A stretch of 64,000 nt of DNA from Neophaeotheca triangularis (Eukaryota), in NCBI GenBank assembly GCA_054600435.1, contig BAAIJX010000020.1, forward strand, positions 124,001 to 188,000. The letters run 5' to 3'. The notes beneath the pieces are model-generated. The model was given only the letters and a program-made list of their open reading frames with translations, did no database searches and was not told where the DNA came from. Below are positions 1 through 64,000 of this stretch, one piece after another. The stretch's first letter is position 1, and each line of letters opens with the position of its first letter. A program made the translations under genes and the position numbers.

Positions 1-1
1 T

Positions 2-208
2 GGAAGCCACCGTAGCATCAGCACAAACTACGACGAGCGTAGCCAGACCCGCAACCAGCAAGGCGGAGGGAATGGCGGACCCGATCGCCAGCCTCGCGGC
101 CCTCTCCCCGAGCGCGGCGCAGGCTTCCCCCGCAACGGCCACCACTCTCGTAACAGTGACGAAATCTCGCAGCAAAGTAGTGCCCCTGAGATCACCGTCG
201 AACACTAG
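2..208 (+). CDS. 3' end of a gene entering from the left edge; low-complexity C-terminus with RQPRGP..GF (SUZ-C-like) motif
   Basis: Frame from base 2 is open: GSHRSISTNYDERSQTRNQQGGGNGGPDRQPRGPLPERGAGFPRNGHHSRNSDEISQQSSAPEITVEH, stop TAG 206-208. Identity not determinable. Confidence 0.6.
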   Translation, partial: GSHRSISTNYDERSQTRNQQGGGNGGPDRQPRGPLPERGAGFPRNGHHSRNSDEISQQSSAPEITVEH

Positions 209-1758
209 AGGCGTAGACGGAGGAGTTCAATGTATTAACGCGATCCTGATCCAGCGCTCTCCTACATGCGGAGACCGGCCGCAGCGCGCCGCGCGGCAGC
301 TCTTCGTGGCACTATGCGTCGTACCCTTCTTCGCACCCACACACGCTTGAACGAAACATTTAGCATTTACGACAACGACAACAATGACCCGTCTGTTAGC
401 ACCACCACGACAACGGCCTTGGAGAGAACTAGGAAAGATACTTGACGGTGGGAAAGAGTAGGAACTTATTAATGACTAGCATCAACACACTACCCCGGCC
501 AACTTTACCTACCCGCCCAGCTCTTGTGGACGGAGCCCACGGCTACGTGTGAGGGCTCGACGAAGTCAACGAACACGATTATCACGAGAATGACAAACGC
601 TAGAGGCAAGAGAGAGAAGAGAAAGCATTCACACATCAATCAACCGCAATATCATATCCACTCGCACACGTCAAGTCACGTCACCGCCCCACGACTCGAC
701 ACCAGAGAGGGATCGCCCACGCCTTCCCTCCCACTCCTGCATGCAAAGCACCGCAAGAGACACTGCTGTCTCGCGAACTCCCCCGTATCATATCACATCA
801 CCACCTTGCTTGCCGCGATGTTTACAAATTTGTCTGCTTCGATCTGCATTCGGGATGGCGCTCAGACGGTGCACGACACGAAACGAAGAGCCTCGTTGTC
901 CGGAGGAGAGGGGAAGGGAAGTCAGCAAAACTGTTCGCGGCTCTCAATCACCCGCCTTGATCGGGGCACTTCGGGGAGAAATGGGTACATAATAATCGGG
1001 GTCACCGATGGGGCGTTTTGTTACCTGCCTGCCTCGGCAAAGGCCGTGGAGGATGGGCGGTTGCGGGTTGCTTGCTTTGTCTGTTTCTGCTTACTCCCTG
1101 TTTGCTTGTTTGCTTTCTTGCGTGCTGCCGTGGGGGTTGTTGCTCTGCTAGCTGCCATTTTTACTTTATTTTGGGTTACCGAGGAGAAGGTCTGAGGCTT
1201 GCTTTTGACCTCGACTCGGTACCGTGTATTATTTACCCATCTACCCATCCACCTCTCACCATCCTAGTCTCGGTCTTGAGAATGATGTCTAGTGAACTGT
1301 TGTGAATTCTTTGCGCTTTGCCTGCCTTTTCTGGCTGTTTGAAAAGAGCGTCGCTTGGCCTCGAAATCTTACTGTTGACATGTCTGTCTCTTGCTTGGAG
1401 ATGGGTGGTCTTGTTTCTCTTGGTCTTGGAGAGCTCTCGGCTTGGATATCGCGGACCATATACTTGCAGGTTTTTTACTGTGGTTTGCAAATGCAGAGGA
1501 CTCGCTCGGCCTGCCCGTTTCTTCTCTCGTTCTTTACCTCAACCACGTCTTGTTGCTGGATCTTTGCCGAATTTCTAGGTCTCGGAGTCTGTACTTTGCG
1601 CTGCGCAGAAGCTGCAATTTGAGGCTTGCTTTTTCGCGAGCACACATCACTGGCCTATGCCTCTCGTCCATATAGCGCCTCATGTCCACTTCCGTGTCGT
1701 AGCCACACAGATCTCATGCCCTATCGAGACAATGGCAATTCTCTCGGATACCCTAATC

Positions 1759-2631
1759 TCAAGCACCCTTCAACACAATACAAAAGTTATTCCTCTCCCT
1801 GCCCGACCTGATCTCTTTCTTCCCAAACTCCACGTCCTCCCCCTCCGCAGCAGGAACCCCCTTAAACCGCCACAAATAATAAACCAACTTCGCACTTACT
1901 TTCCTCCTAACCCTCTCATACCCTAAAACCGCCATAATCTCCTCCAACCTCTCCTCGTCCAAATACCTCGAATTGTCCACACAAGGCCTCGGCAAGACCA
2001 AAAACAGCGCCGGCCACAATCCCCCCACGCCTTCCCTCCCCTTCAAACTCAAAAACTCCCCCACCCGCCTCAACATTTCCCCCCTCCCCTTCGCCTCCGG
2101 CACAAAATTAACCACCAAACTCAAACTCACAACCTCAAACCTCTCCGCCTCGCCTCGCGGCAACGGCCTAGCCATAAAATCCTGCTCCTTGATCCCAGGA
2201 GCTTGCGAATTCAAATCGATCCTCTCAACCCCACCGCCAAAGACGTCCGAAGTCGAGCACGCATTCCCCGTCGCCAGCGCCCCCACTTCCAACAACCTCA
2301 ACCCTCCCGCTCCTCCCCGTGCCGAGAGCCAGTCGACCAGCACTCTCGAGCTATCGCCCCCGCGCTCCGCCGCTTGCCCCTGGATGCTCGCGCGCTGGTA
2401 GGCTTCCAGTCCCCCCTGAGCGGCGATTTGGGCGCGTAGAGAGGTTGCGAGGGTCTCGTCGTGGCGGCTTTCCGCTGTCGCGAGGGAGCGGTGTAGGGTG
2501 TGGTGGGAGCGGATTTGGGAGCGGGTTTGCCGGGCTGAGAGGGTGCGAGGTGGGGGGCGGGCTGTTGGGGGTCGGCCGGTGGAGAGGGTTTTGCGGGTTT
2601 TGGGTTTGTATTTGGGGTGGGTGGAGCCCAT
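1759..2631 (-). CDS. BMT2: 25S rRNA adenine-N1 methyltransferase Bmt2
   Basis: 290-aa ORF with GGLEAYQRAS, RGGDSS, LLEVGAL (SAM motif I), IDLNSQ, EQDFM, SLSLVVNFVP..RGEML, RNNFCIVL. Confidence 0.9.
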   Translation of the reverse strand: MGSTHPKYKPKTRKTLSTGRPPTARPPPRTLSARQTRSQIRSHHTLHRSLATAESRHDETLATSLRAQIAAQGGLEAYQRASIQGQAAERGGDSSRVLVDWLSARGGAGGLRLLEVGALATGNACSTSDVFGGGVERIDLNSQAPGIKEQDFMARPLPRGEAERFEVVSLSLVVNFVPEAKGRGEMLRRVGEFLSLKGREGVGGLWPALFLVLPRPCVDNSRYLDEERLEEIMAVLGYERVRRKVSAKLVYYLWRFKGVPAAEGEDVEFGKKEIRSGRERNNFCIVLKGA

Positions 2632-3431
2632 GTTTTGGAGTGGGTGAGACTTGAGTGTGGTTTGGGGTGGTTTGGGTGGTTGTTTGAGCTAGCTGGGGGT
2701 TGGGTAGTTTTTGGTCCGTGGGGTCTTAGGTTGATGGTGGTGTGGTCGGGAGTTGAACCAGCATATTCGGTCGCAGCAGTAGGCAGAAAGATTCCCGGTT
2801 TCCTGTGGTGGTATGTATCTCGTGGCGACAATGTCCTGGGGCTGTTCGAGCTTTGAATATTATTTCTGTTTTTATTTTTTTGTCGGCTCGTTCGTGTATA
2901 TAGGCCCAATCGAGGACCTATTGGAAGAGCACGCGAGTTTTCATGCGAATCCTGCCCCAGAGCAAAACATCGTTTTCGACATACTAGATCGTATATCGCA
3001 GACGTCTTGTCGAGGTCTGAGATTGAGAGATTTGGGTGCTGGATGTGAGGTTTGATGCTTTAGGGTCAGAGTTTGGTTACTGCTATGACACGGCGCTGGA
3101 AACAGGCGGCCCACGACTTGTGATGGTATGCATCTTGTTCATACTTCTGAACGATGTGGGCGGTATCGGTACAATGCTACTCTGGGTTGATCTTATGAAG
3201 CATCTTGATAGTTTTCTCGCCAATTCGGTATCCACCACAGAAAAGCGTTCTGCTCCAAGCTTACAGAGCACCGTCAACGCTTTGACATAGCAACACAGAC
3301 AAGGCGAGAGCACAGAGTCAATAATTTTGCAAATACAACGAAGCCAAATTTGGTCTTAACACCACTCTACCAAACGCCACGCTAAGTAACAGTCGAGCAA
3401 GCTGATCCCACGAGTCCAAAACTTCGCCTGC

Positions 3432-4588
3432 CTACTTCTCATCCTTCTTCTTCTTCCGTAGAGTCTGTCCCTCGCCGGCAAAATGCCTCTTCTGCTCCAT
3501 CTCATCCTCCTTCTGCGCATCCTTGTTCCGGAGCGGCTTGATCTCGTACCCAAAGAACAGCTTACCTGGCGGCAAACGCAGAGGCTGGGGTCCGTTGCGG
3601 TGCTTGATAGTCTTTGGAAGCGCCGAAGTGGGGATGGTGGTACCCTGCACGGGAGTCGAAGTGCCGGGTGTGGAGCCGGGAGTCGCTGTGGAAGACTTGC
3701 CTTTCTTCGCTACGAGCCTCTGTCCGCCGCCTGAGAAGTTGGAAGAAGCTTTGTCCTGACCGACCGCTGCTGTGTTCGATGACGGCGCGATGGAGGCGTA
3801 GTTGATCGCCTGCGCCATGCTGCCCTCGGTGTGCATTGTCCCGCCCTTACCTGCCATCTGGCTGCGTATGCTACGAGGAGTGCTGGTCCCGCTTGTCTTT
3901 TGAGGTTCTTGGTACCCGACTGGTGGTGCGAAGTCGACTTCTAGATCCGTCTCTTGTACACTGATTGCCTTTTTGTCGCCTTCGGGCTTGACTTCCAGCA
4001 CTGCTATCTCGAAGACTGTGTCGTTATAGGAGAAGGTGAAGACGTCGCCGAGAGTGAGGCATGAGAAGTTGCGGAAAGCTGTCTCGAGCACGGCCTTGGG
4101 GTCGGTGATGTCGAGGAAGTTGGTGTTTTGGGGCTGGAGCTTGATAAATTGTCCGGGTGGTAGGTCGGTTGATTTGAGCTGGAGCAGATCGCCGGGCTCG
4201 AGGATGAGGGTTTGCATCAGCCAGAAAGGAAGATAGCATCGGCCTTCCTCTGCAGTGAACTCGAGCACACCGGCGTGTGTGGATTTGGATGCCTTGCCGT
4301 TGATGAGCTCGAAGAGCATAGGATAGGTAATGTGAAGCTGAGTGAGCTTGTTGAGGGCGGAGGCTGGTAAAAACATCTTGCCGCCGTGGTTGGCCGTATC
4401 ACGCTCGGGTCCAGGCATCATGGCGATAGGGTAGCATCTGTAGTACTCGTCGAAGCGTCTAGGGCGGCCGCCTCTGGAGAGCATGGCGCGTTGGTACATC
4501 GCCATCGGGTCGTCCTGATCCATGTAGAATGCCTGATACGGATCAGTGAACTATACAATATGTAAGGCCGATATCAAGTACTCACCAT
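3432..4588 (-). CDS. UFD1: Ubiquitin fusion degradation protein Ufd1 (2 exons: ATG 4588-4586; 4532-3432)
   Basis: GGKMFLPASAL, YPMLFEL, THAGVLEFTAEEG, FLDITDPKAVLE, LEVDFAPPVGY, C-terminal SHP box FAGEGQTL. Intron GTGAGT(4585)..CAG(4533) gives MAFYMDQ. Confidence 0.95.
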
Positions 4589-5342
4589 CTTGAACGAGAG
4601 ACTTGTAGGAGAGGTGTTGAGTGATTTGAAGGTGGAATATCGTTGTTGTCTGCAGTCCTAGAGTAGAGTAGTGACACCAGCGAGCTGCAGCTGATAAGAT
4701 AAGACCCTGACGTAGAGTGCCAAGCCAAAAGTGTAGCAGACGGGTGAAGTCAAGTTGCCCCTGACCTTATAGTGTCAAAAACCCACCATAGACGTCCAAT
4801 GACTGAATCGATCAACTTTATCTATACGAGAATAATTTGTCTTTGCTATCTAACAGTACCAATCACTGGAACTAAACTGCCATCTTTAAAGGGTCTAAAG
4901 TCTCAGATAAAAACCCTCGCTCTCCTATCAGGTACAATGTCTTTGTAAGAGACAAGGTTTCTAGCAGTTTTGTGCTACTATGCAGTGCTTCCTCCAAGGT
5001 AAACAGCCTGTTAAAGCGGGTAACATGTCAAAGTTTGCCTTGGGTGTAGCGATTGCCTCAAGTGCGGAGCACTTCTTGCGAGGGTCCGCTACTCCCCGAT
5101 CGCCGTCCAGTCGCTGGATTGTAGAGTCGTCCAAATTTGGGGATCTTTACGACCCTAGGGTCGGAAGGACCATGGCGCGTAGAGAGGCCTCAAACAAAGT
5201 AGAGACGTCTTTAGCAATACCGGGCACGTCTGTGAGCGTCCACGTCCGCTGCAACACCGGGCCCATCCGCGAGGACTCACTGAAGAAGCCTAGCCAGTCA
5301 TTGGTAATTCTCTCAGGATTTCAAACCTTGCACCCACAAAAC

Positions 5343-6071
5343 TCAACCACCGGCAATCCCCTCCAACCTCGCAACAACATCCCCCACACACCCCTCCATC
5401 TTGGCCAACTCCACCGGCCCCATCTTCCTCAAAACATACGCCGCAACCTCCCTACTCTCCCGACTAACCGGCCTCCCAATCCCAACCCCAAGCCTAACAA
5501 AAGGCGTCTGCCCCATAACCCCCATAACGCTCTTCAAACCATTATGCCCCCTCGCACTCGCCCCCAGCGCAGCCTTGACACTCACAGCCCCGAGCGGCTT
5601 CTCCAGCTCATCGTGCACAATCACCAACCTGCCGTGGCCATCGGGCAGACTCTTGATCCAGGTGCGGTACGCGGCGGCGACGCCTTTGCCCGATTCGTTC
5701 ATGTACGAGCTGCTTTGCCAGAGCGTCCAGTCCGCGCTGGGGGTTTTGCTCACGAGGCCGTTGCCGAGCGAGCGTTCGCGTCGGAAGGGTGCCGAGTTTA
5801 GGTGCGTCGCGAGTTGGTTGAGGACCGTGTGGCCTGCGCTGTGGAGGGTGTTGGCGTAGGATGCGCCGGGGTTGCCGAGGCTGCAGATTAGCAGGGGAAG
5901 CGGGCGGCCGGGGGGCATGGGTGTCTGAGGGGACTGGGAGGGTGGTGTGGTCGTGGTCTGGGGAGTTGCGCTTGTCGAGGTATCGTTGTCGTCGTCGTCG
6001 TTTTGGATGGGAGATGGTTGTTTTGGCTGTGTCCGCTTTCCTCCGGAGCTCGGAGTTGATTTCGAATCCAT
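5343..6071 (-). CDS. PTH1: Peptidyl-tRNA hydrolase (bacterial-type Pth); start may instead be ATG at 5918
   Basis: SLGNPG..Y..T.HSAG, YMNESG, LVIVHDELE, ARGHNGLKS, RLGVGIGRP, VAAYVL motifs. Confidence 0.85.
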   Translation of the reverse strand: MDSKSTPSSGGKRTQPKQPSPIQNDDDDNDTSTSATPQTTTTPPSQSPQTPMPPGRPLPLLICSLGNPGASYANTLHSAGHTVLNQLATHLNSAPFRRERSLGNGLVSKTPSADWTLWQSSSYMNESGKGVAAAYRTWIKSLPDGHGRLVIVHDELEKPLGAVSVKAALGASARGHNGLKSVMGVMGQTPFVRLGVGIGRPVSRESREVAAYVLRKMGPVELAKMEGCVGDVVARLEGIAGG

Positions 6072-6778
6072 TCCGATGCCGACTTCACCTTTCAATAGTA
6101 AAGAACTCCTGTATATGCTAGTACACCTGATCCTCGAGATAACGCAGGTTCCATATCGTGTGAAAGATTAACCAGCAGCGTATTTCTATCGCAACAGAGA
6201 CGAACGCGTGTCCAAGAACAACAAAGTCCGTTGAAGTACAGTCACGAATGCTTCACCCAGCGGTGACCGAAAGCGGCAGCGCGGACACAAGGACTACCTG
6301 AGAACGAACGAACAGTCCCCGGCAAGGTTGACGTCCCGTCACTTTTCAGCAATGCTTTGGAAGTGCTGTTCAAGTTCGACTGTGTTCTCCATTATCCAAA
6401 CGAGTCCATATTTCAGAATGGAAATCCCCGCCAGGGACACTTTCCCCTTGATTTTTTCATTACCCCCAGCCCTCAGTCCTCTCTCCCGGCGGTAAATAGC
6501 GTGCTTAGGTGTAGCATATTTACGGCTCGAGGAAGGCTATGGAATCTCTCTACCTGTTTCACAGGTGCATGACGAGTAAAAGCCGAAGCATATATAAGCC
6601 GGGAGCGAGAGGCTAGGCCAGGGGCAACCAACCACCAAAATCTCCGACCACCTAGCGAGAAGAACACCAGTAGTTACAACTATCAAGTCGTACACAAATT
6701 ACAGCTTAGCAATATATACGTTCTAATTCCCCATTTCAACCCGCAATCGTATTCCCAACAGCAGCAGCATGAATCTTC

Positions 6779-8750
6779 TCAAAATTTCTCACCACTACCC
6801 CTCCCAGTAATGGTAGCATCAACATCGTAAAGCGGCTCAAGTTGCGCGCTCTTGCGCATCAGGACCCAGCGCTTGAACCACCACGGCGCGGCCTTGGTAG
6901 TCTGATAGTGGATAAACTTGCCAGTCGGGACGCCGAAAATGCCGTCCAGCTCCTCCAAAGTGCGCTGCTTGGTCTCCGGCACGAAGAGGAAGATCATGCA
7001 GAAGGCGACAATGTTGAGGCCGGCGTAGAAGCCAAAGGCACCCGTTTGTCCGAAGGCTGCGAGGATCGAGGGGAAGGAAATTGATAGGACTGCTGCCCAG
7101 AAAAGGCAGGTTGCGACCGCCCAGCCCATACCGACTTCGCGGTGTGATAGGGGGAAGACTTCCGCCGAGTAGGTAAAGGGAACGGGACCTTCCCCTGGAC
7201 TATAAAACGCTGCAAACAAATATATGAATAATGCAGTCAACCCCAAATGGGCGGGATTGGACTCTGGGATCAAGAAACAGAAGCCCGCGGCGAGAAGGGT
7301 CCAAGCCATATTGGGGAAAGTAAAGAGGAGGAGGGTACGGCGGCCGAAAGTGTCAATAGTCCAGATTGCGGGCCAGGCAAAGATAAAGTTGACAAGACCA
7401 AAGCCGAGAGAAGCAATAAGAGCTTCTTTGGCAGAAGCACCGGCGGAGGCGAAGATGGTGGAAGAGTAGAAGGCGATGATGTCTAGTTGATGGATTAGCG
7501 TTGCGAATCTGATTGGGACGGGGTTGGAAGGTGGGACTCACTGATACCGCACATTTGCTGGGCAATCATGACGGTAAAGGAAGCAGCGGTAGCCCGGCGC
7601 ACACGGGGTACGGTGAAGAGTTGGATGAAGCGGGTGATGTAGTTGGTCTTGCCGACGATGGCAGCCTCGACCTCAAGCTGGCTATGGATGTAGTAGAGGT
7701 CCCTAGCAGCCTGGATCGGGTGGTGGCGGAGCTTGAGCAGCGACTTGTAGGCCTGCTGGTACTTGCCTTTCTTCAAATACCACCGAGGCGACTCGGGGCA
7801 GAAGTAGATACCAAGAGTAAGCGGGACGGCAGGGATGAAAGCCGAACCGATCTGAAGTCTCCAAGTGATAGCGCCGGCGTTGAAAACAGCCAAGTTGGCA
7901 CAGAAACCAAGGAAGATGCCGAAAGCAGTCCACATCTGCCATGACATGACCAAAGCACCACGGATCCTAGCGGGGGAATTCTCGGCAGCGAAGATGGGCA
8001 CGGTGGAGCCCTTGAGGCCCATGCCGATGCCCATTAGCAGTCGGGTGATGAAGAGTTGTTCCCAAGTTTGCGAGAGAGCACCACCGATGGGGGTGAGGAG
8101 ACAGAAGATGGCTGAGACAAAGATGGTGCCGCGACGGCCGAGGTAGTAGTTGCAGGGGTCAGAGAGCCAGCAGCCAAGGAGAGCGGAACCGATGTAGGGA
8201 CCGGCGTTGACGACGCCGACGAGCCAGGAGTCACGTTGTTGGTTTGGGTGTCCGATATCCTCGCCGTGCCCGATGCCGAATTCAGTTGGAAAACTCAGGT
8301 TGGCGCCGTTGCTACCGGTTTGGTCCCAGCCTTGGACGGCGGCTCCGATGGAGCACACGATGATGGTGAAGTAGAGTTTGAGAGGGTGACTCCATTTGTG
8401 CTCGTTCTCCCAGCGGATGGCTGCCTTCTCGTCTTCTTCGAGTTCTTCAATCTCTTCAAACGCAGCGGGGTTCCTGGCGAGGAGGGCGCCCTTTTTGAGG
8501 AGAGGCAGTTCGGAGGATAGACCCTTTTCGTTGGCGAAGTCTTCGACCTCCTTCATAAGTACATCCCGGGGAACATCTGCGAGAGGGTTGGACACTCTAA
8601 TGATGGGGTCAGCAATGCAGTTTGTGTATGCCAGCAGTGCGCTTGGCCTTACTTCGCATCCAAGTTCTTATTGAAGTTGATCGAGTCAACCATAGAGGCC
8701 CGCCTGACCTCTTGTTGCCCGACCGTCTCGGTGAACTCGGCTTTCGACAT
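6779..8750 (-). CDS. MFS sugar porter (myo-inositol/polyol transporter-like); exons 8750-8653, 8596-7542, 7482-6779
   Basis: [40 protein letters not shown] (restored across intron 2), [33 protein letters not shown] introns keep frame. Confidence 0.9.
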
Positions 8751-10586
8751 GATGTCTGAGTAAAGGAGACGAAGCACCAAGCGTGCAGGAGCTCGATTGA
8801 ACAGATGAGATAGCGATGGAGATGGGAAAAAAGATACCTACCGGACGACTCTCGCGCCTTATTATATCCAACCTACCTGCGAGAGCAAGTACAACACGCG
8901 ATAGCAGATCAAACAGCCTCCAGCCACGAACGCCAGGACTAGACCCGACCCAGCGAACCCGACACCAATCTCGAGCCCAGCGAGCATGACATCCAGAGCA
9001 CCCAGACCGCCTGCAGACCCCAGCGCAGAGCGAGCGCACAAGCTATCGTACACCCACATCCCGCCTAGACATGCCCGTGGGGAGAGAGGGTAGCCTAGAC
9101 AGGACAAGCCGGGGCAAAGCATCAGTGCTTGCATGTGGAGAGCAAAGTCAGGGATCCAACGAGCACGGCGACCCCGGGGCTGGGCGACGCAGAGTGCAGT
9201 CTTTGCTGGCAGTTGACGTGCAGTTTCCCGCGCGATTTTGGTCTGGCCTCGACTTGGAGTAGTGGTCCGTAGAGCTTACGGTGCAGGGCAAGGCTACGAA
9301 AGCACTAATGCACTCAGGTAGTGATCCTCACCGGCCAAGCGGTCGGGCCCGGGTTCTAGCTGTGTTCTCGATGCAACATCACGCAGCTTTTTAGAGTGAG
9401 CAGGCCGCCGTCCGGGTTTCGTCGTCCGATCAAAAAGCTGAGAAAGAATTTCCAACGTGTGATGAGCGTTTTTGTCCGTCTAGTTATACGTGCCTGTTGG
9501 GGGATATCCATATCACATTGCCTCGTAGTAGTAAGTACCTAGACCATGGAGTAGTGGCAACAAGAACCGAAGCAAGACCAAGTGTTTCTCGGCCTGCTTT
9601 ACGGGCAGTCTTGGGCAGATAAACTTCAGTACGAAGAGGGTTAGCCAGAATGCTGTTTCGCGGGGGCCCACAGACACAGCTTTACTAGTACCTACCAACT
9701 ACCTACTAGTAGATAGCCTTTGAGAGTCCAAAGCGACGGGAGGATACAAAAGTATTTCTCGATAGCTTCTTTCACATGTCGAAAGCATCTTTCAACGACG
9801 GGATCATGTTTGCGAGGGACACTTGCGAATTCACCCAGCTGCAAGATGATCGCCCTTGTCCTCGTGACTACTTACTACCTAGGTATAGCAATAAGATGGT
9901 AAGGTATCATCACATCATCAGCCAGCGTCGATCCACTTGTCTATCACTGGGGTGCTAACTGAACAATAGTAGTAGTGTGGGAGTGTGGCTTGCCAGGATC
10001 GCCCGGGGTGGCCGTTAACGAATCTGCGAGGCGTCCAACTTTGAAAACGCCTCGTCGAACTTGACACAGCACGGTCACGTCGGTCGGCTTACGGAAAAAT
10101 AATCAATGGCCGTCAGCCGGCTTGGGCAGCAAACGACGACAAAAGCTGTCCGCGATGTGAAGCACCTTTTAACGTTACCCGTGTTGCCACGGAGATTTGT
10201 AGACAGACTTCTTGAGCAGCTCGTGCGTAGACCCCGCCGGATTCAGATGAGTTGCAGCTGCCTTTGTGCAGTGCTCACAGACGTCTGTTGTGCAATAATC
10301 TCCCCGTCCGCCGCGGGTTGATGAGTAGTAGCAGGACACAGACCCGTTCGCAGTGGGGACGAACCCTCTACTAGATTTTCACCAGTATGGGGAGCCGTGG
10401 GTGGAGGTGAAGTCCGTGTACTTTTGTTACATATACATAGAGGCTGTATGCTTGGCGAAGGAAAGATGTCGCCGGACACATCGGATAAATGGACAACACC
10501 AACCAGTAATTACGGTATCGACAACGGCGACTATTGAGTCCACATCATGGTCTGAAGTTGTACCTGGTAGACCCACTCCCAACCGC

Positions 10587-11620
10587 TCATTCTTTCTCTT
10601 GAAGAAACTCTACGACAGCTGTACCACGCTGTTAGCACGTGAAGATTGCGAAACCCATGCAAAACATGCACAACAACATACCTTTCCTGAACTCTTCCGG
10701 CTTCTCGCTAATGAGCCAATGACCCGCATCGACGTCCGCGCACGCGAATTTGGGGAAAAACCTGCCGATAATTGGCAGCATCTCGTCCGGTACGTAGTGA
10801 CTCTTCTGGCCCCTAACAAACAGCGCCGGCTTCTCAAACCGCACCTGCTCCGGGTCCTTGAAGGGGAAATCCGCCATGTTGTCCAAAGCGCTCGCAAGGT
10901 ACTTGATGGGTATGCGGAACTTTTGTATGCCATCGGTATCCCTGTAGAGGTTGGTGAGGAGGAACTGCCGTATGGGGAGCGCGGATTCGTAGTCGGCCAG
11001 GATGGTGTCGGCTTCGCTCTGCTTCTTGGTCTGCGCGTCCTCGATGCGCCGCATACCCTTGACGTAGTTTGCAAAGTCGCTTTTGAGTGCTGCGTCCACG
11101 GGGCCGTTGTCGACGCTGATGAGGTTGGCAATGGGGACATGCTGCCTCAATGCGACTGTCATTGCTGCTTTGGCGCCCATGCTGTGGCCGATGAGGGTGC
11201 TTTCTTTGAGCTCGTTTGCTGTGAGGAAGCCTTCGACATCTTCTGCCAGGGCTGTGTAGTCGTGCCGTGGGTTGTGTGAGGCATCGCCGTGGTTTCGGAG
11301 ATCGAGGGCGTAGACGGGTCTGTTCAGCTCGCGCGCGAATACCCTGGTTCAACTTAGCATAGATGCGCAATAGGGGGTGCTGCGATGGGAGCTTACTTAC
11401 TCATGCTCCTGTTGTTCTTCTTGGAGCCGAAGAGGCCGTGTATGAAGACAATGGGAGCATTCTTTGCGCCGCGGCCTTCAGGGGGTTCGTGAAGGTCGTA
11501 GGTCAACTTCATGCCATTGCCCAGTTCGGTGGTGGAAAAGCCCCGCCGAAGGCATTGCGAGATTGGCTGCTTGGCCGTAGGCGAGACGAGCACTCTCCTT
11601 GCAAAAATGGCAGTGCTCAT
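10587..11620 (-). CDS. Mitochondrial alpha/beta-hydrolase, ABHD11/YbfF-like; exons 11620-11397, 11343-10682, 10618-10587
   Basis: Arg-rich presequence, IVFIHGLFGSKKN, ALDLRNHG, GHSMG nucleophile elbow, DAGHW; two canonical introns. Confidence 0.88.
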
Positions 11621-11866
11621 GTCGAGATGTATCGTGGATTAGGAATCCAGAAATCGCAGAGCGCGAGAACAAACACGGCTCAGAGAGCTTGCAGCTTCAG
11701 ATCCAGCTTCGCGACTCGGAAACTGAAAAAAGCACCCCTCTTCAACGTCATTCCTCAAAAGCAACGAACTCATATGTTTCGTATATTCCAACAAACCTTG
11801 ACTCGACTCGCCCAAACACGCCTCCAGCCCTCGAAAAGTCTCCGAACCATATCAAAAACCCTCAAA

Positions 11867-12463
11867 ATGCTCCGAACAGACCCCAACATCATCATAACCG
11901 GCACACCGGGCGTGGGCAAAACCTCGCACTGCGCCGAGCTCGCCAGCAAAACCGGCCTCCACCACCTCGACGTCAACAAAGTCGTCAAGGATCACAACAT
12001 CGGTGAGAGCAGCAACGACCCAGACGACCCAAATACCAAAATCGTAGACGAAGATCGCCTGCTCGATTGCGTGGAGAATGACTTGGAAGAGGGCGGGCAG
12101 ATTATCGATTGGCACGCTTGCGATCTCTTCCCGCCGAGCATGATCGATTTGGTGTGTGTGCTGCGATGCGACAATCAGGTCTTGTATGACCGTTTGAAGC
12201 AGAGGGGGTATGGGGAGGCGAAGCTACAGGAAAATATGGATTGCGAGATTATGGAGGTCTTGCTGCAGGAGGCGCGGGATGCGTATGATGAGGAGATGAT
12301 TGTCGAGTTGAGGAGTGAGGGGACTGAGGATATGGATAAGAACCTCGAGAGGCTTGAGCAGTGGATCAAGAACTGGAAGAAGGACAATGGCAAGGAGGGG
12401 GATGTTGGGAAGAAGCAGGATGGGAAGAAGGATGAGGACGATCCTATGTTCTTGCACGGCTGA
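11867..12463 (+). CDS. FAP7: Adenylate kinase 6 / Fap7 (Hbr1)
   Basis: PNIIITGTPGVGKT P-loop, IIDWHACDLFP, LYDRL..RGY, KLQENMDCEIM. Confidence 0.93.
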   Translation: MLRTDPNIIITGTPGVGKTSHCAELASKTGLHHLDVNKVVKDHNIGESSNDPDDPNTKIVDEDRLLDCVENDLEEGGQIIDWHACDLFPPSMIDLVCVLRCDNQVLYDRLKQRGYGEAKLQENMDCEIMEVLLQEARDAYDEEMIVELRSEGTEDMDKNLERLEQWIKNWKKDNGKEGDVGKKQDGKKDEDDPMFLHG

Positions 12464-12528
12464 GGGTCCTGTGCTCGTGCCGAGAAGCAGAGTCTGAGCA
12501 CTTGCGTACGCCCTTTAAATCCAAGCGG

Positions 12529-13702
12529 CTAGACCTCCTGCTTCATCCATTCTACCAGCTTCTCGAGCGCCTTGCTGCGGTGCGAAATCTTGTTCTTCTG
12601 ATCCTTGGGCATCTCAGCGTACGTCTGGCCTTCGTACTCGAAGCAAGCGTCCCAGCCTGCGTTCCAATCAGCATGCGAGGCGATCGTAGTTGCCAAAGAG
12701 AGAAGAACTCACCAAAATCAGTCGGTCCCCTTGCGGGCACAATGTTGCCCTATGATCGTGGCCATTCGTCAGCGATGTCAATTTTCCGGGATAGTCGAAA
12801 CCAGGGAACCCACTTTCGTCCGCCCTTGGAAGACGATCGGCTCTGTCCCAGGCCCTTCTGAGTACGCAAATGTACAGACAGCTTGAGCGGACTTATTCTC
12901 GAAGCCCTCAAGCAGCTTGTGGAAGTTTTGAACACCTAGTGTTTGCAGGAACCATTTACTAAAACACAACGACGATCAGCATACATTCCGTCCCAGGAAG
13001 GACTATCGTGAGACTGCGTTTTGAGGCTGTAGAGCTTGGAGCAGTAGCAATAGCAATAGTAGTAGCATAACCCCCCCAAAATACCAACAACCCGGGAAAT
13101 ATTTGACTCAGAAAGAAAAAGTGCACCTACACATATGGCCCAGGCAGCTCATCCCAAGCGTCAAAGCACAAGCACGTATCCTCAACTAACACAGCGCCTT
13201 GAACCTGTGTACCATGCAAAACGTTAGCAAGAGGTCTTCCTTTCTCTTCTTTCTGAACCAAAAGATCCCCCTTCATCCAACCGATCAAGCCCTCAGACCC
13301 CGTCCCCGTAGCCACCTTCAATTCCACCCGATTTAGGCCAACCCTAAGGTAACCAGTCCAATCTCCAACCCTCCCAAACTCGCTCACCACACCACGATAA
13401 ACCCATTCCCCGCGCGCAACCCAACTCCTCAACACGACGTCCACCCCCAAACCAACCCCTCCCAAGAAAAAAGCACCAAAAAAAAAAAAAAGCCACAACA
13501 AGACCGGGAAAAAACCCACCTGTTCAGCAGCCCTGACAGCCTTATCACGAGAAATCTCCTCGATCCCACCTTGCAACTCGGGCAAATCAATCTTCTTCGA
13601 AAGCAATTCCACGGGAGTCGAGGCGGCGAGAATGGCACGCACTTCGGCTAGTTTGTTGGCGTTGCCTGTGATGAAGTTTAGGGTTTGCGGACGGCCGGGC
13701 AT
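12529..13702 (-). CDS. HAM1: Inosine triphosphate pyrophosphatase Ham1; exons 13702-13520, 13204-13131, 12958-12814, 12749-12713, 12656-12529
   Basis: [55 protein letters not shown] all restored by four GT-AG introns. Confidence 0.93.
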
Positions 13703-14378
13703 TTTTTCTTTCTTTTTCTCTCGAGAAAGAGATGGAAGCGGAGGGGCTTGGGGATTGGGAAGCGTTTGGTAAGTCTTGGGTGGGTGGGTTGGTATGTTGA
13801 GAGAGATGGGATGGTAGGGATTGGAGGGATGGGTTGGAGATTGGTGTTGGGTGCGAGGGTGGATGTTGGTGGCGGGGCGAAGTGAGGTGAGTACTGAGTG
13901 TTGGTGAGTTTGGATGCCCGCTGGAGTCGCAGAGGGAATTTGCGTGGATGGATCACTGTGCACGATAAGACAGGGCGATGTGAAAGTTTGAGAAAATGGT
14001 CTTGGTGTAATCGGTGTCATGGAATGCCAACACCTGTACAAGGTTTTGCGTTTGATAGTCGGGTATTGATGTTTGGGGTGTGTAGAATATTATGCAAAAA
14101 TGCACTGTAGCAATTAGTGGAAATCACTAGACGACACATTGAAAACCATGTAGAGGTCGGTACTAGGGAGCACAGCTGTCATGTCATGGAGGCATCCCGA
14201 CTTGAACCTTACACCTCAAGCCGGACCACGTGGTCACAAATTAAGACAGAGGAACACATATTGACGTTTTCGAACTTTGATATTGCAGCCGTATGCTTGT
14301 CTAGACTGCAGTTCCCTCAACAGCGCATTGACACTGCTAACGCCACAAAACACTCGAGCCCGATGCTGACGCACTCCC

Positions 14379-15306
14379 TTACACGTTCTCAAGAACCTGC
14401 TCCTTGAACTCACGCTCGACCTTCTGGCCGGACTCGTCGGTGTTGGACTCGCCGTGGAGCGAAAGGAGGTTGCCGAGATCGAACTTGGGGGATTTGAGGA
14501 GCTTGAGCTTGCGGACGTGGACCTGAAGTTGTTGTTAGTCCCAGCCTCGATGCCATGTTTTGTCCTTGTTGCGCCGCCACGTACGTTCTGCAGAGGGTAG
14601 ATGCCCTGGGTGCTCTTCTCAATCTCGCGCCCAATGACTTCCGGGATGAGCTTGGTGGTGAGCTGGCTCAGGTTGCAGGCCGATCCCTCGCGGGTCATGA
14701 TGTCGACCATCTTCTTCCTGATCTGCCTCTCCTGCGAAGAACGAGCATAGGTCGTCTTCTTGATCTGGTTGGGCCTCCTCTTGGTGAAAGCGATGCAGAA
14801 GATGCGGACGAGGTAGTCATCGGTGGTCTTGACGACGGCGTTGGCCTCGATGAGGGATTGCCACTTGCGCACGAGCGAGCGCAGCTTGTCGGAGGTGAAG
14901 TCGAGACCGTAGAAGTTGGTGAGGCAGTTCTTGCCCTGCACCTCATCGACGCGCAGCTTGACCTTGCGGAAGGAGTGGTCCTCGTCCTTTTGGAGATCGG
15001 CGAGCGAGACCTCGAAGACACGGCCCTTGAGAGCGTCGTTGGCGTTCTTGAGACCGGTGGTGCGGTTCACCAGCGTCTTGCCGACACTACAGGGGTCAAG
15101 TGTGTTAGCTACATTGCGCCCGATTTGCCCATTTCCATAGCTCTCGTATTGTGCTGAAAGGTATTCGGTGTGGTGGTGTCGTACTCTCTGACAGCAAAAG
15201 TGCTGGGGGCCTTGACGGAGTACCAGTCCTTCCTGGCGAAGGGGTCGGTTCTCTTCTTCAGACCCTTCTTGCCCTTGGACAATCTCTTGTTCTTTCCGAC
15301 GGCCAT
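14379..15306 (-). CDS. RPS1: 40S ribosomal protein eS1 (S1/S3a); exons 15306-15185, 15086-14585, 14522-14379
   Basis: [56 protein letters not shown]; strong codon bias. Confidence 0.97.
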
Positions 15307-15314
15307 GATTGCGG

Positions 15315-15570
15315 CTGTAGGTAGGAAAGAAGGTTAGTAGAGACTGGTTGGCGAGTGTCGTGTCGTGTCGTGAATTGAAGCGCTCGCTGGATTGTCGTCA
15401 ATCCTGCGCTAGATTTTGAGGAAGTGCCGCGCTTCAACCAGCCGTGGGCTTGCGAGTCTTGGCAGGTCAAAGAACACACCGGCCTGCTGATTTCGGCGAA
15501 ACGTTGTTCCGGGCCGATCAACTCGCCAGCGACAACATCTGCCACCTACTGTACTTTCTCCTTAACTTAC
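15315..15570 (-). other. Probable 5'UTR intron of RPS1
   Basis: On the minus strand CTAAC + pyrimidine tract + CAG ends 8 nt before the ATG; GTAAGT donor at 15570 (alternative GTAGGT at 15549). Confidence 0.65.
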
Positions 15571-15777
15571 ACACATCTACGTCGACTCTCTCTCATTCTG
15601 AAGAGGGGCTAAGCTGATTTGTGGGTTTGCCTGATTCAATCCCATAACCTCTACTCGTCAGTCGTGCCTTGCTGGCGAGCACGTCCTCTCACAATCAAGT
15701 TCATAGAGCTATACATTCGATCATCATGCCAGACACATGCGTCCCAACCTGCGTCACAACTCTTCTATACTCTACGC

Positions 15778-16366
15778 TCAAAAGTCCGAATCCATCTCCT
15801 CCATGATAGTCTGATTGAGCAAACCATGACTTCTGCCCGAACCAAACCCATCCGACAGGCTTAATGACCCCGGAGACAGCATGGCTGGCTCCTGCTTGAC
15901 CTTCTCCTTCCGTTTAGCTTGCCGGTATTGCTTAGCTGTTCGCCCCGTTGGCTTCCTTTCGACCAATTGCTCTGATCGAAGCCCTAGTGCATTGTCTAGC
16001 ATGCTGTACATGTAGCTGACGATGAGCCCGCCGCAAAGGCCGCACAAAGCCGCCACGCCGAGATAGATGTAGAGGGTCTGGTGGTTTATTAGCTGGAGCC
16101 CGGATGTCTGGCGCAAGCGAGAGAGTTACCTCGAACTTTGCAAGCAATTGAAAGGGTGCGTTCAGGCAAGCCAGAACGAAGCGGCCTAGGTAGAGCAGTG
16201 GCAATGATAAGAAGGCGATTGGGCGGTACAGCAGTTTAAGGATCGTCAACACCACGATGGCGAGGTAAAAGAGCAGCTTTCCCACCGGCCAACATATCCA
16301 GTAGAGTATCGTGAGCGTCCAGGAGAGGTATATGTTGATACGTTCAACGTCAGGGTCGGCTTCCAT
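15778..16366 (-). CDS. Hypothetical membrane protein; exons 16366-16130, 16077-15778
   Basis: Two ORFs join in frame via GTAACT..CTAAT..CAG intron; hydrophobic segments, basic region, C-terminal TIMEEMDSDF. Confidence 0.75.
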
Positions 16367-16836
16367 CTTGTCCGTCAGACCTGATGTGTTGGCCGCGCTT
16401 TGCTGCTGGCGGTTGAATTGCCCTTTTATCAATTGTGGTTGTTCAGCGTGCCTCTGCAGCGGGATGCAGCGTCGGAACGAGGTCGAATGTTAATGTCCAC
16501 CTGGGCAGGCTGTGAGGGTGCATCCTTCCCTAAGGTACCTTAGGTGCATTGTTCTGCTGAGAAACGCGCTGAGAGGGCGCAACGCGGACGCGGTAGGTGC
16601 TGCCGAGAGCCGGGCTGGTGGGGTTGCCCGGCTCTTGAGGGGGAAATATGTATATCCATGGATGTTTTTATACAACAAACAATTCACGTTGATTCCTGGT
16701 ACTTGACCCATTCCTTACATACAGGAGAGTCCCGACAGTTCTCTTTATTCTGGTCAATTCGTCTAGGAAAAATCGCTCAGTGTCCTCGCTCAGACTCGAT
16801 CAGTCTCACAAACTCGCAATCGCGACATTGACCAAC

Positions 16837-18102
16837 ATGCCAAACCGTCAGCCAACAGAGATTAACGAGAAAAACCCCATAGCCAATGGCTCACTCCCAA
16901 AGCATCAAAGCCCGAAAATCCAGCCACGATGCTACTCAACCCAAGATCCCCCCTCCCTCGAAGCCTTCAAAACCCTCTGCTCCCAAACAACGTCATCAGA
17001 CCTCTACCCGCTAGCAACAACCATCTCCAAAAACATCCCCATCTACACCGGCGACACCATCGAACTCCACGACCCAACTCTCCTCTCCGCCTACCAAGAT
17101 GAATGGCACCACAACCTGATCCACGGGCCAGGCGTCTTCGTGGTCCAAAACTTCTTCCCCCCGTCCTCCATCGACGCCACAATCACCCCAGCCAACGCCA
17201 CCTTCAACCAAATCATCACCGACGAAACCACGGCCAATTCCACCAACTCCTCCTCCCAAAAAGGCGACCACTTCGCCCCCACCGGCGCCAACGCCCGCAT
17301 CTGGAACTCCTTCAACAAACACTGCCACCACTCCCCCACCTCCTTCCTCCCCTACTACTCCAACCCCTTATTCCAACTCGTAGCCGAAGCCCACCTCGGC
17401 CCCAGCTACCAACTCACAACCCAGGTGAACATCGTAAAACCAGGCGGGGCGCCGCAAACCGCCCACCGCGACTACCATCTCGGCTTCCAAAACCCGCAGA
17501 CTGTTTCCCGCTGGCCGAAAGCCGTGCACGCCATGTCGGCGTTGCTGACGCTCCAGGGTGCCGTCGCGCATAGCGATATGCCGCTCGAAAGCGGTCCGAC
17601 GAGGTTACTGCCTTTTAGCCAGTTGTTCGGGGAAGGGTATTTGGCCTACGGGCGACGGGAATTCCGGGAGTACTTCGAGGGGGCTTGGGTCAGTTTGCCT
17701 CTGCGGAAAGGCGATGCGGTGTTCTTCTCGCCGGCGCTGTTTCACGCTGCCGGCGAGAATGTGACGGTGGATGTGGAAAGGGCGGCGAATTTGCTGCAAG
17801 TGAGCTCGGCTTTTGGGCGCGCCATGGAGAGTGTGGATTCTTTGCCGTTGGTGGCTAAGACGTGGGAGGGTTTGCGGGACTTGTATGGGAGGCTTGGGTG
17901 GGCGCCCGAGGTTAGGGCTTTTGTCGCGAATGTTGCGCAGGGCTATCCGTTCCCGACGAATTTGGATCGTAGACCGCCTGCGCCTGGTGGGATGGCGCCG
18001 GAGAGCGAGCAGGATGTTTTGAGGAAGGGGTTACAGGAGGGTTGGGGGATGGAGAGGGTTGTGGGGGAGCTTACTGCTATGAGAGAGGCTTCGAGGGCCT
18101 AA
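16837..18102 (+). CDS. Phytanoyl-CoA dioxygenase (PhyH) family Fe(II)/2-oxoglutarate dioxygenase
   Basis: GPGVFVV, VKPGGAPQTAHRDYH (HxD), ESGPTRLLPFSQ, GDAVFFSPALFHAAG (distal His). Confidence 0.88.
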   Translation: MPNRQPTEINEKNPIANGSLPKHQSPKIQPRCYSTQDPPSLEAFKTLCSQTTSSDLYPLATTISKNIPIYTGDTIELHDPTLLSAYQDEWHHNLIHGPGVFVVQNFFPPSSIDATITPANATFNQIITDETTANSTNSSSQKGDHFAPTGANARIWNSFNKHCHHSPTSFLPYYSNPLFQLVAEAHLGPSYQLTTQVNIVKPGGAPQTAHRDYHLGFQNPQTVSRWPKAVHAMSALLTLQGAVAHSDMPLESGPTRLLPFSQLFGEGYLAYGRREFREYFEGAWVSLPLRKGDAVFFSPALFHAAGENVTVDVERAANLLQVSSAFGRAMESVDSLPLVAKTWEGLRDLYGRLGWAPEVRAFVANVAQGYPFPTNLDRRPPAPGGMAPESEQDVLRKGLQEGWGMERVVGELTAMREASRA

Positions 18103-18538
18103 GGATCGTGATTGATGGTTTGGTGGGTTAATTTGTCTTCTACCTACCCGGATCGGTGCTCTTGCTTTCTAGGCTCGTTTCTGCTGTCGTTTCCGCCGTC
18201 TCTCACGTTTCCGCCTTTTCCACTCATCATGGGCCATTGCTGAGGCGACCGAGCGGGGGTGTTTCATCGCCCTGCGTGCATCCTACTTGGATGTTTCTGA
18301 CTACGGCCGCCCGGCTATCTCCATGCGTCGCTTTACAGGGAGCTTGTCCCGTTCAAGCGATCGAGATGCGGCTAGCAACCCAGTCAGCGCAGCTCCACAG
18401 ATCAGCAAGACAGACAACGTACACAATCGATGTAAATCGGCAGTCTCCCACTGGCAGTGCGGTGCCTCATCGGATAAACGGTAGCTTCGTAACCCTCCAA
18501 ATACTCGGGGGCATTCTCGACGCTCTCGCTTTCGTCCT

Positions 18539-19549
18539 TCACCCCTGTTTGGCGTTCCTGAAGAGATCCAGCAGCAAGCCCTGGTTCGTTGGCACTTGCG
18601 GAGGAGGCATGTTGGAGGGCATGTCTTGCGACTGCGGCCTCGACTGCGAGAGCTGCGGCATCAATGGCTGCATTGGTGGTTGCTGAGAAGCGGAAGCGGG
18701 GCGCTGTAGGCTATGGAAGAAATCAGCATCGCTTGTTGAACGAAATTGGGAAGGTTGCGGTTGTGGTGGTTGCCGCTGGAAGAATTGTGGAGGCTGTACT
18801 GGTTGTTGAACGGGCATGGGAGCTGGCGGATGCGGGGCTTGCTGTTGGGCCTGAGGCGCGCCGTTGTGGCCGAACAGGGCATGGAGGGGTATCTGCTGGC
18901 CTCGAGTCTGCTGCTGCGGCGCATAAGTCTGCCCAGCTGGTCCTTCGAAGTCGACCTGGCGCTCCTGCTCTTGCTGAATGGGCCCCTCGCCACGCGCAGT
19001 CTCGGCGCGCACGACACACTCCTGGATCTTGCTGCTAACAATCTGACGAGTGTTGACAGCACCCAACTCGGCATCTTCCAAAATCCACAGGCCAAACACC
19101 TGCGTCTTGCCCTCGGCGCTCTCGTCAGGGACTTGCAGGAAGACCCAATCGTCCGTGACCTCCACGTCTTCGTTACTCTTAATCTCCGCGACAAAGTTCT
19201 CCATGCTCTTGCGGTTTAGGATGATAACCTTGTAGCGAACCTGCCCATTGGGTTCGTCCAGCTGGCACACGAAGAGCGTTCCCTCAATGCCATACTTTTC
19301 CCACTGCCCCGTCTCCACGGCGAGGTTGTAGACGGTGGCGAAGTTGGCGATTGCTTCGATTGCGCGGATGTGGGGGACATAGCGGCGGAGTACGGCCATG
19401 TTCGTGTCGGTGATGCTGCGTTTGGGCGGTGGAGCGGGAAGGACGGTATTGTAGTCGGTGGCATTGTCGGTTTCGTACTCGGAGTTGACTGTGGCTTGAT
19501 ATTGCTGGCTATTGCGCGCCGGGTTACGGTTACGCTTGGGAGGAGGCAT
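18539..19549 (-). CDS. DCP1: mRNA decapping subunit Dcp1 (EVH1 domain + Q/P-rich tail)
   Basis: NMAVLRRY, WEKYGIEGTLFV, IILNRKSMENF, VFGLWI; tail ends LLLDLF. Confidence 0.85.
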   Translation of the reverse strand: MPPPKRNRNPARNSQQYQATVNSEYETDNATDYNTVLPAPPPKRSITDTNMAVLRRYVPHIRAIEAIANFATVYNLAVETGQWEKYGIEGTLFVCQLDEPNGQVRYKVIILNRKSMENFVAEIKSNEDVEVTDDWVFLQVPDESAEGKTQVFGLWILEDAELGAVNTRQIVSSKIQECVVRAETARGEGPIQQEQERQVDFEGPAGQTYAPQQQTRGQQIPLHALFGHNGAPQAQQQAPHPPAPMPVQQPVQPPQFFQRQPPQPQPSQFRSTSDADFFHSLQRPASASQQPPMQPLMPQLSQSRPQSQDMPSNMPPPQVPTNQGLLLDLFRNAKQG

Positions 19550-20680
19550 TGTCGCAACGCCTTGTTTGGCTTTGTTGACTTGCTGTGTAGAGTGAGCTCT
19601 AGAGACGCGTGAGAGTGGAAGGCAGAGGCGTAGATACCTTACCTACATTAGCTGTCTTATCGATAACATGGCCAAAATCCGGTTGCGCTAGCAGTCCTGC
19701 CGAAGACCCGCCGACGCGCAGACACAAAACCAGCTCCCCCTTCCAAATAACTTCCTCTTCCTCTCTTCTCTCTCCATACTTACCTTGTCAGCCCGTGGGC
19801 GCTCACGCATGCCTTCCGGGTGCGAAGACTCTCTGCATTGCACATCGCGGTAGAGTCTTTGCATGAGTCTCCTTCGGGGGCCTCACTGGCGGAATTTTTG
19901 ATGGTTCACTACAGACAAACCCCACCCTTTTCATCAATTGCTTGAGTTACTACTACTGTGGCTTGGGCTTGGAGAAGAGCGACGAGCCTGAGGAAGAAGA
20001 CCGAGTGCGGACAGCCTTTTCCGTCGTAGATATCTAGGCCTTCAAGCTTACACCTTGAGAAACCTCTCCGCGACCTAGAAGCGCGCTGTCTTTCATCGAG
20101 AAGCTTCATATGCCGCCCTTCGTCGCTGATTTGGAACATCGCAGACGGGTTGGCCGTTTCGACTCAGCGCGCCCGTCACTCGACCGCGCCTTGCTTTTCT
20201 TTCGATGCTCACTCAATCTCGTTGCCGTCCACAAGACGGCACAGCGCTTTCTGCAAAGCGATAGCATTAGTCCTTTCACCAGACGCCCCGCAGTACTGCA
20301 CGAACTCACTCACTTCGATGGAACGATTGAAACCCCCTTTCCACACCACCAAGAGCTGGAGCATCCTGTAAACAACCCAATACGCCTAGGCCACCAATTC
20401 TGACACACATCGCTCGTTGCACATGCACACGGCGGGTCAAAGATGTATGCTACAAACGTGACATACGGATCACTCCTACGTCGGAAAGCGTTGGATGTTA
20501 TAATAGAGTCAAGAAGATCTTCAACCACCGTTGTGGTTGCTACTCTACAAAAATCCCGCGAAAAACAAGCTAACAACACACAATCTACTAGCTAGCCCGT
20601 CCGCGCGAAAATCCACGCCAAGCAAGTCTTCCTCCTCCGCCCAGTCCCTCGACCCACTCGCACCCCTGCAAGCAGATCGC

Positions 20681-23600
20681 CTACCTCATCCCCCCACCCT
20701 GCCCGGGCGGCGGAGGAGGCGGACCACCATACCCCCTCCCCAGCGGCGTGCGCCGAGCCATAGCCTCCTCCTCCATCTGCCTCCGGCCCATCTCCCGATT
20801 TTGACCATCCGCAGGCCTAAACATGCCCATGCCGCTCTCGTGCCTCAAACGCTCTGGGTCGCGGTATCGCCGCTCTTCCTCCGCGTACCGCTCGTGCTGG
20901 GCGGCGGCGGCTTCTTCGGCTTCGCGGCGGGCCCTTTCCCGGAGACTTTCGAAGGGGCGCCCGCCGTAATGCGCGGGTACGGGTTGCATGGCTTGCTGTG
21001 GGGGTTGTGAGCCTGGGATTTGCGGGGCGCGGGCGAACTGCTGCTGCTGCTGCTGTTGATGGTGCTGTTGCTGTTGATGCTGAGCAGCTTGCGCATTTGC
21101 CTGAGCCTGAGCCTGAGCCTGGTGTTGTTGTTGTTGCTGCTGATGTTGTTGCTGCTGCATCTGCTGCTCCTGGCGCTGTCGCTCGTTGACACGCTCTTGT
21201 TCATACTGTCGTTCGAGCGGGTGGCGCTGGTTTGCGTTGTAGACGTCCCAGTTACGTTGTTCAATTTCGCGATCGCGCCGGTAGGCGTCGAAATCCTCTT
21301 CTCGCTTGCGTTGGGCTGCATATGTGAGATCCTGTTGCTGCCTTGCGATGTCGTGGCGCATAACCTCTTCACGGCTTGGCTGGCGCGAGTGTGGTTGCAT
21401 CGCCGGAAAGCCACCCATAGAAGTTGCGTGGGCGTGGTGCGCGTGACTAGGTTGCTGTGCTGGAGCTTGCGAGAAGGGCGGATTAACGCGAGCATACGGG
21501 TTGCTGTGCAGTGCCGCAGACCCTGGCGGGCCTGATTGTGGCTGCTGCTGCTGCATCTGGCCCGGTAGCGCTGACAGAGGCTCCCGAAGCTCTCTAGGAT
21601 CACGAGCCTCGCGCATATCTCGCACGTCTCTAAATTCTCTTCCATCTCTCGGGTCCCTCATCTCCCGCACGTCTCTGATGTCGCGCATGTCCCTGATTTC
21701 GCGCGGATCACGTCCGTCCCGCGGATCCCTCATCTCTCTTGCATCCCGGCCCAGCTGCGAGCCGACTTGACCAGTGTGAGACGACGTTCTGGAATGAGAG
21801 AGCACGTTGCCGTACGGTGGTGGTGAAGGGTTAGCTCTGAGGGGCTCATTGAGTTTGCCGAGAGTACCAGCGCGATGCTGCGAGAATCCCCTCATGTCAC
21901 GCTCTGCGGCCGCAGCCTTAGCGGCTCCATCGCGAGAACTTTGCGACAGAGCCGAAGCAGCCCAATCGCGATTGGGAGGCTGCTGTTGAGGTTGACTTTG
22001 TGGCAAGGGGCTGCCGTGGCTGGGAGGCTCCTGCTTGACGGCCGGGTTTTGGCTAGCAATCGATTGACTGAAATTGCCAAGCGCAGGGCGAGCGAATGAC
22101 GATTGCGACGCAGCTGATCGTCCAAACATCATCTCCTGTCGATTATGCATCGCACCAGGAGTTGGCATTGGGGACTGACCGATGTGAGCGTTAGCGGGTG
22201 ACTGTGTACGTTGGGATGGTGCAAAAGGTGGCACCCCTTGATCACTGCTGATACGCTTCGGCTGCTGAGGTGGTGGCTGCTGAGGCGGTGGCTGCTGCTG
22301 TTTTGGCTGCTCAGGTTCGTCGTTGAGAAGAGCAGACAGATTCGACCGCTTAGGCGGCTCCGGTGGTGCAGATGGTCTAGGCGGCTGCATCGGAGGCACG
22401 GCAGGTACCGAACTTGGTCGCGGCTCGCTAAGGCGAGGCTCTTCTTTCTTCGTCGGGGACTGGTTGAACGCCAATCGACTGCCTTGACCAGACCACGGGC
22501 TGGCACCAACAGGTCGCATACCACCTGGTGGCTCATATGGAGCTCGCTGCTGCGACATAATTCCGGTTGGCAGTCCAGACACAGAGTGACGTGGTGGCGA
22601 ACGTGCTCGTTCCTCAGTCATTTGTCTGCGTTCTGGCTGAGTTGGTGGCGGCTGACTTGTCGGCGGCTGTTGGAGAGATCCGGGTGGGTAGACGCTTGGC
22701 CGCTGGAATTGGCGCTGCTGCCCCTGCTCCATGTTCAACTGTCCGTTTTGTATCCTCATCGCCTTCTCTTGCTCCTCTCTGAGACTGCTAATGAAGCCAG
22801 GATCGGTGCCGTCGGGCGTCGACCTCGGAGGTTGCTGTTGCTGGACAACGTTATGTGCCTGGGGGCTGCCTCTCGTGAATGATGGAGCGCTGGACGTTAA
22901 CGCTGGACGTGCCTCGGGTCTGGAGTCGGCTAGAACAGAGCTGCGAGATACCCCTCTAGACATAGTGTTAAGAGGTGTTCGAGAGGTGACGGTTGCAGCA
23001 GACGTCGGTGCTGGGCTAGGCGCAACACGCTGAGCTGGCACGGGGGTGCTCTGAGCTGAAGCTGTGAAGCGGGATTGTCCTTGAATCTGGTTTGGAGGCG
23101 AGGCTTGCGCTGGATGGGCCGGCTGTTGTCGTCGCGACTGCGGCGCCGGTTCGTCCATGTCCATAACGTCCGCCTGTGGTGCCAAGGTTCGAGGTGCATT
23201 CTGTGTGGGGTTGTCGTACTTGCGCTTGACGATGGGCGTCGGGGTTGGTGGAGCGCCCATGTTCTCTCCTCGCGCCCGCTTAGCATTAGCAGTCTCGGCA
23301 GCCTCCTGCAAGGCTGCACGCGTCCCTCCCTCTACCTGCCGCTGAAAATGGTTCTTGATCATAGTCTGCGTCTTAGTGCCCATATGGGCTGCAATCGCAG
23401 CAAAGTCGGTTCCGAAATGCCCAATGTATTTTACGAAATCGCTCTGCTCCGGTACCGACCAGTAGCTTGAAGCGCTTGGCCGTGAAGGAGCAGAGGGACC
23501 TTGAGGTTTGACACGTTCGGGCTCTTCCGGCGGCGCAGCTTGCTGAGGAGTGGCTTCTTGAAAGACGATCTGTTGGCCTTCGGGGACAAACATGCCTTGC

Positions 23601-26600
23601 TGACCTGCAGACAGTCCAGCCAGCAGACGTGCGTGTTCTAAATCTCGAGCGCTTTGTGATTCATCTTTAGCCTGTAGTCCAGCTATAAAGTGCCTGTCAG
23701 GAGAAGCCATTGGTGCCGCGGCAAGATTCGCAAGAGGTTGTGCGCCTTTGCCCTTTCTGGCTCCCTTATCGCCAACCTTACGAGCTCGTTTTGGTTGCTT
23801 CTCACCATTAGCTTCTCCCGTAGCTTCCGATTTTGGCGCGGCGCCAGGCTTTTTGGCTGGTGAGGGTCCAGCTAGAGCAGCCTTCGCGTCAGCCTCACGT
23901 TCGCCAAAAGTTGTTGGCGCAGCTGCGCGTTTTGGTCGTCCGCTATCGGAGACCGCGGGAGCCACTTCCTCCGGAATTCTACCCTGGAGATCGGCCATGG
24001 CTGCTGAGCCTTTGCCTCCACGAACTATTTGACCTTTGCCTCGAGCGCGACCTCCCCTGGCCCTGTATTTCTTTGTCTTGTCGCGGAAGCGTCCATCCCA
24101 CTTCGTGGCGTAGTAATGATGGATGCAGTCCTTGTACGTGCGGCCTGGTAGGAGCGAGGCGATTTCGCCCCATTTCTTCGGCGTCTCCTTGTAGGCTGCG
24201 ACAAACGTGGCCTGCTCTTGGAGCGTGAAGTCGTCAACAGGAGGCTTAAACGCGAAGACTGAGGTAAGCTTGTCTGGATCGCGCCGTCTATTCTCCTCGG
24301 TCTTGACGTTAACCTTCATATCGGCTTCCGTCCATTGGTTAGGCACAATCGCCTCCTTGTCCATGTCTGCCTGATTCTTCCTAGCATCAAGCTCCTGCTT
24401 TTCGCGCTCCATGCGAGCAGTCTCTTCCGACTCTTTCATCACTTTAGCAAGGTCATACTCGCTGGCAAACTTCATGAGTCCCCTGCGACCCCCTGGCTGT
24501 GGGTTGACGGGCGGACCCATTTGGGGCTCGGGTTCTGGCAGAGCCTCAGGGGTTTGGTCGCGATCGAGCCTACCCTGTTCCTCTCGAAGTGCATCAAGCT
24601 CGTCGCATTGTTGCCGCCATAAGTGCATCGCCTGCTCAAACGCATTCTCCGCATCGTTTTGGAGCCGATCTTGCGTCTCGTACGCCTCTTGGAGGGCATT
24701 GAAAATGTCATCCTCCATGTCCTCGGCTTCGGGCTCGGCAACGAACAGCTGTTCGTCTTCGGTTGGGGACCCTCTCTTGAGTAAGAAAGGCAAGCGCACC
24801 ACTTCGGGCTGCGGCCTTCGGGTGATGGCCCCGGCAGGTGCCACGTCTTCTTCCATTACAACGTCGACCGTAGCATGATCTTCACCCTTTGGTGTCAGCA
24901 AGTCTGGCCCGTCGTCACTCCCCGATGATTGCGGCGCAGGTGGCATGAGGCGGCCCTCGTCAGATTTTTGTTCACCCAGATCCATCTTGCTGTCTAGGTG
25001 CTCGTGCGATCTTTCCCAATCTAGGGCACTAATGCGCGCAACTCTTGCGACAGCTTCAAGCGGCGTCGTAGCTCTCAGCATGCTCGAACCGAGTTCGACC
25101 ATTTGAGCCTCGAGTTCCCGCTTTTGTCGCTCGTACTTGGCTTCAAAAAGCGTGAGATCCTCAACATCGAGTTCTTCGTCGCTACTCGAAATGGCGTCTT
25201 CGGGTGCATCCATCATGCTTTCGTCCTCATCCTCGTCTTCTTCACCGATCGGCTTGCCGAAGAAGGATTGCTGGGCAGAGTGACCTTGCTGCGAAAGCGA
25301 TCTCGTGTGCGAGGCCTCCCCCGACTCTCTACCTGTCGTGGAGGTAGACAAAACACTGGATACGGCTTTGCTTGCATCTGTTGTCGTCTCGGCTTTGACC
25401 GCAGGCGAAGCCAAAGGCTGCGGTGTAACAGACGTCGAAGGACCATTTGCAATGTGCTTCTCTTTCTCCATGCCCGCGTAATCTCGCTTCGCCGGAACAA
25501 CTCTGTCTGGCGGGAAAGGCGGTGGCTGTCTTTGCCCACGCCACGAATGAAATTGCGAAGTAGCTCGAGGCGCCGTAGGTGGCGGGGCGAAACCTGGCGG
25601 CGCACCGTTTCTATCAGGAGGTCGCGAGATTGGACCCGGGCCAGGACGGTCCTGGCCCCTAGGCGCGAGCGGCGGCACTCGACTCCCTTTAGGTGCTGTG
25701 GGTACATGTAAGCTTGCAGTCTTCGGAGAAACGCTCCAAGAGCTATTCCGTGGGCCGGATGGTGCAGATGGCGGCGGTGTGTGGGCTCGCGACACACCTT
25801 GATTAGGCTGGACTTGGGGAGAAGGACCGTCCGGCGGTCTCGGGGACGCCGCAGGGTTTGCCGGAGATGGCCGCGCTGCTCTAGGACCGGTCGGGGCCGT
25901 AAAGTCGGAGAAGCGTTGCGACTGCTGTAAGTGCTGCGGCTGCTGCGTGTTTGGGGATAATGGGCTGTTCAAATTAGGGAGAGTAGGACGCCCAAAAGCT
26001 GGAGATTGCGCCGCCGATCCTGGTAGTGAAGTCCTCAAATCGGGTTGTCTTCCGTCAGACGTGGTGTTGCCGGCGGACCTTGGTGGGTTCATGCTTTCCC
26101 AAGGCCTTGCACCTTGGAGACGACCACCAGCTGCATTCTGTGGTTGTTCAGGCTCCAGAGCACGAGGGGCTTTAGGAGCAGCCAGGGGCGCACCCGCGCG
26201 ATGCGCTTTTGGCGCAGGAGGAGGCGCTCTCGAGGCTGCTGTCTCGGCTGTTTTGTCCGCGGTATTCTCACGTGAGACTTTCGAAGGCTCGTTGGACGAT
26301 TGGCCTGACAGAGAGGCGGGCCGGTCCTGAGGAGCCTTCCAGACATTTGATGCAGGGCCAGGCCCGGGGCCTTGAGTCGAGGGCTGTGCAAAGGACAGCC
26401 TGAATTCTGGTACCGCCGGTGCAGCCTGCGTTGGCGGCGGTGAATTTCTCGGACCATAGCGGTTGTTGAAGACTTCTGCACGACCGTTGAGGTGCGAAGG
26501 CATAGCGGGTTGTTCCCTCCGCGCCTCACGCCCTCCTGCGCTGCTCTGTACAGAAGGTCGTCTTTGGCTTCCGAAGTCTACGCCGGCACTTTCTAGCATA

Positions 26601-27553
26601 GCTAACCGGTCAGGATTGACGTGAGCGACGGTTGAAGAAGCAGTGCCGGGTGGGTTCCCTGCCTGGGCATCACTCTGCTGCCTCTGCTCAGGTCGAGGAG
26701 GCGGCTGCTCTCTCCGCGGTCGATCAGATTCCCGTTCCCGATCGGCCCACTCTGAACCTCTCCTGTCATCCTCCCCTCGTTCAAATCGACGGTCGTCCCT
26801 ACGATCTTGCTCCCGAACTTCGCGAGGGGGATCGCGAGGGGGATCGCGCGGAGGATCGCGTGGGGGATCGCGTGGGGGCTCGCGTGGGGGCTCGCGTGGG
26901 GGCTCGCGTGGCCATCGGCCTGGAGATCGCTCCCGGCGAAAGAGGTCCCTGTCGTCCAGTGCCATGCGATCGCCACGGCCGCCTCGAAAGCCAAAATCGC
27001 CTCTTCCTCTACCTCTGCCTCTACCAAAGCCACCTCGATGTTGTGCAGAGCCCGGAAGAGGGCCGTCCAGGTAGGTAGGAGTCACAGGAACTGGACCGTC
27101 TCTAGAACCACGCCGCGCCCTTCCAATGTCTCCATCCCGTGGAGGCAAGTCGCGTACATCGCGACCATATCTTGATAGCGCGGGTGACCTTTCACGTGGA
27201 GATGGAGGTCGTTCGCGGCGATCTAGGCTATCACGTTCTCTGTAAGGCCTGCCTCGGTCATTGGACAGTGGCGCAGCATCTCGAAGCTCGCGTACCTCAG
27301 CGCGTGGCGGGAAGGCACTTCGGGTTGCAGATCCTGGCGGAGGATTGTTGCCTGGCAGTGGTCTACTGTCAAATTGTGACCGAGGGCCTCTCGGTGCATC
27401 AGATCCACTGCGGAATGTGTCTGGAGTTCTGTCGTTGAAAACACCCGCGGCAGAAGGCCTCCGATAATCAGGCATTGGTCGCGGCGGCGAGCGCGAGCGT
27501 CGTTCGCCAAGCTCCCGCGGCCTGCGAAAGTCATTGTGCGCATATCTGGACAT
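20681..27553 (-). CDS. SNT1: Snt1 / N-CoR-like two-SANT-domain scaffold of the Set3 histone deacetylase complex
   Basis: 2290-aa single ORF; SANT1 FTLQEQ..F..PKKWGEIA..RTYKDCIHHYYATKW; SANT2 SYWSVPEQ..FGTDFAAIAAHMGTKTQTMIKN; long low-complexity flanks. Confidence 0.85.
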   Translation of the reverse strand: MSRYAHNDFRRPRELGERRSRSPPRPMPDYRRPSAAGVFNDRTPDTFRSGSDAPRGPRSQFDSRPLPGNNPPPGSATRSAFPPRAEVRELRDAAPLSNDRGRPYRERDSLDRRERPPSPRERSPALSRYGRDVRDLPPRDGDIGRARRGSRDGPVPVTPTYLDGPLPGSAQHRGGFGRGRGRGRGDFGFRGGRGDRMALDDRDLFRRERSPGRWPREPPREPPREPPRDPPRDPPRDPPRDPPREVREQDRRDDRRFERGEDDRRGSEWADRERESDRPRREQPPPRPEQRQQSDAQAGNPPGTASSTVAHVNPDRLAMLESAGVDFGSQRRPSVQSSAGGREARREQPAMPSHLNGRAEVFNNRYGPRNSPPPTQAAPAVPEFRLSFAQPSTQGPGPGPASNVWKAPQDRPASLSGQSSNEPSKVSRENTADKTAETAASRAPPPAPKAHRAGAPLAAPKAPRALEPEQPQNAAGGRLQGARPWESMNPPRSAGNTTSDGRQPDLRTSLPGSAAQSPAFGRPTLPNLNSPLSPNTQQPQHLQQSQRFSDFTAPTGPRAARPSPANPAASPRPPDGPSPQVQPNQGVSRAHTPPPSAPSGPRNSSWSVSPKTASLHVPTAPKGSRVPPLAPRGQDRPGPGPISRPPDRNGAPPGFAPPPTAPRATSQFHSWRGQRQPPPFPPDRVVPAKRDYAGMEKEKHIANGPSTSVTPQPLASPAVKAETTTDASKAVSSVLSTSTTGRESGEASHTRSLSQQGHSAQQSFFGKPIGEEDEDEDESMMDAPEDAISSSDEELDVEDLTLFEAKYERQKRELEAQMVELGSSMLRATTPLEAVARVARISALDWERSHEHLDSKMDLGEQKSDEGRLMPPAPQSSGSDDGPDLLTPKGEDHATVDVVMEEDVAPAGAITRRPQPEVVRLPFLLKRGSPTEDEQLFVAEPEAEDMEDDIFNALQEAYETQDRLQNDAENAFEQAMHLWRQQCDELDALREEQGRLDRDQTPEALPEPEPQMGPPVNPQPGGRRGLMKFASEYDLAKVMKESEETARMEREKQELDARKNQADMDKEAIVPNQWTEADMKVNVKTEENRRRDPDKLTSVFAFKPPVDDFTLQEQATFVAAYKETPKKWGEIASLLPGRTYKDCIHHYYATKWDGRFRDKTKKYRARGGRARGKGQIVRGGKGSAAMADLQGRIPEEVAPAVSDSGRPKRAAAPTTFGEREADAKAALAGPSPAKKPGAAPKSEATGEANGEKQPKRARKVGDKGARKGKGAQPLANLAAAPMASPDRHFIAGLQAKDESQSARDLEHARLLAGLSAGQQGMFVPEGQQIVFQEATPQQAAPPEEPERVKPQGPSAPSRPSASSYWSVPEQSDFVKYIGHFGTDFAAIAAHMGTKTQTMIKNHFQRQVEGGTRAALQEAAETANAKRARGENMGAPPTPTPIVKRKYDNPTQNAPRTLAPQADVMDMDEPAPQSRRQQPAHPAQASPPNQIQGQSRFTASAQSTPVPAQRVAPSPAPTSAATVTSRTPLNTMSRGVSRSSVLADSRPEARPALTSSAPSFTRGSPQAHNVVQQQQPPRSTPDGTDPGFISSLREEQEKAMRIQNGQLNMEQGQQRQFQRPSVYPPGSLQQPPTSQPPPTQPERRQMTEERARSPPRHSVSGLPTGIMSQQRAPYEPPGGMRPVGASPWSGQGSRLAFNQSPTKKEEPRLSEPRPSSVPAVPPMQPPRPSAPPEPPKRSNLSALLNDEPEQPKQQQPPPQQPPPQQPKRISSDQGVPPFAPSQRTQSPANAHIGQSPMPTPGAMHNRQEMMFGRSAASQSSFARPALGNFSQSIASQNPAVKQEPPSHGSPLPQSQPQQQPPNRDWAASALSQSSRDGAAKAAAAERDMRGFSQHRAGTLGKLNEPLRANPSPPPYGNVLSHSRTSSHTGQVGSQLGRDAREMRDPRDGRDPREIRDMRDIRDVREMRDPRDGREFRDVRDMREARDPRELREPLSALPGQMQQQQPQSGPPGSAALHSNPYARVNPPFSQAPAQQPSHAHHAHATSMGGFPAMQPHSRQPSREEVMRHDIARQQQDLTYAAQRKREEDFDAYRRDREIEQRNWDVYNANQRHPLERQYEQERVNERQRQEQQMQQQQHQQQQQQHQAQAQAQANAQAAQHQQQQHHQQQQQQQFARAPQIPGSQPPQQAMQPVPAHYGGRPFESLRERARREAEEAAAAQHERYAEEERRYRDPERLRHESGMGMFRPADGQNREMGRRQMEEEAMARRTPLGRGYGGPPPPPPGQGGGMR
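26819..26911 (-). repeat. Coding 12-bp tandem repeat (PPRE/PPRD, about 8 units) in SNT1
   Basis: Plus strand repeats such as TCGCGTGGGGGC / TCGCGAGGGGGA. Confidence 0.9.
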
Positions 27554-29932
27554 GGTGGTAATGCTATAACGTTCCTTTCATAGATGTTAAGGGCGTGTTT
27601 TTTTCCCGAAGTTTTGGTGCCAGCGATAGCCTGATAGGCTGGATACCTAGGTCGTCGACTAATAGCGAAACGCTGACACAAGTTCCACCAAATCAATCGT
27701 CGACTGATGGCTTCCTGCGATGGCAGATCTCGAGGTGATGGGCGCCAGGCGTCCCTCAAGAGCCTGTGAGGGCGGTCAATGTCAAGTGAAGAAACACACG
27801 GAAGGAGAAGCGAAGTCCCAAGTACCTAAGCGGGATCGGCCGCTAGCGTGGGAACGCTAGCGCGCAGTGTGGGGTATGTAGCTAGATCCGTGGCCCGAAT
27901 TCAAAAGCCTTCACGTGATGCTTTTTGCTATGGCTTTGCGGGTTCCGCAAGGCAACAAGACAATGTGTCGAGACTGCGCAAGAGCAGAGAGTGGTGGCTG
28001 GCGGCTCAAGTCTTCGTTGTAGCGCTCTGCCAGGTCCTCGACTTGGCTCGGGGAGGTCGTGGCGGTAAAGAGGCGGCAAGAAAGGCGTGCAGTCCCTGGT
28101 TCCTGTCGAAGACCACCAACCCGTAGCGCCTCGTGGTCAATTGACGAGCTCGAGCGGCGTGAGAAAAGGAAACACGCCGCGCAAGATGAGCCCGGGCTTG
28201 GCGTGCAAAAGACAGGTGGCGGTGTTTCTGTTGTAGATGGTATGGGATTTACGGAGTCTTGCTTGAGGAGGCAGAGGCTCAGAGCGTCCCGTCTCCAGAC
28301 TCCCGTCTGGCAGCGAGCACGACTAAGCAACGTGAACCGTTCGCCTGCAGAAGAAGCCCGGCTGCAGGCAGGGGGGGTGTCACAACATGTGTCCAATCAC
28401 GCTCGATGCCGCCTCAACTACCTAACCTGTACCTAACAAGTAGCTATAAGCCACCTGGAACCTGCATGCACAGAATATTAATCGTCGGCCGCTTCTCCCT
28501 TGTTGTAACGTAAGGTAGTACTGGGTACCTAGTCTCTCTCCGACCGCCCCAATTGGTGTCTATCTCTTGAGATGCTTCATCAACGGCACTACTGAGCATA
28601 ATGAGGACATTCTTTGCCTTAGCTCATTATACTACTATAATTGGCTGTCTGCCACGCGACCATGCTACCTATCGCCGGTGCGTGACTGGTCACTTGCCGG
28701 AGCCCTAGTCGTGTTCCATCGGTACAAAATCTAGTTGTTTATCCGGCCAGCCACAAAACACCAAATCTGACTTTGTCAGGCGCCAGCGAAGCGGACGGGA
28801 GTCGACTGCATGAAAAGCATGTCGTAATCGTGCTTCTAACGCCTCCTTACCTTCTTACCTTACCTTACCAGGTACCTTAGCTTCCATCTCTAGGGTCCAC
28901 TAAGCTGAACTTCGAGGACTGGAATCATGAAATGGAAGCTGCTAACAGTTCTGAAACCTACAAATCCACACCTGTGCATTTGTTAGAAGTCGCATATCAC
29001 ATTGATCTCTTCTCGGGACATGATCGGTCGGAGATGTAGTATCGCGGAAAATAGGCAAGTCACTACTAGTACCTCCTATGAATAATGCAGCATGCAATAA
29101 TATGCACATCATCTCGCCCGAGCTGCCCAGACAACTCCGCGTTACGCTTTTTTCGAGGCTAAAAGTCAAGATTATTATTATTGCGATACGTACCTAGGCT
29201 TCACGAGCCGAGTCTCTCTGTCAAGCTGTCAACAACGCCTCATCTGCAGCCTAGAAGCAGACGCACAAGGATATAGCGGCACACGACTTACACTTGTCTG
29301 CAGTGTTCTTCACCACTTTGCTCTGAATGCGTGCGTACTTGTATCTTGGTGAATATCGATCAATCGCTGCCTTAAATAGAGAAGCGTCGGGTGTCGAAAA
29401 TGACAGCCAATGAAACCCTCTTCCGTCGCGTCTATAACAAGCGAGCCAGACCTCGCGGATGCAGGGCAGTTTCTTCAAATGCTGAGTCATGCGAGTTTTT
29501 CGGTCAGCGGGCACAATGGAGGACCTTGGAAAGTCAACAAGATGCCTATGAAAATACATCACTCCTCACTCAGCGCATTGGAAGGGACTTGGATCGATAC
29601 TTGCCACAAGAAACACTGTAGACCAATCTGATCAGATCCGACAACGTAATCTAGCGCAATTAAAAGTCTGCGCAACATCATATAACAAAGCGTTGTCTGC
29701 CGCCGGGCGTAAATTGTGCGTTCGGGAGGCTTATATCTCTTTGCCTATATAATAGTTGTAGGTCTGTTCCAGCTACAAGTAAGTTGCTAATAATGCTGTT
29801 CACTCCACCCTCTCATCACTTGGTCATACAGTCATATCTTCAGTCGGTCGTCCGTGGAGATCCCAGCTAACCACAAGTCTCAGCCTTTGAGAAGAAACGT
29901 TGATCCCTCGCCGCTGCTTGTTTCGAGCCATC

Positions 29933-30985
29933 ATGGAACCCACTCCCAACGGCGCGACTGAGGCTGTTCTCAAGCCCTCAGACCCAGTGCCAGATGGAGC
30001 CATACCTGTCAAAGGGCTTGACCCAAGCAATTTCGAAGATTCTCCCATCACAGTCGCCCAGCTCGTCGAGAACATGAGCAACATGGGGTTCCAAGCGACC
30101 AGTATCGGCCAAGCAGCTCAGATCGTCGACCAAATGCGCAGCTACCGCGACCCTGAAACCGGCGATAAGACTACCATCTTTCTGGGCTACACCTCCAACC
30201 TTATCTCGTCCGGTCTACGCGAAACCATCCGCTGGCTGGTGCAGCATAAGCACGTCTCGGCCATCGTAGCAACGGGCGGCGGCATCGAAGAAGATTTTAT
30301 TAAATGTCTAGCACCCACCTATCTGGGCTCCTTCACGACTTCCGGCGCATCTCTGCGCTCTCAAGGCATGAACCGCATCGGCAATCTCGTCGTGCCCAAC
30401 GACAACTACTGCGCCTTCGAAGACTGGGTCATGCCAATCTTCGACCGCATGCTCGAAGAGCAGGAAGCGAGCAAGAGCAACCCCGACCCCGAAGAACACC
30501 TGCACTGGACGCCTAGCAAGATCATCCAGCGCTTGGGGAGAGAGATCAACGACGAGCGCTCCGTGTACTACTGGGCCTGGAAGAACGACATCCCCGTCTT
30601 CTGTCCGGCAATCACCGACGGCAGCCTGGGCGATATGTTATTCTTCCACCGTTTCAAGTCGTCGCCCAAAGCCCTGCGGATAGACGTGCTAGAGGATCTG
30701 CGCATCAACACCATCGCCATTCGAGCCAAGCGAGCGGGTATCATCATCCTGGGAGGGGGAATTGTCAAGCACCATATTGCGAATGCCTGTTTGATGCGAA
30801 ATGGCGCCGAGTACGCGGTATATATAAACACGGCACAGGAGTTTGATGGCTCGGATGCAGGGGCTAGACCAGACGAGGCGGTGAGCTGGGGGAAGATCAA
30901 GGCGGATGCGCCGAGTGTGAAGGTCTATGCTGAGGCTACGGTTGCGTTTCCGCTGATTGTCGCCGCGACTTTTATGAAGAATTAG
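29933..30985 (+). CDS. DYS1: Deoxyhypusine synthase
   Basis: [59 protein letters not shown]. Confidence 0.96.
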
Positions 30986-31478
30986 GAGATGCATCCGCTT
31001 CACGACAACGCAGTCTATGATAGAAGCCGGAAGGTTCCTCAGCAACGATCTCACTCCCAGGACTGTCTCCTCGGCACTACAAGTGGCCGAGAAAGCGGTA
31101 CCTTGACATGTTCACATTCTCATTGTTGAGCCACAAATCCTCGCGTCTGAACGCTTGTAAGTCAGTTGAGCAGTTCCCGGAACTTTCTGGCTTTTCCTAC
31201 TGTAGTACTGAGCGATGCATTGAACGTCCGGTATTCCTCTTTCAATCCCATTGTGTTGGCCACGATTGGCCTCCTCCCGCATGTACTAGTATGGCTAGCG
31301 CAGCTTAATCGTACAGTGCTCAAACGGCGCTAAGATAAGAGCTTTATCAGTTCGCGTAGAGTTGCAGCCTGACACAAACAACGCATGTGAAAGTCGACAC
31401 CCTCACCTTTACCTCTTACCTACCTTGCTTACTTCCCTTCAACAACGACCTCTCACCTCCTGTCTGACAACATTCAAC

Positions 31479-34400
31479 ATGGAAGCAGGGGAGGGATTGC
31501 AGGGTTTGCCTGAGATTGCACGCCTCCACGCCCAGTTCGGAAACCTCATTCAAGGTGGGAAAGATACAGGCTTTACATTTGCTACCCAAACGCGTTCTGT
31601 TGCTAATTCTTTTTGTATTGCCTAGGCCATGCTCATGATGTAGCGCCTGTGGGCGTACCAATGCCCAACATACAGCAAGAGCATGACGAAGACGATCACG
31701 AGCACGAACACGATAGCGAAGACGAGGATGAATACGAGGATGAGGCCATGACCGACGCTTGGCGGCCCATCACAGAAGACACTTCCGAGCCTCACCAAGA
31801 CGAGATCGAGTATGCTGCCCTCAAGGGTGAACACAGCGCTGAAGAGATTGAATACTGGGCGGGTATGACGTTTGAAGAGCTTGACGATCCGCAGCTTGTG
31901 CCTGGCGAAAGTGGACGCATCGACTGGCTGATTGAGGGCTTCAACGGCACGCAGGAGAATCCAAACACCGAGACTGTAATGAGATCTCCGATTGTGAACA
32001 TTGGCGGCTATGACTGGCAGATCAAGCTATACCCGAGAGGCTACAAGTGCAACTACCTGAGCGTCTACATTGAGAATGTGACCATGAAACAGTCAGACTG
32101 GCAGAGAGAGGAGGAGATCGAGAAACCGCCATTTCCTGTCTTGCCTGGTGCTTCGAGGCCTATGAAACGTCGCTCGGTTGCGGTACAGATTGGCGTGCTC
32201 ATGTTCAACCCGGACGAGCGTCGCACCAACCATTTCCAGCGAGATGCCCACCAATACCACAAGAGCCCCTCAGCGACGAGCTCTATCCGCGGGAGCACTG
32301 ACTACGGCTGGCCTCGTTTTACCGACGAGCGTCTCCACAGCTTCCACCTGCGCAAGCACGGAGAGCGCAAGGCTATCCTTCGAAACGACAAGCTCGCCTT
32401 CTCAGCCTACATCCGTATCGTGCAAGATCCGACTGGCTCCAGGTGGGATCATGTCGACAGGAGCTTCCAGACGACATTGTCCAAGACGGGTCTTTCGCTG
32501 CTTGCTGGACGCGGCAACCGTCTGACCGCCAGTCTCGCTGCCAGCATTCCATTGATGCACTACAGGGCTTTCCGAGACATTTTGTCTGATGTGGCCCGTA
32601 AGTGGCATGAAGCTCGCGATCTTCATCGCAAGATGTGCGCGCTAACATGGGACGTTTCAGATAAACCGGATGTTGTTGCGGTATTGGAAGAGTATTACCC
32701 GCTTCTCGCCCAGATGCTTCACAGGAATCCGCCTTCAGAAGGGCTAGGTCCCTTGCTTCTAGATGGTGACCAGGATGTTGTTGTATTCACTCGTCAGCTC
32801 TGTTTGAAGTTTCTCAGCACGTCACAGCATTGGGATGGCGTTGTCGATCTCACAGACAAGCTCCTCAAGGAGATCGGAGGCTGGGAACCTCGTGCCGCTG
32901 CAGTTGGCCGAAACAGACTGAGTACCTGTGAGTTTCCATCAATTCAACAAGCGGTCAGAGCCAAAGGCGCTCTCAATACAACTGCACTTCTTCCCCTCGA
33001 GCTGGAGCGTCGGACCTTTCTCAAGGACACTACGAGGAAGTGGCAGAAAAACATTGCCAGAGTCGACATCGAAGAGCGCATCATGGTGCAGTCTTACCAT
33101 ACAAGCGAGCGGACTGGCGACGTCCACACTGTGCCATACTACTTGTATGCCTTTGTCACGCATATCGGCAACGATCTTGCAGCAGAAGACTACGCCGTGT
33201 TTGTCCGTCCTCGTGGTCCTGACGGGATATGGTATTGCTACAAGGCTGGTAGTGTGGAAGCAATGACACACAAGCAGGCTGTGGGTGCCTACTGCGGTCG
33301 CAGTGTAGGGCAAGACGTTTCAGCAGGCGACGCCAGGCCCTCCGCTGTCCTCGGGCCAAGCACCACGAACAATCCTCCCAGCTATGAGGTTGCTTACCTC
33401 GTCTACTATGTACGCGAGGATGCTGCCGCGTACCAGTTCAACTCGCCTGTAGAGGAGCCCAACATGGTCAAATCTTCTCAGCGCGCGGAGGCGGAAGCGA
33501 GGCAGGCGGAGGAAGAAGAGAAGGGCATGTATGGGGCATCCGATCATTTGGACTACGGCCAGATCATAGTGCAGGTCTCCGAGGCCGAGATCTATCAAAT
33601 CTGGGGACCGCCGATGCACTACAAGCCCATTCTAGACGCCTGGATGGCCGTGGGTCCTCATGTCACTCGCTCTGAGGCGTTCCCTCAGCATCAAATTTGC
33701 AGAGTCAAGGGCTATCTTCGTAACGGCAAGCGCTCTCCTACCGCTCGTCATCCGTCGGGAAATCTCGTTGTCACAAAAAGCAATGATGACGAGATTGACG
33801 CCCTGTGGCTCGGGACAGACTTTACCGCGGTCGAGGAGATGTACGACTTAGCACCGGGGCCACTCGGCAACAACCTGACTCCGGCAGAAAAGGCAGAAGC
33901 CGAGAGAAAGCTCGCGCAGCATCACGATGGACTCTACCCAACGTGGCCCCCCGTGACCGACGGCGAGGCCGAGACCGTCTGCTGCGACTACTTTGGAGCG
34001 GAAAAGTACACGGGCAAACTACGCAACGGCAAATATCAAGGCATCGGCACCTTGGTCACCCTCAGCGGCGACCAATACACGGGCGAATTCGTCGACGGCC
34101 TCTACCACGGCAACGGCACAATGACCTACTCCAAGACCAACGACACCCACACGGGCCTCTGGGATTGCGGCCTCCGCCACGGCAGCGGCACCTACACTTG
34201 CCACGCCACCGGCGACGTCTGGAAAGCGAAATGGGAGACAGACAAGATGGCTGGCGATTTCGTCCACTACGGCAAGGTCTTGCACCAGGAGCCCGACAAG
34301 GATAAGACCAAGTGCCGCATCTGTTACGTCAAGGACACGGATACCGTGCTCGTTGCTTGCGGCCACACAAACCTTTGCGGCTCTTGCGCCGCGCGCATCG

Positions 34401-34483
34401 AGAAGTGTCACATTTGCGGCGCGCGGATTCCGGGCATGGGACGCGTACGGGTTTTTGGCGCCAGGATTAGTAATGAAGATTGA
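31479..34483 (+). CDS. MATH + degenerate USP/UCH + MORN repeats + C3HC4 RING protein; exons 31479-31554, 31626-34483
   Basis: MATH (IGGYDWQIKLYPRG, LSVYI, DYGW), USP-like YYLYAFVTHIG and AYLVYYVR, MORN (YTGEFVDGLYHGNGTMTY), RING CRIC..CGH..CGSC..CHIC. Confidence 0.85.
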
Positions 34484-35072
34484 AGCGGGTGAGGCGTGTT
34501 GCGTCGAATCGACATTGAGAGCAGACATCGAGCGAGGTGTTTCAGGGGTTTGCCTACGAAGCAGATCGGAGCATGGGGAGCATTTTGGCGTTTGTTCTTT
34601 TCTTTCTCTTCTCCCTTCTTCTCTTCTTCATGCCATGGCGGTTTTCAAGACGAATGAGCCAAGGGTCTTATTACGAGCGGGAGATACCCACACGGCGAAC
34701 CACAGCGTGGGAGACAGCAGGGGCATGGATGGCGTTTCTACCTCATTGACACGATACGACGAAGGGTGACCAAACACACACGATGGGACGCAGCGACGGT
34801 GCTCGGTGCGCGGGGCGTTTTTTCGTCTATGCTGTATAGATGGAAAGGGACCGCCTAGCGTACGTAGATAGCCGTGCAGTAACAAATTTGGTCCCTCTGC
34901 TTCGACAGCTTCAAATATACAGCTCTCGGGCTAGATTGAAGACTTAATGAAGCCGGCAATCTAAGCGATCCAGCGCGCCAACACCCAAAGTGTCCAGACC
35001 ACGAGACGGGGCAAAATCCATACTCATACAACCCCTCTACCCCCTCAATCTCCCCATCCCCTCACACCCTCT

Positions 35073-36536
35073 TCACAAGCTCTTCCCCCCCTTCTTCCCT
35101 GCCCCGACCCCATTCACGTCCCCATCCGACTTGCCCGTCTCCAAAGCCCTCGGACTCGTCAACCCCCCAAAACAAACCGCAGCAACGGCAACCATGCCCG
35201 CCCCGCCAAGCCCATAAGCCACCTCGCGGCCCGCCCACCAGTAAAGCGAGCAAAACCCCAACGGCCCCAACGCCCTTCCCACCTGCCCGAAACTGCGATG
35301 ATTCCCCAACTTCCCGCCTCGCTCCCCGTCGCCCGCTTCCAGCGAGCTGAGAGAGTTCAGACCCGTGACGACGGTGCTGGAAGTGATGGCGAGCAGGGTG
35401 GCGGCCGCGTAGAGTTCTTTTTGGGTCTCGAGGCGCGCGAGCAGGAAGAAGGCGAGGGCGGCCGAGGTTACGCCGAGTTGGATGTTGAGGAGGGGTTGCA
35501 GGCGTCGGGTTAGGGCGCCTTGGAGGAGGGAGGCTATTAGGCCGATGTAGCCGAGTAGTTTTCCTGAGTCGGCGCTGTTGTAGCCGAAGAGGTCGTAGGT
35601 CATGAAGGTGAGGCTGAATTCCATGCCGCTGAAGAAGAGGATGAAGGTTAGGTGGGTTAGGTTTAGGAGGGTGTGGGAGTTTGTGCGGACGTGGGTGGGA
35701 GTTGTGGTGGTTAGCGGTTTGGTGGTGGTGGTGGTCCCGTTGGCTGTGGGTTGGCTGCTGGGAAGCGTTTCAGGGAGGCGCAGGTAGAGGTAGATGGTTT
35801 CGGTGACTATGAGGAAGAGGGAGAAGCCGGCGGCCGTGGCGAAGGGGTTGGCGGCGACGGTCGTGACGTTGGCGAGGTAGGCGCCGAGTGCGGGCCCGAA
35901 AGTGAAGGCGATGCTGAAGCAGGCGCCGACGAGCGCCATGGTCTTGCCGCGGTCTTGGTCGCTGCTGATGTCGGTCGCAATGGCGAGAGCGAGCTGGACG
36001 TTGCCTTCGCTGAGACCCCCGACCACGCGGCTGGCGAGGAAAGTGCGGAAGTCCGTGGCCGCGCACCACAGCGCTACCGATGCGATGTTGCCCGCCATGC
36101 TCCAGAGGAGGGCGGTCCGCCGGCCGTACTTGTCGCTCAGTGTGCCGATTATGGGGCTTGCTATTGCTTGGCAGAAGGAGAAGAGCGAGCCCAGGGCTCC
36201 GCCCAGCAGCACGATGTCATAGCGGTCGTTGATGGGGCGGGAAAAGGAATTTTTGTAGGTATTGAGGCCGTAGAGGACGCGGGAGAGGACGGACGAATCG
36301 TCGCCGGTTTCGAGATTGCGGTAGAATTCGAGGAGTTTGGGGAAGAGGGGGAGGATGAAGGTGAAGGAGATCTGGAAGAGTGGGGAGGGAGTGTTAGTGT
36401 GGCTATTCTTTATGAGGGACAGGTGACAGCTGGGAGTGGAGGGGTGCTGGTATACCAAGTCTAGGAGCAAGGAGATGAACAGGACCTTGAGAACCTGCTT
36501 GCGGCGTTCAGGGGTTACTGGAGAGGCAGCTGCCAT
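35073..36536 (-). CDS. MFS transporter, tetracycline-transporter/MFSD10-like; in-frame intron 36455-36372
   Basis: GTLSDKYGRR motif A, RVVGGLSEGNVQ, FTFGPALG motif C, many hydrophobic segments. Confidence 0.88.
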   Translation of the reverse strand: MAAASPVTPERRKQVLKVLFISLLLDLVYQHPSTPSCHLSLIKNSHTNTPSPLFQISFTFILPLFPKLLEFYRNLETGDDSSVLSRVLYGLNTYKNSFSRPINDRYDIVLLGGALGSLFSFCQAIASPIIGTLSDKYGRRTALLWSMAGNIASVALWCAATDFRTFLASRVVGGLSEGNVQLALAIATDISSDQDRGKTMALVGACFSIAFTFGPALGAYLANVTTVAANPFATAAGFSLFLIVTETIYLYLRLPETLPSSQPTANGTTTTTKPLTTTTPTHVRTNSHTLLNLTHLTFILFFSGMEFSLTFMTYDLFGYNSADSGKLLGYIGLIASLLQGALTRRLQPLLNIQLGVTSAALAFFLLARLETQKELYAAATLLAITSSTVVTGLNSLSSLEAGDGERGGKLGNHRSFGQVGRALGPLGFCSLYWWAGREVAYGLGGAGMVAVAAVCFGGLTSPRALETGKSDGDVNGVGAGKKGGKSL

Positions 36537-36764
36537 GGTGAAGAAATTGGTGGAGGAATCAATCAATTAATCAATCAATCAATAAGGCTATTGCTCTGGT
36601 TGTACCAAGCGGTTAGCAGCAGCAGCAGCAGCGTAGGAAGAAGCATTTGAAACAGCACCCGACGTCTGAGAGAAGTTGAAAGCTACTGCAAGGTACGAGG
36701 TGTTGATATGATATCAGCGAGACCCGACGATCTGATGATCATGCCAGCTTTACAAATGCGACGG

Positions 36765-38098
36765 CCTCGGTTTGTTGGAGGAATTGATAGCGTCAGTGTG
36801 TAGAGTTGACTCGAAAATAACAATTACAATTACAATCGCATTAAAGTAATTGTTGTTGGTTAACAAAAGAAGGTTAGAGTTGAGTGAGAATGAGGGGACA
36901 TGATGGGCGATACCCGTGGACCTTGGGTTGGACCTTGGGTAATCATCAACCAACGATTAACCTAAAAGGTACTGTACTAGTAGTAGTACTACTAGTAGTA
37001 CTACTAGTAGTACTACTACCAGCCGAGGCTTTTTCTTCACCCGACTTGCCCGACAAACAAGACGCACGTGACATGTTGATACATGGACAGTAAGGTAGAC
37101 AGTAAGGTATGGTATAGATACTTGCGACAACTTCAATAATTTGACGTGAGTTGTTTTCCGGTTATTATTATCAGGCTTGACAATGACGACATGATCTAAA
37201 TAAACAATGAGGTGGCAGATGGCCATGTCCCGTCTGTTCCAGCTCTGGTCCTCTTCAAACATCCGATACCTCTTACCTGCCACCCTTGGTTTCAACCAGA
37301 CTCGCCCACCTTCTCGAACAAGGTGAAACTCGACACCTTGGCCCCTCTCGTCTCGTTACACTCTGCTTCATCTTTTTCGACATGCCAAATCTCGTTGACT
37401 GGCAATCTGTAACATCGTCTTGCCGACCTCTTCATGTTACGACGACCAATGAATAACCACCACTCTTCAAATAGCAAGCAAGCCTCGGGACCGAGGAAGG
37501 TATACGACAAACACAACATGCACAGTTAGATGCAGCACCCAATAATAATACCTTACTCAACAATACTCCTAATAACGACCACGTCGTTGTTGCGGGGCGT
37601 CCCTTGTCGATTTCATCAATCTTATACACGGCTTGGAACGTGCAAGGCAGGTGGATCCGGAATCGGCAAAAAGCGCAGCGCAGGGCGAAACCAACCACCC
37701 TCACTTCACCTCGATCAGACAATCACATGACCTCCTCGTGGTCGATGCTCTCGTTATGCCGGTCCCGCAGTGCTTCTCGTCAGATGCGCCTCTTCATTCC
37801 CGGTACGCGTCTTCTCGATCCCCTATGATCTATGCTCTACAAGGCCAAGGTTATCTCCGCATCCTAGACATGCTTGAAACGCATCCAAGCCATCTTTTCA
37901 CACTGACGATGCCACCTCGTCGGTCAATACGCATGCCAAGCTTCTACGCCATCCCGAGGCAAAGGTGTACGCCTTGACATTCGCAGCCGTGCCGACATGT
38001 ATCACCAGTAGCCTGACCTTCTCAAGGAGATTGAGCATGCGTGTAGACAGTGAGAGTGAGAGTGAGTGAGAGAGTGTGAGAGAGATACAGGACCTCGG
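36765..38098. promoter_or_regulatory. Cluster of six CCTCGG/CCGAGG (FarA/CTF1-type Zn2Cys6) sites upstream of cutinase
   Basis: Sites at 36765, 37023, 37483, 37491, 37954, 38093; 37483-37496 is an inverted pair CCTCGG-GA-CCGAGG. Confidence 0.65.
36980..37019. repeat. Perfect 40-bp palindrome built from TAGTAGTACTAC units
   Basis: GTAGTAGTACTACTAGTAGT|ACTACTAGTAGTACTACTAC is self-complementary about 36999/37000. Confidence 0.9.
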
Positions 38099-38353
38099 TC
38101 ATGACAGTCAGCTCGTCAGTACAGGGCCCTCCAGCATCTTCCAAAGACGTATAAGTAATACCCTCCTCTCCCATTCCAGAGCAAACCAGACAGAACCAAA
38201 CCACCAGCTCCCATCACAACCAGAACCAGTCCAGCACCGGCTTGCAAGACTTTTCTTCTTTACATTCATTCAGACTACATTCAAAACTACCTTCCTTCGC
38301 TTTCAAAACCACAGTCAATCTTTTCAACCAACCACCCAACCACCAACATCAAA

Positions 38354-39208
38354 ATGCAGTACACCGCACTCATCAGCCTGCTCCTCTCCGGCGCCCTGGC
38401 CGCGCCCCTCGTCGCCGACAACTCCAACCAGCTTCAAACCAGGCAATTCGGTGGCGGCCGTAACACCGAAACCGACGTCGAAGACGGCAAGTGCTCCGAC
38501 GTAACACTGATCTTCGCCCGCGGCTCCACCGAAGGCGGCAACATTGTAAGTTTCTCCCAAATCGACACCCCTCAAACCCCATCCAAGCAACCCTCACTGA
38601 CCTCCCACCCTCAGGGCTCCTCCGTCGGACCCCCAACTTGCTCGCAGCTCAAACGCCGCTTCAACAGCGTTTCCTGCCAGGGCGTCGGCGGCCCCTACGA
38701 CGCCCAGATCTTGACCAACAACCTGCGCCGCGGCACCACCCCCGCCGCCATCCAGGAGGGCGTGCGCCTCTTCGAGAAAGCCGCCAGCGACTGCCCCAAC
38801 ACCATCATGGTCGGCGGCGGCTACTCGCAAGGCGCAGCCCTCATGACTGGCGCCGTCCAAGACACCCCCGCCGACGTCAAGGCCCGCATCGCCGGCGCCG
38901 TCCTCTACGGCAACACGCAGAACCGCCAAAACAACGGCAAGATCCCCGACTACCCCGAGGATGACGCTCTTACTTTCTGCAACACGAGCGACGGCGTTTG
39001 CGGCGGCGCCCTGCTCGTCACCGCCGGCCACTTGACTTACACCGCCGATGTTGGCGACGCGGTCGACTTCCTCGAGGACCGCATCAACGCCGCGCAGAGC
39101 AGTGGTGCGGGTGCTTCTGCCGGTGAGGATGGCGAAGCCGCTGCCGACGAGGGCTCCGACGACTCTGGCAGCTCTTTTGGCAACTTTGGCAGCTGGTTCG
39201 GCAACTAA
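38354..39208 (+). CDS. Secreted cutinase (CE5); in-frame intron 38546-38614
   Basis: Signal peptide, IFARGSTE.GN.G, CQGVGGPYDA, GGYSQG catalytic Ser, FCNTSDGVC, AGHLTY. Confidence 0.95.
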   Translation: MQYTALISLLLSGALAAPLVADNSNQLQTRQFGGGRNTETDVEDGKCSDVTLIFARGSTEGGNIVSFSQIDTPQTPSKQPSLTSHPQGSSVGPPTCSQLKRRFNSVSCQGVGGPYDAQILTNNLRRGTTPAAIQEGVRLFEKAASDCPNTIMVGGGYSQGAALMTGAVQDTPADVKARIAGAVLYGNTQNRQNNGKIPDYPEDDALTFCNTSDGVCGGALLVTAGHLTYTADVGDAVDFLEDRINAAQSSGAGASAGEDGEAAADEGSDDSGSSFGNFGSWFGN

Positions 39209-39445
39209 GCGCTCGCTCAGCTTGGTGTTGGCAAAGACCAGCTAGGCGAGCTGAGAGTGTGAGCGGGTGTGGCCTGCAAAAGCTGGTCCAGTGGTTGCCT
39301 TCCGGGCATTGGATCTCTGGAAGATTTGGTGCTCTGGGTAGTGGTGGTGGGAGCGGTGGTGGAATTGGCGGCGATGCCGGCTTCTGTACAGTTACTTGCT
39401 TACTTTTACATATGACTTGTGCCATGGCAACTCCGCACCACTATG

Positions 39446-39557
39446 TCTTTCCTCTTCCTCTTCTTCTCCGTCCTTCTTCTCTCTCTCTCTCCTTCTCTCC
39501 CTCTCTCTCTCTCTCTCTCTATTAACTCTCTTTCTTTCTTTCCTTCCTTCCCTCCCT
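39446..39557. repeat. CT-rich polypyrimidine microsatellite
   Basis: (CT)n and (CCTT)n runs downstream of cutinase. Confidence 0.85.
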
Positions 39558-40053
39558 CACCAGCAATTTCCAACAGGTCCGCAGCCCCGTCTGGCATTTT
39601 CACACATTGACCTGAGCCCGCTATTGCGTGCAACACGGAAGGGGACATCTCCTCTAGACACTATGCAATCAAGGTATCATGGCTCATCAGAGGAGAATAC
39701 AAACCAAGAGCACCGGTGAATTTGGCATAGTCCCGCTTCTCGAAACCCAAAGGGACAAATCAAAGGTGACGAATGAAGTTCACCCGCTTTGTTGCCAAAA
39801 CAGGTGCCTCCCCTTTTTTTTTACAAGCTCGCATTGGCAATTACCGCCGAGCACGCACGCACAAGGGTATCGTTACATACACCACACGCTAGCGTGGATA
39901 GATACACAAGAGTCCCATCGCGCGCGTCTCACCTCCTCTCCTGCCGTGTAAAAACCCATACACTCAACAGCCCAGCTCAGCCCAACCCATCCACAACGGA
40001 AACTCACCTCCCTGCAAACACCCTCCTCCCGATCATCTCCTCCACCATAAAAC

Positions 40054-43000
40054 TCACCGCCCGAACCCAATAACCCCCCATCCCCTGACACCCCTCGCCT
40101 CCTCCAACTCCAGCACCCACCACAACGCCCTCTTAGCCCTATCCACCTGGCCCCCCGCCTCAAGCGCCCGCGCAAACCCCGCCCAAGCTTCCGAATCGTC
40201 CCAGCCAACTCCCAAACGCGTCAGATTCTGTAGAAGCATGTACGCTCTGTCGCGCGCGGCTAGCCGGTTGAGGAGAGCAGGGGAGGGGTCTTTGCGAGAA
40301 GAGGGATGGAGAGGGTTCTGTGGAGCGGGGTGTTGGGGGTTGGGGAGGATGGAGGGTGCCGGGGGTTCAATGGGGAGGGCGCGGTCGTATTGGTCTAGCA
40401 GGAGGGTGGAGAGGGAGGTGATGGCTTCGGGGTGGTCGGGGGAGTGGGCGAGGGCTTGTTCATAGTTTTCGAGCGCGAGGAAGGGGAGGTTGCGGGCTGT
40501 GCTTAGGTCGCCGCGCTGTGGGATGCGAGTCAGTGTGGGTGTTTTGTTTTATGTTTTATGTTTTATTTTTTGGGGGGGGGGGGGGGAAGGGGGTTGGTAG
40601 TTGCGGGCAGGGCACTTACGGCAGCCCAGACATCGCCCCAGAGCGCGTCGACGCCTTTTCCGCCTCCCCAACCTTTTTCGAAGAGGTGTTTGGCGCTTGA
40701 ATGCTCGGTTGCGATTTCAACCTCAAAGGCTTCGACGAGTTTGAAAGCTTCATCGACGGCGCCTTTTGCGTCGTCGAAGAGATCGGCGCGGAGATAGAGT
40801 CCGGCGATGAAAAGCCAGATTTCTACTAGCAGGCTGATCTTGTGTCGCCGTTCTTGCGCTGAAGGGAAGCAGGTTGATGGCCGTTCTGCGGAAGCTGGGT
40901 GAGGTGCTGGGAGGCGTACGTCCTGGCTCGGTGGTTGATCGTCGTGGCCTGTGGGGCGAGGAAGCTCCGAGTGAGGCATGTTGTGTTCTATCGATTTGAC
41001 ACGATGTTGCGAGTTTTCAATACCATCTGCGGACGTGCTGTTGGTGACGGCGGAGTTGATTGGCGCCAAATCGTTGGCATGATCATTTTCCAGGGGCTGA
41101 TTCGGAGGCTGAGTCTGCTCGGACATTGCAATGCTGCGGAGGTTTTCGTTGCTCTGCTTCAAATTGCCGGCTTCGCGGAAGTCACCTTGATGACCTCGCG
41201 TTCTGAAGGGCAAATGCGGATGACGATGGTGATGCCTTTCCCCTTTTGAATGAACGCCATCTTCATTAGTGACTGTAATAGCAATGGGTGCGCCATTAGC
41301 TTGACCATTGCCTTGTTCGAGCTTGCCATCCGATCCAGCGCTTAAGCGGGACGGCTGGTTAGGAGAGCCTGTAACGTTTCCATCTTGGCTGTTACGAGTA
41401 GATTTTGTCCCTCTGATGCTGCCAGCTAAGCTCCGTAGTCGCCCCCCCGTCTTCGGTGGCGCCATTGTAGTTGCTGTGGGTGGGGGCTTCGACGGCGTTT
41501 GCGACTGCTCCGTCTTACCAAACAATTTGGCATAGAGGCCCAGAAGCTCATCGCTCATGTCCACAGCAGCACCGGGGCCCTCCATCAGCTCAATCAAAGC
41601 CATCTGAGTCATCTTGACCTGCAATATACCCGCTTTCTCAAAGCCTTCCATCCAGTCTACTATGCCTTTGGAGCCTTTGGATGCGCTGTCTGCTTTTTCT
41701 GGGTTCGACGAAGTCTGAGCGGGCTGTCCGAATAGCACTGTGTGATCACCGAATTGTTCAAAAGCTGCCTCGCACATTTCGGCGGCAGTATCGTAATCAT
41801 CTTTGGCGCTACAGCACAACGCCAGCAGATGCCATAGAGGGACTAGTTGCCGCTCTCTGAAGTGTCCTGCTGCCGATTCGTCATCCACTGACTGACCAAC
41901 ATCTGCTGAGCGAGAAAGAGCACGCTTGAGCACACCAATAGCGCCACTCACATTGCGTGTCTCTGCCAGATTGACTGCTAGAGAATGAGCGGTGTCAAGA
42001 TCGACCGGGTCGTGACCCTCGGCTCTCCGCAAATACTTCAAGGCATCTGCTTGCAGCTCCGGTCGGGATTCGGCGTCGTAAGTCAATCGAGCCCAGTGTG
42101 CCTTGCTGATGCCAATCGCACGATAAGCGGCAGCCAATGTCGACGAGCGCATCTGAGACTCAGTAGGCAGATCAGAAGCATTGCCATCTTTCGGATTGTC
42201 CCTTGAGCTTGAGTTGGCTGTCTCGGTGGAATGTGGGCGGTTGTCACTCATCCATTTCTCGATGTTCCCGCTGATTACCATTGCTTTCTCTGCCTGCTCT
42301 CGATCGCCATACTTGCAGAGCACACGTATGGCCTCAGCGGCAGTCAGAAGAGCAGTGTCGTCGTCGTCGAATCCCAGTTCGTGTGTTCCAGTTTTCTCTG
42401 CTCGAGACTTGCCTCGGCTTACTATCTCGGAATAGCTGTCGAAAGCGTGCATGGCAAGGTCGAACTCTCCGAGCGAGGCGTGAACGGTAAAGAGCTGCCT
42501 GAGAATTGATGTCGAGTGGAATGTCTTTGTTGCCGCTCGGTACAGAATGTCGAGGACGGTTCTCGAGATTGACTCCTTGCCGCCAGCATCAATTTCAGCA
42601 TCGGTCCAGCCAATGCCGCCGAAAGCGTGCCAATTTGCAACCACTTGTTCCACCCATTCCTCGACTTCGCGGTTCGTTTCACTCGCTTTTGGAAACTGTG
42701 TCTCGTTGAGTAGCAACGATTCGTAAGTTTTTTCGATGCGCGCCAGCTCAGCCCGTTGCCGTGACTTGGTAGCGCTTAGCTCATTCTCTGGTATACATGA
42801 CGCAGACTGCACGAGCAGATCTTCGCTCGAGCTCGGTGATGGATTGTAGACTAGGCCATACTGCAGTATCGTTGACAGGATATCGTAGTATGCGCGCCAA
42901 ACACTTCTTCGCGGAATATCTAGTCGAGAGGTTGTCTGACCGCTACCGGATGATGGTGGTGGACTTCGTTGCCAAAAGTCTGCCCAGGACCTGTATGACT

Positions 43001-43731
43001 GGAGTGCATCGCTCATAGCGGCAATCGAACGGGATTGTCCAGCGTCAATGTGGTGGGTGCAAGACCGTGCGAACAGCCTCTCGGTCCATCGTCGCAGCTC
43101 TGGCGTTCTTGAGCTTGGCGTTTGCGACGCCGCAGTCCGATATATCGTCTTCGCGCCTTCCACATTCCCAATCGACTCCGAAGTAACTGCTGAGATGTAC
43201 ATTGCTTTTACTGTGCTGAGCTCCAGCAATCCCAGCGCGACCGTCTGCCCATCGCTGCTTTGGCTCTCTGGCACCGATTCGGGTAGAGCTTGCAAAGCCG
43301 CGCTATTATTCTCCTGCAGCCAATGTATCTCCGCCAAGCAGACTCTCGCAGCGTACGCGTCTTCTTGATGCCTAGTAACGGCGTCCGCTGCCTCCTGAAG
43401 TTTCGGGATGAGTTCGCCTAGGCTGTGAATCGACCCAGAAGCCGTTGAATTGGCAGATGTCGGGCGATGTGAGGAAGAAGCGATTTGAGCCTCGGCGCGG
43501 GCTGTGAGGGTGAGGCCTAAAGGCGGCGAGTTCAGCGTGTGTCTTGTGGAAGCCGTTCAGAGCTCTTCATGAATGATGTATCCTACATTTCCTGTCCGGC
43601 GCATGTTTATCCACCTTTCTCGCCAACTCTGGCACGTTTGCCCAGTTTCCATCGCAAAGTGCCTGATCCAGCTGCTGTATGTAACTGTTGCCCTTTGCTG
43701 CGTTGGGGGCTTTTGAGCCTACTACGCTCAT
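40054..43731 (-). CDS. YPP1: TPR protein Ypp1/Rhf1-like (PI4-kinase complex subunit); exons 43731-43587, 43516-40620, 40515-40054
   Basis: LDQALCDGNW..VPELARKVDKHAP, LYRAATKTFHS, WHLLAL, WDDSEAW, LWWVLELEE; two GT-AG introns keep frame. Confidence 0.8.
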
Positions 43732-44077
43732 GGTGTCGGGTGGAGCTCTCGTGTGAGCTGTGCTATAGGGCTATCATCCTATGTTGCAATGTCTGGCACT
43801 GCAATTATCGGCGGCGTATGAGGTACATGGAGCCCTTTTGCAAATTGCTGTCGTTGTCCAAATACAGCCTAACTTTGGCGTAGTTGTAGCTTGGGTAGGA
43901 GGTGATGTTCGAGCGGCGCTCTGCGATTGGCTGCGCAAGTGTGAAGGTGGTCAAAGCGCTAACTTTTCACCGACGTCGTGTGAACTGTTGGTGAACTTTT
44001 TCACGGCGCTTTGAATAGACAAGTACCACTTTTTCTGCATATCCAGCAAGGAGTCCGGCGGTTTGTGAGAAGCAAGC

Positions 44078-46420
44078 ATGGCCCAGAGAAATATGAGCAC
44101 CTCGGTGGCGACACTACGTTCGATCAACATCCGTTTAAATTCAACTTCGACCGAACAGCTTCCCCAGGCGGTGTCACACGCATCAGGCCTACTATGGAAT
44201 TGCAAGTATCTTCTCTCTTTGCCTGAGTCAAGTGGTAAGCGTGATGCTGAGGCCTCAACTGTCGCCCACCACTTCAAAACTCGCCTTTCAACGCTCCTCC
44301 AGGATCGCACCGTTGAAGGACGTTGGTCCGGCATTGTTCTCGTGAAGGCTGCCATCGAGGCTGGCGGCGTCGAGACACTCAGCAAGTCCAATGCCTGGAT
44401 CAGAGGTCTCCTCGGCATTCTAAAGAAGCGAAATGATCCGTCCACTATTCGGACCCTGACCATCATCACTCTCACTCGCATCTTTATGCTGACCTGGGAT
44501 TACTCTAACCTTGTCCGAGAGCTCACGACCCCGAGCTTGCCAGCTTTCATCTCCAATTGTTTAGTCTGCGCTGAGAATGCAAGGTGCTCAGATAGCGAGC
44601 TACAGACTGTTCTTGAAGCTTTCAAAACCTTGGTTCCCCGGCACCCTACGGTATTCCGAACCCACGAGTCTCAGATACGGTCCTTGATCGTAAGGATTAG
44701 CTCATCGTCGTCTTCTTTGACGGGCTCAAGACCAGCTCACTATTCCCGTACCCATCAACAGCTTGCTCAGAAGCTGTCGGTCGCACTGCATCACTGCAAG
44801 CCTAAGCAAGGTGCGAGCGAGCAATGGGAGTCAGCACTCAAAGCCGCAATTGGGGACATTCATGAAACTTGTGACCGCCTGTTTAGGTCAGTTCTTGAAG
44901 ACTGGAAGTCTACCACAGGCGTCCAGCGTTCAGCAACTACTCAGCAAGTAGCCAGAGGCGACCTCGAGCTGCCCAGCAATGCTACCCCTGGCAGCCTACC
45001 CGGATGGAAGGGTGTGTATGCTGGTACTGAAAGAGTGGTATCGTTGTTAGGGCAACTCCATGCACATATGAGCTCTGTGACTGATGGCGCAGTGACTGTT
45101 CGCATTGGGGCGATCATGGACATGCTCAGCAGACTGTTCAGCTTGACAGTGCCTCAGGCTGGAAGGCAGGAATTTGTCAAACCCCATCACGAGATTTCGA
45201 AAGACGAGCGGGAGGCGTTGTACACTCAAATTCCGACGATCCACAATGCAGCCCTTGAGCTTATCCTCGTCATTCTCGGCCGCTTCGGTGGTGCTATTGT
45301 CAGCGTGGTCCCAAGCCTGCTCAACCACATTGCTACAGTCTTCGCTGCCGAGAAGTGTAACATCAGTGTACGAACAGCAACGTATAGTGCACTTCACAGA
45401 ATCCTGGAGCTCGTTGGACCCAGCCTTCCAAAAGAAGATGTGACAAACTTCGCACCAATCATCAAAGCCTGCTGCAGCGACCTCCTCCCCATCGACGAGC
45501 CCAAAGAGCATCCGAGCCTCGTCAATGGCATCACTGTGAAGCCCAGTGCAGACAGCAGCGCTTCGAACCACACCGCCAAGCCCACCGCTTTCCCAGAGCT
45601 GAAAGCCGCAGCTTCGGCGCTCCTACGTGTGGCTCTCGCAAAGCTGAATTCTAAATGCATTCCCAAGGCTCTTAGGGCTCATATGGACCGCACCGCAGTG
45701 CTCGCGCGAGAGAAAAACGCTCTTGTAGCGAGTGTGCTCAACCCACCAACTTCCGCGAGCCAGGGCACCGTGCAGCCTAGCTTGCTGCCTATCCTGGCTC
45801 GGCTATTTCCGCACGACGCCAAGGTCGAAGCACTGCTTAGACCGCGAATGCCGGTGATTAGGACAGGCAGAAGCAAAGACGCGGATCAAGAAGACGAAAC
45901 CGACGGATACGAAGAAGAAGAGCAGGAGGCAGAAACAGCGGAACGAGACGATGACCAGTACCCATCGCCGGATGCAGAAACTACTCAGCAAGCAAAGAGC
46001 AACCTCTTCAACCCCATCGAAGTCCATACTACTGCCCCCATACCGCAGAACAACAGTTCCGCTTCCACCACAAGCAAACGCCCCGCCGACCCCTCAACCT
46101 CAGAAACCAGCACTTCAGCGAAACGCCTCCGTGCCTCGCCCGTCGCGGAAACCCTTTTACCTCAGCAGGCATTCGACCTCCCAGGCCCTGACCCGGTGAC
46201 CGTTTCAGCTGGCTTACCCGGTACGGTGGCTGTTGAAGAGCAGACTGTAACGATGCCGCCGGAGCCCGCTGAGAGTTCGAAAAGTTCTGGTGCTGCTAGT
46301 TCTGCTGCGCCTACGGCTGCGGCGGCTGAGATGGAGCTGGATGATAGTGATTTGGGGAGTGATTTCGAGATGCCGACTTTGACTATGGGGACCGACAGTG
46401 AGGATGAAGGGGAGGAATAG
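44078..46420 (+). CDS. RIX1: Pre-rRNA-processing protein Rix1 (PELP1-like)
   Basis: 780-aa ORF; GRWSGIVLVKA, LVRELTTPSLPAFI, HPTVFR, EALLRPRMPVI, acidic C-terminus. Confidence 0.88.
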   Translation: MAQRNMSTSVATLRSINIRLNSTSTEQLPQAVSHASGLLWNCKYLLSLPESSGKRDAEASTVAHHFKTRLSTLLQDRTVEGRWSGIVLVKAAIEAGGVETLSKSNAWIRGLLGILKKRNDPSTIRTLTIITLTRIFMLTWDYSNLVRELTTPSLPAFISNCLVCAENARCSDSELQTVLEAFKTLVPRHPTVFRTHESQIRSLIVRISSSSSSLTGSRPAHYSRTHQQLAQKLSVALHHCKPKQGASEQWESALKAAIGDIHETCDRLFRSVLEDWKSTTGVQRSATTQQVARGDLELPSNATPGSLPGWKGVYAGTERVVSLLGQLHAHMSSVTDGAVTVRIGAIMDMLSRLFSLTVPQAGRQEFVKPHHEISKDEREALYTQIPTIHNAALELILVILGRFGGAIVSVVPSLLNHIATVFAAEKCNISVRTATYSALHRILELVGPSLPKEDVTNFAPIIKACCSDLLPIDEPKEHPSLVNGITVKPSADSSASNHTAKPTAFPELKAAASALLRVALAKLNSKCIPKALRAHMDRTAVLAREKNALVASVLNPPTSASQGTVQPSLLPILARLFPHDAKVEALLRPRMPVIRTGRSKDADQEDETDGYEEEEQEAETAERDDDQYPSPDAETTQQAKSNLFNPIEVHTTAPIPQNNSSASTTSKRPADPSTSETSTSAKRLRASPVAETLLPQQAFDLPGPDPVTVSAGLPGTVAVEEQTVTMPPEPAESSKSSGAASSAAPTAAAAEMELDDSDLGSDFEMPTLTMGTDSEDEGEE

Positions 46421-47604
46421 TAGGGGACTGTAGGCAAAAGGGGCGAAGGACGTGAAGACCGCTCGGTCACCTGGCACTAAAGTAGGTTTGCGCGAAGTAA
46501 AAACCGGCTATCGGTGCTTCCAAACAATCTCACTGCAACTACTGCACACCCCAGTATCGTCCGGTCTTTGTTCGGTCATTAAATAAATACGGGGCGAGAG
46601 CTCCAAGTGTGGCCGCCTGTCTTGGGCTTCTCTTCCAGGGGTCGCAACATCTGTACACGGATTCCTACCGTTTCTTCGAGGTTAGGCAACCAGTCGAGGG
46701 ATTCGCGAGGGAGACTACCTGACTCTTTATACTTCGTACGACGCACAACTCTCGATATTGATGCATACGTATTGAACTAGCCCAGCATCGTGAGGTCGAC
46801 TGGTATTCGCCGTTAGCCACAACACATATGACTCTCCTGCAGCATCAAGACGCATGCAGGGTATGCGAGACCTGGCAGAGTGAGCTTTGAGCTATCTGTC
46901 TCATCCTTGAGCTTGTGTGGACAGAGATCACGGCCCGACCCATGACTCTCTTTAAATACTTCCTTCTGCGATGCTACCGTTTCCGCTCTTGCCGTGGGGA
47001 ATTAGGTATCAATGTATCTACCACGAGTACCAACAGTCCGATAGCACTTTTCAGCCTTCTCCAATTGCGAGCTTCGCCGTAGAGATCTCTATTCGCGAAC
47101 GTGGCACTGAAACGAGACATTATGGCGATACCGGCGCAGTAGATCAAGTTGAAGATTGCGTGGGAGCGTGGATGGATTGCAAATGGCAGTGTGCGGCCGG
47201 CACGCCGCACCATGTTGAGATAAAAAGAACATTTCATCATAATTAGCTGGTACGTTATAGATTCCCTTACTGGGCAGAGAGGTGAGCTCGAGGTAGGTAC
47301 CTAGGTATTTTGTGGAAGAGGAAGCACTGTAGGGTGTCCGAATGGAGCAATTGCATGTAGCCAAATCCATCCTCCTTCTAGCGCATTTTCTCATCTACCA
47401 ATCATGCCGGTCAAGATGAGATAGATTGGCAGAATTAATTGATCATTCACCGCCAAGCTGTTTTAGCTCGAGCTTTCACCTCGTCATCTTCACATGCGAC
47501 TGCAACTCTATACCAACCACTCCAACCTCCACCTAGGTAACTCCACAAACCCAAACAAGACAACTCCAACCACCAATCGAGCAACCCAGTCCAACTCGCT
47601 TACC

Positions 47605-48684
47605 ATGCCCAAAGCCGAAGTCGGGAGCACAAAATGGATCGCCAACAAGCAAAAATCCAAAGGCCTGCAACGCCTACGCTGGTACTGCCAAATCTGCGAA
47701 AAGCAATGCCGCGACGAAAACGGCTTCAAGCAACACACAATGTCGGAAGGGCACGTGCGAGCCATGCTGACGGTGGGCGAGAACCCGCGCAACGTCATCA
47801 ACGAGTACAGCAACGACTTCAAACGCGACTTTCTCAAATTGCTGTCGACGCAGCATGGCGAGAAGAAGGTGAATATCAATCACTTTTATCAGGATTATAT
47901 TCGGGACAAGGAGCATGTGCACATGAATGCGACCAAGTGGCCCAGTTTGACCGAGTTTGCAAAGTTTCTTGGGAGGGAGGGGATCTGTAGGGTTGAGGAG
48001 GGGGAGAGGGGGTTGGAGATTGCGTGGATTGATGACTCGGCTGGCGCGATTCAGAGGCGGGATGCGGTTAAGAAGGCCGAGGCGCGGATTAAAGGGGATG
48101 ATGATGCGGAGGACCGGGCGTTGAAGGCGCAGATGAAGCGGGCGAGGGAGGCGGCCAAAGCGAATGGGGAGGATGAGAAGAAGGAGAGGGGGAGGGAGGA
48201 GATGTTGAAAAATTTGCCTGCGCTTGATGAGCCCATGAAGATGTCTTTCAGCTTGGCAGGCTCCAAGAAGGCGGAGGACAAGGAGAGGCCGCAGGCGCAG
48301 CAGAGCGGAGACAAGGACAAGGCCGTTGCTATCGACTCATTTGCGACTACAGACACCACCGAAAAACCCGCAGGCTCCACTAAGCAGGATGACAACACTG
48401 AGCAGGCGAAGGAGCAGATCAGCCAAGCGCAGCCCGAGAGCGCATCTCAGCCGCCACAAACGGAAACCTCCGCGCCAGCCGCCGAACAACCACCAGCCAA
48501 GCGCGTCAACCCGCTCAAACGCAAAAACCCCTTGTCGGGCAAGAAACGCGTCGAAGTCGCGCCAGAGGTCACGGAGAAGAAGATGAGTAATGCCGAACGG
48601 ATTATGAAAGAGGAGTTGGAGCGGAAGAAACTCGGCCCTCAACGGGGTGATTTTGGGGGTGCTAAGAAGCAGAGGAGATTCTAA
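47605..48684 (+). CDS. RTS2: KIN17/Rts2 zinc-finger protein
   Basis: KSKGLQRLRWYCQICEKQCRDENGFKQHTMSEGH, HVHMNATKWPSLTEF. Confidence 0.93.
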   Translation: MPKAEVGSTKWIANKQKSKGLQRLRWYCQICEKQCRDENGFKQHTMSEGHVRAMLTVGENPRNVINEYSNDFKRDFLKLLSTQHGEKKVNINHFYQDYIRDKEHVHMNATKWPSLTEFAKFLGREGICRVEEGERGLEIAWIDDSAGAIQRRDAVKKAEARIKGDDDAEDRALKAQMKRAREAAKANGEDEKKERGREEMLKNLPALDEPMKMSFSLAGSKKAEDKERPQAQQSGDKDKAVAIDSFATTDTTEKPAGSTKQDDNTEQAKEQISQAQPESASQPPQTETSAPAAEQPPAKRVNPLKRKNPLSGKKRVEVAPEVTEKKMSNAERIMKEELERKKLGPQRGDFGGAKKQRRF

Positions 48685-48802
48685 GGGGTTCTGCTATTCT
48701 TTATGAATTTCAATTTAGCGATGGCGTCGGCGGAGTTTGTATCGGCCGCTTAGGACTGATTATCTACTCATTTGGCCCGATCTGGTGTCTCTCCAAGCTC
48801 AT

Positions 48803-50467
48803 TCAAGACCACCTTTCTACTTCCTGAGCTGAAGTCCTTGGCTCCAACAACAGCTCGCCCACCGGCTTTCCTTGCTGGCCGAACCCACCCGCCGAAGAAT
48901 GCACCTTCCTTCCACGCACCCAAGTCTCAGTCACTACACCTTTCAGAGTCTTGCCCTGATACGCTGAGATAGTGTTCCTGAACAGCATAGTGCTCTTCTG
49001 TACGAGGAACTCCGCAGAATCGTCGAAGACGGCCACATCGCCGTCAAAGCCTACTTGCAAAGAGCCCTTGCGGTCCTCCAATCCTACCTGCAGAGCAGTC
49101 GCCACGCTGCACAGTCTGACGACGTTTAGGAGTGTGTCGTTCACCGCGAGCCCACGTCTCATAGCTTCGGTCCAGAGGATAGGAAGGCCAAGACCAACAG
49201 AGCTGACGCCACCCCATGCTTCGAGGAAATCGCCTGCCTCGTTGGGGGCAGTCTCGTTACTCTTCGTTCCCGGGACGTCGGCTGGCAGAAGCTTGAGGTC
49301 TGGCGTGCAGGGAGAGTGATCTGAAACCACGGTCTTGATCACGCTGTCTTCCCGCTCGAGCATCTCGCTCCACAAGGTGTCCTGGTTCGACTGCTCGCGG
49401 ATCGGGGGAGCGCACTTGTGCCTCGTGTCTCCGTTCTCGATCTGTTCGGCTGCGAGACTGAGATAGTGGAAGCATGTCTCAGCTGTGATCTTGACGCCTC
49501 TTTGGCGAGCCTCGCGGAGCATCGGGATAGCCTCCACTGCTGACAGATGCACGATGTGGAGAGGTAGGTTTGGCGCAAGGTGGGCCAAAGACAGGATTTC
49601 CTCAATGGCGGTAACTTCAAAGCTCGGGGGCCTCGTATCCAGGTAGGTTTGGTACTCCATCGGGTCTCCCATTGGTTCCCACGTTTGTTGGATAGAGGCG
49701 TTGGCAGCGGGCTCCTTTTCAGCGTGGAACATGACAGTCGTCGCCTGGTCGGCGAGTTCTGCAAGCGCTTTGGTGATGTCTTGGGCAGTTACAGGGGGGA
49801 ATTCGTCGACACCACTGTCCATCATGAAGCCCTTGAAACCCCTTACACCAGCAGCTATCAAAGGCTTGAGGTCTTTGTCGTTGCCGGGAATGAGGCCACC
49901 ATAGAAGCCAACGTCGACCCAGCACTGGCCTTGGGCTGCATCGATCTTTTCCTGGAAATTCGAGACATTGGTAGTCGGCGGGATAGCGTTCAATGGCATG
50001 TCAACAACAGTGGTGACACCACCAAAGGCTGCTGCCCGAGTGCCGTGCCAGAAGCCCTCCCATTCCGTACGGCCAGGCTCATTGAGATGCACGTGTGCGT
50101 CAACAAGGCCGGGCATGAGGATTTGCGGGCTGTAGTCATTGTACTCTGTGCCCGGAGGGAAGGAGGAAGCAGGCAGTACAGCCTCCACGACCTCGACAAT
50201 TTTACCCGTCTCTGTTGAGATGACAATGGTGGCCTCGCCGAGCTTGTCACCGACAACTGCGCGGCATGAAGCGAGTACGGTGACGTTGGAGGACGGAGCG
50301 AGCCCAGTATCCACGTGACAATCTCGATGGTTTTCCGTGCCTGCTGCAACTCGAGCTAGGTACTTGCCGTCAGTCGTGATTTTTTTACGCGATCAAGATG
50401 ATCTGATCAACTTACAGATGAGCAACAACGAGGTAGCAAGCTTGCCAAAAGTAGCGCTTCCCAACAT
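48803..50467 (-). CDS. DAL1: Allantoinase with predicted signal peptide; exons 50467-50416, 50355-48803
   Basis: PGLVDAHVHLNEPGRTEWEGF, GGVTTVVDMPLN, FHAE, ETCFHYL, KCAPPIR, SDHSP, AWGG. No in-frame ATG before the domain in exon 2; GTAAGT..CTGAC..TAG intron joins upstream ATG in frame. Confidence 0.9.
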
Positions 50468-50556
50468 GATAAGTAAGTAAACAAGGAAAAGACTTAGGTA
50501 CAGACTCAACCCCTGGTGCCAATGCCTCGAGCAAAGCCCTTGATATATCTAATATC

Positions 50557-50583
50557 CGTCAAGCACGTCAAGCACGTCAAGCA
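50557..50583. repeat. Three tandem copies of CGTCAAGCA (TGACG half-sites) about 90 nt upstream of the allantoinase ATG
   Basis: Direct reading: CGTCAAGCA CGTCAAGCA CGTCAAGCA. Confidence 0.85.
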
Positions 50584-50964
50584 GCAAACTTCGCGACATC
50601 GCCCTTGGCATGATGGGGCTTCCTCAAGGTTGGGTGCAGGTGCCCAGGCGCTAGCAAGTCTTGATAGAGGGTAGAAGTGTGCTGTATAGTTGAGATCAAC
50701 GAGGGACGCGAAGAGGCGATGGATCTTATTACTCGATAGCAATTCGAAAGCAAAGCCCGACACGGGGGGTGGAGTGGCGACAGCGGGTACTTGTTGAACT
50801 TTGAAATACTTCGGTTGCCGAGGGGTCCCGTAAGAGGTCCTGCCAGCAACCAACAAGTCTTTGCTTTCTTCTCAATAGAGCCTGGTAGCATGGGCGTAAG
50901 ACTTCTGGTCCAAGTCACAGCCATATGGACAACTCTGTGAGTGCAGCCTAATCGTCCATCCACC

Positions 50965-52250
50965 GGACAGCAAAACGCGGTATGAGATTTTGAATTTCAA
51001 AAAGGCGTCTTTTGGCCTTGATTTTCTATTACACTAAACATACGCGCACGCATACTATCTACTGCATTATTAATAGACTCTATTGGAATCAACGACCACG
51101 ATCTATTAGCTTCATGCCTTATATCCTCGACAGTAATACGCGCTTGCTTTCGAAACTCCGTTTTCGACATTCCCGCACATGTTTCGACTACCGATAGATC
51201 CGGTGATCCTTTCGTATTCACATAGTAGTCGAGGCCTATCTCTTTCTTATATTTAAGAACTGATTTTGCCTTATGTGCACCGTCCCTATCCTCCTCGAGT
51301 ATAAAGTCATCGCCACGATCGAGCATAGGCTTAATATGCTCCCGTAGAAGCTGTTTATAAACCGTTGCGTTCATTTTGCCGTTATCGTTCGTAGGCATAG
51401 TATACTCGATTATATCGGGCTTATAGTTATAGCCGATAATAGCGAGAAAGTGGACGTTTTTCGTAGGTTCATCGTCTCGTTCTCCGTTATCGCGAATAGG
51501 CCCTTGTTTTGTCTTTGTCTTTCGTTGTTTTCGACGAATAGCATCCGGCTTTGTCCTTTCGTGTAGACCTTTCTTTCGATAGATATAGTGTCGCTCCTCC
51601 TCTCTACTGTAGCCGTAGTGAAACTCGTCGAGAAAGCGTATCTTCTGGTATGCCTCTTTCGTCGGGAATTTATCGAGAAACCACTTCGCGAATTTAACAC
51701 GTTCAAAAGCGTCTTTTTCGTCTACCTCTTCGCGCGTAAGAGCAATAGCACGCCTATAGCCTTTTTTAGCTAGATACCGTTGTATTGTCTTATCCGAAAT
51801 ACGCGGAAGATTTGCTTCGTACTGTAGAGCGCCGGAATCGAGATTATGCCCTTCGTAGCCATTATTTTCGATAACGTCAATAGCGTCGTTTATTTGCTCT
51901 TCGCCGAGCTGTAGAACATCGTCCCCTCGATACCCTCCTCGAGTCTCGTTTTCTAATAGTCGGCGAGAGCGTCCTTCGAGAAGAACCTTTGAAATTGTCG
52001 AGGTAGAGGTTTCGAAGCATTCCGCGAGTGCATCTTGTTTTCGCTTTTCGAGTTTTCCGTGATTATTTTCGAGGTATCCGAGAAACTCGGCTGCTCCGAG
52101 GATTCTACTCTTCTTCGGAGTATCGAGGTGTTTAGGCATTACAGGTACATGTATTATAAGAAAGAGAGAGAGTCAAACGAGTCAAAAGAGTCGGATTGCG
52201 ACAATGCGACAAGCGGTCTTGGCACGCTTCTGTGCCGCGTTTTGCTGTCC
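50965..52250 (-). mobile_element. Tc1/mariner-superfamily DNA transposon, 1286 bp
   Basis: Perfect 16-bp inverted repeats GGACAGCAAAACGCGG (50965-50980) / CCGCGTTTTGCTGTCC (52235-52250) enclosing a transposase ORF; AT-richer than flanks. Confidence 0.85.
50997..52139 (-). CDS. DD34E (Tc1-type) transposase, 380 aa
   Basis: RFLDE (D1), FILEEDRDGAH (D2), SPDLSVVE (E) with 34 residues between D2 and E; HTH-like ISDKTIQRYL; INNAVDSM..R terminus. Confidence 0.9.
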   Translation of the reverse strand: MPKHLDTPKKSRILGAAEFLGYLENNHGKLEKRKQDALAECFETSTSTISKVLLEGRSRRLLENETRGGYRGDDVLQLGEEQINDAIDVIENNGYEGHNLDSGALQYEANLPRISDKTIQRYLAKKGYRRAIALTREEVDEKDAFERVKFAKWFLDKFPTKEAYQKIRFLDEFHYGYSREEERHYIYRKKGLHERTKPDAIRRKQRKTKTKQGPIRDNGERDDEPTKNVHFLAIIGYNYKPDIIEYTMPTNDNGKMNATVYKQLLREHIKPMLDRGDDFILEEDRDGAHKAKSVLKYKKEIGLDYYVNTKGSPDLSVVETCAGMSKTEFRKQARITVEDIRHEANRSWSLIPIESINNAVDSMRARMFSVIENQGQKTPF

Positions 52251-52566
52251 TCACCTTGTCGTCACAATATGTCAGGGTTAGGGTTTGAGTTTAATGGGGG
52301 CTCCGGCAAGGATTCGATCCATGCCAACATGCGTCTAGACATCCGCGAGCTCTTGCACTTTCAACTACGCATACAAGAAGCTTCTGTTCGACTTGTCGAT
52401 GAGCGCTCGGATCAGCTCCTGCATGTGTGCGTGTACCTCATCATCCACATGTAGGTCCTCTCGACTGTGCGAGTAAACTCGGCATTCTGATTGTCGTCTG
52501 GGCCCCCAGTCAATCGTCCAGTCGGAATGCGTTGCCCAGAGGCATTTCAGCCAAACCTCGTATCCC

Positions 52567-52738
52567 TTATCAGTCGAGACGAACATGCATGCATACACCC
52601 TGTCAAGAGCCTGCGAAGAAGCCTGACTCTGTATTGCTAGCGGAAGACTTGAGCAACACGCCCGATAGATTGTAGAGGTACACTGCGATAGTAGCTATCG
52701 TCACCTAATCACTCCAGACCTGGTATCCCTCGCTATCA
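52567..52738. promoter_or_regulatory. HGATAR (AreA/Nit2-type) site cluster upstream of the ammonium transporter
   Basis: TTATCA 52567, CGATAG 52663, inverted pair CGATAG-TAG-CTATCG 52686-52700, CTATCA 52733. Confidence 0.5.
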
Positions 52739-52963
52739 GACTCAAAAGCTACCTCGCCTTTCAACGGTAAGCTTGATGAAACAAAAAGCTCTCTATCCGC
52801 CCCTACCATCACAGCACCCAAAGCTCTCTACTTTCCCTTTCTGCAAGGCTATTCTTTTGCCTGTCAAAGACGCCGTGCTTAGAACGCAAGTGCCGCTAAG
52901 CCCAGGAGCTCACCTAAATAGACTTCCAGAAAAAAAAAAAAAGAGCCGTATCGTACCATCAAT

Positions 52964-54731
52964 ATGAGCGACGCAGGAGAGATCGCTCCAGTGACCGAAT
53001 GGCCCAACTACAACGACGACCCTCGCGGCGGCGACCCCTTGACCCAAGACCTCAACGCCCCTTACGATAAAGTGCGCACCCAATCCCCTCACCCGCAGCA
53101 TTTCAACCAAACTAACAATCTCAAACCCGCAAAGGGCGACCTAGCCTGGGTCCTCTGCTGCGCAATCTTCTGCTGGATCATCACGCCCGCCATCGGCTTC
53201 CTGTACGCGGGTATGCACCGGCGCAAGGCCATGCTGACAATGGTCTTCCAATCCCTCTTCTGCGCCAGCGCGTGCGGGATTCAGTACTGGATTTATGGCT
53301 ACTCGCTGTACATGAGCCATACGACGAACCCGGTCTTGGGCGACATGTCGCTCGTGGTGCTGCATGATGTGCTTGCGCAGCCGAGTCTTGCCAACGATGA
53401 TATCCCGGATTTGCTGTGTGAGTTTTTCGCAGAGTTGGGATTGGGTGGCTGTGTTTGGTAGGTCGCTGATCGATGCTTGTTGGGTAGATGCGTGTTTTGG
53501 CTTCACCTTTGTGACGGCCACGGCGATGATTCTGGCCGGTGCTATGCTAGAGCGCGGCCGGCTTTGGCCTAGCATGCTCTTCCTGCTGTGCTGGACGACG
53601 GTGAGCTCCGCTTCGGCTCCGCTTCTTCCCAGCGCTGACTGCTCGACATAGTTCGTCTACTACGTCCTCGCCTACTGGGAATGGAATCCCTCCGGCTGGC
53701 TCTACAACCTAGGCGTCTACGACTATGCCGGCAGCGGCCCAGTGCACATCGCCAGCGGCTTCGGCGCCCTGGCCTGGAGCATGATGCTCGGACCGCGCAT
53801 CCCCGACACCACGGCCGAGACTCGCAAGAAGATGGTGCACTTCAAACCGCACAACCCCTTCGTCATGTGCCTGGGCACCATCATCATTTGGTTCGGGTAA
53901 GGCTTTGCCATCCAAATCCCCTTTCAACCCTCACGCGCCAGCTAAAACTCCCACCTTCCCAGCTGGTTCGCCTTCAACGGCGCAAGCACGGCAAACCTCA
54001 GCCTCCGCTCCATCTACGTCGTCATCAACACGAACCTCGCGGCGTGCGGCGGGGGCATAGGCTGGGTGCTGCTGAGCTACCTACACGAAAAGAAATTCAG
54101 CCTGCTCGGCTTCTGCAGCGGCATCATAGCAGGACTAGTCGGCATCACGCCAGCGGCGGGCTTCGTGCCGGTCGAAGTGGCCGCGCTCGTGGGCCTGCTA
54201 ACCAGCGTCTGCAGTTTCCACGTCAACAGGTACAAGTACCTGCTCTCCATCGACGAAGGCATGGATATCTTCGCCATACACGGGATGGGAGGCTTTGTCG
54301 GGGATATTCTGACCGGGTTTTTCGCCGCGGATTTCGTGCCCGCGCTCGATGGCGTTTCCGGGACTAGCTACGCTGGCGGTTGGTGGAATGGCAACTGGAT
54401 CCAGATGGGCTACCAGTTGGCTGCGGCTTTCACGTGCGCCGCGTGGTCCTTTGGCGTCAGTTGCGTGTTGCTTTTCGTTATTGATAAGATTCCTGGTTTG
54501 AGGATTAGAGCTAGCGAGGAGGATGAGGTGCGTGGGCTGGATTGCAAGTATCTTGATGATGTTGAGTGGGATGATTTTCATTCTAATGGGTGGACGACGC
54601 CGGCGAGGGACGCGGAAGTGGGGGTGCTGGAGGGGAGGCGCGCAGGTGCGAGCGTGCGGAGGCTCTCTGAGCCCGCAAAGTTGGAGAAGGGGGCGGAGCC
54701 ACCTTCGATGCAGGGGACGAAGACCGATTGA
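52964..54731 (+). CDS. Ammonium transporter (Amt/Mep); introns 53072-53134, 53418-53487, 53601-53651, 53897-53962
   Basis: TPAIGFLYAG, GAMLERGR, DYAGSGPVHIASG, IWFGWFAFNG, GLVGITPAAG, FAIHG; spliced frame is continuous. Confidence 0.93.
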
Positions 54732-55257
54732 GCTGCCGAGGATCGCTTTCGCTATGCGTGTTTCTCAGGTGGCGGGAAGCCCTCCTTTCACGACTTGCTA
54801 GTGTACCAATCTCAGTAATCCCCATAGCGACCAACTGAGAAGAAGTCGCCGTGACGGTAGCCAAGTGGAAAGGAAGGGAATGCAACCAAACTAAACCGGA
54901 TTCACCTACATGTAGCACTTATCCCCAAAACCAGTCAAAGAACATCAACTAGCGTTGTACATTGCCGCACCTCACTTTACTCCGCGAAGCCTATCCTAAG
55001 TAGTACAAATCCCCACTACTCATGCTCAAAAAGAAGCCGTGCGGGGAAATCGAAAGGGGCAACGCCACGATAGCACCAGAACACGCCCGGCAAGACACCA
55101 CACCCAGCAAGTCTCGCGAACAAAGCTTTATCAGACGTGACGGCGGAAAAGAGAGCCAACGCTCGCCCTCTCCCGGCCGCACCAAGCCGTGCTATGCCGT
55201 GTCGAAAGCGCAAGAAGAAAAAAGCGCGTCTACCAGCCTCATCACCTCCTAAGCAAC

Positions 55258-58200
55258 TCACTCGAAACTAATCTCCTCTCCCTCCTGAATCTCCCTTCTC
55301 CCATCCCCCTCCCCATTCTCATACCCAAGCCCCCCGTTAACCCTCCCATACCCACCCTCACCATTAAACCCCTCCGCCTCTCCCTCGCCATCCCAGCCCC
55401 CCTCCTGCCCATCCCCAGCAACCTTCCCCCCGGCATCAAGCTGCTGCTGCAAGACCGCCTGCGCCGACACAATCTCCGCCAACCGCTTAAGCCTAGGTGT
55501 CTGCAGCCAGCTCGGCGTATACGTCTCCAAAGCCGTGATGACGCGGGGTTCGGCGATTTCGTAGGGGCCGCTGTCTTCCATGTCGACGGCTTGGAGGAGC
55601 AGGACGTCGGATTTTGGATCCGTGACGCGGCTGGCGACGGCTTTCATGATCTCGCCATTGATGGGTTGCTCGTAATCGGCGACGAGGTATTGATTCAGCA
55701 GCTTTTGAATTTGGTTTGGGGAGAGCCTTTGGGTGGGGACGTTAGTGACTGCGGAGAAATTTTTTCTTGTGGGATTTGTGTAGGGTGGTGGGAATAATAC
55801 TTACATCCAGCAAATATCCTGGATAATCTCGATATCATTGAGCGTGGCCTTCTTCAACTGCAGCAGCTTCGTTGCCTGCATCAAGTGCTCCAACTGGAGG
55901 GTGCCTTCCGGCATGTCGTGTGATTTGCACCACTCTTCAATACGCGTGATGTTGTAGTTGATCTGCAGACCGCGTTTCCACGAGAGGAAATTGCGGCGCA
56001 TGAGGAGATCGTTGAAAGCCGTGACGCCGACCAAACGGAGGAGTTCGGTGACAGTCTGTGTGATGATGCTGTCTTCGAGGTAGAAAGCCTTCATTGCCTT
56101 GAAGACATTGTTGAGCAGGCTGAGAAGGTTATCCATGCTGAAAGCAGGAGTATTTGAGGACTGGAGGAGCTTGCCGAGGAAACGGTTGTTTTCGTTGGTG
56201 ACGAAGCCGGGGAGTGACTGGGATTCGATGATGGCGGGCACGATCATCTTTTGCAGCTTCTTCTTTAGGACCTTCATCCACGTGTGGTAAATGTTGAATT
56301 CAAGGCTTTCAAGGTCGTGTTTGACAATTTCGAGCAGGCGGTCGTATTCGAAGTTGTCGGTCTTTTGCGCTTCGTACCAGTCCTCGGCGAGGAAGACGAA
56401 AGAGAGCATTTCGTGCACGTTGCTTAGCCAGAATGCGCCAGGGTTGACGGCCTCGTCGCCGTCGTGTTGCATCACCTCTTGCTGTATAGATTGCATGACG
56501 TTGGCGAGGAAGCGCTCGGACTCTTTTACGAAACCGTTATTCCACATTTCAGAGGTGACGAGGTTGATGAGATAGGCGGGGAAGAGGACCTCCTTGTCGG
56601 TAGGTGGAGGAGTAGAGCCTGGGGCGGGGATTTTGAGGTTGCGGATGAGGCCCATGGTGACTTCGTCGTTGAGGCCCTCTTCGTCGGCGAGGAGATTCTC
56701 GAGCTCCATCTCCACATTCTCTAGCGAAGGGTTAAAAGTGCTGCCTGACAGGTTCTGCGTGTGACCACCAGTGCCACCCGTAGCGCCAAACGCCATCGAT
56801 ACCGGCCGCGGGTTAAACGTGCCAGAGAAGCGTTCGGTGTTGATGGGTTCAGGGCCGGCAGATCTCCGCTTCGGCTTCTTCGAGGCGACGAGGTTGATGA
56901 GGCCAGAAGGCTGACCCGACGCAGCAGTTCCATTCGTGATTTCGCCATTGACAGGAGCAGCGCGCTTAGCGAGCTCAAGCTGGTCTTGCAACTCCGCAAG
57001 CTGCTGCCTCAGACTCAGCTTCTCCGTCTCGGACACCGTCTTGCTCTGCCGGGTAACCTCGAGCTCCTGACTAGTGGCCCTCAGAGTCTCGCGCAAAGTC
57101 TTCTCCTCCTCTTGCAACCTCCGCATACTCTGCGTGCTCTCCTCGTAATTCTGCTGCAAGCGCTGCATATCCTGCTCCATGGCGGACAGCCTGGCAGCAG
57201 TAATACCAGCCTGATTCGCCTCGGCCTGCAGATCCCTCGTCCGGTTCTCCAGCGCATTATGCCGCTCGCGCCAACTCTTCAGCTGGCCCTCGTAGTTCTG
57301 CACCTGCCCCTTGAGCTGCTTATTCTCGGTCCGCATAGTGCCCAAGTTCTGCGTAAGCTCGACGACCTTATTCTCAAGCTTATAAGAAATCTGCTTGAGA
57401 TCTCTCGCCTCTTCACGCAGCTTCTTGTAGCCCTTGCGAGCACTCCTGCCACGCCACAGACTCTGTACGAGTGTGACTTTGCTTCGGTAGTCCCGCCAGC
57501 CTTGCAGTTGTTGCCGCGACCGCCAACTTCGCTGGATGCACCTTGCTGCGTCGCCCAAGCGTTTGTCCATTATGCCTTTCCGAAGAATCCATCCCTTGGC
57601 CGTCGCTTCAAAGCGGATGAGATCGTTGCGGAAGCGTAGGTAGCTCTTTCTCTCCTTGCTACCGCGCCAAACGCGTTGGATAGTCGTGGCGCCTTTGGTC
57701 CGCCGTGCATCCTCCGCTCGCTCTCTGGCCATTGCAGCTCGCGCATGGGACTGAAAGGCCTGGATACTGTGAATGGCTTCAAGGTAGCGGCGTCGCCAGT
57801 ACTTGGCGCGGAGATTCTTCTGTATCATGATGGCCGCATCGTTGAGACGGTTCGTCCGGAGATTCTCGAGGAAGGCGAGCATGCCTGCGCGGAAGAAGAT
57901 CTTTGTCAAACCAAGCTGGTACTTGTCTGTGCCGTCATTCTTGGGCTCGCCCAGCGCTTGCCGGAGGATAGCGTTGCCCATATCGCGGATTTCGGTCGTC
58001 CATTCCGACGAAGGGATAAGCATATAGTACCGCAACGCAAATTCCTCGTACGTCCACCTCGTTGGGTATCCGGCGCAAGATATTCTGACAGTCTCGAGGA
58101 CACCGCAAGCTCGGAGCTGGCTGAGCACCATCGGACCCTCGAACTTCCACGCCTCCTTGCCCTCATTTGGCTTGATACAGCGGATGTAGTGCACGTCAGT

Positions 58201-60347
58201 CGAGTTGATGGTGTTCATCAGCTCAATCAAACTACTCTTGAAGATGCCGCCCAATGTCGGCTTTCTCGCGGCAGCAGCACCTACTCTCTTACCCGACTGC
58301 GCAGTGGCACCACCCTTCGGCGCCGCCGCCGCCGCAGCAGTATCACGTTCTCTCACAGTCGCCGAAGCCTCGAGCACGCCGGTCAAGAAAGTGTTGGACG
58401 AGTTCCTGAGCACTTCGAGATGTTCGTCGGGCACAGTATCCCTGTTCTTCTCGATGAAGCCGTCGCTCTCGTAAGTGACATCCACAGCATAATGGCACAC
58501 CGTGAAAGCGCTTTTGCCAAATCGAGGCTTCTTGTAGAATTGATGCTTATCACCTGAGAAATTGTGGTGGAGCTTCGTGACAAAACTCTCATCCGAACCC
58601 ATAGGTAACCGAGACTCCTCGTCAAGCAGCGCAAGGATACCAAGCTTGCCCTCGATCAAATCGATACAAGGTTGGTTGTCGGAGAAGTCGATGAACTTCC
58701 AGTCAATCTCTTCCCGCACGTACTCTTCCTGCTCGAGCTTGAAGACATGCTGGTTGAACTCTTGCTGCAGCTTCTCGTTGGCGTAATTGATACAAAACTG
58801 TTCAAAAGAGTTCTTGGCAAAGTGTTCGAACCCGTAAATATCGAGCACACCGATGAAGTTGGTGACTTGCTCAAGGACATCCGGAGGCGCAAGGAAAGCG
58901 TTCATGGTCTCCACCAGCCAGTCGAAGAGCGAGGAGTAGATGTACTTGGCAACCGAGTCCCTAACCACGGTCGCCTGCTGTTGCGTGAGATTGGACATGA
59001 TCTTCTCGCCACGGGTGACAAGCTGCTTCTTAACGGTCCACTTGGCGAACTCTCCGGCATCAATACCGAGAAGCTCGCAGGCTTTGGCCACAGCAGGCTC
59101 AGTGGCTGCGAGTTGCGACTCGGTGCGTGTTGCTGTGATCTTGATGTTGCCAATATGCAGAAGCGCCGCAAGTATGCGCCACAGGCTTGCTTGCATTTCT
59201 TCGGTCACACCCAGCCGTGTCAAAGCCTCTCGTGTCTCCTTGAAGTCCTTCGCATCGTCCACACCCTCAATGTGCGCTGAGCCGCCTTGATTGAGGTAGT
59301 CGAAATGCTCCACTGGCACCAAACCAAGCTCTTCCTTCTCGGCATCAGACGCACCAGCAACGAGCTGGTAGAATACATGGTAATTCCGCTCCTTGAGCGG
59401 CTGGAACACCAACCTAGACCGCTCAAGCAGATACGTTCGTATCCTCGCGCCAATGATGTCTGTCTCCTGGTTGAACATGATTTCGATGTATTTGCCAAAA
59501 CGAGACGAATTGTCGTTTCGTGTGGTCTTTGCGTTACCGAAAGCCTCCATGATAGGGTTGGTCGCGAGGATCTGCTCTTCCGTCTCACTCATGGTATCGG
59601 CGCGGCCTCGACTTCTTGTACCTGGCTGATCAGGCGGCTCTCTTGTGGCAAAATACCGCATTATGTATTTTGCGCTGACCGTCTTTCCCGCACCAGATTC
59701 ACCGCTGACTACAATTGTCTGGTTCTGACCTGACCGCAGCATGTCTGCAAAGGCTTCCTCGGCGATAGCGAAGAGATGCGGTGCTTGAGAGGCTCGCGAC
59801 TTGCCAGCGTAGACTTGAACCATGCCGGGGACATAGAGGGAATCGACGCGGGCGAAAGGGTTCGTGGCTATCAGGACAATGCCGGAATAGGTGTAGATTT
59901 CTTTCTGCGCATATCGCAGTTTGATCGCTTGCAAGACTGTCCAAAGTGTCAGCACTCGAGATACTGCTAGGCTATCTCACTCCTTTGGGGACATACCAGC
60001 TGGCTCGTTCAAATGTGAGAGATTCGTCAAATCATCGCTGGCCTCCAGCATGGCCGGGTTCATGAGCGGCGGGAGTGTGGAGGAAGCGCTGTCATCGTTG
60101 AGCGCGGCGAGGGTCGTCTCGATAGTTCTACTCTGTACCCGCGAGCCGAATCAGTATGTGCTGTCCTCTCCTCCCAACGGGACGATAAGGGAAGGAAGGG
60201 TTGGTATCTCACCTCTCCACTCTCCAGCGCGAAGACGAGCTTCACGTTGTCGCCGTCGACAACCTTCTGCTCAACCTCCGAGGCCACCCAGCCCTCGGTC
60301 TGGTCAGGCTGCCATGCCTTGGTGCCGACATCGTAGGTATGCGACAT
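55258..60347 (-). CDS. MYO2: Class V myosin; exons 60347-60213, 60132-59997, 59936-55805, 55726-55258
   Basis: GESGAGKT P-loop, EAFGNAKT, LDIYGFE, IQ motifs, coiled coil, DIL domain (SWKRGLQINYNITRIEEW). Confidence 0.97.
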
Positions 60348-60545
60348 GATGGGCCACCTCCTTTCACCGCTACCACCGAATTACACCCTCTCCTTGTTCC
60401 GTTTCTTTGGCTCGTTATTCACCCGGTCGCGGTCGCAATGTAGAGCGGCAGCCTCTCTCTTCCTCGGAATTGTGTGGCTATTACCGCGTGTGTTGGTTAT
60501 CAGAAGGACACACCCACAACGCCTGCGCTATGAATGCTTCATGGA

Positions 60546-60570
60546 CAAGCAAGCAAGCAAGCAAGCAAGC
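60546..60570. repeat. (CAAG)6 microsatellite
   Basis: Direct reading upstream of MYO2. Confidence 0.9.
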
Positions 60571-60680
60571 GGGAGCGAGCAATAACAAAAGCTGCCGCAA
60601 GTCAATAGGAGTCCGGGGTTGAGAGGAGTGGTAGGGTCGTCGAGCAGTGAAGGACAAGGAAGGGCATTACTGACGCAAAT

Positions 60681-60722
60681 GTAGTAGTGTAGGTAGGTAG
60701 TAGGTAGTAGGTAGTAGTAGTA
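60681..60722. repeat. Imperfect GTA/GTAG microsatellite
   Basis: GTAGTAGTGTAGGTAGGTAGTAGGTAGTAGGTAGTAGTAGTA. Confidence 0.8.
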
Positions 60723-61671
60723 CACCCTCGTCTCTCCTTGGCTGACAGGTATTCGTCAGGGGACCTGAAGGTCAGGTCGCGTCGTCTAAAACAGCCCGCC
60801 GCGTCCGTGCAGGCCAAGGTACATCCAATTGTCTCCCGCCCGCAATTCATCATTCTCCAGACGCAACACCACCAAACACCCGGACCCGGACCCGAACCCT
60901 GACTGACCTGACCTGTTGTTGCTCGAGCGCGATGACAGACTCCTACAGACCGTGGAATATTTATTCTATTATTGATTATAAGAAAATTCCATTTATTCTT
61001 GAGTATAAAGAGGGAGGATATTAATTGTGCCTTCCGATCTCAGCTATACGTAGTTTGCTTGCTTCCCCTTCCCATTGTTCCTGACTGCTCCCCCGTTCGT
61101 TCGCCGAACCCCTGCCCGTGCTTGTCCGGCGGCCAACGGGCATGCCAACCGAAAGCGGTCGATAGCAATGCTTGGCACTTTTCAAACAACCACCAGGTAC
61201 CTTATCCGAGATATCTCCCAAGTAGTAAAGCGGCGTCTACAATGGCAGCTTTGCATCAACTCGACTTCTTCCCTTGAGCCGGAGCTACTATGGAGGCACT
61301 CACTTTGGGATAATGTGAAGGCAATGAACCATTGTAAGCGCGACAAAGCAGTCAAAGAGCCAATAGAAATGTGCCTTCGAGATAACCAATAGTGAAATAA
61401 GTATAGCAAAAGAAATAGAGGAGGGATAGGAAAAACACCCCAAAAAAAATCCTAAAACATAGACCAGTCTTGACCCATCCAAAGAAAAGGGCAAACCCCG
61501 AGACACGACCAAAAGAAATAAAAGCCGACAAATCATTCCCATCACCTCTCCAACCCTTTCCCTAGAACCCTCCTCTCGCCCTCTTCCACAAGGAAAAACT
61601 CAACACAGGCCCCCTTTCCTTCAAATCCTCCCTTATCTCCGACCAGATCCCCTAGACCTCCAACCCCACCT

Positions 61672-62577
61672 CTAATTCTCCCGATCCCTGTCCCCACAAA
61701 ATCCCATGCCCCCCAAACCACTGCTCTCCCCCTCCAACAACCTCCCCACTTCCACCCTCGCAATCTCATCTTCCTCACTCCCCCAATCGTGACCCTGCTC
61801 CCTAGCCTCCTGCCTCTGATCCTGCAGCACGATTTCCACAATCATGCACTTGAACCGCTCGTTCTGGAGCTCCAGGAACAAGACCTCTTTCTCGCGGTCG
61901 CGTTTCGTTTCGAAGAGCTGGGACTTGAGAGAGGTGTTTTGGGAGCGTAGAGAGGTGAGAGTGGAGCGCAAGTGGTAGTTTTGTTGGAGCAGTTGGGGGT
62001 GCGGGTCGGGTTGGTCGGGGGAGAAGAGGGCGCGGAGGTTGAGAGTGTGGCGGCGCGCGGTGCGGCGGTTTTGGCTGCCGGAGTCGGGGATCGTGGGGTC
62101 GGTTTGCGGGCCGTGGGCTTGGGTTTCGAGGTGCCAGCGAAGGTGTCGGTTGGTTAGGGGTATGGAGACTGTGAGGGGGGTGGAGGGGTCGATGTTTTCG
62201 GTCGAGGGCGCGCAGAGGCCGCAGGCTATGGGGGTTGTGGGGGTATCTGATGGTTGTTGTGCTGGGGAGTGGGTTTGGGCTTCTTGGATACGGGTGCTGG
62301 AGCGGCCAAGGCGGGTGAAGTAACGGCCGCGGCGCATAGGGCTCGGGATCGAGGATGAGGAGGACGTTATGCTGGAACGTGGTTCCGGGGAGCTGGGCAG
62401 CTCGGGGGAGGTGGGTCGGGTCAAAGGCATTGCTGTTCGGCGGCCGGACGAAGAGGAGCGCGAGGAGTCTCGGGTCTGAGGCAAGGATGGTTCGAAGACC
62501 GTGGAGTCTATCGTGTCGTTGGTCCTAGCACTCTCCACGCCAGGATCCGGCTTGCGCTTGAAGATGGAAGAGAACAT
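61672..62577 (-). CDS. Hypothetical Ser/Pro/Arg-rich protein with C-terminal coiled coil
   Basis: 301-aa ATG-initiated ORF with the same 5' C-rich / 3' G-rich bias as neighbouring genes; heptad-like LRSTLTSLRSQNTSLKSQL. Confidence 0.7.
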   Translation of the reverse strand: MFSSIFKRKPDPGVESARTNDTIDSTVFEPSLPQTRDSSRSSSSGRRTAMPLTRPTSPELPSSPEPRSSITSSSSSIPSPMRRGRYFTRLGRSSTRIQEAQTHSPAQQPSDTPTTPIACGLCAPSTENIDPSTPLTVSIPLTNRHLRWHLETQAHGPQTDPTIPDSGSQNRRTARRHTLNLRALFSPDQPDPHPQLLQQNYHLRSTLTSLRSQNTSLKSQLFETKRDREKEVLFLELQNERFKCMIVEIVLQDQRQEAREQGHDWGSEEDEIARVEVGRLLEGESSGLGGMGFCGDRDREN

Positions 62578-62785
62578 CGCCAGAGCTGGGGGTATGGAAC
62601 GCTGAGTCGGGTACCAATGTCCGGAGTTGAAGGGGTAAGCTCAGCTAACAAAATTTTACCTAAGATATAGATCAGTGTTGTAGAGAAAAGGTTGAACTAC
62701 TTAGCAGAGTTTCTATAGTAAGATAAGGGATAACCACTGTAGTCGTCCGTCAATATACGGTGCTTTAGCACACGTTTCTATGTGC

Positions 62786-63072
62786 TGTCCTCGCGGACAG
62801 CGCACTATTACTAACAGTACTACGTACTTTAGTAAAGTCCCGTGGTCCTAAGCAAACTTATTTTCGATAGGTAGGGGTTTTATATGTCCTTGTAGCTATT
62901 GTATTGTTACTAACCCTACTAAGTGGTTTAGTAAAGTCTTGTAGTCTTAAGCAAACCATTTTCCGATAGTAAGGCGTGTTTGATGTCCTTATAGCTATCG
63001 TATAGTTACTGACCCTACTACGTGGTTTAATAAAGTCCCCTAGTCCTTAGCAAACTATCTTCTCATAGTAGG
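62786..63072. repeat. Degenerate 99-bp tandem repeat, about 3 copies, RIP-like
   Basis: TGTCCT at 62786/62885/62984; ARTAAAGTC at 62831/62930/63029; AGCAAAC in each copy; many C/T and G/A differences. Confidence 0.85.
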
Positions 63073-63183
63073 AGCTCAACGTGACCTCGAAGAGTCTCCG
63101 CTGTGCATCTGTGGCTAGTCTGTTAGCACTTAGTCTTCATGATGCCATTGGCATCTTACTTGCATCAGAGCGAATCTCCCTGT

Positions 63184-64000
63184 CTACTTTCCCTCGGCGT
63201 CCCTTCTCTTATTCCACTCACAGCACTCAGAGAACGCAACGCCTTTTCCCCCAAAGATATCCAAAGCACTTCCAATGGTAAGATCAACCTTGCCCCCCGA
63301 CAGCCGCTCAACAAGTTCCAGATCCTGCAAATTCCTTCCACCACCAGCGTAAGTCACAGGGATACTACAAATCTCTGCCAAAAATCCAACGAGCTCCTCA
63401 TCGATACCCTTCTGCAAACCCTCGGCGTCCGCGGCGTGGATGAGGAACTCGCTACAGTAGGGCTCCAAGAGCGCGATATTGTCCTTGGTGATTTCGAAGT
63501 CCGTGATGGTCTGCCATTTGTCCATGGCCACTCGCCAGCCGTTACCCACGCGACGGCAGCTGAGGTCGATGACGAGTTGGGAAGTTTCGCCACCGAGGTT
63601 TTCGAGTACGGATTGGAGGCGTGGGAGGGAGAAGGTCCCAGAGGGGAAGAGGAAAGATGTTATTATGACCTACTGCTCAGCGTTAGAGTCATTCGTTAAG
63701 CAAAGATGGAAGAGGATGCAAAGGTAGCGTACCCTTTCAGCACCTGCATCGATCCAGTCTTTGGCATTGCTGTCTTTGATGCCGCCGCCGACTTGCAAGC
63801 CTTGGGGCCATGCTGATAGTGCTTCTTTCGCTGCCGTGTCGTTTCCGGGGCCTAACATAATGACATGACCGCCTCTTAGCTCATTGAGGCGGTAGAGATC
63901 GGCATAGTATGCGGATGGATGCTCGGATGTGTAGTTGGTCTTGAGCTCTGCCGCGACTGTAGTCAAGGAGCCTCCGACAATCTGCTTCACAGAGCCTGCG
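63184..64000 (-). CDS. HIS6: ProFAR isomerase His6 (5' end beyond window); intron 63732-63670
   Basis: VKQIVGG, GGHVIMLGPGN, LQVGGGI, VAMDKWQ, EFLIHAADAEG, TYAGG, VDLTIGSALDIFGG. Confidence 0.95.

Follow-up and report, generated by a model that had tools for sequence, protein, structure and literature searches.

How can a transposase gene with a RIP-like composition still read open from end to end? RIP is seen as a nearly terminal defence that kills a duplicated element by mutation; it turns TGG (Trp), CAR (Gln) and TGY (Cys) codons into stops or Tyr, a Trp codon always into a stop, and it is widespread in Dothideomycetes. The stretch analysed here, a window of 64 kb, contains one such gene. 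The host is a black-yeast-like fungus and a member of Dothideomycetes, and a neighbouring allantoinase ORF is 100% identical to an NCBI protein from Neophaeotheca triangularis.

Results

Anatomy of the element

The initial annotation had described an intact frame with two Trp and two Cys and a D,D34E triad, and both descriptions were borne out. The 380 codons of the ORF (50997..52139, minus strand; protein P0001) contain no stop, the Trp residues are W153 and W348 and the Cys residues C41 and C321. In an alignment with Sleeping Beauty SB100X, D171, D284 and E319 fall on its SDE, HDND and IEN motifs, and the 34 residues between D284 and E319 correspond to the DD34E spacing. This single transposase gene is flanked by terminal inverted repeats (TIRs) within the 50957-52258 element (Table 1). 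The 16-nt TIR core at 50965-50980 is 100% complementary to 52235-52250, and 18 of the 24 positions of the whole arms match when read by eye; a search for the core across the 64-kb window returned the two arms of the element and no further copies. The CA...TG termini agree with those of relatives, and the layout CA...GACAGCAAAA...CG is similar to that of their TIRs. Upstream of the ATG, the coding strand of 52140-52234 carries TTGTCGCA and TGACTC, each twice, as well as TATAA, motifs that may be promoter elements; the composition of this upstream region is not RIP-like.

Table 1. Coordinates of the transposon, its parts and its target site (positions in the window).
Feature	Position	Strand	Basis or remark
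Target site duplication TCGTC, left copy	50952..50956		same letters as 52259-52263
Target site duplication TCGTC, right copy	52259..52263		same letters as 50952-50956
Transposon, 1302 bp, termini 5'-CA...TG-3'	50957..52258	-	empty-site joints and loose ends of the second locus
Left terminal inverted repeat CATCCACCGGACAGCAAAACGCGG	50957..50980	+	16-nt perfect core 50965-50980
Right terminal inverted repeat, reverse complement CAAGGTGAGGACAGCAAAACGCGG	52235..52258	-	pairs with left arm
Transposase ORF, 380 aa (P0001)	50997..52139	-	N-terminal helix-turn-helix region and DDE catalytic domain, D171/D284/E319
5' non-coding region before ATG	52140..52234	-	putative promoter

Family assignment and target duplication

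P0001 scores under the Pfam gathering cut-offs both for DDE_3 (E 2.1e-4; 21.6 bits, cut-off 28.6) and for HTH_Tnp_Tc3_2 (E 2.3e-4; 21.8 bits, cut-off 31.5). Among the 16 members of A1, DDE_3 is matched by 13 at E <= 0.01 (best 2.8e-8) and the HTH by 10, and the family profile matches the SB100X catalytic domain with an E of 1.5e-25 and all three catalytic residues aligned. The AF2 model of P0001 has a mean pLDDT of 81.5; its top Foldseek matches are 5cr4 (E 5.5e-10, TM by target 0.73) and Mos1, and its best structural matches are SB, Mos1 and SETMAR. The predicted fold is RNase-H-like and nearest to solved Tc1/mariner transposases, and the catalytic domain of this fungal family is Tc1/Sleeping-Beauty-like (DD34E).

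The assignment to Tc1 DD34E in the initial annotation therefore stands for the catalytic fold and triad and fails for the target, where 5 bp and not TA are duplicated. The two insertions in the source genome are flanked by 5-bp duplications, TCGTC at this locus and CCTGC at the second one, and an exact 5-bp duplication lies beside the CA..TG termini at 15 of 42 relatives' loci versus 0 of 42 in a displaced control. The whole family thus duplicates 5 bp of variable sequence, and the insertion at TA with TA duplication that characterizes Tc1/mariner is absent from this element. A literature search for Tc1-like elements with 5-bp duplications found no description; with Repbase and Dfam outside its scope, the word undescribed is used here provisionally.

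Insertion polymorphism and copy number

The source run (X1) was compared with a run from another sample of the same organism (X2) and with an air metagenome (X3). In contigs of X2 and X3 the element is missing and 50951 is connected to 52259; this is an exact empty site with one TCGTC, and the five letters at the joint fit either side. A second contig of X1 holds 50956-51136 (19 other letters, 2 gaps), followed by 21 other letters and then by 52210-52243; this contig and contig 5 have flanks of their own, whose last and first five letters both read CCTGC. Over the 181 nt that the element shares with this derivative, the differences are mixed transitions and transversions. The depth of a 45-nt unitig over 52214-52258 is 254.7, about twice the 126-131 of the flanking contigs, and two contigs run from it into different flanks. 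A further run of the same study (X4) yielded short diverged pieces only. No second full-length copy was seen in the Logan contigs of the source genome, from which the copy number was taken, contig depth not being equal to copy number. Apparently, one full-length copy and one deleted derivative of about 250 bp are present in the source genome, and therefore the element is probably outside the substrate range of RIP at present. The insertion is polymorphic between samples, and the element is presumably active now.

Dinucleotide composition of the ORF

The RIP-like composition that had been noticed by eye was confirmed by the indices. In the ORF, GC is 0.443, TpA/ApT 1.07, (CpA+TpG)/(ApC+GpT), hereafter the CpA index, 0.64, CpG o/e 1.78 and TpA o/e 1.10, versus 0.548, 0.72, 1.22, 0.94 and 0.66 in the 64-kb window; the left and right flanks have TpA/ApT of 0.71 and 0.74 and CpA indices of 1.22 and 1.33. 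Both ORF indices pass the RIP thresholds as quoted in PMC4188875, and a 500-bp sliding scan of the 64 kb found the ORF to be the sole stretch with a CpA index <0.85. This composition exceeds what codon usage gives, since permutation of synonymous codons misses the observed counts at codon boundaries: CpA+TpG occurs 22 times against 57.6 +/- 5.2 (none of 5000 permutations gave so few), T|A 54 times against 35.4 and C|G 50 times against 30.8.

A metagenome scan supplied 80 relatives' loci, all of them distant Trp-rich relatives (27-36% identity) and none from the Trp-poor clade described below. Their CpA index has a median of 1.305 (minimum 0.83) and their CpG o/e a median of 0.88 (maximum 1.38), so that the ORF lies beyond the range of all 80 in both measures. 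Eight of these loci pass the RIP thresholds and seven of the eight have stops in the matched frame; L055 (index 0.98) is a borderline RIP-positive relative without stops. Within the element, the two terminal 100-bp bins hold 13 CpA+TpG each and the interior bins 5-10, with a window mean of 13.3 per 100 bp. For the 159 non-coding bases, the CpA index is 1.15 and TpA/ApT 0.67. The ends thus bear no RIP footprint, which we assume to reflect constraint on the TIRs and the promoter. TCGA is in five-fold excess in the element, with 22 sites per strand.

Silent and protein-changing sites

Third-position pyrimidines before A are 54 T : 2 C in the ORF (96% converted) versus 320 : 1042 (23% T; p 2.5e-30) in the host, represented here and below by 15 crude ORFs of at least 300 aa in the window and not by annotated genes. 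Before C the ratio is 31 T : 9 C (host 42% T, p 1e-5), before T it is 7 T : 17 C (not significant) and before G 20 T : 50 C, without a shift towards T. Third-position purines after T are 12 A : 2 G (host 26% A) and those after C, 18 A : 24 G, are unchanged (host 45% A); CTG, TTG and GTG occur 0, 1 and 1 times among 43 Leu and Val codons. The fraction of T before A is 0.14-0.74 in 30 intact ORFs of relatives. These shifts are specific to context and found on both strands, their direction being read against the codon usage of host and relatives and not against an ancestor. CpC as the second preference is not the order known for RIP in Neurospora.

Non-synonymous RIP targets are kept in the ORF, namely 18 NCA codons, 20 T|G boundaries and 22 CAN codons, and GCA amounts to 8/23 versus 18% in the host. 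Selection against RIP targets at silent sites was considered as an explanation and rejected, as NCA codons are not depleted and the 20 T|G boundaries are left. When RIP was simulated neutrally on 30 intact relatives, a per-site mutation of 20% left 0.4% of the copies free of stops, and from 30% upwards none of 6000 was; the intact frame is thus not luck, because the simulation leaves almost no stop-free copies. The codon data directly show RIP mutation together with purifying selection, with synonymous targets saturated and non-synonymous ones kept.

A tryptophan-poor clade

P0001 to P0004 and P0009 constitute one five-member group with a local support of 100. These proteins have 0-2 Trp each versus at least 4 in the 70 other full-length relatives, and they also have fewer Cys and Gln. 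The consensus residue is kept by the clade in 2 of 45 cells of Trp columns, in 10% of Cys, 10% of Gln and 50% of other columns. Four contexts in P0001 had been proposed as places where fungal Tc1 proteins usually have Trp, and the alignment agrees: among 68 Trp-rich full-length relatives, Trp is found in 60/67 for AYQK, 45/66 for KPML, 55/67 for KYKK and 46/64 for ETCA. The loss of Trp at conserved positions that had been claimed for P0001 is also real and common to the five members; in P0001 itself 8 of 9 consensus-Trp columns are replaced (S102, E138, Y164, L232, M272, Y297, A322 and I335) and only W348 is kept. The nearest outgroup rows keep few of the nine columns as well (P0104 1/9, two rows 2/9, six rows 3/9), and the column-wise loss may in part predate the clade or reflect loose alignment; for this low retention, we put weight mainly on the total Trp counts.

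At conserved columns, amino-acid changes in the direction of RIP showed no clear excess in the clade, with forward : reverse counts of 8:6, 9:6, 10:9, 11:5 and 14:6 versus 6.3:4.5 in relatives, and 12 Gln and 2 Trp codons remain in P0001. The closest protein to P0001 among 5.8 billion, encoded on a metagenome contig of 1431 bp, has just 62% identity; one close homologue, P0004, is from Elasticomyces elasticus, and a protein search with the Trp-poor alignment added only one new fragment (P0275). Proteins just 40-62% identical are alike depleted in Trp, Cys and Gln, so that the depletion is old. It fits lineage selection against codons that RIP turns into nonsense, without proving it, and the RIP state of the Trp-poor relatives is suggested by their amino-acid composition only.

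Discussion

Our findings suggest that the ORF is probably the transposase of an autonomous cut-and-paste transposon that moved recently and took RIP at its silent targets while its protein was spared. The mutator would be RIP, with C-to-T changes strongest at CpA, weaker at CpC and absent at CpG. These changes are almost complete wherever they are silent, with protein-changing targets and element ends preserved, and in the clade TGG, CAR and TGY codons are strongly depleted at positions that relatives conserve. Selection would have acted on the transposon and not on the host. Regarding the selection on RIP-lethal codons that the initial annotation had proposed, the part that concerns RIP with purifying selection is upheld, and an active purging of such codons goes no further than what the composition of one clade suggests.

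The initial annotation had also offered a domesticated transposase, kept by the host for a function of its own, so that host-level selection would hold the frame open. An intact frame in spite of a RIP-like composition is what such a gene would show, and the interior of the element does seem to be single-copy in the source assembly; however, domestication implies that TIRs and mobility are lost and that the gene sits at a fixed orthologous locus, whereas here the TIRs are intact and a target duplication is present, the empty site is exact in both X2 and X3, and elsewhere in the genome lies a deleted derivative that is itself flanked by a 5-bp duplication. Moreover, with the closest protein just 62% identical and located on a 1431-bp metagenome contig, no orthologue series is visible. 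Domestication is largely refuted by the presence/absence polymorphism, and we consider it very improbable. Even less credible, to the point of being negligible, is that one recent and light episode of RIP missed all damaging sites. RIP does differ in intensity, and other genes are known to have alleles that are still functional after light RIP; nevertheless, a light episode is at odds with synonymous C|A sites that are 96% converted (54 : 2), with simulated copies of which so few stay open already at 20% per-site mutation, and with a Trp, Cys and Gln depletion old enough to be common to distant proteins.

The composition itself could have a source other than RIP: an unusual dinucleotide or codon-pair bias of a donor genome after horizontal transfer, or else another context-dependent process, such as deamination linked to methylation in an element that was silenced, or selection at the mRNA level. 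Horizontal movement would be expected to give a clade as patchy as the present one, known mostly from metagenome contigs, and neither the CpC component nor the five-fold TCGA excess is textbook RIP; the ends of the element, in addition, are not depleted in CpA/TpG. Nevertheless, both the target and the product of RIP are seen in the ORF, where CpA/TpG is lost, TpA gained and CpG spared. Ordinary 5mC deamination does the inverse, removing CpG and adding TpG/CpA. The effect also acts across codon boundaries and symmetrically on both strands (Y3 before A, R3 after T), as a mutator at the DNA level would, and none of the 80 relatives' loci shows the pattern without stops save the borderline L055. 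We therefore judge these other sources unlikely and retain RIP at silent sites of a mobile element as the preferred reading.

It is possible, and we propose it tentatively, that the clade has been hardened against RIP and that its family is an undescribed Tc1-like DD34E branch with a 5-bp staggered cut not directed to TA. Under repeated RIP, lineage selection would replace practically every Trp codon, and the majority of those for Gln and Cys, by RIP-safe ones (Tyr/Phe/Leu/Ala, Arg/Lys), after which RIP could hardly create a stop any more. Such hardening, together with the exhaustion of silent sites, a small size and a very low copy number, would allow the element to persist and move in RIP-proficient Dothideomycetes. 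A transposase that took RIP at nearly every silent target, is yet open and mobile, and belongs to a lineage that has almost entirely lost Trp would allow the proposed arms race of RIP with transposons to be tested at the codon level, and it implies that masking by RIP indices can conceal live elements.

Like the RIP-degraded transposons of filamentous ascomycetes, the present ORF has both RIP indices past threshold and a GC below that of the surrounding DNA. Those transposons are normally full of stops, as are seven of the eight RIP-positive relatives found here, whereas the present element is open, mobile and altered only at silent or tolerated sites. The hypothesis that transposons evade RIP by shedding their target sites was put forward for Gypsy-like elements of Microbotryum (Horns et al., 2017; PMC5381629), and in our literature search on RIP with intact or selected transposases, or on escape from RIP, it was the only such idea found. 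That work deals with hypermutation of the TpCpG type in a retrotransposon of a basidiomycete, and no codon-level example accompanies the proposal. The clade described here resembles such a variant, although in this case it is CpA/TpG that is depleted, in a DNA transposon of an ascomycete. The shedding at silent sites can be demonstrated here and amounts to RIP run to completion, whereas the shedding of Trp, Gln and Cys we only infer. Of two other studies, one on Podospora speaks against an arms race in the case of crapaud (PMC10787394), and one is a Tc1-mariner survey in Sclerotinia without RIP (PMC4188875).

With the Tc1 family, as represented by Sleeping Beauty, the element shares its single ORF between TIRs, its length of about 1.3 kb, a Tc3-type HTH in the N-terminal part of P0001 (a weak Pfam match) and an RNase-H-like DDE domain with 34 residues from D to E. 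It differs in that P0001 does not reach the gathering cut-off of either Pfam family, DDE_3 or HTH_Tnp_Tc3_2, and has lost nearly all the Trp typical of the family, including that of the IENxW motif. If real, a 5-bp duplication away from TA by a Sleeping-Beauty-like transposase bears on the mechanism of target choice in the superfamily. A precedent for a non-TA target among relatives of Tc1/mariner is given by Tc4 and Tc5 of Caenorhabditis elegans, which duplicate TNA instead of TA; the 3 bp that they duplicate have a fixed core, and the transposases of Tc4 and Tc5 are different.

The transposase gene as part of a mobile element

The transposase ORF belongs to a mobile element and is not a host gene. 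The span of this element is defined by its terminal inverted repeat (TIR) arms and the flanking TCGTC pentamers, which mark its limits, and its non-coding DNA consists of 40 nt past the stop codon and 119 nt ahead of the ATG, one TIR arm falling within the latter.

Features of the element and its surroundings (window coordinates)
Feature	Position	Remarks
Transposase ORF	50997..52139	minus strand; open for 380 codons
TIR core, 16 nt, perfect	50965-50980 and 52235-52250	GGACAGCAAAACGCGG; inverted repeat search
TIR arms, 24 nt, imperfect	outer ends of the element	CA at start; 18/24 positions paired, read manually from the printed sequence
Target site duplication	50952-50956 and 52259-52263	TCGTC, immediately outside both arms
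Whole element	50957-52258	1302 bp
5' non-coding stretch	52140-52234	minus strand, before the ATG
Allantoinase ORF	48803-50116	neighbouring gene
Palindrome	62783-62803	GCTGTCC-TCGC-GGACAGC
Tandem repeat	62808-63062	period 99, 2.6 copies, 80% matches
Highest TpA/ApT of the window	62301-63400	1.44

When window positions 49500-53700 were compared with Logan contigs from four public runs, one contig each in X2 (another sample of the same organism) and X3 (an air metagenome run) was found to link 50951 straight to 52259; the five letters at the joint fit either side, as a single TCGTC, and the flanks are otherwise 95-99% alike to the window. In X1, the probable source run, a second contig matches 50956-51136 (with 19 other letters and 2 gaps) and 52210-52243, the two pieces being separated by 21 unrelated letters. 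Combined from two contigs, this second locus covers window positions 50956-51136 and 52210-52258 and has flanks that differ from those of the window; it is an internally deleted derivative of the element elsewhere, with its own 5-bp duplication, CCTGC, immediately on either side. The derivative is MITE-like, about 250 bp long, with a left arm about 10% diverged, and its changes are not RIP-like, since transitions and transversions are mixed. A 45-nt unitig over 52214-52258 has a depth of 254.7 versus 126-131 for four long contigs, and the contig bearing the window's left flank spans the entire element interior unbroken; from contig depth, which is not equivalent to copy number, we infer one full-length copy and one short derivative in the source. 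The TIRs, the TCGTC duplication, the exact empty site in X2 and X3 and the deleted derivative lead us to reject the domesticated gene that the initial annotation had offered as an alternative. As for the host, the neighbouring allantoinase ORF is 100% identical to a protein named by NCBI from Neophaeotheca triangularis, and its next-best named matches are from other Dothideomycetes.

Positions 3-8 of the TIR arms (50957-50964 versus 52251-52258) are unpaired, reading TCCACC and AGGTGA in inverted orientation, and CACC occurs on the same strand in both of these stretches. The right arm is similar to the CAAGTGGGTGAC termini of relatives, and the left arm looks like a small inversion. The 5' non-coding stretch is host-like in composition, without RIP character, and contains two TTGTCGCA direct repeats, a TATAA box about 20 nt upstream of the ATG and two TGACTC motifs, which we take to resemble Gcn4/AP-1-type sites. 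The palindrome in the window is similar to the element's two TIR core starts placed back to back; it may be due to chance, because a search with the 16-nt core, allowing up to three mismatches, gave no match there.

RIP-like mutation under purifying selection

The initial annotation had described an intact ORF with a DD34E triad, RIP-like composition and loss of Trp, and sequence analysis confirmed all of these parts.

Composition of the transposase ORF and of the window
Measure	ORF	Window
GC	0.443	0.548
TpA/ApT	1.07	0.72
(CpA+TpG)/(ApC+GpT), CpA index	0.64	1.22
CpG o/e	1.78	0.94

The ORF passes both standard RIP thresholds, 0.89 for TpA/ApT and 1.03 for the CpA index, as quoted in a passage of PMC4188875. 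In a sliding scan of the 64-kb window, the CpA index fell below 0.85 only at the ORF stretch. The stretch with the window's highest TpA/ApT has a merely mild CpA index (0.87), and the tandem repeat lies within an AT-rich spacer. Among 80 metagenome loci of distant, Trp-rich relatives, the CpA index has a median of 1.305 and a minimum of 0.83, and CpG o/e reaches at most 1.38. Eight of the 80 pass the RIP thresholds, seven of them with 1-5 stops in the matched frame, a crude count obtained by translating the matched range in a single frame. The Trp-rich, RIP-index-positive loci with 1-5 stops (L057, L074, L075, L077, L078, L065 and L032) resemble copies killed by RIP in the usual manner, and the element of the window contrasts naturally with them.

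The gene contains 76 CpA and TpG in total versus 128 ± 7 when its product, P0001, is recoded with host-like codons, and 33 of the 76 are unavoidable, being set by codons for Trp, Cys, Gln, His and Met. Synonymous codons were also shuffled among positions, which leaves codon usage as it is in the gene; across codon boundaries this predicts 57.6 ± 5.2 CpA and TpG versus 22 observed, a count as low as 22 occurring in 0 of 5000 permutations. The bias therefore acts on dinucleotides and is not one of codon preference.

Silent sites of the element and of host genes (15 crude ORFs of at least 300 aa within the window)
Site	Share	Element	Host
Pyrimidine before A	T	54:2 (96%)	23%
Pyrimidine before C	T	31:9 (78%)	42%
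Pyrimidine before T	T	7:17 (29%)	34%
Pyrimidine before G	T	20:50 (29%)	41%
Purine after T	A	12:2 (86%)	26%
Purine after G	A	21:10 (68%)	46%
Purine after A	A	47:38 (55%)	38%
Purine after C	A	18:24 (43%)	45%

The process is a strand-symmetric change of C to T that depends on the 3' base, far stronger at CpA than at CpC, stronger at CpC than at CpT, and absent at CpG. Its principal target and its product are the same as those of RIP, and the pattern runs opposite to that of ordinary CpG deamination. RIP targets whose mutation changes the protein are undepleted (18 NCA codons, 20 T|G boundaries, 22 CAN codons and 7 ATG codons), and GCA stands at 8/23 in the element versus 18% in host ORFs; the keeping of such targets is the prediction of mutation pressure filtered by purifying selection. 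Selection to remove every RIP target would not predict these undepleted non-silent sites. When neutral RIP was simulated on 30 intact ORFs from the relatives' loci, a few of which are probably flanking genes judging by their length, stop-free copies amounted to 6% when the per-site mutation rate was 10% and to 0.4% when it was 20%, and from 30% upwards none of 6000 copies was free of stops. Since silent C|A sites in the element are 96% converted and simulated copies are rarely stop-free, the open frame cannot be due to chance.

The ends of the element are without RIP-like composition, as CpA+TpG number 13 in both of its terminal 100-bp bins, equal to the window average, and the last bin has 1 TpA; this may be explained by a putative constraint on binding sites and promoter. 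Within the ORF, TCGA is about fivefold over-represented and, on a post hoc reading, may be the sequence left if CpA and CpC contexts are both mutable.

Depletion of Trp, Cys and Gln in the clade

Five of 75 full-length proteins (P0001, P0002, P0003, P0004 and P0009) group together with local support of 100 and a long stem in a midpoint-rooted FastTree tree, a grouping to which shared composition could contribute. P0002 is 62% identical to P0001, and P0004 is from Elasticomyces elasticus. Their Trp counts are 2, 1, 0, 0 and 0, respectively, and each of the other 70 proteins has at least 4 (mean 2.8%, about ten per protein as calculated from Trp percentages and lengths). Residues that can be encoded only with a CpA or TpG (W, C, Q, H and M) together make up 3-9% of the clade versus 10-19% of the others. 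At nine consensus-Trp columns, Trp occupies 2 of 45 cells in the clade, cells that are not independent events across the five proteins, versus 70% retention in the others. Consensus retention is likewise low at Cys (10% vs 66%) and Gln columns (10% vs 64%), and ordinary at His (54% vs 60%), Met (47% vs 60%) and the 173 remaining columns (50% vs 59%). Taken protein by protein, Trp is retained at 1/9, 1/9, 0/9, 0/8 and 0/9 versus 43-63% of other columns (p 0.003-0.02). Because several replacements are shared in the clade, namely Ala in the IENxW motif (5/5) and Tyr or Phe at two columns, much of the Trp loss goes back to a single episode on the stem. Outgroup rows closest to the clade likewise retain just 1-3 of the nine Trp columns, so part of the column-wise contrast comes from a wider subgroup or from the alignment.

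RIP makes stops from TGG or CAR, never sense codons, and it can also turn TGY into TAY. Since no sense codon arises from TGG or CAR in this way, the depletion needs lineage selection or a detour. Selection among lineages may have favoured fewer nonsense-prone codons; otherwise, the detour could have led via Cys (TGY to TAY) or via rescued stops. The P0001 gene retains 12 Gln and 2 Trp codons, and therefore this copy is not RIP-proof. The RIP-tolerant lineage proposed in the initial annotation is supported, in that the data show RIP together with purifying selection; hardening of the lineage is what we infer. The shedding of RIP targets by transposons is presented as a hypothesis in a passage of PMC5381629; in the part of the literature searched, no codon-level example was found in a DNA transposon.

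A Tc1-like family with 5-bp target duplications

P0001 matches DDE_3 and HTH_Tnp_Tc3_2 of Pfam below threshold only, and a search of 1.84 billion representatives found 801 relatives with E values of 1e-3 or lower. A profile of 16 relatives matches the Sleeping Beauty catalytic domain (E 1.5e-25), with D171, D284 and E319 of P0001 aligned to its catalytic residues at DD34E spacing, and the AlphaFold model (pLDDT 81.5 overall, and above 90 in most of the catalytic part) has Sleeping Beauty, Mos1 and SETMAR as its first structural matches. On account of this profile match, these residues and these structures, the enzyme is Tc1-like.

The whole family of ~1.3-kb Tc1-like elements gives exact 5-bp target duplications of variable sequence. 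In metagenome contigs, the TIRs of relatives follow the pattern CA(A/C)G..GGGTGACAAAAAAAGCCG, with CA(A/C)G at the start and an inner A-run followed by GCCG, and varied 5-bp direct repeats stand at the flanks. A scripted survey covered 42 loci at which a TIR pair could be called; at 15 of these (L004, L014, L016, L018, L019, L021, L026, L027, L034, L035, L055, L057, L062, L064 and L073) an exact 5-bp repeat directly flanked CA..TG termini, versus 0 of 42 in a control with the right flank shifted by 40 nt, and the remaining 27 uncurated loci mostly reflect mis-called boundaries or degraded copies. Exact repeats were also present at three further loci with CT termini. About half of the duplications seen start with CC by manual tally, and no TA target was seen in the family. 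A Tc1-like element with a 5-bp duplication was not found in the literature searched, which comprised papers and not the repeat databases Repbase and Dfam. This target duplication in a Sleeping-Beauty-like family is a finding additional to those of the initial annotation: the family shares its type of enzyme with Tc1 and differs from it in the target, where it leaves a 5-bp duplication.
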